A DNA stretch of 64,000 nucleotides from assembly GCF_003334765.1 (NCBI RefSeq), contig NZ_QOWT01000020.1. One strand, given 5' to 3'. This document shows, in pieces, positions 1 through 64,000 of this stretch. Under the pieces are notes generated by a model. The model was not told the origin of the DNA, did no database searches, and saw only the letters and a list, made by a program, of their open reading frames with translations. The translations under genes were made by a program, and so were the position numbers. The number at the start of each line of letters is the position of its first letter. Positions within the stretch are counted from its first letter, which is position 1. Source of the stretch: Escherichia coli. Its GTDB lineage: Bacteria; Pseudomonadota; Gammaproteobacteria; Enterobacterales; Enterobacteriaceae.

Positions 1-296
1 GGCATTTTCCAGCCGGGGCCGAGGCTCCCCACCGGCGCGGGCGTTTTTGTCCGGTAACTGCTGTAGGTGCGGGAGAGAATGAACGGCAGCGGGCCGGGCA
101 GGGCGATGTCGGTTTCACCGGGAAGGACCTTTGCACCGAGCAGCGGATTGACCGGATGGCCGGACGTCACCCCGCCGGGGCACACCGAACAGGCCACGCC
201 GGTGGGGGCACCGATGCGTACCCCGGCTGAACCCTGGACAATGCTACCGCCATACTGCGTCATGTCGCCCTGACGCGCCGCCGGTTTTCCGCTCAT
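1..296 (-). CDS. rhsC: Rhs-family protein, N-terminal fragment (gene runs off the window start)
   Basis: Minus-strand ATG at 294-296 translates MSGKPAARQGDM..., the conserved Rhs N-terminus; no stop before position 1. rhsC rather than another rhs copy is inferred from the ybfA/kdp neighbourhood. Confidence 0.8.
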   Translation of the reverse strand, partial: MSGKPAARQGDMTQYGGSIVQGSAGVRIGAPTGVACSVCPGGVTSGHPVNPLLGAKVLPGETDIALPGPLPFILSRTYSSYRTKTPAPVGSLGPGWKM

Positions 297-481
297 CTGC
301 TCATCCTTGTTTTATCGGGTTATTTGTCTGCTGACAGGCGAAACCCTACAGATTTATAAGAAAGCCTTAAGTGAGATATCTGTCAGATAAGAACAATTAG
401 GAAAATATTTATATATATTTCATGAATATATGTTTCGATTGGTATAACGATGTCTAAATATTCCTCTGAACATCTTCCTGA

Positions 482-516
482 TACAAAAAACCGCCAGCGT
501 TTCCGCTGGCGGTTTT
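482..516 (-). terminator. Intrinsic terminator downstream of ybfA
   Basis: GC stem aaaccgccagcg/cgctggcggttt with a 4-nt loop; on the minus strand it is followed by a T-run (plus-strand aaaaaa at 485-490); lies about 20 nt past the ybfA stop. Confidence 0.6.
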
Positions 517-538
517 CAATGTATTCAAAACTCAGCAA

Positions 539-745
539 TCAATAAAAATCACCAGTTGCCTTTTCGGCCTGATCCATCCACACCGGTTTATCGCTGGTTT
601 TCGACCAGACGCGATGCAGGTAGCTGTAAAAGCGGGCGCGGTCTTTCCAGAAAAGCATGAAAGGCAGCGCCAGAACGCCCGCTGCAACCGCATAAGTACG
701 GCGTAAAAAGATAAGCCATGCAGGATATTCTCTGTAGAGTTCCAT
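539..745 (-). CDS. ybfA: Small uncharacterized protein YbfA
   Basis: 68-aa [19 protein letters not shown]... matches YbfA in size and sequence; divergent from the kdp promoter. Confidence 0.85.
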
Positions 746-949
746 ACTTTTCTCCCCCTTTTGTATCTACCCGGTGAATGGCACCGGAAAAATGAATTTG
801 TTTATCTGATGAAAATAGTACCGCCTTTTGTGTAATTTTACTACTCATCCGACCACTTATTTTTGCTTATTGATGGTTTATTTACATTCATCCTGTAATT
901 AAGTTACACAAAAGTTAAATTAATACTAAACATTAGTTAAATCATGGCT

Positions 950-1057
950 TTTGCCATTTTTATACTTTTTTTACACCCCGCCCGCAGATTTTTGCGAAAT
1001 CTTTGCAGCCAGAATTCTACCCTTCCGGTATCACTTTTAGGCCACTGGAGGTGCACT
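950..1057 (+). promoter_or_regulatory. kdpFABC promoter with KdpE-binding T-rich repeats
   Basis: AT-rich region directly upstream of kdpF containing catttttatactttttttacaccccgcc, which resembles the KdpE operator; exact boundaries not determined. Confidence 0.45.
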
Positions 1058-1147
1058 GTGAGTGCAGGCGTGATAACCGGCGTATTGCTGGTGTTTTTAT
1101 TACTGGGTTATCTGGTTTATGCCCTGATCAATGCGGAGGCGTTCTGA
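1058..1147 (+). CDS. kdpF: K+-transporting ATPase small subunit KdpF (29 aa)
   Basis: GTG start; translation (M)[28 protein letters not shown]; stop overlaps the kdpA ATG by 1 nt. Confidence 0.85.
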
Positions 1148-2820
1148 TGGCTGCGCAAGGGTTCTTACTGATCGCCACGTTTTTACTGGTGTTAATGGTG
1201 CTGGCGCGTCCTTTAGGCAGCGGGCTGGCGCGGCTGATTAATGACATTCCTCTTCCCGGTACAACGGGCGTTGAGCGCGTACTTTTTCGCGCACTTGGCG
1301 TCTCTGACCGTGAGATGAACTGGAAGCAATATCTTTGTGCCATTCTCGGCCTGAACATGCTGGGGCTGGCGGTGCTGTTTTTTATGTTGCTCGGTCAGCA
1401 CTATCTGCCGCTTAATCCACAGCAGTTGCCAGGGCTGTCGTGGGATCTGGCGCTGAATACCGCCGTCAGCTTTGTCACCAATACCAACTGGCAATCTTAT
1501 AGCGGTGAAACCACGTTGAGCTATTTCAGCCAGATGGCGGGCTTAACGGTGCAAAACTTTCTTTCTGCCGCCAGCGGGATTGCGGTGATTTTTGCCCTCA
1601 TCCGTGCGTTTACCCGCCAGAGCATGAGCACGCTCGGGAATGCCTGGGTCGATCTGCTACGCATCACGTTATGGGTGCTAGTCCCTGTGGCGTTGTTGAT
1701 TGCACTGTTTTTTATTCAACAAGGTGCGCTGCAAAACTTTCTGCCTTATCAGGCTGTGAATACCGTTGAAGGAGCGCAACAGCTGTTACCCATGGGGCCT
1801 GTAGCTTCTCAGGAAGCGATCAAGATGCTCGGTACTAACGGCGGTGGCTTCTTTAATGCCAACTCGTCGCATCCGTTTGAAAACCCAACCGCACTGACCA
1901 ACTTCGTGCAGATGCTGGCGATCTTCTTGATCCCAACGGCGCTGTGCTTTGCCTTTGGTGAAGTGACGGGCGATCGCCGCCAGGGGCGCATGTTGCTGTG
2001 GGCGATGTCAGTGATTTTTGTCATCTGCGTAGGCGTGGTGATGTGGGCAGAAGTTCAGGGTAATCCTCATCTGCTGGCACTGGGCACGGACAGCAGCATC
2101 AATATGGAAGGTAAAGAGAGCCGTTTCGGCGTGCTGGTCAGTAGCCTGTTTGCGGTCGTGACGACGGCGGCTTCCTGTGGCGCGGTGATTGCGATGCATG
2201 ATTCGTTTACCGCTCTCGGTGGCATGGTGCCGATGTGGCTGATGCAAATTGGTGAAGTGGTGTTCGGCGGTGTCGGTTCTGGTCTTTACGGCATGATGCT
2301 GTTTGTCCTGCTGGCGGTGTTTATTGCCGGGCTGATGATTGGTCGTACACCGGAATATCTGGGTAAAAAAATCGACGTACGCGAGATGAAACTGACTGCA
2401 CTGGCAATTCTGGTTACCCCGACGCTGGTGCTGATGGGCGCGGCGTTGGCGATGATGACCGACGCCGGACGTAGCGCCATGCTCAACCCTGGCCCGCATG
2501 GTTTTAGCGAAGTGCTGTACGCCGTGTCATCCGCCGCTAACAACAACGGCAGCGCCTTTGCCGGATTAAGCGCCAACTCTCCGTTCTGGAACTGTTTACT
2601 GGCGTTCTGCATGTTTGTCGGTCGCTTCGGGGTGATTATCCCGGTGATGGCAATTGCCGGTTCGCTGGTGAGTAAAAAGAGCCAAGCCGCCAGCTCCGGC
2701 ACGCTGCCAACGCACGGCCCGCTGTTTGTTGGCCTGTTAATCGGCACCGTGTTGCTGGTTGGCGCACTGACCTTTATCCCTGCCCTGGCGCTTGGTCCGG
2801 TGGCGGAATATCTCTCCTGA
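1147..2820 (+). CDS. kdpA: K+-transporting ATPase subunit A (channel-like)
   Basis: 557-aa [21 protein letters not shown]...; start chosen at the ATG overlapping the kdpF stop rather than the track ORF start at 1003. Confidence 0.95.
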
Positions 2821-2842
2821 TGATATTGAGTGAGCACTGAAT

Positions 2843-4891
2843 ATGAGTCGTAAACAACTGGCGCTATTCGAACCAACACTTGTCGTTCAGGCGCTGAAAG
2901 AAGCGGTGAAAAAATTAAACCCGCAGGCGCAATGGCGCAATCCGGTGATGTTTATCGTCTGGATCGGCAGTCTGCTGACCACCTGTATTAGCATCGCGAT
3001 GGCAAGCGGTGCGATGCCCGGCAATGCGCTGTTTAGCGCGGCCATTAGCGGTTGGCTGTGGATCACCGTACTGTTCGCTAATTTCGCCGAGGCGCTGGCA
3101 GAAGGCCGCAGTAAAGCGCAGGCCAACAGTCTGAAAGGGGTGAAAAAAACTGCCTTTGCCCGCAAGCTGCGTGAGCCGAAATATGGCGCTGCGGCGGACA
3201 AAGTTCCTGCCGACCAACTTCGTAAAGGCGATATCGTACTGGTAGAAGCTGGCGATATTATCCCCTGCGATGGTGAAGTTATTGAAGGGGGTGCATCGGT
3301 CGATGAAAGCGCCATCACCGGGGAATCGGCACCGGTGATCCGTGAATCCGGCGGCGATTTTGCCTCCGTCACCGGCGGCACGCGTATTCTTTCTGACTGG
3401 CTGGTGATTGAGTGTAGCGTTAACCCCGGCGAGACATTTCTGGATCGGATGATCGCGATGGTGGAAGGCGCACAGCGACGCAAAACGCCGAACGAAATTG
3501 CCCTGACCATTCTGCTGATTGCCCTGACTATCGTCTTTTTACTGGCAACCGCCACGCTGTGGCCGTTTTCCGCGTGGGGCGGTAATGCAGTCAGCGTAAC
3601 GGTACTGGTGGCGCTGCTGGTCTGTCTGATCCCAACCACTATTGGCGGCCTGTTGTCAGCGATCGGCGTCGCCGGGATGAGCCGGATGCTAGGCGCGAAT
3701 GTGATTGCCACCAGCGGACGTGCAGTTGAAGCGGCAGGTGACGTTGACGTTCTGCTACTGGATAAAACCGGCACCATCACACTCGGTAACCGTCAGGCGT
3801 CGGAGTTTATCCCCGCGCAGGGCGTGGATGAAAAAACGCTGGCTGACGCCGCACAACTGGCTTCGCTGGCTGATGAAACGCCGGAAGGCCGCAGTATTGT
3901 GATCCTCGCCAAGCAGCGTTTTAACCTGCGCGAGCGCGATGTGCAGTCGCTCCATGCCACCTTTGTACCGTTTACTGCGCAAAGCCGGATGAGCGGGATC
4001 AACATCGACAACCGCATGATCCGTAAAGGTTCTGTCGATGCCATTCGTCGCCATGTTGAGGCTAACGGTGGTCACTTCCCTACCGATGTTGATCAAAAAG
4101 TCGATCAGGTTGCGCGTCAGGGAGCCACGCCGCTGGTGGTGGTGGAAGGTTCTCGTGTGCTGGGCGTTATTGCGCTGAAAGATATCGTCAAAGGCGGTAT
4201 TAAAGAGCGCTTCGCCCAGCTGCGCAAAATGGGCATTAAAACGGTGATGATTACCGGCGATAACCGTCTGACTGCCGCCGCGATTGCTGCGGAAGCGGGT
4301 GTCGATGATTTTCTCGCCGAAGCGACACCGGAGGCCAAGCTGGCATTGATCCGTCAGTATCAGGCGGAAGGTCGTTTGGTAGCGATGACCGGCGACGGCA
4401 CCAACGATGCTCCGGCGCTGGCGCAGGCAGATGTCGCGGTGGCGATGAACTCCGGCACCCAGGCGGCGAAAGAGGCGGGCAATATGGTCGATCTCGACTC
4501 TAACCCGACCAAGTTGATCGAGGTGGTGCACATTGGCAAACAGATGCTGATGACCCGTGGCTCGCTGACCACCTTCAGCATTGCCAACGATGTGGCGAAA
4601 TACTTCGCCATTATTCCGGCGGCATTCGCGGCAACGTATCCGCAGTTAAATGCGCTGAACATCATGTGCCTGCATTCGCCCGACTCCGCAATCCTCAGTG
4701 CGGTGATTTTCAACGCCTTGATTATCGTCTTTTTGATTCCCCTGGCGTTAAAAGGCGTGAGTTATAAACCGCTTACCGCTTCTGCCATGTTGCGCCGTAA
4801 CTTATGGATTTACGGTCTGGGTGGGCTGCTGGTGCCGTTTATCGGTATCAAAGTCATTGATTTACTGCTGACCGTTTGCGGTCTGGTGTGA
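2843..4891 (+). CDS. kdpB: K+-transporting P-type ATPase catalytic subunit B
   Basis: 682-aa [25 protein letters not shown]... with P-type ATPase motifs (DKTGT at the phosphorylation site, TGDN, GDGTND). Confidence 0.96.
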
Positions 4892-4899
4892 GGTTTACC

Positions 4900-5472
4900 A
4901 TGAGTGGATTACGTCCGGCATTATCAACATTTATCTTTCTGTTATTGATTACTGGCGGCGTTTACCCGCTGCTGACCACCGTACTGGGGCAATGGTGGTT
5001 TCCCTGGCAGGCCAATGGTTCGTTGATTCGTGAAGGTGATACGGTGCGCGGTTCGGCATTAATCGGGCAGAATTTTACCGGCAACGGCTATTTTCATGGT
5101 CGCCCGTCGGCAACGGCAGAAATGCCCTATAATCCACAGGCTTCTGGCGGGAGCAATCTGGCGGTCAGTAACCCTGAGCTGGATAAACTAATAGCCGCAC
5201 GCGTTGCTGCATTACGGGCCGCTAACCCGGATGCCAGCGCGAGCGTTCCGGTTGAACTGGTGACGGCATCGGCAAGCGGGCTGGACAATAATATCACCCC
5301 GCAAGCGGCGGCCTGGCAAATCCCACGCGTGGCGAAAGCGCGTAATCTCAGCGTTGAACAGCTCACGCAACTGATCGCAAAATACAGCCAACAACCGCTG
5401 GTGAAATATATCGGCCAGCCGGTTGTCAACATTGTTGAACTCAATCTGGCGCTGGATAAACTTGATGAATAA
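4900..5472 (+). CDS. kdpC: K+-transporting ATPase subunit C
   Basis: 190-aa protein [25 protein letters not shown]...; start trimmed from track ORF 4876. Confidence 0.93.
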
Positions 5473-8149
5473 CGAACCCTTACGTCCCGACCCCGATCGT
5501 CTGCTGGAACAAACTGCCGCGCCGCATCGGGGGAAGCTGAAAGTTTTCTTCGGTGCCTGTGCAGGCGTCGGGAAGACCTGGGCGATGCTGGCAGAAGCCC
5601 AGCGACTGCGGGCGCAAGGGCTGGATATTGTGGTTGGCGTGGTAGAAACCCACGGGCGAAAAGATACCGCCGCCATGCTGGAAGGGCTGGCTGTTCTGCC
5701 GTTAAAACGCCAGGCGTACCGTGGGCGGCATATCAGCGAGTTTGATCTCGATGCCGCCCTCGCCCGCCGCCCGGCGCTGATCTTAATGGACGAACTGGCG
5801 CACAGTAATGCGCCAGGTTCCCGTCATCCCAAACGCTGGCAGGATATCGAAGAACTGCTGGAAGCTGGCATTGATGTTTTCACTACCGTCAACGTTCAGC
5901 ATCTGGAAAGTCTGAATGATGTGGTCAGCGGCGTCACCGGAATTCAGGTACGGGAAACCGTGCCCGATCCTTTTTTCGATGCCGCCGACGACGTGGTGCT
6001 GGTGGACTTGCCCCCGGACGATCTGCGCCAGCGGCTGAAAGAAGGCAAAGTCTATATTGCCGGGCAGGCGGAGCGCGCCATTGAACATTTTTTCCGCAAA
6101 GGTAATCTGATCGCCCTGCGCGAACTGGCACTGCGCCGTACTGCCGATCGCGTTGATGAGCAAATGCGCGCCTGGCGGGGGCATCCTGGCGAAGAGAAAG
6201 TGTGGCACACGCGCGACGCGATCCTTTTATGCATCGGCCATAACACCGGCAGCGAAAAACTGGTCCGCGCAGCGGCGCGGCTGGCGTCACGGCTGGGTAG
6301 CGTCTGGCACGCGGTGTATGTTGAAACCCCTGCCCTGCACCGCTTACCGGAAAAAAAACGTCGGGCAATTCTCAGCGCCTTACGTCTGGCGCAGGAACTG
6401 GGCGCGGAGACGGCAACACTTTCTGATCCAGCGGAAGAGAAAGCGGTAGTGCGTTATGCCCGTGAACATAATCTCGGCAAGATTATTCTCGGTCGCCCGG
6501 CCTCGCGCCGCTGGTGGCGTCGGGAAACGTTTGCTGACCGACTGGCGCGCATCGCCCCCGATCTCGATCAGGTGCTGGTCGCGCTTGATGAACCACCCGC
6601 CCGCACGATTAACAACGCGCCGGATAACCGCTCTTTTAAAGACAAGTGGCGTGTACAAATTCAGGGATGCGTGGTTGCCGCCGCGTTATGCGCCGTTATC
6701 ACCTTAATTGCCATGCAGTGGCTGATGGCGTTTGATGCCGCCAACCTGGTGATGCTGTATCTGCTTGGCGTGGTGGTGGTGGCGCTATTTTATGGACGCT
6801 GGCCTTCAGTGGTTGCCACCGTCATTAATGTAGTGAGTTTCGATCTCTTTTTTATCGCCCCACGCGGCACGCTCGCCGTCTCTGATGTGCAATATCTGCT
6901 GACCTTCGCGGTGATGTTAACCGTCGGGCTGGTGATCGGGAACCTTACTGCTGGCGTGCGTTATCAGGCGCGGGTAGCCCGTTACCGCGAGCAACGCACA
7001 CGGCACTTATATGAAATGTCGAAAGCTCTGGCGGTGGGCCGCAGTCCGCAGGATATCGCTGCCACCAGCGAACAATTTATTGCCTCCACGTTTCATGCCC
7101 GCAGTCAGGTGTTGTTGCCCGATGACAACGGTAAATTGCAGCCGTTAACACATCCGCAAGGAATGACGCCGTGGGACGATGCCATCGCGCAGTGGAGTTT
7201 TGATAAAGGCCTGCCTGCGGGCGCGGGCACCGACACGTTACCCGGTGTACCGTACCAGATTTTGCCGCTAAAAAGCGGCGAGAAAACCTACGGGCTGGTG
7301 GTGGTGGAGCCGGGGAATCTGCGCCAGTTGATGATCCCGGAACAGCAGCGCCTGCTGGAGACGTTTACGCTGTTAGTCGCCAATGCCCTTGAGCGGCTGA
7401 CGCTAACCGCCAGCGAAGAACAGGCGCGGATGGCAAGCGAACGTGAACAGATCCGCAACGCCCTGCTGGCGGCGCTTTCGCATGATTTACGCACGCCGCT
7501 TACGGTGCTGTTTGGTCAGGCAGAAATCTTAACGCTCGATCTGGCAAGCGAAGGATCACCCCACGCCCGCCAGGCCAGCGAGATCCGTCAGCATGTGCTG
7601 AACACTACCCGACTGGTGAATAATCTACTGGATATGGCGCGAATTCAGTCCGGCGGCTTTAATTTGAAGAAAGAGTGGTTAACGCTGGAAGAAGTAGTCG
7701 GCAGCGCGCTGCAAATGCTGGAACCGGGTTTATCGTCGCCCATCAATCTTTCTCTGCCAGAACCGCTGACCTTAATCCACGTTGACGGGCCACTCTTTGA
7801 ACGGGTGCTGATTAATCTGCTGGAGAACGCGGTGAAATATGCGGGTGCGCAGGCCGAAATTGGTATCGATGCCCACGTTGAGGGCGAAAATCTACAACTG
7901 GATGTCTGGGATAACGGCCCCGGTCTTCCGCCAGGCCAGGAGCAGACGATATTTGATAAGTTTGCTCGCGGGAATAAAGAGTCGGCAGTACCGGGGGTAG
8001 GGCTTGGACTGGCAATTTGTCGGGCGATAGTGGATGTACACGGGGGCACTATTACCGCGTTCAACCGACCGGAAGGTGGTGCCTGTTTTCGTGTTACACT
8101 TCCCCAGCAAACTGCCCCTGAACTTGAAGAATTTCATGAGGATATGTGA
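5465..8149 (+). CDS. kdpD: Sensor histidine kinase KdpD
   Basis: 894-aa protein [38 protein letters not shown]... (Walker A in the N-terminal domain, His-kinase H-box ...LSHDLRTPL...); 8-nt overlap with kdpC. Confidence 0.95.
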
Positions 8150-8823
8150 CAAACGTTCTGATTGTTGAAGATGAACAGGCTATTCGTCGCTTTCTGCGCA
8201 CGGCGCTGGAGGGCGACGGGATGCGCGTCTTTGAGGCCGAAACGCTGCAACGCGGCTTGCTGGAAGCGGCAACCCGTAAGCCAGATTTGATTATTCTCGA
8301 TCTCGGCCTGCCCGATGGTGATGGGATTGAGTTTATCCGCGACCTGCGCCAGTGGAGCGCGGTGCCGGTGATTGTGCTTTCCGCACGCAGCGAAGAGAGC
8401 GACAAAATCGCCGCGCTGGATGCCGGAGCGGATGATTATCTGAGTAAGCCGTTTGGCATTGGCGAATTGCAGGCCCGTCTGCGCGTCGCATTACGCCGCC
8501 ACTCTGCCACCACCGCGCCCGATCCGCTGGTAAAATTTTCCGATGTTACCGTCGATTTAGCCGCCCGCGTGATTCACCGGGGTGAGGAAGAGGTGCATCT
8601 CACACCAATTGAGTTCCGCCTGCTGGCGGTGCTGCTCAACAATGCCGGAAAAGTACTCACCCAGCGCCAGCTCCTTAACCAGGTGTGGGGGCCAAACGCG
8701 GTCGAACACAGTCACTATTTGCGTATTTATATGGGACATCTGCGACAAAAACTGGAACAGGATCCCGCCCGCCCACGCCATTTCATTACTGAAACCGGTA
8801 TTGGCTATCGGTTTATGCTTTGA
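8146..8823 (+). CDS. kdpE: Response regulator KdpE (OmpR family)
   Basis: 225-aa protein [17 protein letters not shown]...; ATGTGA overlap with the kdpD stop. Confidence 0.96.
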   Translation: MTNVLIVEDEQAIRRFLRTALEGDGMRVFEAETLQRGLLEAATRKPDLIILDLGLPDGDGIEFIRDLRQWSAVPVIVLSARSEESDKIAALDAGADDYLSKPFGIGELQARLRVALRRHSATTAPDPLVKFSDVTVDLAARVIHRGEEEVHLTPIEFRLLAVLLNNAGKVLTQRQLLNQVWGPNAVEHSHYLRIYMGHLRQKLEQDPARPRHFITETGIGYRFML

Positions 8824-8860
8824 ATATTAATTTTAATACAGCCTGCCTTTTATTAATTAA

Positions 8861-8888
8861 AGCCGTAATAATAAATACGGCTTTTTAT
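8861..8888 (+). terminator. Intrinsic terminator after kdpE
   Basis: Stem agccgta/tacggct with a 9-nt loop, followed by ttttat. Confidence 0.55.
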
Positions 8889-9038
8889 CTTAAACAACAC
8901 ACAAAAATAACAATTCAATATTTTATATTACTGAGTAAAAAGCTCATCATTAAATAAATTAAGATTGATCATTTTTTATTGATCACCTTCACAGTTCAAC
9001 CGTATTTCCTGGATAGAATATCTTCACCTTCATTCACA

Positions 9039-9296
9039 TCAGGAAAGGTAAATTAAATGGAAAATAACAGCCGCACTATGCCCCATATAAGGCGGACAAC
9101 TCATATTATGAAGTTTGCTCATCGCAATAGCTTCGACTTTCACTTCTTCAATGCCCGTTAGTCTACCGACTAAGGGCACTTCAGCGTACAGGTCTTCCTG
9201 ACTCTCTGTATTACAGGCATATGCCTGTATTCCGCAGTGCTCATTCTCTGTTAACCCTTGTATTATCAGCCACCTGACTGGTAAGGGTTTCTGCAT
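9039..9296 (-). other. 85-aa ORF antisense to the speFL leader (ybfK-style annotation); probably not a real gene
   Basis: Track ORF MQKPLPVRWLIIQG...; it fully overlaps speFL and the speF leader on the opposite strand and has no convincing RBS. Confidence 0.2.
9057..9161 (+). CDS. speFL: Ornithine-sensing leader (arrest) peptide SpeFL, 34 aa
   Basis: ATG 9057 preceded by aggaaagg; translation MENNSRTMPHIRRTTHIMKFAHRNSFDFHFFNAR, then TAG; sits about 260 nt upstream of speF. Confidence 0.8.
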   Translation: MENNSRTMPHIRRTTHIMKFAHRNSFDFHFFNAR

Positions 9297-9418
9297 TCTG
9301 AAAAAAGCAATCTACCTGATTTATTTATCAGCGGGGTAACTTTGCTTTTTTCCGGCACGATCGATTTCTCATTCGAGAAATTGAGGACCTGCTATTACCT
9401 AAAATAAAGAGATGAAAA

Positions 9419-11617
9419 ATGTCAAAATTAAAAATTGCGGTTAGTGATTCTTGCCCGGACTGTTTTACCACGCAGCGAGAATGTATCTACATTAATGAAA
9501 GTCGTAATATCGATGTGGCGGCAATAGTTTTATCGCTCAACGATGTTACATGCGGAAAACTCGATGAAATCGATGCCACGGGTTATGGCATCCCGGTATT
9601 TATTGCTACTGAAAATCAAGAACGTGTACCCGCAGAGTATTTGCCCCGTATTTCGGGTGTCTTTGAGAATTGCGAATCGCGACGAGAATTTTATGGTCGC
9701 CAGTTAGAAACCGCTGCCAGCCATTATGAAACTCAACTGCGCCCACCTTTCTTCCGCGCACTGGTCGATTATGTCAATCAAGGTAACAGCGCGTTTGATT
9801 GCCCTGGTCATCAGGGCGGCGAATTTTTCCGTCGCCATCCGGCGGGGAATCAGTTTGTGGAATACTTTGGTGAGGCGCTGTTCCGTGCCGACTTGTGCAA
9901 CGCCGACGTAGCGATGGGCGATCTGCTGATTCACGAAGGCGCGCCATGCATTGCACAGCAACATGCGGCAAAAGTGTTTAATGCCGATAAAACCTACTTC
10001 GTTTTAAATGGCACTTCATCTTCTAACAAAGTGGTTTTAAACGCCCTGCTAACACCGGGTGATCTGGTGCTGTTTGATCGCAATAACCACAAATCTAACC
10101 ACCACGGAGCGTTGCTACAGGCTGGTGCAACACCGGTTTATCTGGAAACGGCACGTAACCCGTATGGCTTTATCGGTGGCATTGATGCGCACTGTTTTGA
10201 AGAAAGTTACCTGCGTGAGCTGATCGCGGAAGTCGCACCGCAGCGGGCAAAAGAGGCTCGTCCTTTCCGCCTCGCTGTGATTCAGTTAGGCACCTACGAC
10301 GGTACGATTTATAACGCCCGCCAAGTGGTGGATAAAATTGGTCATCTGTGTGACTACATCCTGTTTGACTCAGCATGGGTCGGCTATGAACAGTTTATTC
10401 CGATGATGGCGGACTGTTCGCCGCTGTTGCTGGATCTTAATGAGAACGATCCGGGTATTCTGGTTACGCAATCTGTGCATAAACAACAGGCTGGTTTTTC
10501 TCAGACTTCACAAATTCATAAAAAAGACAGCCACATCAAAGGGCAACAGCGTTATGTACCGCACAAACGCATGAACAACGCCTTTATGATGCACGCCTCC
10601 ACCAGCCCGTTCTATCCGCTGTTTGCCGCACTGGATATCAACGCCAAAATGCATGAAGGTGTCAGCGGTCGTAATATGTGGATGGATTGTGTGGTAAATG
10701 GCATTAATGCCCGCAAACTGATCCTCGATAACTGTCAGCATATTCGTCCGTTCGTACCTGAACTGGTGGATGGTAAACCCTGGCAGTCGTATGAAACAGC
10801 GCAAATTGCGGTTGATCTGCGCTTCTTCCAGTTTGTACCAGGGGAACACTGGCATTCTTTTGAAGGCTATGCAGAGAATCAATACTTTGTCGATCCATGC
10901 AAACTGTTGCTGACAACCCCAGGTATTGATGCACGTAACGGCGAATATGAAGCGTTCGGTGTACCCGCGACGATTCTTGCTAACTTCCTGCGCGAAAATG
11001 GCGTAGTGCCGGAAAAATGCGATCTTAACTCCATCCTCTTCCTGCTGACTCCGGCAGAAGATATGGCCAAACTTCAGCAACTTGTTGCCCTGCTGGTACG
11101 CTTCGAAAAACTGCTTGAGTCCGACGCGCCATTAGCAGAAGTGCTACCTTCCATCTACAAACAGCATGAAGAGCGCTACGCCGGTTATACCCTGCGTCAG
11201 TTGTGTCAGGAAATGCATGATTTGTATGCCCGCCACAACGTGAAACAACTGCAAAAAGAGATGTTCCGTAAGGAGCACTTCCCACGCGTCAGCATGAATC
11301 CGCAAGAAGCCAACTACGCCTATTTACGCGGTGAAGTGGAACTGGTTCGTCTGCCGGATGCAGAAGGCCGTATCGCTGCCGAAGGTGCGCTTCCTTATCC
11401 TCCGGGTGTGCTGTGTGTTGTTCCGGGTGAAATCTGGGGTGGTGCTGTTCTGCGTTACTTCAGCGCTCTGGAAGAAGGGATCAACCTGCTGCCAGGTTTT
11501 GCACCGGAGCTGCAGGGTGTCTATATCGAAGAACATGATGGTCGTAAGCAAGTTTGGTGCTATGTCATCAAGCCTCGTGATGCGCAAAGCACCCTGTTGA
11601 AAGGGGAAAAATTATGA
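9419..11617 (+). CDS. speF: Inducible ornithine decarboxylase
   Basis: 732-aa ORF MSKLKIAVSDSCPDCF...; fold-III PLP decarboxylase. Confidence 0.95.
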   Translation: MSKLKIAVSDSCPDCFTTQRECIYINESRNIDVAAIVLSLNDVTCGKLDEIDATGYGIPVFIATENQERVPAEYLPRISGVFENCESRREFYGRQLETAASHYETQLRPPFFRALVDYVNQGNSAFDCPGHQGGEFFRRHPAGNQFVEYFGEALFRADLCNADVAMGDLLIHEGAPCIAQQHAAKVFNADKTYFVLNGTSSSNKVVLNALLTPGDLVLFDRNNHKSNHHGALLQAGATPVYLETARNPYGFIGGIDAHCFEESYLRELIAEVAPQRAKEARPFRLAVIQLGTYDGTIYNARQVVDKIGHLCDYILFDSAWVGYEQFIPMMADCSPLLLDLNENDPGILVTQSVHKQQAGFSQTSQIHKKDSHIKGQQRYVPHKRMNNAFMMHASTSPFYPLFAALDINAKMHEGVSGRNMWMDCVVNGINARKLILDNCQHIRPFVPELVDGKPWQSYETAQIAVDLRFFQFVPGEHWHSFEGYAENQYFVDPCKLLLTTPGIDARNGEYEAFGVPATILANFLRENGVVPEKCDLNSILFLLTPAEDMAKLQQLVALLVRFEKLLESDAPLAEVLPSIYKQHEERYAGYTLRQLCQEMHDLYARHNVKQLQKEMFRKEHFPRVSMNPQEANYAYLRGEVELVRLPDAEGRIAAEGALPYPPGVLCVVPGEIWGGAVLRYFSALEEGINLLPGFAPELQGVYIEEHDGRKQVWCYVIKPRDAQSTLLKGEKL

Positions 11618-20138: not shown

Positions 20139-21545
20139 TCAGAAGATGGTGAATGGTGCGATTACCATAAATTTCACGTCACGCTCATCCTGGAAGATGT
20201 TGCCGTAACCACCGCCCCAGCTTGGGATGTCGGAGTGGTTGTCGTATTCGGTGAAATGCAGTTTGAACATCGTGCCTTTGGCGCGACCGTCCTGAATGGT
20301 ATAGACCGCATCCAGGCTGTAGGCAGACTCTTCAATAGTCCGGTTTTTGTCGTAGTACGCATCCGGATTGCTCTGCCAGGTCGCAGGTTTAGCATCCCAT
20401 GCGTAAACGTAGGAAGCGCCGATGGCGAAGCCTGGAAGATTCCAGTTTTTCAGGTCATACATCGCACCGAAGAAGACCGCTTTTTCGCCGTTGGCGTTGA
20501 AGTCAGAACGGTTATCCCACCAGATATCCAGGCGACCGTTTGAGGAAGCGTAGGTTGGAGTCATACGTTGCAGGAAGTATCCCTGCTGACCGTCAGCCTT
20601 AACCCAGGTGCCTTCGAGGCGCAAATCCACTACGTCAGCCGCCCAGTAACCAAAGGTCAACGCTTGCAGCCAGGCGGTGCCGTCATAAAGGTCGTTGACG
20701 CTGCGATCGTCAACTTTATCTCGGGTACCGTAGAACTGGTAGCTGGTGGTTAACGGGCTACCGGCGATATCAAATTTGTAGCTGGCTTTGGCAAAATATT
20801 GATCGATATACCCTTCCGCCTGACCAAATGCCGCTTCCAGTACGAAGTTATTTTTGAAGTCGTATTTCGCCCCAAAGGAGTGCAGATAATCAACTTTGGT
20901 GGTTTTATCGTTCTGATAAAACTCATCCATTTCCAGATGCCACGGCGCTTTGTATTCGTTGGTCCACATGTAGGAGAAACTCAACGCACCAGCATCGCCG
21001 TAATCAAAATTCGCCCCGGCTTCCGCCCCCTGATAAGTACCTGGCATAAAGCTCCAGTGCGGCGCTAACAGCGTTTGACCAGTTGGCTGAATGTAACCTG
21101 CCCTCGCCCAAACCGGACCGTATTTAAATTTGGCCGCAGCTTTATACAGGCTTATACCGCTTTTGTCGCCGGACCAGTCTTCGTCATAGGCTTTATTACT
21201 TTTTGAAAACGCGATTTCGTTCGGGTGGGAGCTGTCGCCGTTTTCCGCCATTTCAATCGCCGTAAACGCAGCAATATCAAGGCCGAACATATCAGCAGCA
21301 TAACCGGACTGAAAATCGAGGTTGGCATTCCAGGTGGAGTGAGAAAGGTTGGTTTTGTATTTGTCGCCGTCGGTAACATCTTTACGGTCGCGTTCACGCT
21401 GCCAGTAATAGATACCGCCGGTTAAGGTTGAATCGTCGATGAATCCTTCGGCGCGAGCCTCCGGCATTGCCATAAAGCCCGACATTGCTGTAACACCGGC
21501 GATAGCCAGCGCCAGCGTACTACGTTTGCCACTAAACGTACGCAT
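20139..21545 (-). CDS. chiP: Chitoporin (outer-membrane porin, OprD family)
   Basis: 468-aa [35 protein letters not shown]... with signal peptide and C-terminal aromatic residue typical of a beta-barrel. Confidence 0.93.
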
Positions 21546-21700
21546 GGGTTAATCCTCTTTGACGTATAAATTGCTGCACCAAAGGTGAACAGCGAAAAAA
21601 TAAAAATTAAAAAAGTAGCGTTGAGAAAAGTCTCGCTGACTACAGGAACAGACTATTTTTCGCGACGCGAATTATCAATCTCTTTCTGTAACCAGAATGT
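21546..21700 (-). promoter_or_regulatory. chiP 5' leader (known target region of the sRNA ChiX)
   Basis: Non-coding region directly upstream of the chiP ATG; assignment rests on published chiP regulation, the exact pairing site was not mapped here. Confidence 0.35.
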
Positions 21701-21894
21701 AAGAACATGAGCAACCGCACATATTTTGATGATTTTTGTTACAAGGCTTAAGTTTGCGGTTGAAAGGCTTGCAGAAGAATAAAAGCGTGAAATTCCAGCA
21801 AGATGAAAGCGGTTACATTTTATTTAATTATGTTTTGTTATTTTAAATTTATTTTATGGATAAATTGCGAAGCGGAATTAATTCGCGAAGAAAA

Positions 21895-21925
21895 GCAGAA
21901 AAAACGCCGCTGAACGCGGCGTTTT
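21895..21925 (-). terminator. Intrinsic terminator downstream of glnS (distal to the BIME)
   Basis: Perfect 10-bp stem aaaacgccgc/gcggcgtttt with a 5-nt loop; on the minus strand it is followed by a T-run (plus-strand agaaaaa). Confidence 0.6.
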
Positions 21926-21944
21926 GGATTGTTTGCTGTTTCTT

Positions 21945-22106
21945 GCCGGATGCGGCGTGAACGCCTTATCCGGCCTACAAAAGCACGCAAACTCAATATA
22001 TTGCAGAGATCATGTAGGCCTGATAAGCGTAGCGCATCAGGCAATTTAGCGTTTGAAACTGTTTGTCTGTTCCTTGCCGGATGCGACGTAAACGCCCCAT
22101 CCGGCA
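21945..22106. repeat. BIME cluster of three REP palindromes
   Basis: REPs at 21945-21978, 22014-22043 and 22076-22106 in alternating orientation (gccggatgcggcgtgaacgccttatccggcctac type). Confidence 0.85.
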
Positions 22107-22121
22107 TAGCGAAACTTAAAA

Positions 22122-23786
22122 TTACTCGCCTACTTTCGCCCAGGTATCACGCAGCCCAACGGTGCGGTTAAATACCGGTTTTTCCGCCGTAGAATGGCGG
22201 CTATCGAGGCAGAAGTAACCTTCACGCTCAAACTGGAATGCTTTACCCGCAACCGCATCTTTCAGCGACGGTTCAGCAAAGCCCTGTTTGATCACCAGCG
22301 ATTCCGGGTTAATCACCGACAGGAAATCATCCGCAGCACCTGGGTTAGGCACGCTGAACAGACGGTCATACAAACGGATTTCAACCGGCAGCGCATGTGC
22401 CGCGCTCACCCAGTGAATAACACCTTTGACTTTACGACCATCTGCCGGATCTTTGCTTAAGGTATCGGCGTCATAAGTACAGAAGATGGTGGTGATATTA
22501 CCTTCGGCATCTTTCTCGACGCGTTCTGCCTTAATCACATAAGCATTACGCAGACGCACTTCTTTACCCAGCACCAGACGTTTGTACTGCTTGTTAGCTT
22601 CTTCGCGGAAATCGGCGCGATCAATCCAAATCTCACCGCTAAACGGCACCTGACGGCTGCCCATTTCCGGTTTGTTCGGATGGTTCGGCATGGTAACCAT
22701 TTCGCCTTCGCCCTGATAGTTTTCGATAACCAGTTTCACCGGATCGATAACCGCCATTGCGCGCGGCGCATTTTCGTTGAGATCTTCACGGATGCAGGAT
22801 TCCAGCGACGCCATCTCAATGGTGTTGTCCTGCTTGGTCACGCCGATGCGTTTGCAGAACTCACGAATAGAAGCCGCAGTGTAACCACGACGACGCAGAC
22901 CGGAAATGGTCGGCATACGCGGGTCATCCCAGCCTTCAACGTGCTTGTCGGTCACCAGCAGGTTCAACTTACGCTTGGACATCACGGTGTATTCCAGATT
23001 CAGGCGCGAGAACTCATACTGGCGCGGGTGAACAGGAATCGTGATGTTGTCCAGTACCCAGTCGTACAGACGACGGTTGTCCTGGAACTCAAGCGTACAC
23101 AGAGAGTGCGTAATACCTTCCAGGGCATCGCTGATGCAGTGGGTGAAGTCGTACATCGGGTAGATGCACCACTTGTTGCCAGTCTGGTGGTGTTCAGCAA
23201 ATTTAATACGGTACAGCACCGGATCGCGCATCACGATAAACGGTGAAGCCATGTCGATTTTCGCACGCAGGCAGGCTTTACCTTCTTCAAAACCACCGGC
23301 ACGCATTTTTTCGAACAGCGCCAGGTTCTCTTCAACGCTGCGGTCGCGGTACGGGCTGTTTTTACCCGGTTGCGTCAGGGTGCCGCGGTATTCGCGGATC
23401 TGTTCCGGCGTCAGTTCATCAACGTACGCCAGGCCTTTATTGATCAGTTCGATCGCATAGGCGTGGAGCTGATCAAAATAATCGGAGGAGTAACGGACGT
23501 TACCAGACCAGTGAAAACCTAACCACTCTACGTCGTTTTTGATCGACTCAACATACTCGATATCTTCTTTTACCGGGTTAGTGTCGTCGAAACGCAGGTT
23601 GCACTGGCCTTTATAGTCCTGGGCGATCCCGAAGTTCAGGCAGATAGATTTCGCATGGCCAATATGCAGATAGCCATTCGGCTCCGGCGGGAAACGGGTG
23701 TGTACTGTGGTGTGCTTACCACTGGCCAGATCTTCATCGATGATCTGACGGATAAAGTTAGTCGGGCGGGCTTCTGCCTCACTCAT
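22122..23786 (-). CDS. glnS: Glutaminyl-tRNA synthetase
   Basis: 554-aa [27 protein letters not shown]... with class-I HIGH motif ([11 protein letters not shown]) and VMSKR. Confidence 0.97.
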
Positions 23787-23988
23787 CGTGGATTCCTCAA
23801 AGCGTAAACAACGTATAACGGCGTATGATCTTATAAGCGGGACAGGCTGACAACTGTTAGTTTTTTAAAATTGATAATCTAACAAGGATTATGGGGATGA
23901 TTGATGAAAAAAAAAGCGGCAGAGAAGATCTCCACCGCTTGTCATTGTTGGATGCGACGCTCAAGCGTCGCATCAGGCATAAAGCAGA

Positions 23989-25935
23989 TTACTTTTTGAT
24001 TTCATACAGCGGTGTTTGACCCGCCACAACATGGCCCTGAGCTTTAATGATCAAGCCACTGAAATCGTCGATATTGCTGCAAACCACCGGGCTAATCATC
24101 GAGCGGGCGTTAGCGTTCAGGTAATCCAGATCCATTTCCAGAATCGGTTGCCCTGCGCTTACCTGCGCACCCTCTTCCACCAGACGTTTAAAGCCTTTAC
24201 CTTCCAGCGCTACGGTGTCGATACCCATATGGACGACGATCTCCGCGCCTTTTTCGGTTTCCAGGCAGAACGCGTGGTTGGTGTTGAAGATTTTCACGAT
24301 TGTCCCTGCGGCTGGTGATACGACGATTTTATCTGTCGGTTTCACCGCCACACCGTCACCCACCGCTTTGCTGGCGAATGCTTCGTCAGGAACCTGATCC
24401 AGTGCCACGACATCACCGGTAATCGGCGATACCAGCTCCGCGATAGATACCGCGTTTGGTACAGCCTGCGGTTTTGCTACAGGCGCGGCAGTTGCCGGAG
24501 TTGCTTCAGCTGACGCAGCGGCTACCGGACCACGGGCAACGACTTTCTTCATCGCATCGCCGATGGATTCTGCTTTCGCGCCAACAATCACCTGAATAGT
24601 CTGTTTGTTCAGTTTCACTACCCCAGAAGCACCCAGACGTTTACACATCGTATCGTTAACGCGGGCAGAGTCAGCCACTGTAAGGCGCAGACGGGTGATA
24701 CAGGCGTCAATCGCTTTCAGGTTGTCAGTGCCGCCAACCGCAGCAATATAGTTGGTTGCCAGTTGAGTCAGACCTTCTTCAGTGTTGCTGTTGGCTTCTT
24801 CAGTAACGATCTCGTCTTCTTTATCTTCACGACCCGGCGTTTTCAGGTTGAACATGCGGATAACCAAACTGAACACCACGAAGTAGATAGCGAAGAAGAT
24901 AACGCCCATCACCAGCAGCATCCAGACGTTCTGGCTGGCGGCCGGCAGGTTATACATCAACGCGTAGTCGATAGCCCCCGCAGAGAAAGAGAAGCCCGCG
25001 TGGATACCCAGCAGCGTTGCCACAAACAGGCTGATACCGGTCAGCAGTGCGTGCAGGAGGTACAGCAGCGGAGCAAGGAACATGAACAGGAATTCCAGCG
25101 GCTCAGTCACACCGGTCAGGAACGCAGTAACAGCAACAGAAAGCAGCATACCGCCAACCATCGGACGACGCTCTTTCGGTGCTGCGAAGTACATCGCCAG
25201 CGCCGCACCCGGCAGACCGAACATCATGATCGGGAAGAAGCCGGACATGAACATCCCCGCGGTGCCGTCACCGGCATAGAAGCGGTTAATGTCACCGTGG
25301 AAAACCGTACCCGCCGCGTTGGTGAATTCACCAATCTGGAACCAGGCGATGGTGTTCAGTACCTGATGCAGACCGGTTGGGATCAGCAGACGGTTGATGA
25401 AACCAAAGATACCGGAACCCAGCGCGCCCGCAGAAACGATCCACTCGCCGCCTGCATGGATAGCGTGCTGTACTGGCGGCCAGACGTAACCAAAAATGGC
25501 CGCCAGCACCAGGCAGAAGAATCCGGTGGCAATCGGCACAAAGCGTTTGCCGCCGAAGAAGCTCAGGAAGTCCGGCAGTTTAATATCGGACCAACGGTTA
25601 TAGGCTGCGCCACCAACCAGACCGGTAATGATACCCGCCAGTACACCCATGTTAATTTCTGGGTTGATGGTCACCATCGCTTTGGTTAACACAAAGTAAC
25701 CTACCGCACCCGCCAGCGCCGCCGCACCAGCGCTGTCTTTCGACCAGCTGGATGCCACACCGATGGCGAAGATTAATGCGAGGTTATCAAAAATCGCACC
25801 GCCCGCCTGGGCAATAAACGCAACGTTAAGTAAATCTGGCTGACCGAATCGCAGCAACAGTGCCGCCACCGGCAGCACCGCGATAGGGAGCTGTAACGCC
25901 CTACCGAGTCGCTGGAAAAAACCTAAAATATTCAT
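23989..25935 (-). CDS. nagE: PTS N-acetylglucosamine-specific EIICBA component
   Basis: 648-aa ORF MNILGFFQRLGRALQLPIAVLPVAALLLRFG... Confidence 0.95.
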   Translation of the reverse strand: MNILGFFQRLGRALQLPIAVLPVAALLLRFGQPDLLNVAFIAQAGGAIFDNLALIFAIGVASSWSKDSAGAAALAGAVGYFVLTKAMVTINPEINMGVLAGIITGLVGGAAYNRWSDIKLPDFLSFFGGKRFVPIATGFFCLVLAAIFGYVWPPVQHAIHAGGEWIVSAGALGSGIFGFINRLLIPTGLHQVLNTIAWFQIGEFTNAAGTVFHGDINRFYAGDGTAGMFMSGFFPIMMFGLPGAALAMYFAAPKERRPMVGGMLLSVAVTAFLTGVTEPLEFLFMFLAPLLYLLHALLTGISLFVATLLGIHAGFSFSAGAIDYALMYNLPAASQNVWMLLVMGVIFFAIYFVVFSLVIRMFNLKTPGREDKEDEIVTEEANSNTEEGLTQLATNYIAAVGGTDNLKAIDACITRLRLTVADSARVNDTMCKRLGASGVVKLNKQTIQVIVGAKAESIGDAMKKVVARGPVAAASAEATPATAAPVAKPQAVPNAVSIAELVSPITGDVVALDQVPDEAFASKAVGDGVAVKPTDKIVVSPAAGTIVKIFNTNHAFCLETEKGAEIVVHMGIDTVALEGKGFKRLVEEGAQVSAGQPILEMDLDYLNANARSMISPVVCSNIDDFSGLIIKAQGHVVAGQTPLYEIKK

Positions 25936-26056
25936 CTTATTCCCCCTACGAGAACCCTATTTGGCTCGTTTCAAGCCGTATTTTTATTTTGCTGCAAATT
26001 GTACTGCCGATGTTCTGTAATCAGATTGTTAGATCATCTGCTACAGAGTGTGTGAA

Positions 26057-26081
26057 AATTTAATTCGTATCGCAAATTAAA
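26057..26081. promoter_or_regulatory. NagC operator in the nagE-nagB divergent control region
   Basis: Palindrome aatttaattcgtatcgcaaattaaa (TT-N-CGTATCG-N-AA core). Confidence 0.5.
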
Positions 26082-26087
26082 CGCGTG

Positions 26088-26112
26088 TCTTTTGTGAGTT
26101 TTGTCACCAAAT
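26088..26112. promoter_or_regulatory. CRP site between nagE and nagB
   Basis: tgtga-gttttg-tcacc matches TGTGA-N6-TCACA. Confidence 0.55.
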
Positions 26113-26267
26113 ATCGTTATCATCACTCCCTTTTACTGGCTAAACCAGAAAACTTATTTTATCATTCAAAAAATCAGGTCGGATTGACGCCTGTCTGCGC
26201 AAATCCAGGTTACGCTTAAAGATGCCTAATCCGCCAACGGCTTACATTTTACTTATTGAGGTGAATA

Positions 26268-28276
<2,009 letters not shown>

Positions 28277-28284
28277 GAGAAAGT

Positions 28285-29505
28285 ATGACACCAGGCGGAC
28301 AAGCTCAGATAGGTAATGTTGATCTCGTAAAACAGCTTAACAGCGCGGCGGTTTATCGCCTGATTGACCAGTACGGGCCAATCTCGCGGATTCAGATTGC
28401 CGAGCAAAGCCAGCTTGCCCCCGCCAGCGTAACCAAAATTACGCGTCAGCTTATCGAACGCGGGCTGATCAAAGAAGTTGATCAGCAGGCCTCCACCGGG
28501 GGCCGCCGCGCTATCTCCATCGTCACCGAAACCCGCAATTTCCACGCAATCGGCGTACGGCTTGGTCGTCATGACGCCACCATCACTCTGTTTGATCTCA
28601 GCAGCAAAGTGCTGGCAGAAGAACATTACCCGCTGCCGGAACGTACCCAGCAAACGCTGGAACATGCCCTGTTGAATGCCATTGCTCAGTTTATTGATAG
28701 CTACCAGCGCAAACTGCGCGAGCTGATCGCGATTTCGGTGATCCTGCCAGGGCTTGTTGACCCGGACAGCGGCAAAATTCATTACATGCCGCATATTCAG
28801 GTAGAAAACTGGGGGCTGGTAGAAGCTCTGGAAGAACGTTTTAAAGTGACCTGTTTCGTTGGTCACGATATCCGTAGTCTGGCGCTGGCGGAGCACTACT
28901 TCGGTGCAAGTCAGGATTGCGAAGACTCCATTCTGGTGCGTGTCCATCGCGGAACCGGGGCCGGGATTATCTCTAACGGGCGCATTTTTATTGGCCGCAA
29001 CGGCAACGTCGGTGAAATTGGCCATATTCAGGTCGAACCGCTGGGTGAACGCTGCCACTGCGGCAACTTTGGCTGCCTGGAAACTATCGCTGCCAACGCT
29101 GCCATTGAACAACGGGTGTTGAATCTGTTAAAGCAGGGCTACCAGAGCCGCGTGCCGCTGGACGACTGCACCATCAAAACTATCTGCAAAGCCGCGAACA
29201 AAGGCGATAGTCTGGCGTCGGAAGTAATTGAGTATGTCGGTCGTCATCTGGGTAAAACCATCGCCATTGCTATCAACTTATTTAATCCGCAAAAAATTGT
29301 TATTGCCGGTGAAATCACCGAAGCCGATAAAGTGCTGCTCCCTGCTATTGAAAGCTGCATTAATACCCAGGCGCTGAAGGCGTTTCGCACTAATCTGCCG
29401 GTGGTACGTTCTGAGCTGGATCACCGCTCGGCAATCGGCGCTTTTGCGCTGGTAAAACGCGCCATGCTCAACGGTATTTTGCTCCAGCATTTGCTGGAAA
29501 ATTAA
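28285..29505 (+). CDS. nagC: Transcriptional regulator NagC (ROK family)
   Basis: 406-aa ORF MTPGGQAQIGNVDLVKQLNSAAVYRLIDQYGPISRIQIAE...; N-terminal HTH and ROK zinc motif ...CHCGNFGCLE... Confidence 0.96.
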   Translation: MTPGGQAQIGNVDLVKQLNSAAVYRLIDQYGPISRIQIAEQSQLAPASVTKITRQLIERGLIKEVDQQASTGGRRAISIVTETRNFHAIGVRLGRHDATITLFDLSSKVLAEEHYPLPERTQQTLEHALLNAIAQFIDSYQRKLRELIAISVILPGLVDPDSGKIHYMPHIQVENWGLVEALEERFKVTCFVGHDIRSLALAEHYFGASQDCEDSILVRVHRGTGAGIISNGRIFIGRNGNVGEIGHIQVEPLGERCHCGNFGCLETIAANAAIEQRVLNLLKQGYQSRVPLDDCTIKTICKAANKGDSLASEVIEYVGRHLGKTIAIAINLFNPQKIVIAGEITEADKVLLPAIESCINTQALKAFRTNLPVVRSELDHRSAIGAFALVKRAMLNGILLQHLLEN

Positions 29506-29552
29506 TGTGCTTTTATAGTGGCGCTTATTGTTGTCAATATTCTGGGTAGTCC

Positions 29553-30305
29553 ATGACCATTAAAAATGTAATTTGCGATATCGACGGCGTGCTGATGCAC
29601 GATAACGTCGCCGTACCGGGTGCAGCGGAATTTTTGCACGGGATTATGGATAAAGGCCTGCCGCTGGTGTTGCTGACCAACTATCCTTCGCAGACTGGGC
29701 AAGATCTGGCGAACCGCTTTGCCACCGCAGGTGTCGATGTACCTGACAGCGTGTTTTATACCTCTGCGATGGCGACTGCCGATTTCCTGCGTCGCCAGGA
29801 AGGCAAGAAAGCGTATGTGGTGGGCGAAGGCGCACTGATTCATGAACTGTACAAAGCCGGTTTCACTATTACCGATGTGAACCCTGATTTCGTGATTGTT
29901 GGCGAAACGCGTTCCTACAACTGGGACATGATGCATAAAGCAGCCTATTTCGTCGCTAACGGTGCACGTTTTATCGCCACCAATCCGGACACCCACGGGC
30001 GCGGTTTTTATCCCGCTTGTGGCGCGTTGTGTGCAGGGATTGAGAAAATCTCCGGGCGCAAACCGTTCTATGTTGGTAAGCCCAGCCCGTGGATCATCCG
30101 CGCAGCATTAAACAAAATGCAGGCGCATTCGGAAGAAACGGTGATTGTCGGCGATAACCTGCGTACCGATATTCTGGCCGGCTTCCAGGCAGGTCTGGAG
30201 ACGATTCTGGTGCTTTCTGGTGTTTCGTCGCTCGACGATATCGACAGTATGCCTTTCCGCCCCAGCTGGATTTACCCGTCAGTCGCTGAAATCGACGTTA
30301 TCTGA
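29553..30305 (+). CDS. nagD: HAD-family ribonucleotide monophosphatase NagD
   Basis: 250-aa ORF MTIKNVICDIDGVLMHDN... (DxDG HAD motif I). Confidence 0.95.
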   Translation: MTIKNVICDIDGVLMHDNVAVPGAAEFLHGIMDKGLPLVLLTNYPSQTGQDLANRFATAGVDVPDSVFYTSAMATADFLRRQEGKKAYVVGEGALIHELYKAGFTITDVNPDFVIVGETRSYNWDMMHKAAYFVANGARFIATNPDTHGRGFYPACGALCAGIEKISGRKPFYVGKPSPWIIRAALNKMQAHSEETVIVGDNLRTDILAGFQAGLETILVLSGVSSLDDIDSMPFRPSWIYPSVAEIDVI

Positions 30306-30310
30306 ATAGC

Positions 30311-30332
30311 AACCACGTCTGCGGACGTGGTT
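30311..30332 (+). terminator. Hairpin after nagD (weak terminator candidate)
   Basis: aaccacgtc-tgcg-gacgtggtt, a 9-bp stem with a poor T-tract. Confidence 0.35.
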
Positions 30333-30356
30333 GGCTCTGATGACAAACGCCAAACT

Positions 30357-30455
30357 GCCTGATGCGCTACGCTTATCAGGCCTACGCAGCTCCTGCAATA
30401 TATTGAATTTTCATGCTTTTGTAGGCCGGATAAGGCGTTCACGCCGCATCCGGCA
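30357..30455. repeat. BIME: two REP palindromes
   Basis: gcctgatgcgctacgcttatcaggcctac (30357-30385) and gtaggccggataaggcgttcacgccgcatccggca (30421-30455). Confidence 0.85.
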
Positions 30456-30701
30456 TGAACAAATCGCACTTTGTCAGCAATTTGGCCCCCGTAAAATATA
30501 AACATTCAATAAAACCCGCTAAAAATTATCGATTCATCAATAAATATATCCTCACACCAGACCTTTTTTCACCAATCGACAATCACCATTACGTTTTTTA
30601 TTTTTTCACCGCCAAATCGCTTGCGCACAGTGCTGCTTTGCGGCATTTTTTTAAACAAGCAAACACAACAAGCAACAAATACCAGGTTAACGGAGAAGGT
30701 T

Positions 30702-32366
30702 ATGTGTTCAATTTTTGGCGTATTCGATATCAAAACAGACGCAGTTGAGCTGCGTAAGAAAGCCCTCGAGCTGTCACGCCTGATGCGTCATCGTGGCCCG
30801 GACTGGTCCGGTATTTATGCCAGCGATAACGCCATTCTCGCCCACGAACGTCTGTCAATTGTTGACGTTAACGCGGGGGCGCAACCTCTCTACAACCAAC
30901 AAAAAACCCACGTACTGGCGGTAAACGGTGAAATCTACAACCACCAGGCATTGCGCGCCGAATATGGCGATCGTTACCAGTTCCAGACCGGGTCTGACTG
31001 TGAAGTGATCCTCGCGCTGTATCAGGAAAAAGGGCCGGAATTTCTCGACGACTTGCAGGGCATGTTTGCCTTTGCACTGTACGACAGCGAAAAAGATGCC
31101 TACCTGATTGGTCGCGACCATCTGGGGATCATCCCACTGTATATGGGGTATGACGAACACGGTCAGCTGTATGTGGCCTCAGAAATGAAAGCGCTGGTGC
31201 CAGTTTGCCGCACGATTAAAGAGTTCCCGGCGGGGAGCTATTTGTGGAGCCAGGACGGCGAAATCCGTTCTTACTATCATCGCGACTGGTTCGACTACGA
31301 TGCGGTGAAAGATAACGTGACCGACAAAAACGAGCTGCGTCAGGCACTGGAAGATTCAGTTAAAAGCCATCTGATGTCTGATGTGCCTTACGGTGTGCTG
31401 CTTTCTGGTGGTCTGGATTCCTCAATTATTTCCGCTATCACCAAGAAATACGCAGCCCGTCGCGTGGAAGATCAGGAACGCTCTGAAGCCTGGTGGCCGC
31501 AGTTACACTCCTTTGCTGTAGGTCTGCCGGGTTCACCGGATCTGAAAGCAGCCCAGGAAGTGGCAAACCATCTGGGCACGGTGCATCACGAAATTCACTT
31601 CACTGTACAGGAAGGTCTGGATGCCATCCGCGACGTGATTTACCACATCGAAACTTATGATGTGACCACTATTCGCGCTTCAACACCGATGTATTTAATG
31701 TCGCGTAAGATCAAGGCGATGGGCATTAAAATGGTGCTGTCCGGTGAAGGTTCTGATGAAGTGTTCGGCGGTTATCTTTACTTCCACAAAGCACCGAATG
31801 CCAAAGAACTGCATGAAGAGACGGTGCGTAAACTGCTGGCCCTGCATATGTATGACTGCGCGCGTGCCAACAAAGCGATGTCAGCCTGGGGCGTGGAAGC
31901 ACGCGTTCCGTTCCTCGACAAAAAATTCCTTGATGTGGCGATGCGTATTAACCCACAGGATAAAATGTGCGGTAACGGCAAAATGGAAAAACACATCCTG
32001 CGTGAATGTTTTGAAGCGTATCTGCCTGCAAGCGTGGCCTGGCGGCAGAAAGAGCAGTTCTCCGATGGCGTCGGTTACAGTTGGATCGACACCCTGAAAG
32101 AAGTGGCTGCGCAGCAGGTTTCTGATCAGCAACTGGAAACTGCCCGCTTCCGCTTCCCGTACAACACGCCAACCTCTAAAGAAGCGTACTTGTATCGGGA
32201 GATCTTTGAAGAACTATTCCCGCTTCCGAGCGCCGCTGAGTGCGTGCCGGGCGGTCCTTCCGTCGCTTGTTCTTCCGCTAAAGCGATCGAATGGGATGAA
32301 GCGTTCAAGAAAATGGACGATCCGTCTGGTCGCGCGGTTGGTGTTCACCAGTCGGCGTATAAGTAA
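30702..32366 (+). CDS. asnB: Asparagine synthetase B (glutamine-hydrolysing)
   Basis: 554-aa protein MCSIFGVFDIKTDAVELRKKALELSRLMRHRGPDWSG... (N-terminal Cys nucleophile, SGGLDSS PP-loop); start trimmed from track ORF 30621. Confidence 0.96.
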   Translation: MCSIFGVFDIKTDAVELRKKALELSRLMRHRGPDWSGIYASDNAILAHERLSIVDVNAGAQPLYNQQKTHVLAVNGEIYNHQALRAEYGDRYQFQTGSDCEVILALYQEKGPEFLDDLQGMFAFALYDSEKDAYLIGRDHLGIIPLYMGYDEHGQLYVASEMKALVPVCRTIKEFPAGSYLWSQDGEIRSYYHRDWFDYDAVKDNVTDKNELRQALEDSVKSHLMSDVPYGVLLSGGLDSSIISAITKKYAARRVEDQERSEAWWPQLHSFAVGLPGSPDLKAAQEVANHLGTVHHEIHFTVQEGLDAIRDVIYHIETYDVTTIRASTPMYLMSRKIKAMGIKMVLSGEGSDEVFGGYLYFHKAPNAKELHEETVRKLLALHMYDCARANKAMSAWGVEARVPFLDKKFLDVAMRINPQDKMCGNGKMEKHILRECFEAYLPASVAWRQKEQFSDGVGYSWIDTLKEVAAQQVSDQQLETARFRFPYNTPTSKEAYLYREIFEELFPLPSAAECVPGGPSVACSSAKAIEWDEAFKKMDDPSGRAVGVHQSAYK

Positions 32367-32374
32367 GAAATGCG

Positions 32375-32408
32375 AAACAGCCCCGGTGAAATCCGGGGCT
32401 GTTTCAGT
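32375..32408 (+). terminator. Intrinsic terminator after asnB
   Basis: aaacagccccgg-tgaaat-ccggggctgttt followed by cagtta; strong stem. Confidence 0.7.
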
Positions 32409-32676
32409 TATTGAGGTGCTTGTTGATTCTGATATGCAGTAAGGAAATGTTCCGGGTTTGCCACATCACTGTTTGACAACTCATCACTGTAGGCCAGTAT
32501 TTCATAGATTAATTTCCCACCACTATTGTTAAATTCCGAATTTCATCCTGTATGACAAAAGAATGGCTGTAGGGTGGGAAAAAACACAAAGTAAACAATA
32601 ATTGACGAATATAGCGCCACGCTGTTCGCAACCTAACCAAACAGTCACTTTCGAGCAATTTTCCTTGAAAAAGAGG

Positions 32677-32705
32677 TTGACGCTGCAAGGCTCTATACGC
32701 ATAAT
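32677..32705 (+). promoter_or_regulatory. Sigma-70 promoter of the tRNA operon
   Basis: -35 ttgacg (32677-32682), 17-bp spacer, -10 cataat (32700-32705), about 40 nt upstream of the first tRNA. Confidence 0.6.
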
Positions 32706-32745
32706 GCGCCCCGCAACGCCGATAAGGTATCGCGAAAAAAAAGAT

Positions 32746-32822
32746 GGCTACGTAGCTCAGTTGGTTAGAGCACATCACTCATAATGATGGGGTCACAGGT
32801 TCGAATCCCGTCGTAGCCACCA
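32746..32822 (+). tRNA. metT: tRNA-Met (elongator, anticodon CAU)
   Basis: 77-nt ggctacgtagctcagttggttagagcac...ctcataat...gtcgtagccacca with encoded CCA. Confidence 0.93.
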
Positions 32823-32831
32823 TCTTTTTTT

Positions 32832-32916
32832 GCGGGAGTGGCGAAATTGGTAGACGCACCAGATTTAGGTTCTGGCGCCGCAAGGTGTGCGAGTTCAAGT
32901 CTCGCCTCCCGCACCA
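32832..32916 (+). tRNA. leuW: tRNA-Leu (anticodon UAG)
   Basis: 85-nt gcgggagtggcgaaattggtagacgcaccagatttaggttctgg...cgcctcccgcacca; long variable arm. Confidence 0.93.
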
Positions 32917-32939
32917 TTCACCAGAAAGCGTTGTACGGA

Positions 32940-33014
32940 TGGGGTATCGCCAAGCGGTAAGGCACCGGTTTTTGATACCGGCATTCCCTGGTTCGAATCC
33001 AGGTACCCCAGCCA
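32940..33014 (+). tRNA. glnU: tRNA-Gln (anticodon UUG)
   Basis: 75-nt tggggtatcgccaagcggtaaggcaccggtttttgataccgg...ccccagcca; could equally be named glnW. Confidence 0.9.
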
Positions 33015-45065: not shown

Positions 45066-46736
45066 ATGGATAATGCAGAACTCGCCATTGGTATCGATCT
45101 CGGTACTACCAATAGTTTAATTGCCGTCTGGAAAGACGGTGCCGCGCAATTAATTCCAAATAAGTTCGGTGAATATTTAACACCATCCATAATTAGCATG
45201 GATGAAAATAATCATATTTTAGTCGGAAAACCGGCTGTATCACGGCGTACTTCGCATCCGGATAAAACGGCAGCGTTATTTAAACGTGCAATGGGCAGTA
45301 ATACCAACTGGCGGTTAGGCAGCGACACATTTAACGCGCCAGAACTGTCCTCTTTGGTATTACGCTCATTAAAAGAAGATGCCGAAGAATTTCTGCAACG
45401 TCCGATTAAAGATGTGGTGATCTCCGTTCCAGCTTATTTCAGCGATGAACAACGCAAGCATACCCGTTTAGCAGCGGAGTTAGCCGGGTTAAATGCGGTA
45501 CGCTTAATTAATGAACCCACAGCAGCTGCGATGGCGTATGGCCTGCATACCCAACAAAATACCCGTTCGCTGGTGTTTGATCTCGGTGGCGGCACGTTTG
45601 ACGTTACGGTGCTTGAGTACGCCACGCCGGTGATTGAAGTTCACGCCTCCGCTGGCGACAACTTTCTTGGTGGCGAAGATTTTACCCATATGCTGGTCGA
45701 TGAGGTTTTAAAACGCGCGGATGTCGCCAGGACCATGCTTAACGAGAGTGAACTGGCAGCCTTGTACGCCTGTGTGGAAGCGGCAAAATGTAGCAATCAA
45801 TCGCCATTGCACATTCGCTGGCAGTATCAGGAAGAAACGCGGGAATGCGAATTTTACGAGAACGAACTGGAAGATTTGTGGTTGCCGCTGCTCAATCGCT
45901 TGCGAGTGCCGATTGAACAGGCGTTGCGCGATGCGCGTCTGAAGCCGAGTCAAATCGACAGTCTGGTGCTGGTTGGCGGCGCGTCACAAATGCCGCTGGT
46001 GCAGCGAATCGCCGTGCGTCTGTTTGGCAAATTACCGTATCAAAGTTACGATCCGAGCACCATTGTCGCGCTGGGCGCAGCAATCCAGGCCGCCTGCCGC
46101 TTACGCAGTGAAGATATTGAAGAGGTAATCCTCACTGATATTTGCCCTTACTCGTTGGGCGTTGAAGTTAACCGCCAGGGCGTTTCCGGCATTTTCTCGC
46201 CGATTATTGAACGAAACACCACTGTGCCCGTGTCGCGTGTAGAAACTTATTCAACCATGCACCCGGAACAGGATTCAATTACGGTTAACGTCTATCAGGG
46301 AGAAAACCACAAAGTTAAAAACAACATTCTGGTGGAATCCTTCGATGTGCCGTTGAAGAAAACCGGGGCTTATCAGTCGATTGATATTCGCTTTAGTTAT
46401 GATATCAACGGGTTGCTTGAAGTTGACGTGCTTCTGGAAGACGGCAGCGTTAAGTCCAGAGTGATTAACCACAGCCCGGTAACATTGAGCGCGCAGCAGA
46501 TTGAAGAGAGTCGGACGCGGTTATCCGCATTGAAAATTTATCCGCGCGATATGCTCATCAATCGCACCTTTAAAGCCAAACTGGAAGAGTTGTGGGCGCG
46601 GGCGCTGGGTGACGAGCGAGAAGAGATCGGCCGGGTGATCACCGATTTTGATGCGGCGTTGCAGTCAAACGATATGGCCCGCGTGGATGAAGTTCGGCGG
46701 CGGGCGAGCGATTATTTAGCCATTGAGATCCCATAA
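45066..46736 (+). CDS. hscC: Specialised Hsp70 chaperone HscC
   Basis: 556-aa ORF MDNAELAIGIDLGTTNSLIAVWKDGAAQLIPN... with Hsp70 ATPase signatures (DLGTTNS, DLGGGTFD). Confidence 0.95.
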   Translation: MDNAELAIGIDLGTTNSLIAVWKDGAAQLIPNKFGEYLTPSIISMDENNHILVGKPAVSRRTSHPDKTAALFKRAMGSNTNWRLGSDTFNAPELSSLVLRSLKEDAEEFLQRPIKDVVISVPAYFSDEQRKHTRLAAELAGLNAVRLINEPTAAAMAYGLHTQQNTRSLVFDLGGGTFDVTVLEYATPVIEVHASAGDNFLGGEDFTHMLVDEVLKRADVARTMLNESELAALYACVEAAKCSNQSPLHIRWQYQEETRECEFYENELEDLWLPLLNRLRVPIEQALRDARLKPSQIDSLVLVGGASQMPLVQRIAVRLFGKLPYQSYDPSTIVALGAAIQAACRLRSEDIEEVILTDICPYSLGVEVNRQGVSGIFSPIIERNTTVPVSRVETYSTMHPEQDSITVNVYQGENHKVKNNILVESFDVPLKKTGAYQSIDIRFSYDINGLLEVDVLLEDGSVKSRVINHSPVTLSAQQIEESRTRLSALKIYPRDMLINRTFKAKLEELWARALGDEREEIGRVITDFDAALQSNDMARVDEVRRRASDYLAIEIP

Positions 46737-46744
46737 ACACGGCT

Positions 46745-46775
46745 GCCGGATGCGGCGTAAACGCTGCATCCGGCA
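46745..46775. repeat. REP palindrome between hscC and djlC
   Basis: gccggatgcggcgtaaacgctgcatccggca. Confidence 0.8.
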
Positions 46776-46795
46776 TCGGCGCAAAAAACACATCG

Positions 46796-48247
46796 TCAGC
46801 TAAACAACATCGCGATTTTGCCGAGAGCATAACCTATCACCAGCACCGTTAAACTGATTTTGATAATGCTGGTAATGCTCTGTGGTTTTTCACCCTCATC
46901 ATTTTTTTCTTCATGATTTTCAGGTGTTGGCTCATCGACATCTTCATCCTCCGGCTCGAGTTTCACTTTCGTCAAAAGCATCCGGGTGACAATGGCCTCT
47001 AATGGATGAGCATCTCCGCCTTCCAGCCTTGTATTAAGACGGGCCAGCATCTCTTGTTTCGGAAACGCTTCAAGTACTACCTGTTCCGCTACCCGATACA
47101 AATCCAGGAACGGTGAATCTTGCTCTGTCTCGCTACCGACTCTCGATTTCCACCACGCCCATGCTTTGCGCTTGAAGAATAACGACTCAATAAACGATTG
47201 ACCTAACGGCGATAATTTTCCGCTATGTAAAATCTCCGCCCATAACAGCCGCGTCCGGGCGCTCTCACCAGGAACATATTTCAGCGGTTGACCTTGCGCA
47301 TCTACCATGCTCCGCGCTTCGATAACCATCACTAATAACGCGAAATAATCCGGGCAATGACGCTTGCTCCACTGCAACAACAAATTATCAGCTTGTGTAG
47401 ATGGGTAACTTTCCCAGTACGCGCAGAGATCGGCAAGCAGGCTTTCCCCCTCGCCGCAGTACAAACGTTGTGCACACAAGTAATACCGGGCATCTTCGCT
47501 TTCTGGTTCTTCCGTTTGCCACTGTTGAGCGACAGGAATGAGTTCCGCCATACCTGTTTGCACCGAGCTGTACCAGCGCAACAGTTTGCGATGTAACTTT
47601 GCATCATCAGGAATTAACCACGGACCTTCCATCGCCAAAAACGCAGTGACATAGTCAGGATGGTAACGGCAGCAACGTTCCAGCGCGAAGTAATACTCAA
47701 CAGTCTGGTTCTGCAACGCAATGGGATATTCCAGAAGGCTAAGGAAATCGAAACAATCACCAGCCTGAATGGCCTCAAGAAAAGCCTCCCTTTCTTCCTC
47801 ATCCATTCCTTCGCTGTCATTAAATGAATGCCAGTTCAAACGCTCTGCCAGCAAAGAAGCACAATTTAATGAAAGATATCGCGCTTCTATGGCGATTGCA
47901 CACAGCGGCCAGCGTAATTGATCGACATCCTCCATGTTCCAGGTATTTAATTGCTGAATAAATTTCTGCCAGGCGGAAGGCTGAAAACGATCACTTTCTG
48001 AATCCAGTAATGTCCTGAATGCACGTAGTATTTCATGTTCAGCGGCAGCATCTTTTTCTTCATCATCTGCTTCCTCGACAGGATTTACCGCCAGTCGCAG
48101 GGCCTCTTCATAGGCCTGGCGTAATGCTTTAAACCCTTGCGGATCGGTTTCGGGATGACACAACGGTAAGCGAGCAAGATAAGCCTGGCGGATAATGTCT
48201 ATTTGCGTCGTGCTTTCAATTTCGAGGATTTGCCAACATGTTTTCAT
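46796..48247 (-). CDS. djlC: J-domain co-chaperone DjlC (YbeV) with hydrophobic C-terminal tail
   Basis: 483-aa [52 protein letters not shown]...; C-terminus ...[20 protein letters not shown]. Confidence 0.92.
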
Positions 48248-48951
48248 AGGTCGCTCACATCCTTAAGCGTTACCGGGCATTCAGACTGGACAGTTAATGG
48301 CTGCCAGGGAAGCGTGGCATAGAAACGATCGCTTCCCGCTGCCAGCTCTTCGAACATACGACTCCCGGCGCTATCGTATTTGTACAGGGTTAGCGCCTCG
48401 CGTAGCGAAGTGTTGTCTTCGCACTGAGAAGATTGCCAGTAGAGACGTCCTAACGAATAGGCGGAAAAATAGTGCATCCAGCTGTGATAGTAATGGTGAG
48501 CTCGTACATAGACGCGCGATTGCAGCCATAAACTCTCTTCTTCCGTCAGCCACTTGTTGAGCACACCGACCCGTGACAGAAACCCCATTCGAACATAATC
48601 CCAGGCTTTGATTCCCCCTTCCCCACAGCACATAGCGGTTTGGGCAACGAATTGGGTATAAATCAACCCTCTCTCCGAGCCACCAGCAATTAATGCTTTC
48701 CACTCTTCAGGGGAAGAGCGATGCCATGTCAGATATAAGCCAGCTAAATCATTGGCATGACCATCATCAGTCATCTGATAAATAGTCTGAATTAAATCAT
48801 CACGATTATTTATTCCCCAGGATGATGAGAGCTCGAATTCTTTTATCCCAGTATACATTTTTGGCGAGTCATGCGCGGGTTTGCAACCCTGATTAAGTAT
48901 TTCCATGGGCGCAGAAAGCGCAAAAAGAAGATATTGTTCTTCCTTATTCAT
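48244..48951 (-). CDS. ybeU: DUF1266-like protein YbeU
   Basis: 235-aa [36 protein letters not shown]...; its stop overlaps the djlC start by 4 nt. Confidence 0.9.
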
Positions 48952-49052
48952 TTGTTAATAATCCCTTAAGTGCATTAACTGACTACTTTTTTATTATTGA
49001 TGAGTATAAACTTGACGCTTTCAAAATAAAAAGAAAATCGAAGCATTCACAC

Positions 49053-49607
49053 ATGAATAAAAAATTAATGTATATATTCGCAATTTTTATAGTTGCAGCA
49101 ATTACCTGTATTAGCCAACCCAAGAAAACGACGTTGCGTGATAAAGCCATGGTGAATTATGCCTTTGATTATTTAAGCTCACCGGGCAGTCTTCCATTCA
49201 CCACGGCAGCCACGGAGCTTTCCGCGATTCATGGTCACTCAACGTCGCAATATCGCCTTGGAGAATTTTATCTTCATGGTAGCGACGGTAAACCACTGGA
49301 TTATACACAGGCGAGATACTGGTATGAGCAATCAGCGGAACAGGAAAATCCACGCGCGCAAAGTAAACTGGGGTGGATCTACCTCAAAGGTCTGGGGGTC
49401 AAACCCGACACCCGTAAAGCAATTCTCTGGTATAAGGAAGCAGCTGAACAAGGGTATGCTCATGCTCAATATACTTTAGGTTTGATCTACAGAAATGGCT
49501 CAGGTATTAATGTTAACCATTATGAATCTCAAAAATGGTTAAAACTGGCCGCCAAACAACATTACAAAAATGCGGAAAGATTACTTGCCGGGCTTCCCGC
49601 ACATTAA
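49053..49607 (+). CDS. ybeT: Sel1-repeat protein YbeT with N-terminal hydrophobic segment
   Basis: 184-aa [26 protein letters not shown]...; repeated ...YxLGxxYxxGxGVxxDxxxAxxWYxxAAxQG... units. Confidence 0.9.
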
Positions 49608-49616
49608 CGTCGACTG

Positions 49617-51044
49617 TCACCCGAACAGATGGAGTATTTTCCCTATCAAACCAGCAAAGATAAAAATATAGAAAATAATTTTAATGATGCCCAGACAGCC
49701 AGGCCCACCATCGTCAACGGGCATTGGCTGCGGTTGCGGCTCCGGTTCAACAGTTTGCTTCTCGGTAAAATTCGCCGCCTGAATTAATAATCGACGAATA
49801 ATTAATGCTTCCAGTGGACAACGATTTTCTGCATCAAGGCGGCTCACAATCGGCATTAATGATTCTTCTGTAGGTTGGCAGGCCTGCACTAATTGTTTGG
49901 CAACTAGATATAATGGCCATAAGGTATGTTCTGTATCACGCGTGAGTGAGATCCGCGGCTTACGTCCTTTGTGCAAAACCATCTCGACCAGTGAACGCCC
50001 CAGCGCAGAGAGTTTTTCATCGCTGAGTATTTCGTATAAATGAAAACGCGTACGGGCGCTGTCGCCGGGGACATAAAGTAGCGGTTTTCCCTGATCGTTA
50101 ACCAGATCACGCGCTTCAATCATCATCACCAGTAATGGGTAATAATCGACCCGATGCTGACGGCACCATTGCAACATTAAAGCATCCGCCTGGGTGGAGG
50201 GATACTCGCGCCAGTAGTCACAAAGTTCTGCCAACAGGCTTTCGCCTTCTCCACAATAGACGCGTTGCGCGTATTCATAATAAGGCGCATCTTCATTATC
50301 AGGTTCAGTTTCCCGCCATGACTGGGCGTAATCCAGAAGTTCGGGGATATCCAGGCGACCTGCGCTATACCAGCGGAGTAAATTTCTGTGCAGTTTTGCA
50401 TCATCGGGGATAATCACTGCGCGATGTTGCGCTAAATACAATGTCAGCCATTGTGGATGCGATGACCAAATCCGAGCGAACATTTGGTAAAAATCGATGG
50501 TGTCATTTTGCACGGCAACGGGCAGATGCAGAATGGTCTGGAAGTTAAAAACATTCCCCTTCGCAATGGCATATAAAAAGGATTCCAGTTCTTCTTCGTC
50601 TATTTCCCCGGTATTTTCCTCCTGTAACCACCGCAATCTTTCTGCTAATAACACCACGCACTCGAAGGATAAATGGGCAGTGTTCATGGCGATTGTGCAC
50701 AGCGACCAGCGTAATTCATCAATCTCCTCCATCGAGCAATAATTTAATTGCTGAATGAATCGCTGCCAGGCGGAGGGCAGAAAACGTTCACTATCAGAGG
50801 CAAGTAACGCACGAAAGGCGAGCAGAATTTCATGTTCTGCTACCTCATATTCTTCTGGTTGCCAAACAGATTTAGCAGGCGACTGCGCAATCCGTAGCGC
50901 CTCCTCATACGCCTGACGAAGTTGTTTAAAACCCTGCGGATCGGTTTCTGGATGAAAGGACGGTAACAGCGCCAGATAAGCGCGGCGGATAATATCGACG
51001 TCAGTCGTTTCCTCTATATCGAGGATCTTCCAGCAATTTTTCAT
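49617..51044 (-). CDS. djlB: J-domain co-chaperone DjlB (YbeS) with hydrophobic C-terminal tail
   Basis: 475-aa [52 protein letters not shown]...; C-terminus ...[23 protein letters not shown]. Confidence 0.92.
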
Positions 51045-51748
51045 AGGTCGCTCATATCCTTAAGCGTTTCCGGGCATGCAGAATAGTAAGCCAATGGTTG
51101 CCAGGACAAGGTAGGGTAATACGCATCATCACTGGCAAATAATTGATAAAACATATCATTGCCGGAATCGTCGTATTCTTTACGCGCTAAGAATTCGCGT
51201 AATAAAGGCAGATGATCATCTTCGGGAGACTGCCAATATTGCCGACCAAAGGTATAACCGGCAAAGTATTGCCGCCAGTTACTATAATAACGTAGAGCCC
51301 GTAGATGAATGCGCGACTGGATCCATAGACTTTCTTCTTCGCTCAACCAGTTATTAAGTACGCCCATTCGGCTTAAAAAACCCATCCGGACATAATCCCA
51401 GGCTTTGATTCCCCCTTCGCCACAGCATTCGGCGGTGCTGGCGACAAATTGCGCATAAGCCTGACCTTGCTCATTTAGTTCAGCAAGATAGTCACGCCAT
51501 TCACATGGCGAATAACGAAACCAGCGGTGATAAAACCCTGCCAACCGAGCGGCATGACCGTTATCGATCATTCGGTGAATTGTGCGCAGCAGGTCATCAC
51601 GGTCATCAATTCCCCATGAGGAAGAAAGGTCAAAAAAGCATGTACCTAAATACATTTTGGGTGATGAATGCGAAGGTAAACAGCATTCATTGCGTATTTC
51701 CATCGGAGTGGAAAGTGCAAACAATATTTTTTGCGACTCCATGTCCAT
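51041..51748 (-). CDS. ybeR: DUF1266-like protein YbeR
   Basis: 235-aa [36 protein letters not shown]...; paralogue of YbeU; 4-nt overlap with djlB. Confidence 0.9.
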
Positions 51749-51911
51749 ATAATTTATCCTTAAATATTCATTAAATGAATATTAGCCGCATTGCGAGGCT
51801 CGTTTATTTATACTTTTCTGACGCGACATAATACGCATAAAATAAGGCTTACGCAAAAATGGAACACATAAAAATATAATATGTTTTATCTGCAACCATA
51901 AGGAAATGATA

Positions 51912-52889
51912 ATGATTTTCACGTCAAGTTGCTGCGATAATTTATCAATAGATGAGATTATCGAACGTGCTGAAAAAGGCGATTGCGAGGCTCAATATAT
52001 TGTTGGGTTTTATTATAATCGCGATAGCGCAATTGATTCTCCGGACGACGAAAAAGCCTTTTACTGGCTGAAGCTGGCCGCTGAGCAAGGTCATTGTGAA
52101 GCACAGTATTCCTTAGGGCAAAAGTATACCGAGGATAAAAGCCGTCATAAAGATAATGAGCAAGCCATCTTCTGGCTGAAAAAAGCTGCCCTACAAGGCC
52201 ATACTTTCGCTTCCAACGCCCTTGGCTGGACACTGGATCGTGGAGAAGCCCCCAATTATAAAGAAGCGGTTGTCTGGTATCAGATAGCCGCGGAGAGCGG
52301 AATGTCTTATGCGCAAAATAATCTTGGGTGGATGTACAGAAATGGCAACGGAGTCGCAAAAGACTATGCGCTGGCATTTTTCTGGTACAAACAAGCTGCA
52401 TTACAAGGCCATAGTGACGCGCAAAACAATCTGGCCGATCTTTATGAAGACGGAAAAGGCGTTGCTCAAAACAAGACACTCGCCGCATTCTGGTATTTGA
52501 AAAGCGCACAGCAGGGTAATCGGCACGCCCAGTTTCAAATTGCATGGGATTATAACGCTGGCGAAGGGGTGGACCAGGACTATAAGCAAGCGATGTACTG
52601 GTATCTGAAGGCTGCCGCTCAGGGGAGCGTCGGCGCTTACGTCAACATCGGTTATATGTATAAACACGGACAAGGCGTTGAGAAAGATTATCAGGCTGCC
52701 TTTGAATGGTTTACGAAAGCCGCTGAATGCAATGACGCCACTGCCTGGTATAACCTGGCCATTATGTATCACTACGGAGAAGGAAGACCTGTCGATCTCC
52801 GACAGGCTCTCGACCTGTATCGTAAAGTTCAGTCATCCGGAACCAGAGATGTCAGTCAGGAAATTCGTGAGACTGAAGATTTACTGTAG
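51912..52889 (+). CDS. ybeQ: Sel1-repeat protein YbeQ
   Basis: 325-aa protein MIFTSSCCDNLSIDEIIERAEKGDCEAQYIVGFYY... with at least seven Sel1-like repeats; start at the second in-frame ATG of the track ORF. Confidence 0.88.
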   Translation: MIFTSSCCDNLSIDEIIERAEKGDCEAQYIVGFYYNRDSAIDSPDDEKAFYWLKLAAEQGHCEAQYSLGQKYTEDKSRHKDNEQAIFWLKKAALQGHTFASNALGWTLDRGEAPNYKEAVVWYQIAAESGMSYAQNNLGWMYRNGNGVAKDYALAFFWYKQAALQGHSDAQNNLADLYEDGKGVAQNKTLAAFWYLKSAQQGNRHAQFQIAWDYNAGEGVDQDYKQAMYWYLKAAAQGSVGAYVNIGYMYKHGQGVEKDYQAAFEWFTKAAECNDATAWYNLAIMYHYGEGRPVDLRQALDLYRKVQSSGTRDVSQEIRETEDLL

Positions 52890-52958
52890 AGATAAAAACA
52901 AGGGCCGGGGAATTTCATTCGGCCCATATTCTCTTTATTGCTGTGCGAAATCAGACTA

Positions 52959-53441
52959 TTACGGCTCAAACGGGCGTCTCTGGAACTGGTCATGACCACA
53001 TTTCGGGCATAGCGTCAGCACTTCCGGTGTGTAGATCGGGAGATGGAAGTGACATTTCTCGCAGACCAGATTTCCCAGCCCGACCACTTCTCCGCTGTGA
53101 TAAACCCCATGATGATTGAGGTCCTGGAAAACTTCGCGCCATTCAAGCTGCGTTTTATCGGTGATGTCTGCCAGCTCCTGCCACAAGCTTTCTTTAATCA
53201 CCCGCATAAAGACGCTGTCAGATTCTTCTTTCAGGCTCTCTTCATAGCTCATGGCGAACTCTTCCAGGTCACGTCTGACAGCTCGCGTCAGCTCATCGAC
53301 CTCGGTTCGCGTTAACTCCCCTGTTTTTATTACGCGCTCGCGCGCCTGTTCCACCAGTGCGTCGATATCACGTTCGCCATTGCGCAGGCGTTCGCTCAGT
53401 GACGCAACCAGTTCACGGTAATATTGAGCAACCTTGTTCAT
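52959..53441 (-). CDS. ybeL: DUF1451 zinc-ribbon protein YbeL
   Basis: 160-aa ORF MNKVAQYYRELVASLSERLRNGERDIDALVEQ...; C-terminal CEKC...CPKCGH zinc ribbon. Confidence 0.9.
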   Translation of the reverse strand: MNKVAQYYRELVASLSERLRNGERDIDALVEQARERVIKTGELTRTEVDELTRAVRRDLEEFAMSYEESLKEESDSVFMRVIKESLWQELADITDKTQLEWREVFQDLNHHGVYHSGEVVGLGNLVCEKCHFHLPIYTPEVLTLCPKCGHDQFQRRPFEP

Positions 53442-53675
53442 CGTTTCATCTCCCGGGTCGTTAACTGACTATAATAATAGACGTTCTTTGTTCCTTGCTT
53501 TGCTAATACGCCCACAAACTCTGTAAATTAATGTATGAATAATCCGGGCATCATTTCAACGTCGAGTGCGCGAAAGGCTGTTTTGACGCGGACGTTTGGG
53601 CTATGCTATGCGGATCTGAAAAACCACCTCAACGCTACATTTGTAGCCGTATTGAAAACAGGACCACTGGCTGCC

Positions 53676-56258
53676 ATGCAAGAGCAATACCGCCCGGAAG
53701 AGATAGAATCCAAAGTACAGCTTCATTGGGATGAGAAGCGCACATTTGAAGTAACCGAAGACGAGAGCAAAGAGAAGTATTACTGCCTGTCTATGCTTCC
53801 CTATCCTTCTGGTCGACTACACATGGGCCACGTACGTAACTACACCATCGGTGACGTGATCGCCCGCTACCAGCGTATGCTGGGCAAAAACGTCCTGCAG
53901 CCGATCGGCTGGGACGCGTTTGGTCTGCCTGCGGAAGGCGCGGCGGTGAAAAACAACACCGCTCCGGCACCGTGGACGTACGACAACATCGCGTATATGA
54001 AAAACCAGCTCAAAATGCTGGGCTTTGGTTATGACTGGAGCCGCGAGCTGGCAACCTGTACGCCGGAATACTACCGTTGGGAACAGAAATTCTTCACCGA
54101 GCTGTATAAAAAAGGCCTGGTATATAAGAAGACTTCTGCGGTCAACTGGTGCCCGAACGACCAGACCGTACTGGCGAACGAACAAGTTATCGACGGCTGC
54201 TGCTGGCGCTGCGATACTAAAGTTGAACGTAAAGAGATCCCGCAGTGGTTTATCAAAATCACTGCTTACGCTGACGAGCTGCTCAACGATCTGGATAAAC
54301 TGGATCACTGGCCAGACACCGTTAAAACCATGCAGCGTAACTGGATCGGTCGTTCCGAAGGCGTGGAGATCACCTTCAACGTTAACGACTATGACAACAC
54401 GCTGACCGTTTACACTACCCGCCCGGACACCTTTATGGGTTGTACCTACCTGGCGGTAGCTGCGGGTCATCCGCTGGCGCAGAAAGCGGCGGAAAATAAT
54501 CCTGAACTGGCGGCCTTTATTGACGAATGCCGTAACACCAAAGTTGCCGAAGCTGAAATGGCGACGATGGAGAAAAAAGGCGTCGATACTGGCTTTAAAG
54601 CGGTTCACCCATTAACGGGCGAAGAAATTCCCGTTTGGGCAGCAAACTTCGTATTGATGGAGTACGGCACGGGCGCAGTTATGGCGGTACCGGGGCACGA
54701 CCAGCGCGACTACGAGTTTGCCTCTAAATACGGCCTGAACATCAAACCGGTTATCCTGGCAGCTGACGGCTCTGAGCCAGATCTTTCTCAGCAAGCCCTG
54801 ACTGAAAAAGGCGTGCTGTTCAACTCTGGCGAGTTCAACGGTCTTGACCATGAAGCGGCCTTCAACGCCATCGCCGATAAACTGACTGCGATGGGCGTTG
54901 GCGAGCGTAAAGTGAACTACCGCCTGCGCGACTGGGGTGTTTCCCGTCAGCGTTACTGGGGCGCGCCGATTCCGATGGTGACGCTGGAAGACGGTACCGT
55001 AATGCCGACCCCGGACGACCAGCTGCCGGTGATCCTGCCGGAAGATGTGGTAATGGACGGCATTACCAGCCCGATTAAAGCAGATCCGGAGTGGGCGAAA
55101 ACTACCGTTAACGGTATGCCAGCACTGCGTGAAACCGACACTTTCGACACCTTTATGGAGTCCTCCTGGTACTATGCGCGCTACACTTGCCCGCAGTACA
55201 AAGAAGGTATGCTGGATTCCGAAGCGGCTAACTACTGGCTGCCGGTGGATATCTACATTGGTGGTATTGAACACGCCATTATGCACCTGCTCTACTTCCG
55301 CTTCTTCCACAAACTGATGCGTGATGCAGGCATGGTGAACTCTGACGAACCAGCGAAACAGTTGCTGTGTCAGGGTATGGTGCTGGCAGATGCCTTCTAC
55401 TATGTTGGCGAAAACGGCGAACGTAACTGGGTTTCCCCGGTTGATGCTATCGTTGAACGTGACGAGAAAGGCCGTATCGTGAAAGCGAAAGATGCGGCAG
55501 GCCATGAACTGGTTTATACCGGCATGAGCAAAATGTCCAAGTCGAAGAACAACGGTATCGACCCGCAGGTGATGGTTGAACGTTACGGCGCGGACACCGT
55601 TCGTCTGTTTATGATGTTTGCTTCTCCGGCTGATATGACTCTCGAATGGCAGGAATCCGGTGTGGAAGGGGCTAACCGCTTCCTGAAACGTGTCTGGAAA
55701 CTGGTTTACGAGCACACAGCAAAAGGTGATGTTGCGGCACTGAACGTTGATGCGCTGACTGAAAATCAGAAAGCGCTGCGTCGCGATGTGCATAAAACGA
55801 TCGCTAAAGTGACCGATGATATCGGCCGTCGTCAGACCTTCAACACCGCAATTGCGGCGATTATGGAGCTGATGAACAAACTGGCGAAAGCACCAACCGA
55901 TGGCGAGCAGGATCGCGCTCTGATGCAGGAAGCACTGCTGGCCGTTGTCCGTATGCTTAACCCGTTCACCCCGCACATCTGCTTCACGCTGTGGCAGGAA
56001 CTGAAAGGCGAAGGCGATATCGACAACGCGCCGTGGCCGGTTGCTGACGAAAAAGCGATGGTGGAAGACTCCACGCTGGTCGTGGTGCAGGTTAACGGTA
56101 AAGTCCGTGCCAAAATCACCGTTCCGGTGGACGCAACGGAAGAACAGGTTCGCGAACGTGCTGGCCAGGAACATCTGGTAGCAAAATATCTTGATGGCGT
56201 TACTGTACGTAAAGTGATTTACGTACCAGGTAAACTCCTCAATCTGGTCGTTGGCTAA
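53676..56258 (+). CDS. leuS: Leucyl-tRNA synthetase
   Basis: 860-aa protein [26 protein letters not shown]... with class-I HMGH and KMSKS motifs; start trimmed from track ORF 53535. Confidence 0.97.
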
Positions 56259-56272
56259 GCGCGGGAGGAAGC

Positions 56273-56854
56273 GTGCGATATCTGGCAACATTGTTGTTAT
56301 CTCTGGCGGTGTTAATCACCGCCGGGTGTGGCTGGCATCTGCGTGATACCACGCAGGTTCCTTCCACTATGAAGGTCATGATCCTGGACTCAGGCGATCC
56401 GAACGGGCCATTAAGCCGTGCGGTGCGTAACCAGTTACGTCTGAATGGTGTCGAGTTGCTTGATAAAGAAACCACGCGTAAGGACGTTCCATCCTTGCGT
56501 TTGGGTAAAGTGAGCATCGCGAAAGATACCGCATCGGTATTCCGTAACGGTCAAACAGCAGAGTATCAGATGATCATGACGGTTAATGCGACCGTGTTGA
56601 TCCCCGGCCGTGATATCTACCCGATTAGCGCCAAAGTCTTCCGTTCGTTCTTCGATAACCCGCAAATGGCGTTAGCGAAAGATAACGAACAAGACATGAT
56701 CGTAAAAGAGATGTACGACCGTGCTGCCGAACAGCTGATTCGTAAGCTGCCAAGCATCCGTGCTGCGGATATTCGTTCCGACGAAGAACAGACGTCGACC
56801 ACAACGGATACTCCGGCAACGCCTGCACGCGTCTCCACCACGCTGGGTAACTGA
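56273..56854 (+). CDS. lptE: LPS-assembly lipoprotein LptE (RlpB)
   Basis: 193-aa ORF from a GTG start: [21 protein letters not shown]... with lipobox ITAGC. Confidence 0.95.

Positions 56855-64000: not shown

Follow-up and report, generated by a model that had tools for sequence, protein, structure and literature searches.

The 5′ end of a probable rhsC gene and the boundary of the accessory RhsC element next to ybfA in an Escherichia coli genomic window

The rhsC 5′ end and the spacer towards ybfA

The window, by which we mean the whole stretch of 64 000 nucleotides of E. coli DNA that was analysed, opens inside a gene carried by the minus strand (Table 1). Translation of its first 296 positions gives 98 codons, free of stops and still open at the left edge, which encode MSGKPAARQGDMTQYGGSIVQGSAGVRIGAPTGV...GPGWKM; the complete fragment reads MSGKPAARQGDMTQYGGSIVQGSAGVRIGAPTGVACSVCPGGVTSGHPVNPLLGAKVLPGETDIALPGPLPFILSRTYSSYRTKTPAPVGSLGPGWKM. 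Direct reading places the ATG at 296-294 and an AAGGA Shine-Dalgarno sequence at 308-304, 7 nt 5′ of the ATG, while a TAA in the same frame lies at 314-312, i.e. 18 nt 5′ of the start. The combination of this upstream stop with the Shine-Dalgarno sequence makes the start unambiguous, and the start annotated by RefSeq is the same in K-12 and in strain H3. The 98-residue fragment matches positions 1-98 of the NCBIfam RHS_core profile (NF041261) with E = 4.6e-61, and a chance match is therefore excluded; the original prediction of a minus-strand ORF that begins at 294-296, encodes an Rhs N-terminus and runs off the window is thus borne out. The GC content of this segment is 67.6%, as compared to 51.2% for the window as a whole.

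Which rhs gene is concerned is decided by the neighbourhood. RhsA, RhsB and RhsC are 100% identical to one another over residues 1-150, so that the assignment to rhsC comes only from the ybfA/kdp context: ybfA (68 aa, 745-539) lies on the same strand as rhsC, with kdpFABCDE beyond it on the opposite strand. Since ybfA is annotated by RefSeq in every genome inspected, it constitutes a core-genome neighbour that anchors the locus. On these grounds we are highly confident that positions 1-296 hold the beginning of rhsC, the principal gene of the RhsC element and one that encodes a polymorphic toxin. [quoted passage not shown]

Table 1. Features at the left edge of the window (positions in window coordinates)
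Feature	Position	Strand	Basis
rhsC 5′ end, codons 1-98	1..296	-	Translation, RHS_core match, RefSeq start in K-12 and H3
DUF6531/plug, first part of residues 46-123	1..161	-	Pfam (E = 2.2e-17), Tse5/RhsA alignment
Predicted autoproteolysis site, His47-Pro48 codons	153..158	-	Alignment to Tse5 and RhsA sites
PAAR-like module, residues 1-47, with a literal P-A-A-R	156..296	-	Alignment to PAAR proteins
AT-rich leader of 118 nt, common with the rhsA locus	297..414	-	Sequence comparison
Shine-Dalgarno AAGGA; TAA at 312-314 closing the frame	304..308	-	Direct reading
AT-rich segment of the rhsC locus only, up to the element boundary	415..486	-	Occupied/empty site alignment, genome matches
ybfA intrinsic terminator	485..516	-	RNA fold; kept in Nissle
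ybfA, 68 aa	539..745	-	ORF list, RefSeq

The AT-rich region of about 240 bp that had been noticed towards ybfA measures 242 bp (297-538), with a GC content of 35.5% overall and of 32.6% in 297-486. In plus-strand coordinates it comes after the ORF, but with respect to the orientation of rhsC it is an upstream region. It is a composite of three parts: a leader of 118 nt, 72 nt specific to the rhsC locus and the ybfA terminator. The leader (297-414) has a 100% match in strain MS6198, where it adjoins the rhs gene of the yibF locus, and is near-identical to the sequence upstream of K-12 rhsA; no copy was found upstream of K-12 rhsB or rhsD. Its presence at the rhsA locus makes it part of the duplicated element.

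The terminator consists of a stem (491-499 paired with 504-512), a GAAA loop and, on the ybfA/rhsC strand, a run of six U residues. Its predicted folding energy is -28.6 kcal/mol on the minus strand (z = -8.5) and -26.7 kcal/mol on the plus strand (z = -7.5); it is thus hairpin-competent on both strands, and it insulates rhsC from read-through transcription of ybfA. Direct folding revealed this hairpin clearly, whereas our terminator scan did not have it in its list. The hairpin is kept at the empty site of strain Nissle. Between the ybfA stop and the terminator, a segment of 20 bp (516-536) is strongly divergent when K-12-like genomes are compared to Nissle, with conserved flanks on either side. 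One genome matches the window only from position 537 on.

The RhsC element beyond the window edge

What follows 3′ of codon 98 is described from matching genomes, those of H3 and K-12, and not from letters of the window. Positions 1-1100 are 100% identical in many E. coli chromosomes, K-12 MG1655 included. When 25 kb are considered, strain H3 (NZ_CP028732.1) is the only perfect match, many other genomes being 1-3 bases off. The window belongs to a near relative of K-12 but is not MG1655 itself, as shown by the 25-kb search, the SNPs described below for K-12 and a pseudogene difference. This last difference concerns an intact ORF of 252 aa on the plus strand of the window (13174-13932), which belongs to the DUF2625 family according to the K-12 annotation of the region; its K-12 counterpart is a pseudogene with an internal stop, split into ORFs of 105 and 136 aa. 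Two of the four differences between window and K-12 (13490 and 13607) are located inside this ORF, and one of them restores the ORF.

In both H3 and K-12, RhsC is a protein of 1397 aa with one shared accession (WP_000015200.1; b0700 in K-12). At full length it scores 2683.5 bits against RHS_core, for a cutoff of 2000; it matches the NCBIfam profiles YD_repeat_2x (E = 9e-41) and Rhs_assc_core (residues 1170-1247), and Pfam finds DUF6531 at residues 46-123 (E = 2.2e-17), at least 10 RHS_repeat matches and the RHS core motif. The ORF, when extended past the edge in these two genomes, therefore has the YD repeats and the Rhs core expected of it and does not terminate shortly after the window border. 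As anticipated, the variable part lies outside the window. The RHS-associated core ends in the PxxxxDPxGL motif typical of the class, in the form PISNIDPLGL (residue 1238), after which divergence sets in with a Cys-rich tip of 150 aa. The gene order on the 3′ side, in K-12 as in H3, is ybfB, an orphan rhs fragment, ybfC, remnants of ISAs1 (H-repeat) and ybgA. The small ORF ybfB overlaps the rhsC stop and encodes a very hydrophobic protein of 108 aa, while the orphan fragment at the K-12 locus has 506 codons and a tip of its own; a small ORF at the rhsC 3′ end, followed by an orphan tip/ybfC cassette, is the arrangement expected for an Rhs locus, ybfB being a putative immunity gene.

The junction between ybfA and rhs exists in 3687 of 5426 complete genomes, and the remaining ones match the window only from position ~485-487 on. 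In Nissle the site is empty and ybgA directly adjoins ybfA. Alignment of occupied and empty sites puts the element boundary at about 486/487, in the U-tract of the ybfA terminator, where about 10 bp are replaced and no obvious target duplication is seen. Roughly two thirds of E. coli genomes thus carry the RhsC element, an accessory island measuring about 9.5 kb, at a site between ybfA and ybgA, in agreement with the view of Rhs elements as accessory that accompanied the original prediction.

The second part of this view, that Rhs proteins carry variable C-terminal tips with their own downstream gene, is equally verified at this locus. The tips that follow the motif are of 150, 136 and 178 aa and have merely 32-39 identical residues in common; those of strains 746 and AST215 are unrelated to the K-12 tip, and each is followed by a different small ORF. 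In O157:H7 Gim1-1, the main Rhs protein (L008:7097-11296) bears a tip that K-12 has only on its orphan fragment (L001:8226-9746), with identity at 158 of 160 residues, and ybfC comes next. The boundary motif of this O157:H7 protein is PVQYIDSMGL and not ...DPxGL. Such a pattern looks like the replacement of C-terminal tips that was proposed for Rhs and CDI loci (PMC3150448). The GC content along the element, 61% in the core, 41% in the tip and 31% in ybfB, fits a mosaic structure. Over 3.72 kb, the rhsC core shows 97% nucleotide identity to both rhsA and rhsB; the figure for rhsD is 78%. Homology with rhsA and rhsB stops at nt 3720-3744.

There are consequences for annotation. The window begins within a 3.7-kb repeat whose counterparts in rhsA and rhsB are 97% identical; such a repeat can mislead assembly and read mapping, and it is a substrate for chromosomal rearrangement. 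The boundary of the element lies about 190 bp upstream of the rhsC start codon, at the ybfA terminator. What lies past the edge varies between strains, and the 5′ end of rhsC is no guide to it.

Delivery of the toxin and alternative readings

In solved PAAR proteins, it is the final repeat that aligns with residues 2-29 of RhsC (9rce_c, E = 9e-4; 4jiv_D, E = 0.011), and the RhsC segment KPAARQGDMTQYGGSIVQGSAGVRIG, which aligns with GKPAARMGDTTSHGGSITIGCPTVIIG of 9rce_c, contains the PAAR signature, then G-D and the G-S/x-V-x-I-G strand. Only one of the three repeats of a complete PAAR profile is recognisable: RhsC covers positions 68-94 of the 94 positions of T6SS_PAAR_dom (NCBIfam NF033420), with 16.4 bits for a cutoff of 124, and has no match to Pfam PAAR_motif (PF05488) at E <= 10. 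A canonical PAAR domain was accordingly rejected on the Pfam and NCBIfam thresholds, and the term PAAR-like was retained. The corresponding N-terminal fragment of Tse5, also of 47 aa, is a PAAR-like domain required for secretion (PMC10684867), and by analogy residues 1-47 of RhsC may constitute the adaptor to the VgrG spike.

Self-cleavage after this module is predicted at His47|Pro48. P48 of RhsC falls opposite residue 1 of 8cp6_B, the shell chain of Tse5, and the segment GHPVnpllGAKVL aligns with THPVhaatGAKVL of Pseudomonas protegens RhsA; cleavage is proven at K47|P48 in Tse5 (PMC10684867) and at H304|P305 in P. protegens RhsA (PMC8765631). Between divergent strains, residues 1-98 of RhsC show 96-98 identities. 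From residue 46 on, the fragment would form the beginning of the plug (DUF6531) by which the cocoon is closed.

The RhsC tip has no family in Pfam, NCBIfam or PADLOC, and no NCBIfam or PADLOC family was found for YbfB, YbfC or the orphan tip; the search with the RhsC tip alone was made in Pfam, the PDB search with full-length RhsC giving only the best-scoring stretch of each match. YbfB (ybfB at L001:9777-10103, outside the window) consists almost wholly of hydrophobic sequence, in which about three membrane-spanning stretches can be made out by eye, and the tip contains 12 cysteines. The hydrophobicity of the one and the cysteines of the other suggest, by analogy with Tse5/Tsi5, that the pair acts at the membrane or in the periplasm. 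Judging from homologues, the tip would be toxic and YbfB its immunity protein, the two forming a putative pair; the literature searched turned up no toxicity or immunity test of either.

The standard mechanism of T6SS Rhs effectors most likely applies to RhsC. The 47-residue PAAR-like N-terminus would dock on the VgrG spike of a T6SS, while the plug domain and the YD-repeat cocoon would enclose the toxin. The C-terminal aspartyl-protease core, which ends in PxxxxDPxGL, would release the strain-specific tip; cleavage at this motif is likewise supposed in RhsC by analogy with solved relatives. The cocoon would then bring the cleaved tip into a neighbouring cell, and siblings would be protected by YbfB, made from the gene immediately 3′ of rhsC, which would neutralise the tip.

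Two observations weaken the case for delivery in the source strain. Firstly, among the eight occupied loci inspected, no vgrG, chaperone or T6SS gene is found next to rhs, ybfA being directly upstream; the same is said of rhsA-D in EHEC, orphan rhs genes that lie outside vgrG islands (PMC7216683). Secondly, K-12 MG1655 is reported to be devoid of any known competition system (PMC10761095), and therefore delivery of RhsC may not occur in such hosts. The main functional alternative starts from there: in hosts without a T6SS, the element could operate as an intracellular toxin-antitoxin or addiction module, expressed from promoters internal to rhs while the 5′ end stays silent. A precedent is offered by Salmonella Typhimurium, where full-length rhs is not transcribed and Rhs-CT/RhsI, expressed from internal promoters, behave as a type II toxin-antitoxin system (PMC7043789). 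In K-12, an RNA polymerase peak was mapped by SELEX inside rhsC near ybfB, at position 732870 (PMC5493296), and the rhsC region is silenced (PMC8282354). The separation from vgrG and the situation of MG1655 are also in line with this possibility. However, the delivery architecture (PAAR-like module, plug, cocoon and protease) is intact and nearly invariant, as judged from the conservation of the first 98 residues, which speaks for selection on delivery in some part of the species, and many E. coli with the ybfA-rhs locus do possess T6SSs (PMC7216683, PMC10761095). We therefore regard the intracellular module as an unlikely substitute for T6SS delivery.

A broader version of the same idea would extend to RhsA, RhsB and RhsC as a class. 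The genes could be kept mainly for a role independent of T6SS, either as an internally transcribed addiction module or as a reservoir of long recombination repeats. This could be argued because the N-terminus is a 47-residue stub with a single repeat, no vgrG is nearby and the AT-rich leader is presumably silenced, and because the genes are intact in about two thirds of genomes, strains without T6SS among them. If true, delivery of a weapon would not be the main reason for which the RhsA/B/C genes persist. We give this hypothesis little credence.

A further question is whether the source genome has a functional gene at all. The 5′ end seen in the window could be the stump of a dead gene, the rest having been disrupted or truncated by an IS, by an internal deletion of the core or by recombination between rhs genes. 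Alleles of this sort do occur: among genomes identical to the window over 1-1100, CUVET17-972 has an rhs allele broken by IS3/IS903 and MB10 has an IS1 in the rhs gene; ML35, for which about one base in 25 kb departs from the window, has an IS5-like insertion near the rhs 3′ end; QML220614, 99.7% identical over 1-1100, has an internally deleted allele of 593 aa; and the allele of BLK16 is annotated as 'DUF6531 domain-containing protein'. Against this, the sole perfect match over 25 kb, strain H3, carries the intact gene of 1397 aa, and the majority of the sampled entries from matching genomes bear the annotation of a full rhsC or of an RHS core protein. A dead remnant is thus improbable; going by the best-matching assemblies, rhsC is probably intact in the source genome, although disrupted alleles occur at the same locus. 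The 593-aa Rhs protein of QML220614 (L011:9515-11296) retains the N-terminus and the K-12 tip, without about 800 residues of cocoon repeats, and looks like the product of an in-frame internal deletion between repeats.

A scan of 1-1100 for sigma-70 consensus promoters gave nothing on either strand, and relaxed searches for sigma-70 and sigma-E promoters on the rhsC-sense strand between 281 and 560 were equally negative. A genomic SELEX study placed a peak of RpoE holoenzyme in the ybfA-rhsC spacer at U00096 728638, i.e. at about position 464 of the window (PMC5493296); the sigma-E consensus is absent at this position. The upstream region presumably holds a weak promoter or a silenced one, and we infer the silencing rather than demonstrate it here.

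It is very improbable that the spacer hides an independent element (a small RNA, a small ORF or a structured 5′ UTR): the conservation of the 118-nt leader at two rhs loci, the RpoE peak and two ORFs found mechanically, of 51 aa (538-383, minus strand) and 31 aa (450-545, plus strand), could be quoted in its favour, but duplication of the element explains the conservation between rhsA and rhsC, both ORFs overlap the terminator, are unannotated in any record inspected and are probably spurious, Rfam has no family near threshold (best score 25.6 bits for a gathering score of 90) and the fold of a 136-nt leader is no better than that of shuffled sequences (z = -0.28). On this last value a structured rhsC 5′ UTR was rejected, and the Rfam matches with E <= 1, which are centred on the terminator hairpin and far below threshold, were dismissed as chance.

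Comparison with known systems

The best solved homologue of RhsC is Tse5 of Pseudomonas aeruginosa (PA2684; PDB 8cp6; E = 1e-125), an effector of the H1-T6SS. The two proteins have the same layout: a PAAR-like fragment of 47 residues, a plug, a cocoon, a C-terminal protease and a tip of about 150 aa. Tse5 is cleaved immediately before a PVNP.LG.K segment (PMC10684867), as is predicted for RhsC. Tsi5, its immunity protein, is an integral membrane protein (PMC9637101), and YbfB is similarly very hydrophobic. A difference is that the literal PAAR motif of RhsC is absent from the Tse5 N-terminal fragment (PMC9637101). The other solved matches of RhsC in the PDB search are further T6SS Rhs cocoons and C subunits of Tc toxins. 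Among the former, P. protegens RhsA (PDB 7q97) has a cocoon, a cork-like plug, a His|Pro site that aligns with H47|P48 of RhsC and a C-terminal aspartyl protease (PMC8765631).

Some of these systems differ from RhsC at the N-terminus. Effectors that depend on prePAAR and Eag, P. protegens RhsA among them, have about 300 N-terminal residues, with transmembrane helices and a full PAAR domain in addition to the prePAAR motif, and require an Eag chaperone; RhsC, in contrast, has just 47 residues before its predicted cleavage site. In the BC subunits of Tc toxins (YenC2, TccC) and in teneurins, the region that closes the RHS-associated core or YD shell aligns with residues ~1147-1250 of RhsC, but these proteins work with a TcA translocator or are eukaryotic cell-surface proteins, and they are devoid of a PAAR-like N-terminus.

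The closest comparisons remain those within E. coli. RhsA and RhsB of K-12 have the 150 N-terminal residues and the core in common with RhsC, and rhsA also has the 118-nt leader, whereas the region upstream of rhsB is unrelated; both genes occupy sites of their own (with yibF and nikR as neighbours) and have their own tips and immunity genes. The RhsC element of K-12 (rhsC-ybfB-ybfO-ybfC-H-rpt/ISAs1 remnants), in an assembly with 4 SNPs relative to the window over 15.1 kb, has the same 98 residues, the same start, the same 242 bp upstream and the same ybfA/kdp context.

Follow-up and report, generated by a model that had tools for sequence, protein, structure and literature searches.

The gap between kdpE and speF is, on our reading, the E. 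coli K-12-type control region of speF, in which ornithine-dependent arrest of the ribosome on the leader peptide SpeFL relieves Rho-dependent termination; we put the probability of this reading at about 0.95. The small open reading frame (ORF) inside the gap is the known SpeFL leader itself, not merely a relative of it, and has already been characterised and annotated. Positions refer to the window, the whole stretch of 64,000 nucleotides of E. coli DNA that was analysed, unless another locus is named.

Layout of the locus and identity of speFL

The stop codon of kdpE, the upstream neighbour, lies at 8823, and the intergenic gap that follows (8824-9418) is 595 bp long, has a GC content of 35.8% as against about 50-60% in the flanking genes, and was found by sequence comparison to be identical to MG1655 over its entire length. 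Downstream of the gap is the speF-potE operon (9419-12933, plus strand), in which speF (9419-11617, ATG at 9419-9421) was assigned by NCBIfam TIGR04301 with 1435 bits and potE (11614-12933) by NCBIfam NF007938 with 857 bits. The sequence-only reading had taken the gap as one AT-rich leader of roughly 600 bp. Its length and AT-richness hold, but not all of it is leader, because a terminator of kdpE lies at its start, a promoter region of 25% GC follows, and transcription probably starts just before speFL, which leaves a leader of about 393 nt. The GC content is uneven inside the gap, with 24.8% in 8824-9025 and 41.5% in 9026-9418. The intrinsic terminator of kdpE, located by a terminator scan at 8859-8892 on the plus strand, starts 36 nt past the kdpE stop codon and consists of a 9-bp stem, AAAGCCGTA/TACGGCTTT (8859-8884), followed by a T-run; it is no part of the speF leader.

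The speFL ORF (9057-9161, plus strand) has 34 codons followed by TAG, and its product is MENNSRTMPHIRRTTHIMKFAHRNSFDFHFFNAR. Its ribosome-binding site (RBS), AGGAAAGGT (9041-9049), contains an AGGT that ends 7 nt before the ATG, and 257 nt separate the speFL stop codon from the speF ATG, which is the published value for the speFL-speF spacer (10.1101/604074). A 34-codon ORF with a good RBS about 260 nt upstream of speF, as the earlier reading had described, is thus present, and its naming as SpeFL is borne out as well: over all 34 residues the peptide showed no difference from the chain named SpeFL in the ribosome complexes PDB 6TBV and 6TC3 (E = 7.6e-20), Pfam PF10940 ('Leader peptide SpeFL') matched residues 8-33 (E = 4.6e-5), and the MG1655 annotation of the same DNA is speFL (b4803). 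Given the full identity to the PDB chain and the identity of all 595 bp to MG1655, this ORF is not a chance ORF. A scan of the SpeFL peptide against NCBIfam gave no matching model. The further claim that routine gene calling misses this small ORF is out of date, since RefSeq/PGAP, UniProt and Pfam PF10940 all carry SpeFL; PGAP names it 'leader peptide SpeFL' in most E. coli genomes, and the UniProt and NCBI names agree.

The ornithine-sensor motif HIRRXXH is present at codons 10-16 (9084-9104), and the peptide reads P9-H10-I11-R12-R13-T14-T15-H16 around it. The rare codons ATA-AGG-CGG occupy 9087-9095, with the Arg pair AGG and CGG at 9090-9095, and the phenylalanines of the effector domain (F20, F26, F28, F30 and F31) are all found at the expected positions. 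Arrest and relief of Rho termination were demonstrated on exactly this peptide sequence (10.1101/604074). In that study, ornithine arrested ribosomes when codon 33 or 34 occupied the P site, as seen from toeprints that depended on its dose and resisted puromycin, and bicyclomycin rendered a speF'-lacZ fusion constitutive. Cryo-EM placed one L-ornithine between the 23S rRNA (C462-U464, A751, A788 and A789) and Pro9, Arg12 and Arg13 of an N-terminal hairpin of the peptide, and HIRRXXH (residues 10-16) was essential for arrest. The Phe-rich C-terminal part (F20, F26, F28, F30, F31) compacts, and Asn32 pushes U2585 so that RF1 is blocked (10.1101/604074). In Salmonella, mutants of the start codon of orf34 or with premature stops in it produced a 157-nt Rho-terminated RNA (PMC6386406).

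We compared the locus with 80 speF loci from other species. A speFL-type ORF was found upstream at 60 of these and was exactly 34 codons long in 54. At 58 of the 60 loci the Arg12 codon was a rare one (AGG, AGA, CGA or CGG), and the stop codon was TAG in 33 and TAA in 27. By motif search, no HxRRxxH uORF was found within 1.2 kb upstream of the speF-like genes of Sutterella, other Burkholderiales and Pseudomonas (12 loci), or of the second speF-like copies of Yersinia and Edaphovirga (four loci); these genes may be of the speC type or otherwise regulated.

The conserved Arg codons could also be read as the sensor of another signal. In the model of Ben-Zvi et al., arginine supply would be the main signal, and the speed of the ribosome at the rare Arg codons 12 and 13 would pick the fold of the leader, one fold being degraded by RNase G. 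It was shown in Salmonella that arginine lowers speF-lacZ expression, an effect that requires RNase G as well as the Arg codons at positions 12 and 13 (PMC6386406), and both the AGG and CGG codons here and the rarity of the Arg12 codon among relatives suit this model. However, the conservation of R12 and R13 is explicable without arginine sensing, since both are direct residues of the ornithine pocket and R-to-K or R-to-A changes abolish arrest (10.1101/604074), and induction by ornithine is strong and peptide-specific. The arginine layer is, moreover, known from Salmonella, where the spacer is about 379 nt as against 257 nt in E. coli, and the two models do not exclude each other but describe layers of a single system. 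We therefore consider it unlikely that arginine supply is the main signal, and ornithine-dependent arrest remains our reading of the speFL codons.

The antisense frame and selection on the sense frame

An ORF of 85 codons on the opposite strand covers the DNA of speFL at 9039-9296 (minus strand), as the sequence-only reading, which called it 'ybfK-style', had stated. Its codons are in exact register with those of speFL: the complement of its stop codon is at 9039-9041, and the first base of speFL, 9057, is 18 nt further on. Because of this exact register, the first codon positions of the antisense frame fall on the wobble positions of speFL, which are the most variable sites, and sense coding in register leaves the reverse frame poor in stop codons. 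The pairwise differences among the speFL ORFs at the first, second and third codon positions were 8773 : 6482 : 19750, the signature expected of purifying selection on the amino-acid sequence of SpeFL in the sense frame.

It is very improbable that the antisense ORF is a real, young protein-coding gene, such that genes would overlap on both strands here. An intact copy of the ORF exists in K-12-type E. coli and in Shigella, its cluster has 469 members, and a variant with 98% identity retains it with one amino-acid change. The members of the cluster in the database are all named only 'hypothetical protein', with no link to the historical b4590 'ybfK', and a fitness survey lists YbfK as important though its expression was less than 1 ppm (10.1101/038851). 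The comparison between species speaks against a gene. At a nucleotide identity of 75%, the sense peptides were 78% identical and the antisense translations only 51%; the antisense frame carried a stop inside the overlap in 20 of 53 distinct sequences; and the length of the ATG-started antisense ORF ranged from 9 to 101 codons across species. In the O157 allele of E. coli itself, 1-nt and 51-nt indels fall in the region, and the antisense ORF has only 45 codons and a different N-terminus. No purine-rich Shine-Dalgarno sequence was found upstream of the antisense ATG and no Pfam or NCBIfam family for its product, and the current MG1655 record, from which the ORF has been dropped, holds no gene at this place. 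Neither the length nor the frame of the ORF is conserved, as would be expected of a coding gene, its variation is concentrated at its first codon positions rather than its third, and the fitness signal of YbfK would be explained more simply by insertions that disrupt the speF leader.

Taken together, these comparisons agree with the earlier suspicion of an annotation artefact, and the antisense ORF is most likely a by-product of the sense coding frame rather than a gene. It should stay unannotated, and the phenotypes once given to it are probably due to a damaged speF leader.

Promoter, leader RNA and the route to Rho control

Upstream of speFL, we found a palindrome, ATTGATCACCTTCACA (8978-8993), with the TGA-N6-TCA core of the CRP/FNR family. 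The core was present in 53 of 61 speFL loci, where shuffled sequences lead one to expect 4% per locus, and in 46 of these 53 occurrences the centre of the palindrome lay 66-73 nt upstream of the speFL ATG. Relative to the start site discussed below, the centre falls at about -40.5, a position typical of class-II activation by regulators of the CRP/FNR type. The palindrome is thus a candidate class-II site for an activator of this family. A literature search for a link of CRP to the speF promoter returned nothing relevant, and no published regulator was found for the palindrome; weak binding of NtrC was reported by one paper as the first direct regulatory link. In the promoter alignment of the 61 loci, a -10-like hexamer, TAGAAT (9014-9019, plus strand), is conserved as A.AAT, and a -35 element is not recognisable. 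A generic sigma-70 scan gave no complete promoter, which fits a promoter that depends on an activator.

The start of transcription in Salmonella is 31 nt upstream of the AUG of orf34 (PMC6386406). This distance and the conserved spacing from the -10 element to the ATG would place the start site here at A9026 on the plus strand. The transcribed leader probably starts near 9026 and is about 393 nt long, since three features point to the same position: the distance in Salmonella, the TAGAAT, which is spaced to match it, and a covarying hairpin that begins exactly at 9026.

The minimum-energy fold of the leader (9026-9450) has a z score of -3.8. As an RNAalifold consensus of 31 Enterobacteriaceae leaders recovered only 31 pairs, the E. 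coli minimum-energy structure was tested on the alignment instead. With this fold, 77.6% of the cells were paired, as against 38-47% when the partners were slid, and the covariation score was 0.182 as against about 0.08 in the slid controls, although a fold taken from one member of an alignment tends to beat slid controls. At the 5' terminus, the fold has a hairpin (9026-9049, plus strand) in which the ACCUU of the mRNA 5' end pairs with the Shine-Dalgarno AAGGU of speFL. Two-sided changes were seen in six of its eight pairs across the 31 species (helix 1), and this hairpin could set the translation of speFL or the stability of the mRNA.

A second hairpin (9152-9178, plus strand; -15.2 kcal/mol, z = -4.0) includes the end of speFL, from codon 33 to the stop. 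It corresponds to the pause hairpin described previously (10.1101/604074), and in relatives 77-88% of its cells are paired, with some two-sided changes (helices 7 and 8). Overlapping its end, a pattern match to the pause consensus G-11 G-10 ... Y-1 G+1 occurs at 9175-9186 on the plus strand, by which the RNA would end at 9185, at about +160 relative to the proposed start; the short transcript of Salmonella is 157 nt. The supplements of Adams et al. on 3' ends, searched for a 3' end or start site of speFL, contained no speFL entry. Their 2021 supplement does list a bicyclomycin-sensitive antisense signal at MG1655 720082 (+), equivalent to about 9797 on the minus strand of the window and inside speF, which indicates Rho-suppressed antisense transcription toward the leader.

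In the minimum-energy fold, a long-range helix joins codons 27-31 of speFL (5' arm, 9135-9148, plus strand) to 9407-9423 (3' arm, plus strand), where it covers the Shine-Dalgarno AAGAGA of speF (9407-9412) and the start codon. Across the 31 species, 84.8% of the cells of this helix were paired (helix 6), and no two-sided covariation was found in the alignment, as is expected of a helix with a coding arm and an arm that contains the Shine-Dalgarno sequence. The equivalent helix of Salmonella, which pairs the 3' part of the uORF with the speF RBS, was confirmed by compensatory mutations (PMC6386406). Between speFL and the speF RBS is a structured spacer (9183-9393, plus strand) with conserved hairpins at 9212-9229, 9253-9289, 9300-9352 and 9361-9384. 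The terminator scan also marked a terminator-like hairpin with a T-run at 9330-9352 (plus strand), 67 nt before speF, and around it two conserved arms, an A-run and a T-run, pair 9300-9310 with 9342-9352 (helices 16-19); the Salmonella study described its leader as having no intrinsic terminator (PMC6386406).

Such a strongly structured and conserved leader could in principle sense a metabolite in the manner of a riboswitch, with speFL as a mere translated spacer that couples the ribosome to the polymerase, and an unrelated RNA element named 'speF' exists in Rfam for other bacteria. This is the least probable of the readings considered and has already been refuted by frameshift and point-mutant toeprints, as a double-frameshifted speFL template with nearly the same RNA lost ornithine-dependent stalling and ornithine was seen bound in the tunnel (10.1101/604074), while the amino-acid sequence of SpeFL, and not the RNA alone, is under purifying selection, and an Rfam scan to E values up to 1 gave no leader family, with only a chance snoRNA match, whose 21.9 bits fall below the gathering score of 60.

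The composition of the leader does not make a Rho loading site obvious, as C only modestly exceeds G. Across 9057-9185 there are 35 C and 23 G, a weak bias for a rut site overlapping speFL, and the 60-nt windows around 9116-9205 reach 30-32% C as against 17-20% G.

From these features and the published work, the following sequence of events is very likely, with peptide-mediated ornithine sensing at its centre. An AT-rich and probably activator-dependent promoter behind the kdpE terminator would produce the leader from near 9026, which encodes SpeFL. On the translating ribosome, as was shown for exactly this sequence (10.1101/604074), a single L-ornithine is caught inside the exit tunnel between the 23S rRNA and the HIRRXXH hairpin at the N-terminus of the nascent peptide. 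The Phe-rich C-terminus then compacts and U2585 is displaced, so that RF1 fails at the TAG and translation halts while codon 34 occupies the P site. When ornithine is lacking, the ribosome would terminate and depart, Rho would load on the bared RNA, and it would stop a polymerase paused just past the hairpin at 9152-9178, with a predicted site near 9185. When ornithine is available, stalled and queued ribosomes would mask the Rho loading region, and transcription would proceed into speF-potE. As a second layer, which was shown in Salmonella and would apply to E. coli by analogy, ribosomes on the 3' part of speFL would open the helix 9135-9148/9407-9423 and free the speF RBS.

Alleles of the region and comparison with known systems

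Of 5426 complete genomes of E. coli, only 1709 had the K-12-type leader, and the others carry a divergent allele. The possibility that speF is missing from the E. coli genomes that gave no megablast match was rejected, as those genomes carry the divergent allele. The divergent leader (locus L086, E. coli O157:H7, 3025-3713) is 74% identical to 8824-9418 of the window. Its spacer between speFL and speF is 310 nt as against 257 nt, with 51 nt extra, and its SpeFL has the substitutions S5N and T7L. Between the two alleles, speF is 93% identical, compared with 97% for kdpE. The divergent E. coli leader allele resembles that of E. albertii.

We also noticed a 145-nt direct repeat with 90% identity at 8680-8824 and 13015-13159: a second copy of the kdpE 3' end follows directly after potE, where the annotation gives a truncated winged-helix pseudogene (ybfI in MG1655). 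The two copies, 4335 bp apart from start to start, flank the speFL-speF-potE cassette, which suggests insertion or allelic replacement of this cassette.

Two IS1 events were seen at the locus in other strains. In one strain (locus L085, NZ_AP022177.1, 773-1539), an IS1A lies within speFL at codons 11-13, and its 9-bp target duplication, ATAAGGCGG, is exactly the codons of Ile11-Arg12-Arg13 (9087-9095 in the window). The split speFL is a natural knock-out and is annotated there as a 32-aa 'hypothetical protein'. Another strain (locus L083, NZ_AP027759.1, 3045-3815) has an IS1B after kdpE and has lost the leader together with speFL and the 5' end of speF, and the annotation there lists speF as a pseudogene.

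The recognition of speFL in this DNA adds nothing new, since it is the K-12 sequence solved by cryo-EM and is already annotated. The promoter site, the 5' hairpin and the structure of the alleles are the only parts not obviously covered in the literature searched. That 8978-8993 is a class-II CRP/FNR site, that the 5' hairpin occludes the RBS of speFL, and that the K-12-type cassette replaced an older allele and left the duplicated kdpE 3' end is, as a combined reading, tentative, and we rate its chances at somewhat below even. If the palindrome and the 5' hairpin are functional, the induction of speF would add a transcription-factor signal and control of speFL translation to the ornithine signal. 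Two modest leads on the transcriptional control of speF that can be tested are the palindrome and the difference between the E. coli alleles.

SpeFL itself is a textbook-grade case of the ribosome as a small-molecule sensor, and it governs putrescine synthesis and adaptation to acid stress in enteric bacteria. The element analysed here is the same as SpeFL/orf34 of Herrero del Valle et al. (10.1101/604074) and Ben-Zvi et al. (PMC6386406), with which it shares the 257-nt spacer, the TAG stop codon, the AGG-CGG codons, the pause hairpin and the downstream speF-potE, although its spacer to speF is shorter than the roughly 379 nt that follow Salmonella orf34. The MdtU uORF of mdtJI in E. coli lies, like SpeFL, in a polyamine-related leader with premature Rho termination, and polyamine-dependent stalling was proposed for it (PMC7815308). 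Unlike SpeFL, whose mechanism has been resolved structurally, it is another peptide with spermidine as its ligand. The 'speF' leader RNA of alphaproteobacteria in Rfam also lies upstream of an ornithine decarboxylase gene and is an RNA motif that is not known to contain a SpeFL-type uORF. TnaC of the E. coli tnaCAB operon, with which SpeFL has been compared (10.1101/604074), acts in a similar way: this short leader peptide captures a free amino acid in the tunnel, blocks release at the stop codon and prevents Rho termination. However, the two are unrelated in sequence, and TnaC binds tryptophan at another site; the pocket for ornithine is made by the 23S rRNA together with the N-terminal hairpin of SpeFL, and the speF leader adds a helix that hides the RBS of speF.

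Follow-up and report, generated by a model that had tools for sequence, protein, structure and literature searches.

A probable control region of chiPQ, made up of promoter and leader, in the glnS-chiP gap of Escherichia coli

Described chitosugar systems and the glnS-chiP gap

Silencing of chiP by the small RNA ChiX (also referred to as MicM, SroB or RybC; RF00368) is known from Escherichia coli and Salmonella and comprises a 12-nt seed match, Hfq and a Rho terminator located downstream inside chiP. The locus considered in the current analysis represents the same system and no difference from it has been found, its sequence being identical to that of K-12 (100% identity to MG1655 over the 801-bp region 21400-22200). 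A further small RNA, ChiZ, has been described by Adams et al. 2021 (PMC7815308). The segment 21643..21545 is the sequence that was cloned as ChiZ and it ends at the mapped Term-seq 3' end. Since ChiZ has neither a family in Rfam nor an annotation in RefSeq, the gap between glnS and chiP looks empty, and RefSeq assigns no feature to 21546..21900.

The chbBCARFG locus of E. coli resembles chiP in several respects. They are members of the chitosugar regulon, and ChiX interacts with each of them. At both loci the upstream terminator is directly followed by a NagC operator, a putative one in the case of chiP, and the right halves of these operators are near-identical, the 13-mer TCTTCGCGAATTA being common to the distal site of chiP and the known distal NagC site of chbB. 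A CRP-type site of the form TGTG-N7-TCAT is situated downstream of the NagC operator at the two loci. At chb, however, the CAP site adjoins the distal operator and ChbR is required, whereas at chiP some 165 bp separate the CRP-like site from the putative distal operator, and no site for ChbR has been identified. The spacer between chbB and chbC of E. coli also contains a stretch, CCGTCAAAGAG (710-725 of the chb locus), that matches the ChiX seed and is the published decoy site.

Another related arrangement, the divergent control region of nagE-nagBACD (26059..26175), is encoded in the window, a term used here for the whole 64-kb stretch of DNA that was analysed. It has two NagC operators that enclose a CRP site, as is proposed for chiP:

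26059..26081: NagC operator of nagE-nagB
26153..26175: NagC operator of nagE-nagB, the CRP site lying between this operator and the preceding one

Repression of nagE-nagB by a NagC-mediated DNA loop has been described in published work. The operators of nagE-nagB are 94 bp apart and both of them are strong (22.1 and 18.0 bits); the proximal and putative distal operators of chiP, in contrast, have their centres 223 bp apart in E. coli, where the distal one is weak.

The gap itself is delimited by the following features:

22124..22122, minus strand: glnS stop codon
21925..21901, minus strand: hairpin of the glnS intrinsic terminator, AAAACGCCGCGTTCAGCGGCGTTTT, then a T-run; found by a terminator scan and forming the upstream edge of the gap
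21546..21900, 355 bp: intergenic gap between the T-run side of the glnS terminator and the chiP ATG
20139..21545, minus strand: chiP open reading frame, with its ATG at 21545

The stem of the terminator identified in the scan is 10 bp long and includes 6 G-C pairs, and the tail is rich in T. The gap has a G+C content of 34.4% as against 51.2% for the whole window, and just 0.6% of all 355-nt segments of the 64 kb are as AT-rich. No credible open reading frame has been found within 21546..21900, where the only candidates are an opposite-strand frame of 41 codons' product length (41 aa) and an 89-aa frame that crosses REP elements. The original prediction had described about 350 bp of AT-rich non-coding DNA situated between the glnS terminator and chiP, and it was right in composition as well as in position.

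The gap segment occurs as a single copy and is present in 5425 of the 5426 complete genomes of E. coli. The order of genes on the minus strand is nagE, glnS, chiP and chiQ, and the plus strand carries fur, uof and fldA. Two REP copies are located in 21926-22121, between the glnS stop codon and the terminator, with weak, sub-threshold matches to the Rfam families naRNA4 and ES036; the 801-bp query that includes these copies had about 39 matches per genome of E. coli. Rfam covariance models (riboswitch, leader, thermometer) gave no match within 21546..21866 at E-values up to 1, all the matches being REP-like or terminator-like and located at or beyond 21867. The distance between glnS and chiP is 385-565 bp in related genera as compared to 576 bp in K-12.

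Based on these comparisons and the evidence presented below, we consider the gap to be, with a probability of about 0.9, the region through which chiPQ is controlled at the transcriptional and post-transcriptional levels, consisting of a promoter plus a leader rather than one long leader. Its central elements, namely the ChiX-chiP pair, NagC, ChiZ and Hfq, are already published, and the region is an ordinary and not a new one. The regulatory content, which had earlier been assumed for the gap, stands as far as ChiX and NagC are concerned, sites for both having been mapped; ChiZ, the CRP-like site and the distal NagC-like operator had been missed. Within 355 bp the region would layer a sugar-sensing repressor, a probable catabolite activation, a constitutive silencing small RNA with Rho termination and a sponge RNA derived from the leader. 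The correct mapping matters mostly for annotation, as automated scans otherwise keep flagging an unexplained AT-rich gap.

Promoter, NagC operators and upstream DNA

Conservation was followed in 79 orthologous glnS-chiP regions of Enterobacteriaceae. The elements around the start of the leader are:

21678..21673, minus strand: -35 hexamer TTGATA, invariant in 79/79 orthologs
21676..21654, minus strand: proximal NagC operator GATAATTCGCGTCGCGAAAAATA, 23 bp, which occupies the whole spacer between the -35 and -10 hexamers and extends into both of them
21655..21650, minus strand: -10 hexamer TAGTCT, present in 68/79 orthologs, the remainder keeping TA...T
21643..21546, minus strand: chiP 5' leader, 98 nt, which together with the A of the ATG (21545) constitutes ChiZ

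Published primers and the conserved -35 and -10 hexamers place the transcription start of chiP at G21643, +/-1 nt. In the primer used for cloning the "entire 5' UTR" of chiP, the genomic portion starts with GTAGTCAGCG, and the ChiZ construct ran from TAGTCAGCG up to the ATG (Adams et al. 2021, PMC7815308). As these cloning primers and the conserved promoter put the start at 21643, the leader is 98 nt long; the other 257 bp of the gap are promoter and upstream DNA. With the start taken from the published primers, the arrangement of TTGATA, a 17-bp spacer, TAGTCT and 6 nt before G21643 is that of a sigma-70 promoter, which would fire from this G. A consensus promoter scan of the gap did not pick this promoter, because the -10 box fits the consensus at only 3 of 6 positions. 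An AT-rich, promoter-like TTAAAA-18-TAAAAT flagged by the scan at 21846..21817 has been rejected, since it lies in unconserved sequence, with 1.4 such matches expected by chance.

The proximal operator was scored with a matrix made from nine other published NagC sites, the chiP proximal site being left out. It reaches 22.1 bits, equal to the nagE operator and within the range of 17.0-23.4 bits that the proven NagC sites attain with the same matrix, and the next unrelated match in the 64 kb scores 13.3. The operator reads GATAA-TT-CGCGTCGCG-AA-AAATA, with TT/AA at +/-5,6; no other positions are invariant in NagC/Mlc operators (PMC4288165). A G or C at +/-11 is typical of NagC rather than Mlc sites, palindromy at this position not being required (PMC4288165), and the chiP operator has G at -11 and A at +11, as in high-affinity sites of the NagC type. 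The identical 23-mer is the known site "ybfM proximal" of Oberto 2010 (PMC3098098), and its sequence is nearly invariant across genera.

A review and a 2026 preprint both state that NagC represses chiP. This had also been given as established knowledge in the original prediction, and the NagC-type palindrome to be sought within 21600-21900 is the operator described above. For the action of NagC at this known site we draw on secondary sources for the footprints and on the sequence match. Without GlcNAc-6-P, NagC bound to the spacer-filling, high-affinity operator would block RNA polymerase. In six regions of Citrobacter the proximal operator is located about 240-246 bp from the ATG as compared to about 120 bp, and the leaders have an insertion of about 120 bp.

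Further upstream, the following features have been recognised:

21724..21703, minus strand: CRP-like site ATATGTGCGGTTGCTCATGTTC (TGTGC-N6-TCATG), centred at -70.5, or at -71.5 if the start is 21642
21743..21736, minus strand: conserved block TGTAACAA (TGTWACAA), at about -93 to -100 from the start
21744..21876, minus strand: AT-rich spacer with 32% G+C
21899..21877, minus strand: putative distal NagC-like operator TCTGCTTTTCTTCGCGAATTAAT, in which TT-N9-AA is kept

The pattern TGTG-N7-TCA of the CRP-like site is found in 79/79 orthologs at the same offset with a variable central 6 bp, and the half-sites in E. coli fit 7 of 10 positions. By itself the CRP pattern is not significant, with 1 match found as against 2.3 expected. 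The site resembles the chb CAP site TGTGA-AGAGGG-TCATA, and genomic SELEX has identified ybfM (chiP) among the targets of cAMP-CRP (PMC3105977). Judged from the sequence, the candidate site, a motif of the TGTGA-N6-TCACA type, is at the position of a class I activator (near -61.5, -71.5 or -82.5), its centre being one base off the canonical -71.5 given a start at 21643. The cAMP-CRP complex, for which binding is taken from the published SELEX, probably activates chiP from about -70.5 inside the putative loop discussed below; its effect in vivo is one that we infer. The TGTWACAA block is present in 71/79 orthologs, and its distance to the proximal operator is constant in 69. A reading of the E. 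coli sequence as a direct repeat of two TGT-N8-TCAT motifs has been dropped, the upstream TCAT being unconserved.

The distal NagC-like site scores 8.9 bits in E. coli, where other AT-rich positions of the gap score equally high. Its right half is conserved and its left half, which overlaps the T-tail of the glnS terminator, has decayed. The right half GCGAATTAAT has been identified in 68/79 orthologous regions, and together with TT-N9-AA in 67-68/79. In most genera the palindrome is complete (ATTCGCG(A/T)(C/T)GCGAATTAAT), and such full palindromes outside E. coli score 10-18 bits. The name "ybfM proximal" given to the other operator (PMC3098098) suggests that a distal site had been recognised by 2010.

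Between the TGTWACAA block and the distal site, column identity over the 79 orthologs is mostly 10-40%, and the segment 21744..21876 appears to be constrained in length rather than in sequence. Among the 68 regions that have the strict distal motif, the spacing of the two operators clusters near 201, 212, 223, 234 and 245 bp, intermediate values being absent. A period of 11.0 bp gives the best fit (R = 0.68 over the 68 regions, shared ancestry being uncorrected). When distinct spacing values only are considered, R is 0.56, which is reached by 0.1% of random sets (p ~0.001, ancestry ignored). Such steps of about 11 bp from genus to genus suggest a NagC repression loop with helical phasing, in which the weaker distal NagC-like operator probably cooperates with the proximal one by looping out the AT-rich spacer.

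Seven regions of Enterobacter and Lelliottia do not have the distal half-site GCGAATTAAT. They have another NagC-like 23-mer (CTTATTTTTTT.AAAAA.TTTC) that scores 11-16 bits and is situated 191-195 bp upstream of the proximal operator, i.e. about 30 bp closer and roughly on the same 11-bp ladder. This site may represent a turnover of operators.

Two other readings of the gap concern the extent of the transcript and the identity of the upstream regulator. All 355 bp might be transcribed as a long 5' UTR of chiP, whether from a promoter that adjoins the terminator of glnS or through transcription that continues from glnS itself; the original prediction had spoken in this sense of a "long untranslated region" of about 350 nt. 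The promoter-like match at 21846..21817 would agree with it, as would RNAs of about 200-500 nt from the chiP region on northern blots, which were called likely degradation or read-through products (PMC7815308). That single match is, however, no better than chance and is unconserved, a strong glnS terminator stands before the gap, and the published "entire 5' UTR" constructs begin at 21643. The block 21678..21650, which comprises the -35, the operator and the -10, is nearly invariant in the 79 genomes, whereas 21876..21744 is unconserved. With the start at -98 and the upstream 250 bp unconserved apart from islands of protein-binding type, a 5' UTR of over 300 nt is not found here, and its existence is highly improbable. 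The segment 21743..21703 might in turn be bound by a regulator other than CRP, for example the chitobiose activator ChbR, which would tie the transcription of chiP to chitosugars. Such a regulator would account for a TGTWACAA block that is conserved yet is no full CRP site, and for the imperfect fit (only 7/10 positions) of the E. coli half-sites, and NagC, CAP and ChbR sites are combined at the chb promoter. Binding of cAMP-CRP at ybfM in SELEX speaks for CRP instead, and a 6-bp core that varies between two conserved half-sites, at class I distance, is the signature of CRP; by eye, the chb region shares no motif with chiP beyond the NagC and CAP sites. We consider a regulator other than CRP quite unlikely.

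As to the spacer, NagC could act through the proximal operator alone, the distal site of E. coli being a decayed relic and the spacer being neutral or bound by H-NS, with no loop formed. An operator within the promoter spacer is able to repress unaided, the E. coli distal site has 8.9 bits as against 17-23 for the proven sites with a terminator tail for its left half, and the Enterobacter and Lelliottia group is devoid of the GCGAATTAAT motif. Against this reading, the right half-site and TT-N9-AA are kept in 67-68 of the 79 regions, and the distances fall into bands about 11 bp apart with nothing between them. The same Enterobacter and Lelliottia regions have a different NagC-like site near the same ladder, and the label "ybfM proximal" implies a known distal partner. 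NagC operators also come in pairs at the promoters of nagE-nagB and chb, the former with a CRP site inside the pair. We regard repression through the proximal operator alone as somewhat less likely than not. The spacer as a length-constrained repression loop of about 220 bp, which encloses the CRP site and holds both operators on the same face of the helix as the intervening sequence drifts, is put forward as a tentative proposal from comparative evidence, and in this complete form it is unlikely.

If the loop reading is true, the distal operator of E. coli is merged with the U-tract of the terminator, and the occupancy of NagC and the termination of glnS could affect each other. The stepping by 11 bp, if real, would be a clean natural case of helical phasing that is conserved without conservation of the sequence. 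It is the sole point that goes beyond the sources, a possible added detail of a known system, and it would be new unless phasing has already been described by Plumbridge et al. 2014.

The chiP leader, ChiX pairing and ChiZ

The leader is 93-123 nt long across orthologs. In E. coli it is composed, in the 5' to 3' direction, of:

21643..21615, minus strand: 5'-terminal leader hairpin (predicted fold)
21614..21595, minus strand: U/A-rich tract UUUUUUAAUUUUUAUUUUUU, 20 nt, 0% G+C, with a conserved U-run
21593..21573, minus strand: second, G+C-rich hairpin (predicted fold), just upstream of the ChiX site
21564..21553, minus strand: ChiX pairing site CGUCAAAGAGGA, which includes the Shine-Dalgarno sequence AGAGGA (21558..21553), 7 nt before the ATG

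Pairing of ChiX in the 5' leader of chiP had been given as established in the original prediction, and the complementarity looked for near the ribosome-binding site is present as a perfect duplex of 12 bp. The single-stranded ChiX seed UCCUCUUUGACG forms 12/12 Watson-Crick pairs with CGUCAAAGAGGA at -21.0 kcal/mol, and the duplex extends over AGAGGA and so overlaps the ribosome-binding site. A duplex scan restricted to the seed was carried out over 4660 segments from both strands of the 64-kb window (mean -8.0, sd 2.5 kcal/mol), and the chiP site is the second of these, about 5 sd below the mean. The top match, 1260..1239 on the minus strand (-21.8 kcal/mol), is interrupted and antisense to a 605-aa open reading frame (1003..2820), and has been treated as a chance match. 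Duplexes of full-length ChiX with the whole gap were not used, as they were long and unrealistic and 42 of 500 shuffled sequences gave the like.

The chiX gene is located outside the 64-kb window. The ChiX sequence, which matches the Rfam family sroB (RF00368) with 82 bits, is located between ybaK and ybaP and occurs once in 5423 of the 5426 genomes of E. coli. Pairing of ChiX with chiP has been shown by compensatory mutations in literature cited in PMC7815308. According to the published mechanism, ChiX would pair with the 12 nt over the Shine-Dalgarno sequence and block translation, by which the Rho terminator inside chiP would be exposed.

Folding of the leader predicts two hairpins. The closing stem of the first hairpin has compensatory changes in 4 of 5 pairs among 49 leaders, and a hairpin is predicted at or near the 5' end in most of 66 distinct leader folds, those of Kluyvera being different. 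This closing stem is all that RNAalifold recovered from a sequence-only alignment, and the orthologous leaders were folded one by one after RNAalifold had given little. The second hairpin is predicted at the same place in most orthologs with different stems (GCUG/CAGC, CGCC/GGCG, CGCGG/CCGCG). In many genera it is followed by a U-run (e.g. GGCG-UUUUUAAAAG), and the tail in E. coli is AAUUUAUA. The second hairpin with its U-run resembles an intrinsic terminator, or else a module that binds Hfq, placed just before the ChiX site. Compared with shuffled sequence, the fold of the E. coli leader is no more stable (z = -1.3), and because of this value no claim of unusual structure is made for it.

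Crosslink mutations have been identified by Hfq CLIP-seq in a UA-rich sequence of chiP in Salmonella (PMC5207318). The tract 21614..21595 is a probable contact of Hfq, the exact site being inferred. The leader would then present, in order, the 5' hairpin, the U/A tract in contact with Hfq, the second hairpin and the ribosome-binding site.

Term-seq maps the 3' end of ChiZ to the A of the ATG (K-12 position 708334), and ChiZ gives a band of about 90 nt on northern blots (PMC7815308). Among the Term-seq supplementary data covered, no 3' end has been found for the glnS terminator. When ChiX is low, the leader, as published, accumulates also as the ChiZ of about 90 nt, which titrates ChiX.

The motif GUCAAAGAGGA in the ChiX target is invariant across most genera. 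In six Kosakonia regions and in Leclercia sp. UBA7405 it is altered to CGUCCAGAAGGA, CGUCUAGAAGGA, CGUCAAUAAGGA or CGUCAAUGAGGA. A metagenome scan for a ChiX variant that compensates the Kosakonia change gave at least 120 chance matches; among those listed, no more than 4 are followed by a T-run and a ChiX-like one is absent. On the strength of the altered motif, either ChiX would have co-varied in Kosakonia and Leclercia or the silencing would have been weakened there. Against ChiX of the E. coli type, the Kosakonia targets have two mismatches and one wobble. The altered targets are situated about 8-20 nt upstream of each chiP ATG.

Follow-up and report, generated by a model that had tools for sequence, protein, structure and literature searches.

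REP sequences were reportedly described as stabilisers of mRNA by Newbury in 1987 and as dampers of translation by Liang, Rudd and Deutscher in 2015, and the definition of the BIME-1 (or RIP) type of composite element is said to be due to Gilson, Bachellier and co-workers. A BIME-1 is composed of a z1 and a y REP, present as a single copy, with a long L linker that often contains an IHF site (Ton-Hoang et al. 2012, PMC3333891); a BIME-2 has short linkers and a tandem arrangement of y and z2 REPs (PMC3333891). Gyrase cleavage has been documented for BIME-2, chiefly at the y REPs within it (PMC6379681). REPs are substrates of the TnpA_REP transposase, and both the GTAG/CTAC foot and a stem mismatch are needed for TnpA_REP binding (PMC3333891). 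Intergenic variation between strains that is borne by BIMEs is described as an established phenomenon (Bachellier 1997, as cited in PMC3333891).

Here, a REP cluster at the 3' end of glnS was examined within a 64,000-nt stretch of the E. coli chromosome, referred to as the window, which is inverted relative to the K-12 orientation and carries, in order, kdp, pgm, fur, chiP, glnS, nagE, nagBACD, asnB, a tRNA operon, ubiF, lnt, gltI, hscC and leuS. Gene names follow the BL21 and MG1655 annotation in RefSeq. The 1 kb over the glnS 3' end (21500-22500) was 100% identical to BL21(DE3) and to other strains, and the open reading frame is annotated as glnS in BL21(DE3). The repeats are REP/BIME sequences, an element type already described, and we consider it highly probable that the interval 21895-22106 is the glnS 3' UTR, made up of a REP cluster followed by the ancestral Rho-independent terminator.

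The REP cluster downstream of glnS

On the minus strand, the glnS stop codon was followed by a spacer, a degenerate Y-type REP (Y'), a short Z-type REP, a linker, a canonical Y-type REP and the terminator.

22122-23786, minus strand: glnS coding sequence from the ORF list, glutamine--tRNA ligase of 554 aa, C-terminus ...RDTWAKVGE*, stop TAA at 22124-22122
22107-22121, minus strand: spacer TTTTAAGTTTCGCTA from the stop to the first REP stem, 15 nt, read from the sequence
22075-22106, minus strand: Y', the proximal degenerate Y-type REP TGCCGGATGGGGCGTTTACGTCGCATCCGGCA, 29/35 to the Y consensus, RNA hairpin of -25.7 kcal/mol (z -5.45)
22014-22043, minus strand: short Z-type REP TGCCTGATGCGCTACGCTTATCAGGCCTAC, 30/30 to the short Z consensus, hairpin of -13.2 kcal/mol
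21979-22013, unstranded: L-type linker of 35 nt with its core ACTCAATATATTG at 21991-22003, one mismatch against the IHF consensus WATCAANNNNTTR
21944-21978, plus strand: canonical Y-type REP, in consensus orientation on the plus strand, 35/35 to Y, hairpin of -20.9 kcal/mol
21901-21925 (stem), reaching about 21892-21894 with the T-run, minus strand: glnS intrinsic terminator, a AAAACGCCGC-GTTCA-GCGGCGTTTT stem-loop and the T-run TTCTGCTTTT, from the two-strand terminator scan, fold of -16.5 kcal/mol

Y' and the short Z were separated by 31 nt, and the Y REP and the terminator by 18 nt. As read on the glnS transcript, the Y REP is GTAGGCCGGATAAGGCGTTCACGCCGCATCCGGCA, in the inverse orientation. 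Fold z-scores of the glnS REP hairpins ranged from -3.5 to -5.5. Together with their flanks, Y' and Y formed a 42-nt direct repeat whose copies were spaced 131 nt apart. The minimum-free-energy fold of the full length linked the first REP to the third by long-range pairing and was set aside, because local hairpins should form earlier, in the course of transcription. The first-pass annotation, which had placed three REPs between the glnS stop and the real terminator, was right in both coordinates and count.

Membership of the REP family was assessed by an ungapped scan with three consensus strings (Y, long Z and short Z) at an identity of at least 68%, and by blastn-short; the strings were working forms of the consensus, backed by identical copies elsewhere. 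This consensus scan, which the first-pass annotation had proposed as its check, returned 17 matches in the window, corresponding to 11 distinct elements, whereas 100 shuffles gave 0.03 on average. The REP head GCCKGATGCG was observed 12 times against 0.48 expected, with 11 of the 12 occurrences intergenic. The remaining head decamer, GCCTGATGCG, was located at 30778-30787 within the asnB coding sequence and fits the approximately 0.5 matches expected by chance. A 246-nt query running from the glnS stop to the terminator matched a median of at least 39-40 places per genome across 5426 complete E. coli genomes. When three mismatches were allowed, the classic Stern-type consensus of 37 nt gave no match because the loop length of that pattern is fixed. 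The glnS cluster consists of consensus palindromes of 30-40 nt, is present in high copy number and is extragenic, as is expected of REPs. The consensus matches of 35/35, 30/30 and 29/35 and the copy number bear out the view that these are ordinary E. coli REP/BIME features.

That the glnS repeats could be a CRISPR-like array, the ends of an insertion sequence or chance palindromes, with no REPs among them, is almost inconceivable. Spaced palindromes of approximately 30-35 nt superficially resemble a short repeat array, but the orientation of the glnS repeats alternates and their match to the REP types is exact; they are present at 40 or so places per genome at least, whereas chance would give approximately 0.03 matches. 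No cas or transposase gene was found beside them. All three readings were rejected on the basis of the consensus matches, the excess of head motifs, the BIME copies at pgm and nagD, and the shuffle scan. The earlier caution that the repeats should not be mistaken for CRISPR or mobile-element ends held as far as CRISPR and IS ends are concerned; it needs a nuance, as REPs are themselves substrates of TnpA_REP (PMC3333891) and REP number differs among strains.

REP sites elsewhere in the window

The scans of the window also located the following elements.

14517-14616, unstranded: pgm BIME-1-type unit, with Y at 14517-14551, a linker and short Z at 14587-14616, from the consensus scan, REP arms identical to those of glnS
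30356-30455, unstranded: nagD BIME-1-type unit, with short Z at 30356-30385, a linker and Y at 30421-30455, from the consensus scan
33281-33370, unstranded: degenerate long-Z-type REPs at the tRNA operon and ubiF, 32/37 to long Z at 33315-33351 with weaker degenerate copies
40360-40394, plus strand: weak lnt REP remnant, 45 nt past the lnt stop, 25/35 to Y, fold z-score -1.9
46744-46775, unstranded: single Y-like REP at hscC without a GTAG/CTAC foot, 28/35 to Y, hairpin of -31.1 kcal/mol
23946-23982, minus strand: REP-like palindrome at nagE with the Z-type head TGCCTGATGCGACGC, 27/37 to long Z, hairpin of -18 kcal/mol
23906-23940, minus strand: nagE intrinsic terminator, hairpin 23940-23914 and T-run, from the terminator scan
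13004-13016, minus strand: half-REP, head only, past the potE terminator, from the head scan

REPs had initially been listed at six loci (pgm, glnS, nagD, the tRNA operon, lnt and hscC), and REP-derived sequence was indeed present at all six, although at lnt it was a weak remnant (25/35). The nagE palindrome and the half-REP past potE were absent from that list. The further proposal that REPs lie between stop codon and terminator was accurate for glnS, nagE and ubiF; it did not extend to pgm or the tRNA operon, where the terminator comes first, or to nagD, lnt and hscC, where no canonical terminator was found past the REPs. At pgm, a hairpin with a U-tract at approximately 14640-14670 (-21.5 kcal/mol) was located between the stop and the REPs, so that the BIME comes after the terminator. 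At nagD, a U-less hairpin (30311-30335) preceded the BIME, and the terminator scan found no canonical terminator between the BIME and the asnB leader. The same scan found no canonical terminator past the REPs of lnt and hscC. The hscC REP lay 7 nt from the hscC stop, between the convergent genes hscC and djlC, and formed a nearly perfect palindrome, the customary mismatch of the stem being paired here. At nagE, the palindrome lay 14 nt past the stop (23989), ahead of the nagE terminator. A Term-seq 3' end reported 124 nt upstream of the glnS start corresponds to approximately position 23910, in the T-run of the nagE terminator and past the REP-like hairpin (PMC7815308 supplement).

The tRNA genes finish at 33228 and are followed by a two-way terminator at 33234-33259, ahead of the REPs at 33281-33370, which sit between that terminator and the ubiF stop (33382, minus strand). 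Because the terminator precedes the REPs on the tRNA side, the order of stop, REP and terminator belongs to ubiF and not to the tRNA operon. The metT-type operon itself (32746-33228) was found to hold five genes (Met, Leu, Gln, Met, Gln) compared with seven in BL21(DE3), each tandem tRNA-Gln pair of BL21(DE3) being a single copy in the window. The window also lacked the rhomboid protease gene found after lnt in BL21, and on both counts it differs from BL21 itself.

The Z-linker-Y unit was nearly unchanged at glnS, pgm and nagD, with 89% identity overall; the 35-nt Y REP and the 30-nt short Z REP were identical at the three loci. The linker core TCAATATATTGCA was invariant in all three copies, and an IHF-like match, with one mismatch to WATCAANNNNTTR, occupied the same position in each linker. 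Over the whole window, the one-mismatch IHF motif was not enriched (58 observed vs 54 expected). Judged by its sequence, the glnS Z-linker-Y unit has the BIME-1 layout. The short Z would be z1, a name given because of this layout and without reference to a printed consensus.

The CTAC foot was kept in both the Y REP (…GGCCTAC) and the short Z (…GGCCTAC), each of which has an internal stem mismatch. With its foot, its stem mismatch and the TGCC/TGAT and GGCC/TACA cleavage motifs (slash at the cleavage point), the glnS Z-linker-Y unit retains what TnpA_REP requires in vitro (requirements from PMC3333891). The GTAG/CTAC foot was not found in Y' (22075-22106), where the foot reads …GGCATAG and the stem retains two mismatches. 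Two Y-like REPs in the window lack the foot, the one at hscC (46744-46775) and Y' (22075-22106), and since TnpA_REP requires it, both are probably immobile relics.

The ancestral terminator and the history of the cluster

The hairpin at 21901-21925 had the features expected of an intrinsic terminator: a 10-bp stem containing six G-C pairs, a loop of 5 nt and a tail reading TTTTTTCTGCTTTT. An A-tract lends it a two-way look. Its conservation was surveyed in one genome per species, in which the locus was found by a 13-residue peptide from the GlnRS C-terminus and the DNA past each stop was read. A hairpin of A-tract, CGCCGC-loop-GCGGCG and T-run occurred after the glnS stop in 20 sampled species, most of them Enterobacteriaceae. 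In 16 of the 20, among them Citrobacter, Leclercia, Pseudocitrobacter, Enterobacter, Siccibacter, Phytobacter and Shimwellia, the hairpin started 11-26 nt past the stop, with no REP in the spacer. All four cases of a longer spacer carried REP insertions: the distance from stop to hairpin was 75 nt in E. albertii, which has a single REP, 128 nt with two REPs in a divergent GTDB representative labelled 'E. coli', 158 nt in Superficieibacter electus, where a REP pair of another family (GCCCGGTGGCGCTGCGCTTACCGGGCCTAC type) lies between stop and terminator, and 196 nt with three REPs in the window. In Escherichia sp. ESNIH1, that other family (GCCCGGTGGCGCTGCGCTTACCGGGCCTAC type) was located past the glnS terminator.

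On this comparison, the hairpin at 21901-21925 is the ancestral, or real, glnS terminator. As the short spacer is REP-free in 16 of 20 species and the exceptions carry REPs, the glnS REPs are therefore lineage-specific insertions ahead of that terminator, and the survey indicates that REPs have entered the spacer more than once. REPs are non-autonomous repeats whose spread and rearrangement are due to the TnpA_REP (RAYT) transposase and to recombination. At glnS, they would have landed in an original spacer of approximately 11-26 nt, leaving a cluster that may be read as an old degenerate Y-type REP plus a full BIME-1-type unit. The locus would then offer a clean textbook case of REPs colonising a short spacer before an ancestral terminator.

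The glnS locus also exemplifies polymorphism of BIME copy number within a species. The locus was found in 5422 of 5426 complete E. coli genomes, and the three-REP allele, defined as at least 80% cover of the stop-to-terminator query, in 2456 of the 5426; many loci were shorter by approximately 130 nt. In the three shorter strains that were aligned, a single REP stood immediately ahead of the conserved terminator, and the one-REP state of the shorter alleles refers to these three sampled strains. The alleles differ in length by 131 nt, the same as the spacing between the copies of the 42-nt direct repeat of Y' and Y. The two-REP allele of the GTDB 'E. coli' representative was seen in none of the 5426 complete genomes, and this representative is a divergent lineage. 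The sequence GGGCGTTTAC was common to Y' and to the single REP of E. albertii, and Y' is probably the ancestral single REP of the locus. Because of this shared sequence, the likeliest history appears to be an ancestral single REP to which the Z-linker-Y unit was added later. Loss of the unit through recombination between Y' and Y could also have given rise to the one-REP allele.

Several features were noted in the DNA past the glnS terminator. A motif, TTCGCGAATTAAT..., follows it immediately (21865-21889), and a longer form, TTCGCGATGCGAATTAAT, is kept at the same place in many Enterobacteriaceae; the motif is probably a chiP regulatory site. The sRNA ChiZ (b4808), annotated in the chiP 5' UTR of MG1655, corresponds to 21546-21643 on the minus strand, approximately 250 nt downstream of the glnS terminator, and this stretch was almost unchanged across six aligned E. 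coli strains. In E. coli STEC276, an IS1A insertion was found between the glnS terminator and the chiP promoter, at approximately 21850-21870, and did not hit the REPs. In some RefSeq genomes, a 52-aa 'hypothetical protein' (WP_000649026.1, WP_152914850.1) is annotated over the glnS terminator and the chiP upstream region, at approximately 21800-21960 on the plus strand (505-663 and 506-664 in two extracted loci); this annotation beside the glnS REPs is likely spurious.

Possible effects and comparison with described REP systems

RNA polymerase moving past glnS would transcribe the three hairpins and release the transcript at approximately 21894-21900. Transcription of the REPs as glnS 3' UTR is predicted from the layout: all three should be transcribed, because the REP hairpins lack a U-tract and no promoter lies between. 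Since attenuation of transcription by BIMEs has been described (Espeli 2001, as cited in PMC6061677), some glnS transcripts may stop before the terminator. The Term-seq tables of Adams et al. (PMC7815308), searched by gene name and by coordinate prefix, listed no glnS 3' end, either at the terminator or at the foot of any REP, and the SMRT-Cappable-seq supplement contained no glnS entry. The NaF/REP paper lists glnS and gives it no REP label. The interval should be annotated as a REP/BIME cluster with the glnS terminator; the labels CRISPR array, sRNA gene and protein do not apply.

Three modest effects of the cluster can be envisaged: the mRNA 3' end may be shielded from exonucleases, translation termination may be damped by a hairpin 15 nt past the stop, and IHF may act on the linker DNA. 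The cluster is probably dispensable repeat DNA, close to neutral and of modest effect at most, a rating given because approximately half of the strains have fewer REPs (the unit is missing) and other genera have none.

A stronger role has nevertheless to be weighed, namely that the cluster is a selected post-transcriptional control of glnS in which the 3' end is stabilised and the proximal hairpin stalls terminating ribosomes, lowering GlnRS output. According to Liang et al. (2015, as cited in PMC12306157), REPs affect translation up to a limit of 15 nt past the stop, and the glnS spacer, at exactly 15 nt, equals that limit. This agreement, the rule of 15 nt or less itself (Liang et al. 2015, as cited in PMC12306157), the stability of the hairpins (-13 to -26 kcal/mol) and the like spacing at nagE (14 nt) and hscC (7 nt) favor the idea, but 15 nt is borderline for the reported effect, the element is missing from other genera, REP number and spacer vary among E. 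coli strains, and the hairpin of the intrinsic terminator already guards the 3' end, all of which leave such control unlikely. A second possibility is that the REPs, and not the downstream hairpin, set the steady-state 3' ends of glnS, by Rho-dependent attenuation in the BIME or by exonuclease trimming to a REP foot, with the terminator mainly insulating the chiP promoter. The lack of a listed Term-seq peak at the glnS terminator would agree with this, but no peak is listed at the REP feet either, the strong stem and U-tract are conserved across genera as the sole structure after glnS, and the mapped 3' end of nagE is at the terminator and not at the REP-like hairpin. We find such 3' ends distinctly improbable.

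The element could also work as DNA: bound by IHF (as RIP/BIME-1) or by gyrase, it would buffer supercoiling between constitutive glnS and the normally silent chiP promoter. The first-pass annotation had spoken of gyrase and IHF sites; the IHF part fits the BIME-1 layout, which is linked to IHF (PMC3333891), whereas gyrase cleavage is documented for BIME-2 (PMC6379681), for which reason IHF is the better-founded DNA partner at glnS. The equal placement of the IHF-like core in all three BIME linkers, the frequency of IHF sites in BIME-1 linkers (PMC3333891) and the cleavage of y-type REPs by gyrase (PMC6379681) speak for a role at the DNA level. We regard this role as distinctly improbable, as gyrase enrichment is known for BIME-2 and not for BIME-1 (PMC6379681), the IHF motif has one mismatch and the site is predicted, and the unit is missing from approximately half of the strains and from all other genera sampled. 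Less probable still is that the presence or absence of the 131-nt Z-linker-Y unit (approximately 45:55 in complete E. coli genomes) constitutes a natural cis-acting expression variant, a source of a stable 3'-UTR fragment that derives from the REPs and is akin to naRNA4 or ES036, or both. If true, the cis variant might alter glnS mRNA stability, GlnRS output or read-through into the chiP/ChiZ region. The preferred reading is still a REP cluster of modest consequence in the glnS 3' UTR, ahead of an ancestral terminator.

At Rfam gathering thresholds, only tRNAs, sroC and ES036 (in the nagD BIME linker) were found in the window. The sroC sRNA was full length at 41616-41778 on the plus strand, at the gltI 3' end (174.8 bits), with a strong terminator after it. 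The ES036 (CssrF) match above the gathering score, 30378-30420 on the minus strand, lay wholly in the nagD L linker; the glnS linker matched ES036 on the plus strand with 28.9 bits vs a gathering score of 37.6, and the family may simply describe the BIME linker. The naRNA4 model (RF02564) scored 42.5 bits at glnS, below its gathering score of 59.5. naRNA4 is a nucleoid-associated RNA derived from REP325; the first hairpin of its model is matched by the glnS Y REP, but the second aligned hairpin is the glnS terminator and not a Z REP. The resemblance is due to shared REP sequence only.

The REPs described as stabilisers or as dampers of translation resemble those of glnS in forming stable 3' UTR hairpins, the first of which stands 15 nt past the stop. 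They differ in that the glnS transcript is already capped by a strong terminator hairpin, the spacing is at the limit of the effect, and a function at glnS is putative. With BIME-2, the glnS cluster shares a y-type REP and a REP number that varies among strains. At glnS, however, the linker is long (35 nt) and IHF-like and the Z REP belongs to the short type, and tandem y/z2 REPs with short S linkers were not found. The gyrase association of BIME-2 cannot simply be transferred to this locus. The likeness is to BIME-1/RIP, with which glnS shares two REP types in inverted orientation, a conserved linker of approximately 35 nt with an IHF-like core, one unit per locus and an extragenic 3' position. 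It departs from BIME-1 in its additional upstream degenerate Y without a GTAG foot, which makes the locus a three-REP composite, and in an IHF site that is putative. The glnS element is of a known kind and opens no new question.

Follow-up and report, generated by a model that had tools for sequence, protein, structure and literature searches.

Which of the uncharacterized genes around hscC of Escherichia coli belong to the specialized chaperone system encoded there, and what may they contribute to it? The locus under study (positions 45066-52889 of the window, the 64,000-nucleotide stretch of DNA that was analyzed) is already known: it is the annotated E. coli hscC-djlC-ybeU-ybeT-djlB-ybeR-ybeQ locus. 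Its DNA is 100% identical to that of RefSeq E. coli chromosomes with these gene names, and the reading frames of all seven genes are intact. The published HscC-DjlC/DjlB system (Kluck et al. 2002, as described in PMC8215388 and PMC13254874) has two components, an Hsp70 and a J-protein. The system found here is the same one, with hscC, djlC, djlB, the HPE J-domains and the tail anchors all being present. In the searchable literature on this system, YbeU, YbeR and DUF1266 are unmentioned, and in the open-access literature the word DUF1266 occurs in one paper only, in an H-NS transcriptome table. The original prediction had read the locus as a duplicated triad consisting of a DUF1266 gene, a J-protein gene and a divergently transcribed Sel1-repeat gene, and had placed all of these in the HscC system. 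The features of the locus are listed in Table 1.

Table 1. Genes and other features of the hscC-ybeQ locus and its flanks (window coordinates).
Feature	Position	Strand	Description
rihA	44047..44982	+	left flank, conserved; outside the module
hscC	45066..46736	+	specialized Hsp70, 556 aa
inverted repeat	46744..46775		15 nt, near-perfect (93% complementary, 2-nt loop); between the convergent hscC and djlC
djlC	46796..48247	-	J-protein, 483 aa, tail-anchored; HPE J-domain, central helical DjlB/C-specific region, C-terminal hydrophobic tail 466-482
ybeU/djlC overlap	48244..48247	-	ATGA stop/start overlap, 4 nt
ybeU	48244..48951	-	DUF1266 protein, 235 aa; upstream partner of djlC
ybeU-ybeT intergenic region	48952..49052		divergent, AT-rich; GC 0.41 (about 0.52 in the flanks)
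ybeT	49053..49607	+	small Sel1 protein, 184 aa; N-terminal hydrophobic segment 5-21; 3 Sel1 repeats
djlB	49617..51044	-	djlC paralog, 475 aa; HPE J-domain; tail anchor 451-467
ybeR/djlB overlap	51041..51044	-	ATGA stop/start overlap, 4 nt
ybeR	51041..51748	-	DUF1266 protein, ybeU paralog, 235 aa; upstream partner of djlB
ybeR-ybeQ intergenic region	51749..51905		divergent, AT-rich; GC 0.38
ybeQ	51906..52889	+	cytoplasmic Sel1 protein, 327 aa; 8 Sel1 repeats
ybeL	52959..53441	-	right flank, conserved; outside the module

The Hsp70 and the J-proteins were considered first. HscC is identical (100%) to the RefSeq protein 'molecular chaperone HscC' and is of the HscC type, which has a short C-terminal region. 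An assignment as DnaK or HscA was excluded, the NCBIfam scores being far under the cut-offs of both families. DjlC and DjlB carry the sequence HPETDP, in which the HPD motif is changed to HPE; HPE is the single tolerated variant of this motif (PMC13254874) and is found in all 68 J-protein homologs (68/68). The J-domain match to Pfam DnaJ is marginal (E=0.036). The ATPase of HscC is stimulated by DjlC, which is assumed for DjlB; DjlC is tail-anchored and inserts into the inner membrane; and Cd2+ sensitivity results both from deleting hscC and from deleting djlB and djlC together (PMC8215388). Hydrophobic C-terminal tails were found as hydropathy maxima in both J-proteins, as anticipated. The inverted repeat downstream of hscC looks, from its sequence, like a REP element or a bidirectional terminator.

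The paralogy of the two pairs stood up to pairwise alignment. YbeU and YbeR share 59% identity over all 235 residues without a gap (E=1e-104), and DjlC and DjlB align end to end with 49% identity (E=6e-156). The 4-nt overlaps within both gene pairs are real and have the same form (...GAC CTA TGA AAA, with the stop codon TGA within ATGA). On the DNA level, blocks with 72-77% identity recur with a fixed offset of 2797 nt (47567-48661 vs 50364-51458); within this register lie ybeU/ybeR and the 5' portion of djlC/djlB, and nothing else. A third paralog pair, YbeT and YbeQ, had also been envisaged, but the similarity of these proteins is limited to individual Sel1 repeat units (32-36% identity, with many alternative registers), which reflects family membership and is no sign of co-duplication. 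The Sel1 genes align with each other at spacings other than 2797 nt. Thus, the duplication unit is the pair of DUF1266 gene and J-protein gene, with the Sel1 genes lying outside it. The orthologous pairing of YbeR with DjlB is retained in Salmonella and Citrobacter, and a DUF1266-J pair was doubled independently in two distant loci (L077 and L080).

If the Sel1 proteins were integral adaptors or clients, one for each DUF1266-J pair, the Sel1 genes would be expected to accompany the pairs. In Escherichia, each of them is indeed divergent from a pair, and to this extent the predicted layout was correct. SlyA overexpression raises the transcripts of ybeT together with those of ybeU-djlC (PMC5797941), and dN/dS for ybeT and ybeQ is about 0.1. 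The position of ybeQ is also kept in Salmonella and Citrobacter; it is found at this position only in these two genera and in Escherichia. However, Salmonella and Citrobacter lack ybeT and have the two DUF1266-J pairs directly in tandem, and there is no Sel1 ORF within 8 kb on either side in any of the 63 complete non-Escherichia loci of the survey described below. Because of this distribution, the arrangement of one Sel1 gene per pair is best seen as an Escherichia-specific accident, and not as a duplicated triad; ybeT is an insertion, restricted to Escherichia, between two tandem pairs. The two Sel1 proteins also differ in length, repeat number (Pfam PF08238) and predicted compartment. The N-terminal hydrophobic segment of YbeT is present as described, and YbeQ has none; because of this signal or anchor segment, YbeT is probably exported, and the membrane would then separate it from the J-domain. 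In Klebsiella spallanzanii, a single DUF1266-J pair with a short J-protein occurs without a Sel1 gene, which counts against an obligate role of YbeQ. J-proteins of other lineages carry C-terminal Sel1 or TPR repeats, so that a functional link is plausible, yet not obligate; it is this weak connection that survives from the proposal that the Sel1 genes are module members. The distribution suggests that they are late, lineage-specific additions, and we consider it unlikely that they are integral parts of each pair.

What is conserved instead became evident from a locus survey seeded from DUF1266, which covered 70 gammaproteobacterial loci from 11 genera; its genome scan relied on a single peptide pattern, was not exhaustive, and did not pick up the reference genomes of E. 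coli and Salmonella. DUF1266, J-protein and HscC occur together, in this order, in 66 of the 70 loci, from genera that include Erwinia, Rahnella, Pragia, Limnobaculum, Pectobacterium, Gilliamella, Pseudomonas, Marinobacter, Klebsiella and Escherichia. In each of these 66 the hscC ortholog adjoins the J-protein gene (convergently in 60). Three of the four loci without the full unit are truncated contigs; in Leminorella (L010), a DUF1266-J pair occurs with no HscC within 8 kb. A fourth conserved neighbor gene was sought in the surveyed loci and not found. The unit was also encountered at loci L077, L078 and L080, where DUF1266 is just 22-24% identical to YbeU, as well as, with the gene order Hsp70, J-protein, DUF1266, in Clostridium carboxidivorans P7 and in L087. 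All 68 DUF1266-J pairs from other genomes (68/68) have a stop/start overlap, which is ATGA in about 65 cases and TAATG in 3, and the ATGA overlap of ybeU and djlC points to translational coupling. The conserved unit thus consists of a DUF1266 gene, an ATGA-coupled HPE J-protein gene and an HscC-type Hsp70 gene, and it replaces the postulated unit of DUF1266, J-protein and Sel1. The membership of YbeU and YbeR in the HscC/DjlB/DjlC system, in turn, is borne out by the linkage, by its recurrence at distant loci, and by the retention of overlap and HPE motif almost everywhere. On these comparative grounds, the uncharacterized YbeU and YbeR can be assigned as a putative conserved third part of the HscC system.

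The C-terminal module of the J-protein is the variable element. It is a tail anchor in Enterobacteriaceae, including E. coli, a DUF805 domain in most other Gammaproteobacteria (E=1.8e-7 in Pseudomonas), and a set of Sel1 or TPR repeats elsewhere (L077 has five Sel1 repeats; the repeats of L084 and L087 are of the TPR type). No transmembrane segment was predicted in the Sel1- and TPR-bearing J-proteins. Membrane association, which had been proposed for the system, therefore holds for Proteobacteria, with tail anchor or DUF805, but not universally.

YbeU and YbeR are full-length DUF1266 members: residues 41-216 of YbeU match positions 2-175 of the 175 positions of Pfam PF06889 (E=4.7e-45), and YbeR is assigned via its 59% identity to YbeU. 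The predicted structure of YbeU is all-alpha (pLDDT 94), and comparison of this model with the PDB gave no structural neighbor. The family is large (1434 cluster representatives at 50% identity, E<=1e-3). While the HscC-linked members are small, cytoplasmic, single-domain proteins, many others are exported proteins with a fused TPR or Cu_amine_oxidN1 domain, or are arranged as tandem repeats, and these lack Hsp70 or J-protein neighbors; the domain is thus not intrinsically part of a chaperone.

DUF1266 might be a dedicated client, similar to IscU, with the J-protein handing YbeU or YbeR to HscC, which would switch its conformation or assembly. HscA-HscB-IscU is the chaperone system of Fe-S cluster assembly. 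By analogy, and with no claim of membership, the layouts are alike: a specialized Hsp70 and a class C J-protein, both dedicated, act together on a small protein encoded with them. The third components are, however, non-homologous, the all-alpha DUF1266 having no PDB neighbor; the J-proteins of the HscC system are membrane-anchored or repeat-bearing; and cofactor-assembly genes are not found nearby. Neither system needs a nucleotide exchange factor, and HscC reportedly prefers positively charged peptides (PMC8215388). The best-conserved DUF1266 motif, GGIxAWDxxRxxFLxRxG, would suit this preference, being hydrophobic with arginines, but it lies in helices predicted at very high confidence (pLDDT 97-98) and is shared by DUF1266 proteins that have no connection to Hsp70, so that it looks structural rather than like an exposed chaperone-binding degron. 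Linkage and coupling speak for a client exactly as they do for an adaptor, and the data do not separate the two. We regard the role of a client as rather doubtful.

We favor, with moderate confidence, the view that the locus encodes a three-component specialized Hsp70 machine, duplicated in K-12-like strains, in which DUF1266 is the cognate partner of the J-protein. It is carried by the observed linkage and coupling of the genes, by the domain architectures and by the selection acting on the genes. The J-protein (DjlC or DjlB) would be a scaffold in three parts. Its N-terminal HPE J-domain would recruit and activate HscC, for which there is literature backing in the case of DjlC. Its central helical region (Pfam DjlB_C_2nd) may hold the cognate DUF1266 protein in direct contact, YbeU with DjlC and YbeR with DjlB, and the ATGA overlap would yield both proteins jointly and in matched amounts. 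The exchangeable C-terminal module would decide where the complex acts. DUF1266 may be the substrate-selecting or regulatory subunit, that is, an adaptor, and HscC would then remodel the cargo of the J-DUF1266 complex at the inner membrane. This arrangement resembles the membrane-tethered motors Pam18-Pam16-mtHsp70 of mitochondria and Sec63-BiP, where a membrane-fixed J-domain with a tight small partner recruits a soluble Hsp70. It is an analogy only: there is no kinship in sequence or fold and no translocon component here, and soluble Sel1/TPR forms of the J-protein exist. A short DUF1266-J pair may have undergone tandem duplication in the common ancestor of Escherichia, Salmonella and Citrobacter, so that a single HscC came to serve two specificities. 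YbeQ, a free cytoplasmic Sel1 protein, would have been added beside the pairs, and the repeats that are fused in cis to other J-proteins may be provided by it in trans. The insertion of ybeT, in Escherichia only, would have come later; its product, being probably exported, is the least likely direct partner.

How does such a machine fare in E. coli today? The island is absent in about 18% and partly deleted in about 14% of complete E. coli genomes, with rare alternative cargo at the site; in an island-free strain (L004), the distance from rihA to ybeL is 44 nt. In two other E. coli loci (L001 and L002), djlC is frameshifted, ybeQ is interrupted by a stop codon, and remnants of genes are present. 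The published H-NS regulon includes both ybeT and ybeU-djlC (PMC5797941), and promoters as well as a target of H-NS are likely to lie in the stretch that separates ybeU from ybeT. H-NS silences the island, which E. coli can do without under ordinary conditions. The strong silencing, the frequent deletion or pseudogenization, and levels of HscC, DjlB and DjlC that are under proteomic detection (PMC8215388) would fit a cryptic, decaying relic that is functionless at present. Against this stand the seven intact genes, the reported Cd2+ and UV deletion phenotypes (PMC8215388), and the retention of the core module from Clostridia to Pseudomonas. Across Escherichia species, dN/dS is 0.02-0.03 for hscC and 0.06-0.15 for djlC, djlB, ybeU, ybeR, ybeT and ybeQ (flanks 0.005-0.023), and values of 0.02-0.15 indicate purifying selection on the island genes. 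A relic is thus exceedingly improbable.

A mobile genomic island was rejected. The site between rihA/gltL and ybeL is the same in four genera (Escherichia, Salmonella, Citrobacter and, with K. spallanzanii, Klebsiella), which argues that the polymorphism in E. coli is due to loss rather than mobile gain, and neither flanking repeats nor integrase or other mobility genes were found in the locus region. Plasmid copies of the module were seen only on Erwinia persicina megaplasmids, and copies on phages or viral contigs were not found.

A resemblance to defense modules had also been suggested, and an anti-phage or other conflict module driven by an Hsp70 motor would account for an accessory, polymorphic and silenced island with slightly low GC. 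Its J, DUF1266 and Sel1 proteins diverge far faster than the flanks (46-64% vs 91-92% identity between E. coli and Salmonella), and Hsp70-like domains are known from some defense systems, e.g., CoCoNuTs (PMC10542128). In the literature, ybeT is among the TraDIS hits after phage challenge, but its knockout behaved like the wild type against the challenge phage. Five of the seven proteins have no match in PADLOC-DB v2, and YbeT and YbeQ give weak, sub-threshold repeat alignments to the N-terminus of PtuA, no stretch of which passes alone. With the phage and viral-contig searches negative as well, the suggestion is unsupported. The constant chromosomal site, a core free of effector-like domains (nuclease, protease, pore, NADase) and dN/dS around 0.1, with whole-gene diversifying selection not seen, likewise speak against defense, which we consider very unlikely.

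A broader generalization is put forward tentatively, as close to an even call but falling short of it: HscC systems may be obligately three-component from Clostridia to E. coli. DUF1266, with its fold absent from the PDB, would then be the missing subunit that gives the HPE J-protein its specificity or regulates it, or else its only dedicated client. In a more radical version, it is tempting to speculate about a new Hsp70-driven conflict or stress-response system in which the target is picked by the tail of the J-protein, exchangeable between membrane anchor, DUF805, Sel1 and TPR. The comparative data extend the two-component HscC system by a third conserved, coupled component and by a variable C-terminal targeting module of the J-protein. 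If DUF1266 is truly the third component, this would finally reveal the function of HscC.

HscC, described more than 20 years ago, is one of only three types of bacterial Hsp70. The locus itself and the pairing of HscC with DjlB and DjlC are already known, and reviews from 2021 and 2026 list only these two J-proteins as partners (PMC8215388; PMC13254874). In the searchable open-access literature, YbeU, YbeR and DUF1266 have never been tied to HscC (the word "DUF1266" occurs in one open-access paper, within a transcriptome table). What is new in this known system is therefore an unrecognised, deeply conserved third component, the DUF1266 protein, together with a modular J-protein tail.

The gene order in the window is gltL-rihA-[hscC djlC ybeU ybeT djlB ybeR ybeQ]-ybeL-leuS of E. 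coli. All seven ORFs of the bracketed island are at the coordinates originally given, and over 7.8 kb the sequence matches, at 100% identity, E. coli chromosomes in RefSeq that carry these gene names. The original prediction named three paralogous protein pairs. Two of them hold upon alignment: YbeU matches YbeR over all 235 residues in a gap-free alignment (59% identity, E=1e-104), and the DjlC/DjlB alignment spans both proteins in full (49% identity, E=6e-156). The third, YbeT and YbeQ, shows generic Sel1 likeness only. YbeU is assigned to DUF1266 by Pfam, which also finds eight Sel1 repeats in YbeQ and three in YbeT. The J-domains of DjlB and DjlC are so divergent that their Pfam DnaJ match is marginal (E=0.036); HPE in place of HPD is a known peculiarity of the two proteins (PMC10410713; PMC13254874). 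The hydrophobic tails were correctly foreseen, each J-protein having a single strongly hydrophobic C-terminal segment. An N-terminal one is present in YbeT (residues 5-21), and YbeQ has no such segment anywhere, as expected. The stop/start overlaps, which join each DUF1266 gene to its J-protein gene as a pair, are real: both have an identical ATGA within ...GACCTATGAAAA. DNA self-comparison detects a duplication with constant 2797-nt spacing (72-77% identity), which comprises ybeU/ybeR and the 5' part of djlC/djlB; both Sel1 genes are outside this register.

A profile of YbeU-like proteins, run against a library of 1.84 billion proteins, matched 1434 cluster representatives; DUF1266 is therefore a large family. 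For the locus survey, which is not exhaustive and takes DUF1266 as its starting point, a single peptide pattern was scanned in one genome per species. This yielded 70 gammaproteobacterial loci, whose ORFs were searched with the seven E. coli proteins. In 66 of them, a DUF1266 gene, a J gene whose start lies at the DUF1266 stop codon, and an HscC gene occur together (a pair plus hscC, here called the module). Three of the four exceptions are contigs that break off within the module; Leminorella, the remaining one, has the pair with no HscC within 8 kb. The overlap reads ATGA in about 65 of 68 pairs, the other three having TAATG, and all 68 J-proteins have HPE. The HscC gene is convergent with the J gene in 60 loci and co-directional in two, with a median of 10 nt between the stop codons. 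In many Pseudomonas genomes, the two convergent genes even overlap tail to tail by 4 nt at their stops, an unusually tight arrangement. Clustering of all ORFs revealed no fourth conserved gene, the extra clusters being antisense shadow ORFs. Sel1 ORFs are limited to the three Escherichia loci of this survey, so that the predicted triad of DUF1266, J-protein and Sel1 genes is not a conserved unit. A Paenibacillus contig ends in sequence that matches residues 81-209 of E. coli YbeU at 100% identity, most likely due to contamination or a chimeric contig.

Nor did Sel1 genes duplicate along with the pairs as originally proposed, given that they are off register and that ybeT is missing from Salmonella and Citrobacter. 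In Klebsiella spallanzanii, the same site near ybeL is occupied by hscC and a single short pair, without any Sel1 gene. The order in Salmonella and Citrobacter enshiensis is ybeL | <-ybeQ | ybeR->djlB->ybeU->djlC | <-hscC, and best-hit relations there keep YbeR with DjlB and YbeU with DjlC. From these comparisons, we conclude that the tandem duplication of the pair predates the split of Escherichia, Salmonella and Citrobacter, that ybeQ was already there, and that ybeT was inserted between the pairs in Escherichia only (loci L005-L007). The symmetry of one divergent Sel1 gene per pair is thus secondary. Two loci have further genes. Escherichia sp. MOD1-EC7003 has a third DjlB/C-like gene, split into two ORFs: one of 93 aa with an HPE J-domain, the other of 344 aa with a hydrophobic tail at its C-terminus. 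No DUF1266 gene precedes it, and the next gene encodes a 321-aa protein whose N-terminus is signal-like. Salmonella has a 412-aa ORF with no Pfam match on record between hscC and rihA; E. coli and Citrobacter enshiensis lack it.

Outside the Enterobacteriaceae, the J-protein has about 890-920 aa. The J-domain and the next ~300 residues align to E. coli DjlB/C, followed by a long helical region and a C-terminal DUF805 membrane domain (Pfam E=1.8e-7 in Pseudomonas). The ~475-aa tail-anchored enterobacterial proteins are a shortened derivative. Other C-termini occur: L077, a more distant locus, has five Sel1 repeats there with no transmembrane segment predicted, and the Firmicute and L087 forms carry TPR repeats. 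These modules, the only evidence speaking for such a link, may connect the J family functionally with Sel1/TPR proteins, and hence possibly with YbeQ.

The association reaches well beyond the Gammaproteobacteria near E. coli. More distant DUF1266 proteins (22-24% identical to YbeU) precede J-proteins of the new Pfam family DjlB_C_2nd, beside an Hsp70. One such pair adjoins the Hsp70 in L078, two are in tandem in L080, and two flank the Hsp70 in L077. In Clostridium carboxidivorans P7, the genes run Hsp70 (566 aa, 44% identity to HscC), J-protein (858 aa, HPE) and DUF1266 (222 aa); the L087 operon is similar. In L077, the pair duplicated independently: its two DUF1266 copies share 49% identity, and neither exceeds 35% with any other. 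In the two-pair loci, the HPE motif is lost from one L077 J-protein ("HTPSENNS") and the N-terminal J-domain is absent altogether from one L080 J-protein, which suggests J-like, non-stimulating paralogues. No Hsp70 or J neighbours were found beside the exported TPR-DUF1266 protein or the Cu_amine_oxidN1-DUF1266 protein examined; the HscC-linked members are therefore the small cytoplasmic single-domain forms.

The YbeU model (94-sequence alignment, pLDDT 94.1, pTM 0.91) is a bundle of 12 helices. All Foldseek matches listed for YbeU in AFDB50 are DUF1266 proteins, and no sequence relatives were found in the PDB. The predicted fold points to no function and is compatible with a protein-binding helical domain. 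Two database entries resemble fusions. A 932-aa Trichuris trichiura protein (A0A077ZGN2), annotated "DnaJ-like subfamily C member 13", shares 97% identity with E. coli YbeU, a sign that the whipworm assembly contains bacterial contamination. YbeU joined to DjlC in E. coli A0A2X3M2D5 (627 aa) probably results from a frameshifted gene model. Neither fusion is natural.

The best-supported reading is that the island encodes a three-component specialised Hsp70 machine with putative physical interactions, for which the J-protein would be the scaffold. Its HPE J-domain would engage HscC, as published work shows for DjlC. Its central, family-specific region may hold the co-translated DUF1266 partner, because coupling is universal, the two genes are co-duplicated and their pairing is retained. 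Its C-terminal module would direct the complex either to the inner membrane or to a partner bound by the repeats. YbeQ may provide a repeat module in trans, and YbeT is probably out of touch with the cytoplasmic machinery. We lean towards the DUF1266 protein being an adaptor or regulatory subunit. A close alternative is a dedicated client, as IscU is for HscA/HscB; in our view, this role is possible and less likely.

Among 5426 complete E. coli genomes, 80% or more of the island is present in 3663, part of it in about 786 and none in 977; in the latter, rihA is 44 nt from ybeL. Partial islands have lost a single module and keep pseudogene remnants (L001, L002, both E. coli). With the island at one and the same site in four genera, this polymorphism represents loss. 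Megablast with the island gave a median of two matching "places" per E. coli genome. In one E. coli O169:H41 strain, three unrelated small genes replace the island (for a DUF6985 protein and two hypothetical proteins), so other cargo can occupy the rihA/ybeL site. The island lacks flanking repeats and mobility genes. It is slightly AT-rich, above all in the two divergent promoter regions. SlyA overexpression raises ybeT and ybeU-djlC, both in the H-NS regulon list (PMC5797941), and an hns mutant of EAEC 042 showed a 308-fold rise for a DUF1266 gene at 25 C (PMC7582179). HscC, DjlB and DjlC fall below the limit of proteomic detection in exponential growth (PMC8215388).

Where retained, the island genes are not decaying, as judged by dN/dS against two other Escherichia species (hscC 0.02-0.03, the other six genes 0.06-0.15, flanks 0.005-0.023). 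The accessory parts diverge fast: between E. coli and Salmonella, the J, DUF1266 and Sel1 proteins are 46-64% identical, HscC 83% and the flanks 91-92%. That the island is a defence module is unsupported and very improbable. A 2025 TraDIS preprint lists ybeT among the top insertion-enriched genes after challenge with phage Arnold, but this sole phage-related lead was not reproduced by knockout, the Keio ybeT mutant lysing as wild type (10.1101/2025.12.01.691526). PADLOC was negative, the module has no effector-like domain, no copies are on phages or viral contigs, and plasmid copies are limited to Erwinia persicina megaplasmids. In that species, the DUF1266 gene is on 130-165 kb plasmids, not on the chromosome (NZ_CP082142.1, NZ_CP101614.1, NZ_CP022727.1, NZ_CP146505.1), and contigs L013 and L016 suggest that these carry the whole module.

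Coordinates of the island, of ybeT and of individual features in comparison loci
Sequence	Coordinates	Feature
E. coli NZ_QOWT01000020.1 (window)	45066-52889	island, hscC to ybeQ
E. coli NZ_QOWT01000020.1 (window)	49053-49607	ybeT
E. coli O169:H41 2014EL-1345-2 (L003)	2532-3482	genes at the rihA/ybeL site
Escherichia sp. MOD1-EC7003 (L005)	1648-3986	third DjlB/C-like gene, between ybeL and ybeQ
Paenibacillus sp. USDA918EY (L009)	8001-8387	YbeU-identical contig end
Pseudomonas (L020)	6911-6914	J/hscC stop overlap
Pseudomonas (L023)	5780-5783	J/hscC stop overlap
Salmonella (L075)	15082-16320	412-aa ORF
L077	1361-3586	J1, HPE lost
L080	3164-5785	J1, J-domain absent

For annotation, the Sel1 symmetry of E. 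coli K-12 is a lineage-specific accident and should not be spread as a conserved triad. That the J-protein has an exchangeable C-terminal module suggests a way to redirect one Hsp70 to different sites. If DUF1266 is always co-encoded with and translationally coupled to the J-protein, this provides a concrete experimental handle on HscC. The analysis also offers a first functional context for a domain family of 1,400 clusters.

Follow-up and report, generated by a model that had tools for sequence, protein, structure and literature searches.

Ends of convergent transcripts in Escherichia coli

Overlapping bidirectional terminators between convergent genes were reportedly described by Ju et al. 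in 2019. They were also described by Wang et al. in 2023, with ynaJ-uspE as the model pair (bioRxiv 10.1101/2022.10.23.513370), and 306 have been counted among 704 E. coli convergent pairs (bioRxiv 10.1101/2022.10.23.513370; 10.64898/2026.03.23.713779). Termination of this kind depends on trailing polymerases and is most effective at pairs with high expression (bioRxiv 10.1101/2022.10.23.513370).

The expressed, tightly packed pairs zapC/ycbX, yccX/tusE and tatD/rfaH have their transcript ends 70–450 nt inside the partner gene, partly through the action of Rho (PMC7815308). The + strand 3' end of zapC is at 1006586, 92 nt past the stop and within ycbX, and Rho termination regions of this pair are found at +1006647 (antisense to ycbX) and −1006040 (antisense to zapC). 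The − strand 3' end of tusE lies 86 nt past its stop, within yccX (1030252/3), and rfaH has a Rho region at 4024259, 74 nt past the stop and within tatD (PMC7815308).

Interference by convergent or antisense promoters is represented by the work of Callen (2004) and Shearwin (2005), both cited by Brophy & Voigt 2016 (PMC4731013). Interference grows with the strength of the opposing promoter, and repression is incomplete even when that promoter has rrn strength; weak promoters are the most sensitive (PMC4731013).

The junction between ybeT and djlB in E. coli brings two genes together tail to tail. The best explanation, to which we give a probability of roughly 0.6, is that this is an ordinary junction at the joint of a duplication, with a modest djlB terminator, a ybeT transcript ended by Rho and an overlap that is a by-product.

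The ybeT–djlB junction

The window, which is the whole 64,000-nucleotide stretch of DNA that was analysed, contains the ybeL-ybeQ-ybeR-djlB-ybeT-ybeU-djlC-hscC locus of E. coli. The gene names are backed by the RefSeq annotation of strain MG1655 and by identical or near-identical E. coli genomes, and an MG1655 coordinate is obtained as 728459 minus the window coordinate. The features around the junction are:

49053–49607, + strand: ybeT coding sequence, 184 aa, stop TAA at 49605–49607 (annotation and Pfam)
49608–49616, no strand: spacer between the stop codons, 9 bp, CGTCGACTG
49617–51044, − strand: djlB coding sequence, 475 aa, with a J-domain, stop TGA at 49617–49619 (tca on the + strand)
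51041–51748, − strand: ybeR, DUF1266, 235 aa, overlapping the djlB start by 4 bp

YbeT is made from three Sel1 repeats (residues 64–98, 100–135 and 136–169; Pfam) and a 15-residue tail, and DjlB is a tail-anchored co-chaperone (PMC8215388). The 4-bp overlap with the djlB start makes ybeR-djlB one operon, and this transcription unit is listed in PMC3946193.

The open reading frames, 49053–49607 (+) and 49617–51044 (−), agree with the stop positions and the 9-bp gap given in a preliminary description of this DNA. That description also held that each transcript must extend antisense into the other gene. The 9-bp spacer forces any 3' UTR into the neighboring gene, as Term-seq has shown for expressed tight pairs (PMC7815308), and a 3' overlap of the ybeT and djlB transcripts is expected. 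This is an ordinary tail-to-tail junction, which the annotation of E. coli K-12 has contained for decades.

To obtain a base rate, the annotation of MG1655 was inspected by eye for convergent pairs in five 50-kb blocks (250 kb). There were 38, of which eight, ybeT/djlB included, have a gap of 9 bp or less. The seven among the 37 other pairs have gaps of −4, −38, −4, +2, −4, −113 and −4, so about 19% of the sampled pairs (roughly one in five) are equally tight. Extrapolated, the count of 38 gives about 700 convergent pairs genome-wide, which matches the 704 that have been reported (bioRxiv 10.64898/2026.03.23.713779). The spacing of ybeT and djlB is not unusual in E. coli.

The spacer keeps its length, with substitutions at three of its nine positions, in E. 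whittamii and in two other Escherichia, sp. E1V33 and sp. MOD1-EC7003, which all share the stem and U-tract described below. No ancestral state with a longer spacer was found among the contig-scan matches, which came from these three species and from distant Pseudomonas homologues. About 570 complete E. coli genomes have kept ybeT and the junction while losing most of djlB and all of ybeR, so the pairing of ybeT with djlB is dispensable.

A candidate djlB terminator inside ybeT

The preliminary description had found neither hairpin nor terminator at the junction. This is correct for the spacer itself, since nine bases are too few to hold a hairpin, and for the ybeT direction. It does not hold for the djlB direction, where folding reveals a hairpin followed by a run of U:

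49570–49602, − strand: candidate intrinsic-terminator hairpin of djlB, GUGCGGGAAG, 13-nt loop, CUUUCCGCAU (folding)
49554–49569, − strand: U-rich tract UUUUGUAAUGUUGUUU directly after the hairpin

The hairpin lies within ybeT codons 173–184, the last 12 codons of that gene, and 15 nt past the djlB stop. Its stem has 10 bp, five of them G-C pairs, and an energy of −12.1 kcal/mol (z = −1.82, with 10 of 200 shuffles equally good). The 61-nt context folds with −18.8 kcal/mol (z = −2.76, equalled by 3 of 200 shuffles). Directly 3' of the stem is UUUUUGUAAUGUUGUUU, counting the stem's closing U, so that five U residues and then more U-rich sequence adjoin the stem. Among the aligned Escherichia, only one of the first nine bases past the stem varies (G or A), and the sequence further 3' is variable. 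The djlB 3' end is predicted at about 49562–49567, corresponding to about 678,892–678,897 on the MG1655 + strand.

In terms of what is usual for an intrinsic terminator, there is a stable, G+C-containing stem-loop, the margin of which over shuffles is modest, and a U-rich tract directly 3' of the stem; the loop, typically 3–8 nt, is 13 nt here. The consensus scan for terminators allowed loops of 3–8 nt only, and missed the hairpin for this reason. The hairpin is thus atypical for an E. coli intrinsic terminator in its long loop, its modest energy and its location in coding sequence. Rfam gave no match at the ybeT/djlB junction.

Two G·U pairs in the stem make the hairpin strand-specific, and the same DNA folds with only −7.6 kcal/mol on the ybeT-sense strand (z = +0.23). 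Across seven Escherichia sequences, 70 of 70 stem cells are paired. Three substitutions occur in the stem (C-G to U·G, A-U to G·U and G·U to A-U), and pairing in the djlB sense is kept by all of them. All three changes are one-sided, with no double-sided compensatory change, and the covariation test, which has no shuffle contrast, is uninformative. The conservation may simply reflect selection on the coding sequence of YbeT.

The same observations bear on an alternative in which the hairpin is a chance structure in the ybeT coding sequence and both transcripts read through into the partner gene, where Rho or decay would give them diffuse ends. Such a reading would account for the z of only −1.82 and the 13-nt loop, for a conservation that YbeT coding constraint can explain, and for the lack of double compensatory changes, and Rho regions inside the partner are documented for zapC/ycbX and tatD/rfaH (PMC7815308). 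It fits less well with the five U residues and further U-rich sequence directly after the stem, with a position only 15 nt past the djlB stop, or with the strand-specificity given by the G·U pairs and the three out of three substitutions that keep djlB-sense pairing. We consider a chance structure unlikely, and retain the hairpin as a candidate terminator for djlB.

Probable read-through from ybeT

No intrinsic terminator in the ybeT sense was found after the stop by either consensus scan or folding. Two features are relevant in this direction:

49869–49888, + strand: nearest terminator-like site in the ybeT direction (consensus scan), weak, with 3 G-C pairs and a poor T-tail
49608–49720, + strand: stretch past the ybeT stop, antisense to the djlB 3' end (composition, folding)

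The former is the only terminator-like site for ybeT and is situated about 260 nt inside djlB. The latter is poor in G+C, has an excess of C over G (GC skew −0.14 to −0.23) and does not fold significantly, which would permit Rho loading on untranslated ybeT read-through.

The coordinates, the hairpin with its strand asymmetry and conservation, the base rate of tight junctions, the paralogy described below and the behavior of analogous pairs are observed. We infer that the djlB hairpin terminates transcription and that the ybeT transcript would be ended by Rho, with negligible interference between ybeT and ybeR-djlB. The djlB transcript most likely ends at the modest intrinsic terminator in the last 12 codons of ybeT. 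Its predicted 3' UTR has a length of about 50 nt and, given the terminator-like hairpin and U-tract, the part that overlaps ybeT in antisense is probably only about 43 nt. For ybeT, transcription most likely continues, without translation, into the 3' part of djlB until Rho stops it within a few hundred nt, as mapped for other tight pairs. The short 3' overlap would then be a by-product of compact packing and duplication history, and not a device for mutual exclusion.

Expression of the locus

Upstream of ybeT and of ybeR lie two divergent promoter regions:

48952–49052, no strand: divergent ybeU/ybeT promoter region, AT-rich (35% G+C)
51749–51905, no strand: divergent ybeR/ybeQ promoter region, AT-rich

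Over-production of SlyA raises the ybeT transcript 4.1-fold and ybeU-djlC 2.8-fold, and both transcripts are listed in the H-NS regulon (PMC5797941). SELEX with the RpoD holoenzyme gave a peak in the ybeQ/ybeR spacer, which also carries an H-NS flag (PMC3946193). This H-NS evidence comes from genome-scale lists and not from a study of the ybeT/djlB locus. The levels of DjlB, DjlC and HscC are too low for proteomics to detect (PMC8215388), and fusions in the wild type showed strong expression only for slyA, not for ybeT or ybeU (PMC7417354). The full supplement of Adams et al. 2021 (Term-seq, PMC7815308) lists no 3' ends or Rho regions for ybeT, djlB, ybeR, ybeU or djlC, nor any within MG1655 678,600–679,199, and neither SMRT-Cappable-seq nor TERMITe has 3' ends at the ybeT/djlB locus.

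The locus is almost silent under standard conditions. Since both units are flagged for H-NS and their proteins and 3' ends are undetectable, they would tend to be off together, and polymerase collisions would consequently be rare. The H-NS flags on the ybeQ/ybeR promoter region and on the ybeT transcript argue for co-silencing.

These data bear on the proposal of the preliminary description that mutual interference or antisense regulation could make the expression of the two units exclusive, taken here to mean polymerase collisions in convergent ybeT and ybeR-djlB transcription, and antisense pairing. The 9-bp spacer does force a 3' overlap, no intrinsic terminator stands in the ybeT direction, the junction is conserved across Escherichia, and weak promoters are those most prone to interference (PMC4731013). 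However, djlB has a terminator-like hairpin, about 19% of the sampled convergent pairs are as tight, and both units are very weakly expressed and jointly flagged for H-NS. Repression also scales with the opposing promoter, with not even rrn strength being fully repressive (PMC4731013), about 570 complete E. coli genomes do without most of djlB and all of ybeR, and in Pseudomonas the partners hscC and a J-protein gene themselves overlap tail to tail. Exclusive expression is not supported by this evidence, and we regard it as very unlikely.

A low expression level also matters for the idea that the junction is an overlapping bidirectional terminator, at which polymerases pausing at the hairpin are released by head-on and trailing collisions to give precise 3' ends for both genes. 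This is a convergent pair with a hairpin at the overlap, and the class spans hundreds of E. coli genes (306 among 704 pairs). The hairpin is not found in both transcripts, however: the − strand folds with −12.1 kcal/mol (−18.8 in context), and the + strand only weakly, with −7.6 kcal/mol and a z of about 0. Release would require trailing polymerases and is favored by high expression, whereas this locus is near-silent, and the expected 3' ends are absent at the locus from Adams 2021, SMRT-Cappable-seq and TERMITe. There is accordingly little chance that a bidirectional terminator operates here.

A further reading concerns the derepressed locus, when SlyA or LeuO acts against H-NS. The approximately 43-nt complementary 3' ends of the djlB and ybeT mRNAs, or longer ybeT read-through, would then form double-stranded RNA that is cut by RNase III. 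If true, this would couple the decay of the messages for the Sel1 protein and the J-protein and set their ratio, but we think it highly improbable.

The surroundings of the junction have 9 promoter-like sites, compared with 14.6 in shuffles, and no claim of an antisense promoter is made for this reason. One promoter-like site is located inside the djlB 3' end (49693–49665, − strand); under the improbable reading just given, it might even be the source of a separate antisense RNA, about 95 nt long, with its end at the hairpin.

A tandem duplication

The genes djlB and ybeR have paralogues on the other side of ybeT, where two more features are found:

46796–48951, − strand: paralogous ybeU-djlC operon (sequence comparison)
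46737–46795, no strand: spacer of the paralogous junction between hscC and djlC, 59 bp

The identity between YbeR and YbeU is 59%, and that between DjlB and DjlC, compared over their full length, is 50%; YbeT and YbeQ, both Sel1 proteins, share 36%. The gene order Sel1 (+), Djl (−), DUF1266 (−) is present twice at the locus, in two adjacent copies that also agree in the orientation of the paralogues. The locus is thus a tandem duplication of a module made from a Sel1 gene and a DUF1266–J-protein operon, with its joint at the djlB stop.

In an alignment with YbeQ, the 15-residue tail of YbeT falls on the first helix of an additional Sel1 repeat. This is suggestive of a truncation of ybeT by the duplication, although the alignment is too short to decide the matter.

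The spacer between hscC and djlC contains a REP-like palindrome, which folds with −31.4 kcal/mol on one strand and −28.7 kcal/mol on the other, and has a sub-threshold REP/naRNA4 match in Rfam. In Pseudomonas, the homologous J-protein gene and the hscC homologue, the gene of its partner chaperone, are convergent, with stops that overlap tail to tail; in this gene family, tight convergence is thus compatible with proteins that work together.

Significance

The junction is of little importance in itself, as roughly a fifth of E. coli convergent pairs are of this kind. There is a modest gain in a concrete, testable candidate for the djlB terminator, embedded in codons of ybeT, and another in the recognition of the junction as a tandem-duplication joint in the HscC chaperone locus. 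Should antisense regulation prove to be real, the pair would join the existing examples of regulation by 3' overlap.

Comparison with known systems

The pairs zapC/ycbX, yccX/tusE and tatD/rfaH resemble ybeT/djlB in having stops that overlap or are a few bp apart, leaving no room for an intergenic terminator. Those three pairs are expressed and their ends are mapped, whereas the ends of ybeT/djlB are predicted. Unlike them, ybeT/djlB has a hairpin and U-tract in one direction and would not depend on Rho alone.

With intrinsic terminators, the djlB hairpin shares a 10-pair stem followed by UUUUU, a position 15 nt past the stop and a single direction of action. It differs from them in its 13-nt loop and in being placed wholly within the coding sequence of another gene, and it is a predicted structure.

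Like the overlapping bidirectional terminators, ybeT/djlB combines convergent genes with a hairpin where both polymerases would cross. Unlike these, it folds well on one strand only, its overlap is in coding sequence and not in the spacer, and its expression is probably too low for trailing-polymerase collisions.

The interference systems and ybeT/djlB alike consist of face-to-face transcription units that share transcribed DNA. The known cases need a strong aggressor promoter, whereas the ybeT and ybeR promoters are probably weak and are flagged for H-NS. They are also about 0.56 kb and 2.1 kb away from the junction, and the candidate djlB terminator would limit the overlap to about 43 nt.

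The hscC–djlC junction is like that of ybeT and djlB in its gene family (DjlC and DjlB), its convergent layout and its low expression. It is unlike it in its spacing, with 59 bp and a REP-like palindrome in place of 9 bp and no REP.

The ybeT/djlB Junction

Over the 2.2 kb around the ybeT/djlB junction, the sequence matches E. coli chromosomes at 99.9-100% identity, and the RefSeq annotation of these names the genes ybeU, ybeT, djlB and ybeR. According to the MC4100 and MG1655 annotations, the gene order in the window orientation is gltL-rihA-hscC (+), djlC-ybeU (-), ybeT (+), djlB-ybeR (-), ybeQ (+), ybeL (-) and leuS (MG1655 coordinate = 728459 minus window coordinate). The ORFs and the sequence bear out the stop positions and the 9-bp spacing of the preliminary description:

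49053..49607, plus strand: ybeT ORF, TAA stop at 49605-49607
49608-49616: spacer between the ybeT and djlB stops, 9 bp, CGTCGACTG
49617..51044, minus strand: djlB ORF, TGA stop (tca at 49617-49619)
51041..51748, minus strand: ybeR, overlapping the djlB start by 4 bp

Because of this 4-bp overlap, “J-protein operon” is a fair label for ybeR-djlB, which is also listed as a unit in PMC3946193.

Predicted Transcript Ends Past the Two Stops

Since nine bases are too few for a hairpin, the question shifts to what each transcript meets beyond its own stop. In the djlB direction, folding reveals a candidate hairpin that starts 15 nt past the stop and lies within ybeT codons 173-184:

49570-49602, minus strand: candidate djlB intrinsic-terminator hairpin, 10-bp stem GUGCGGGAAG / CUUUCCGCAU, 13-nt loop
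49569-49554, minus strand: tract directly 3' of the stem, UUUUGUAAUGUUGUUU

In the djlB sense, the hairpin folds with -12.1 kcal/mol (z = -1.82; 10 of 200 shuffles were equally good) and its 61-nt context with -18.8 kcal/mol (z = -2.76; 3 of 200). A consensus terminator scan overlooked it because the loops permitted were 3-8 nt only. Two of the stem pairs are G.U and therefore become A.C mismatches when the same DNA is folded in the ybeT sense, which yields only -7.6 kcal/mol (z = +0.23) and has no U-tract behind it. An atypical, unidirectional intrinsic terminator for djlB is thus a plausible candidate. If the hairpin terminates, the djlB 3' UTR would be about 50 nt long and overlap about 43 nt of ybeT.

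In the ybeT direction, no terminator of the gene's own was found, the 93 nt past the stop being devoid of significant structure (z = -0.94), and the sole terminator-like site is a weak one at 49869-49888. The stretch past the stop has more C than G (skew -0.14 to -0.23) and a low G+C content, a suitable kind of sequence for Rho, which would act on the untranslated RNA there. The earlier statement that the junction lacks a hairpin or terminator consequently holds for ybeT, but not for djlB, which has a candidate hairpin and U-tract.

A promoter-like site (TGGGCA-17-TATATT, 9/12 matches) is located inside the djlB 3' end at 49693-49665 on the minus strand. RNA from this site could be about 95 nt long, stop at the hairpin and be antisense to the ybeT 3' end. 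The site is probably due to chance, since shuffled sequence contains more promoter-like sites than the region does.

Conservation and Natural Variants

Of 5426 complete E. coli genomes, 4278 carry the 161-bp junction, 3585 of them with at least 99% identity. E. whittamii, Escherichia sp. E1V33 and Escherichia sp. MOD1-EC7003 likewise have a 9-bp gap, in which three positions vary. The stem's 3' arm does not change among them, and within the nine bases that come right behind it a single position differs (G or A). The 5'-arm substitutions among seven sequences (C-G to U.G, A-U to G.U and G.U to A-U) keep the djlB-sense pairing in all three cases, and none of the seven displays two-sided compensation. 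As the region is also coding, stem conservation is suggestive rather than decisive support for the hairpin.

One deletion allele lacks about 2.8 kb (window ~49745-52550), including most of djlB, the whole of ybeR and ybeQ's 5' part. Still present are ybeT, the 9-bp junction and a djlB 3' remnant of 126 nt, as in E. coli EcPF18 (L002 6718-7183), with a slightly stronger hairpin (-12.6 kcal/mol). Such alleles occur in about 570 of the 5426 genomes, a figure that is the difference between two genome counts. In one strain, E. coli HCP6S3_I1 (L018 1024-2740), an IS1 at the junction cuts ybeT to 543 nt and leaves djlB as a fragment without its C-terminus. The existence of these alleles and of the interrupted strain shows the ybeT/djlB pairing to be dispensable in nature.

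A 384-bp contig labelled Caballeronia mineralivorans PML1(12) encodes DjlB residues 1-65 with 100% identity to E. coli and is most likely E. coli contamination in a draft assembly.

Origin of the Junction

YbeR and YbeU share 59% identity, DjlB and DjlC 50% all the way from residue 1 to the tail anchor, and the Sel1 proteins YbeT (three repeats) and YbeQ (eight repeats) about 36%. The locus is a tandem duplication of a Sel1 gene and its opposing DUF1266-J operon, and the joint is the djlB stop/ybeT stop junction. The YbeT tail beyond its third repeat resembles the initial helix of a fourth YbeQ repeat, with which YbeT's last 15 residues (170-184, window 49560-49604) align (NAERLLAGL vs DAQNNLADL); the bases that encode the tail also carry the candidate djlB terminator. 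This likeness hints at a possible truncation of ybeT at the joint.

Two other convergent junctions of the locus have longer spacers:

46737-46795: hscC/djlC spacer (paralogous convergent junction), 59 bp, filled by a REP-like palindrome
52890-52958: ybeQ/ybeL convergent spacer, 69 bp, hairpin at 52902-52925

Folding energies of the palindrome are -31.4 kcal/mol on one strand and -28.7 kcal/mol on the other, and its spacer gives a sub-threshold Rfam match to naRNA4 (29.8 bits vs a gathering score of 59.5). The ybeQ/ybeL hairpin likewise forms in either strand, at -16.4 and -17.6 kcal/mol, and on the minus strand UUGUUUUUAUCU comes behind it; it may serve ybeQ and ybeL as a two-way terminator.

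Expression and Proposed Interference

DjlB, DjlC and HscC were under the detection limit in quantitative proteomics (PMC8215388). The ybeQ/ybeR spacer yielded a SELEX peak with RpoD holoenzyme and carries an H-NS-site flag (PMC3946193). SlyA over-production raises ybeT 4.1-fold and ybeU-djlC 2.8-fold, both of which are in the H-NS regulon list (PMC5797941), and among the slyA, ybeT and ybeU fusions, the wild type strongly expressed that of slyA only (PMC7417354). Given this low expression, the H-NS flags and the AT-rich promoter regions (about 35% G+C in both), the converging ybeT and ybeR-djlB units tend to be silent together.

Repression by antisense transcription grows as the opposing promoter becomes stronger and is incomplete even with one of rrn strength (Brophy & Voigt, PMC4731013). 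The promoters lie roughly 560 bp and roughly 2.1 kb from the junction, and with both of them weak, polymerase collisions should be rare. No data set setting ybeT directly against ybeR-djlB expression was found. The proposal that the two are expressed in a mutually exclusive manner is without support, and several lines of indirect evidence argue against it.

Comparison with Other Convergent Pairs

For a base rate, every change from plus to minus strand within five 50-kb blocks of the MG1655 annotation was read. This gave 38 convergent pairs; scaled to the whole genome, the number would be about 700, which agrees with a reported 704 (bioRxiv 10.64898/2026.03.23.713779). Gaps of 9 bp or less occur in 7 of the 37 other pairs (19%; small sample, rough 95% interval 8-35%): zapC/ycbX (-4 bp), sxy/yccS (-38), yccX/tusE (-4), ypdC/fryA (+2), yfeH/ypeB (-4), bioP/metR (-113) and tatD/rfaH (-4). 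The 9-bp gap of ybeT/djlB is not unusual.

That transcripts must run into the neighbouring gene was rightly proposed, since Adams et al. (2021; PMC7815308, supplementary tables) map such ends at tight pairs. A plus-strand 3' end (1006586) falls 92 nt beyond the zapC stop, opposite ycbX, and Rho terminates in regions at +1006647, also antisense to ycbX, and at -1006040, antisense to zapC. A minus-strand end at 1030252/3 lies within yccX, 86 nt past the tusE stop, and a Rho region at -4024259 within tatD, 74 nt past the rfaH stop. Running into the opposite gene is routine behaviour of tight pairs, and a 3' overlap of the ybeT and djlB transcripts is expected. The uncut tables have no entry for ybeT, djlB, ybeR, ybeU or djlC, nor at MG1655 678,600-679,199; the locus is transcribed too weakly for 3'-end mapping under the conditions used. 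The junction is an ordinary, already annotated case of a common class.

Pseudomonas palmensis, P. entomophila and a Pseudomonas MAG each have a gene for a DjlB/C-like J-protein of 905-957 aa that faces an hscC homologue tail to tail (55-56% identity with E. coli HscC), and the ends of the two genes overlap:

L012 3470-3473: overlap of the stop regions, CTAG
L011 6676-6682: overlap, 7 bp
L009 6099-6105: overlap, 7 bp

DjlC is cited as stimulating E. coli HscC (Kluck et al. 2002, as cited in PMC8215388). Together with the Pseudomonas overlaps, this suggests by homology that zero-spacing convergence in the J-protein/HscC family joins proteins presumed to cooperate, the reverse of mutual exclusion.
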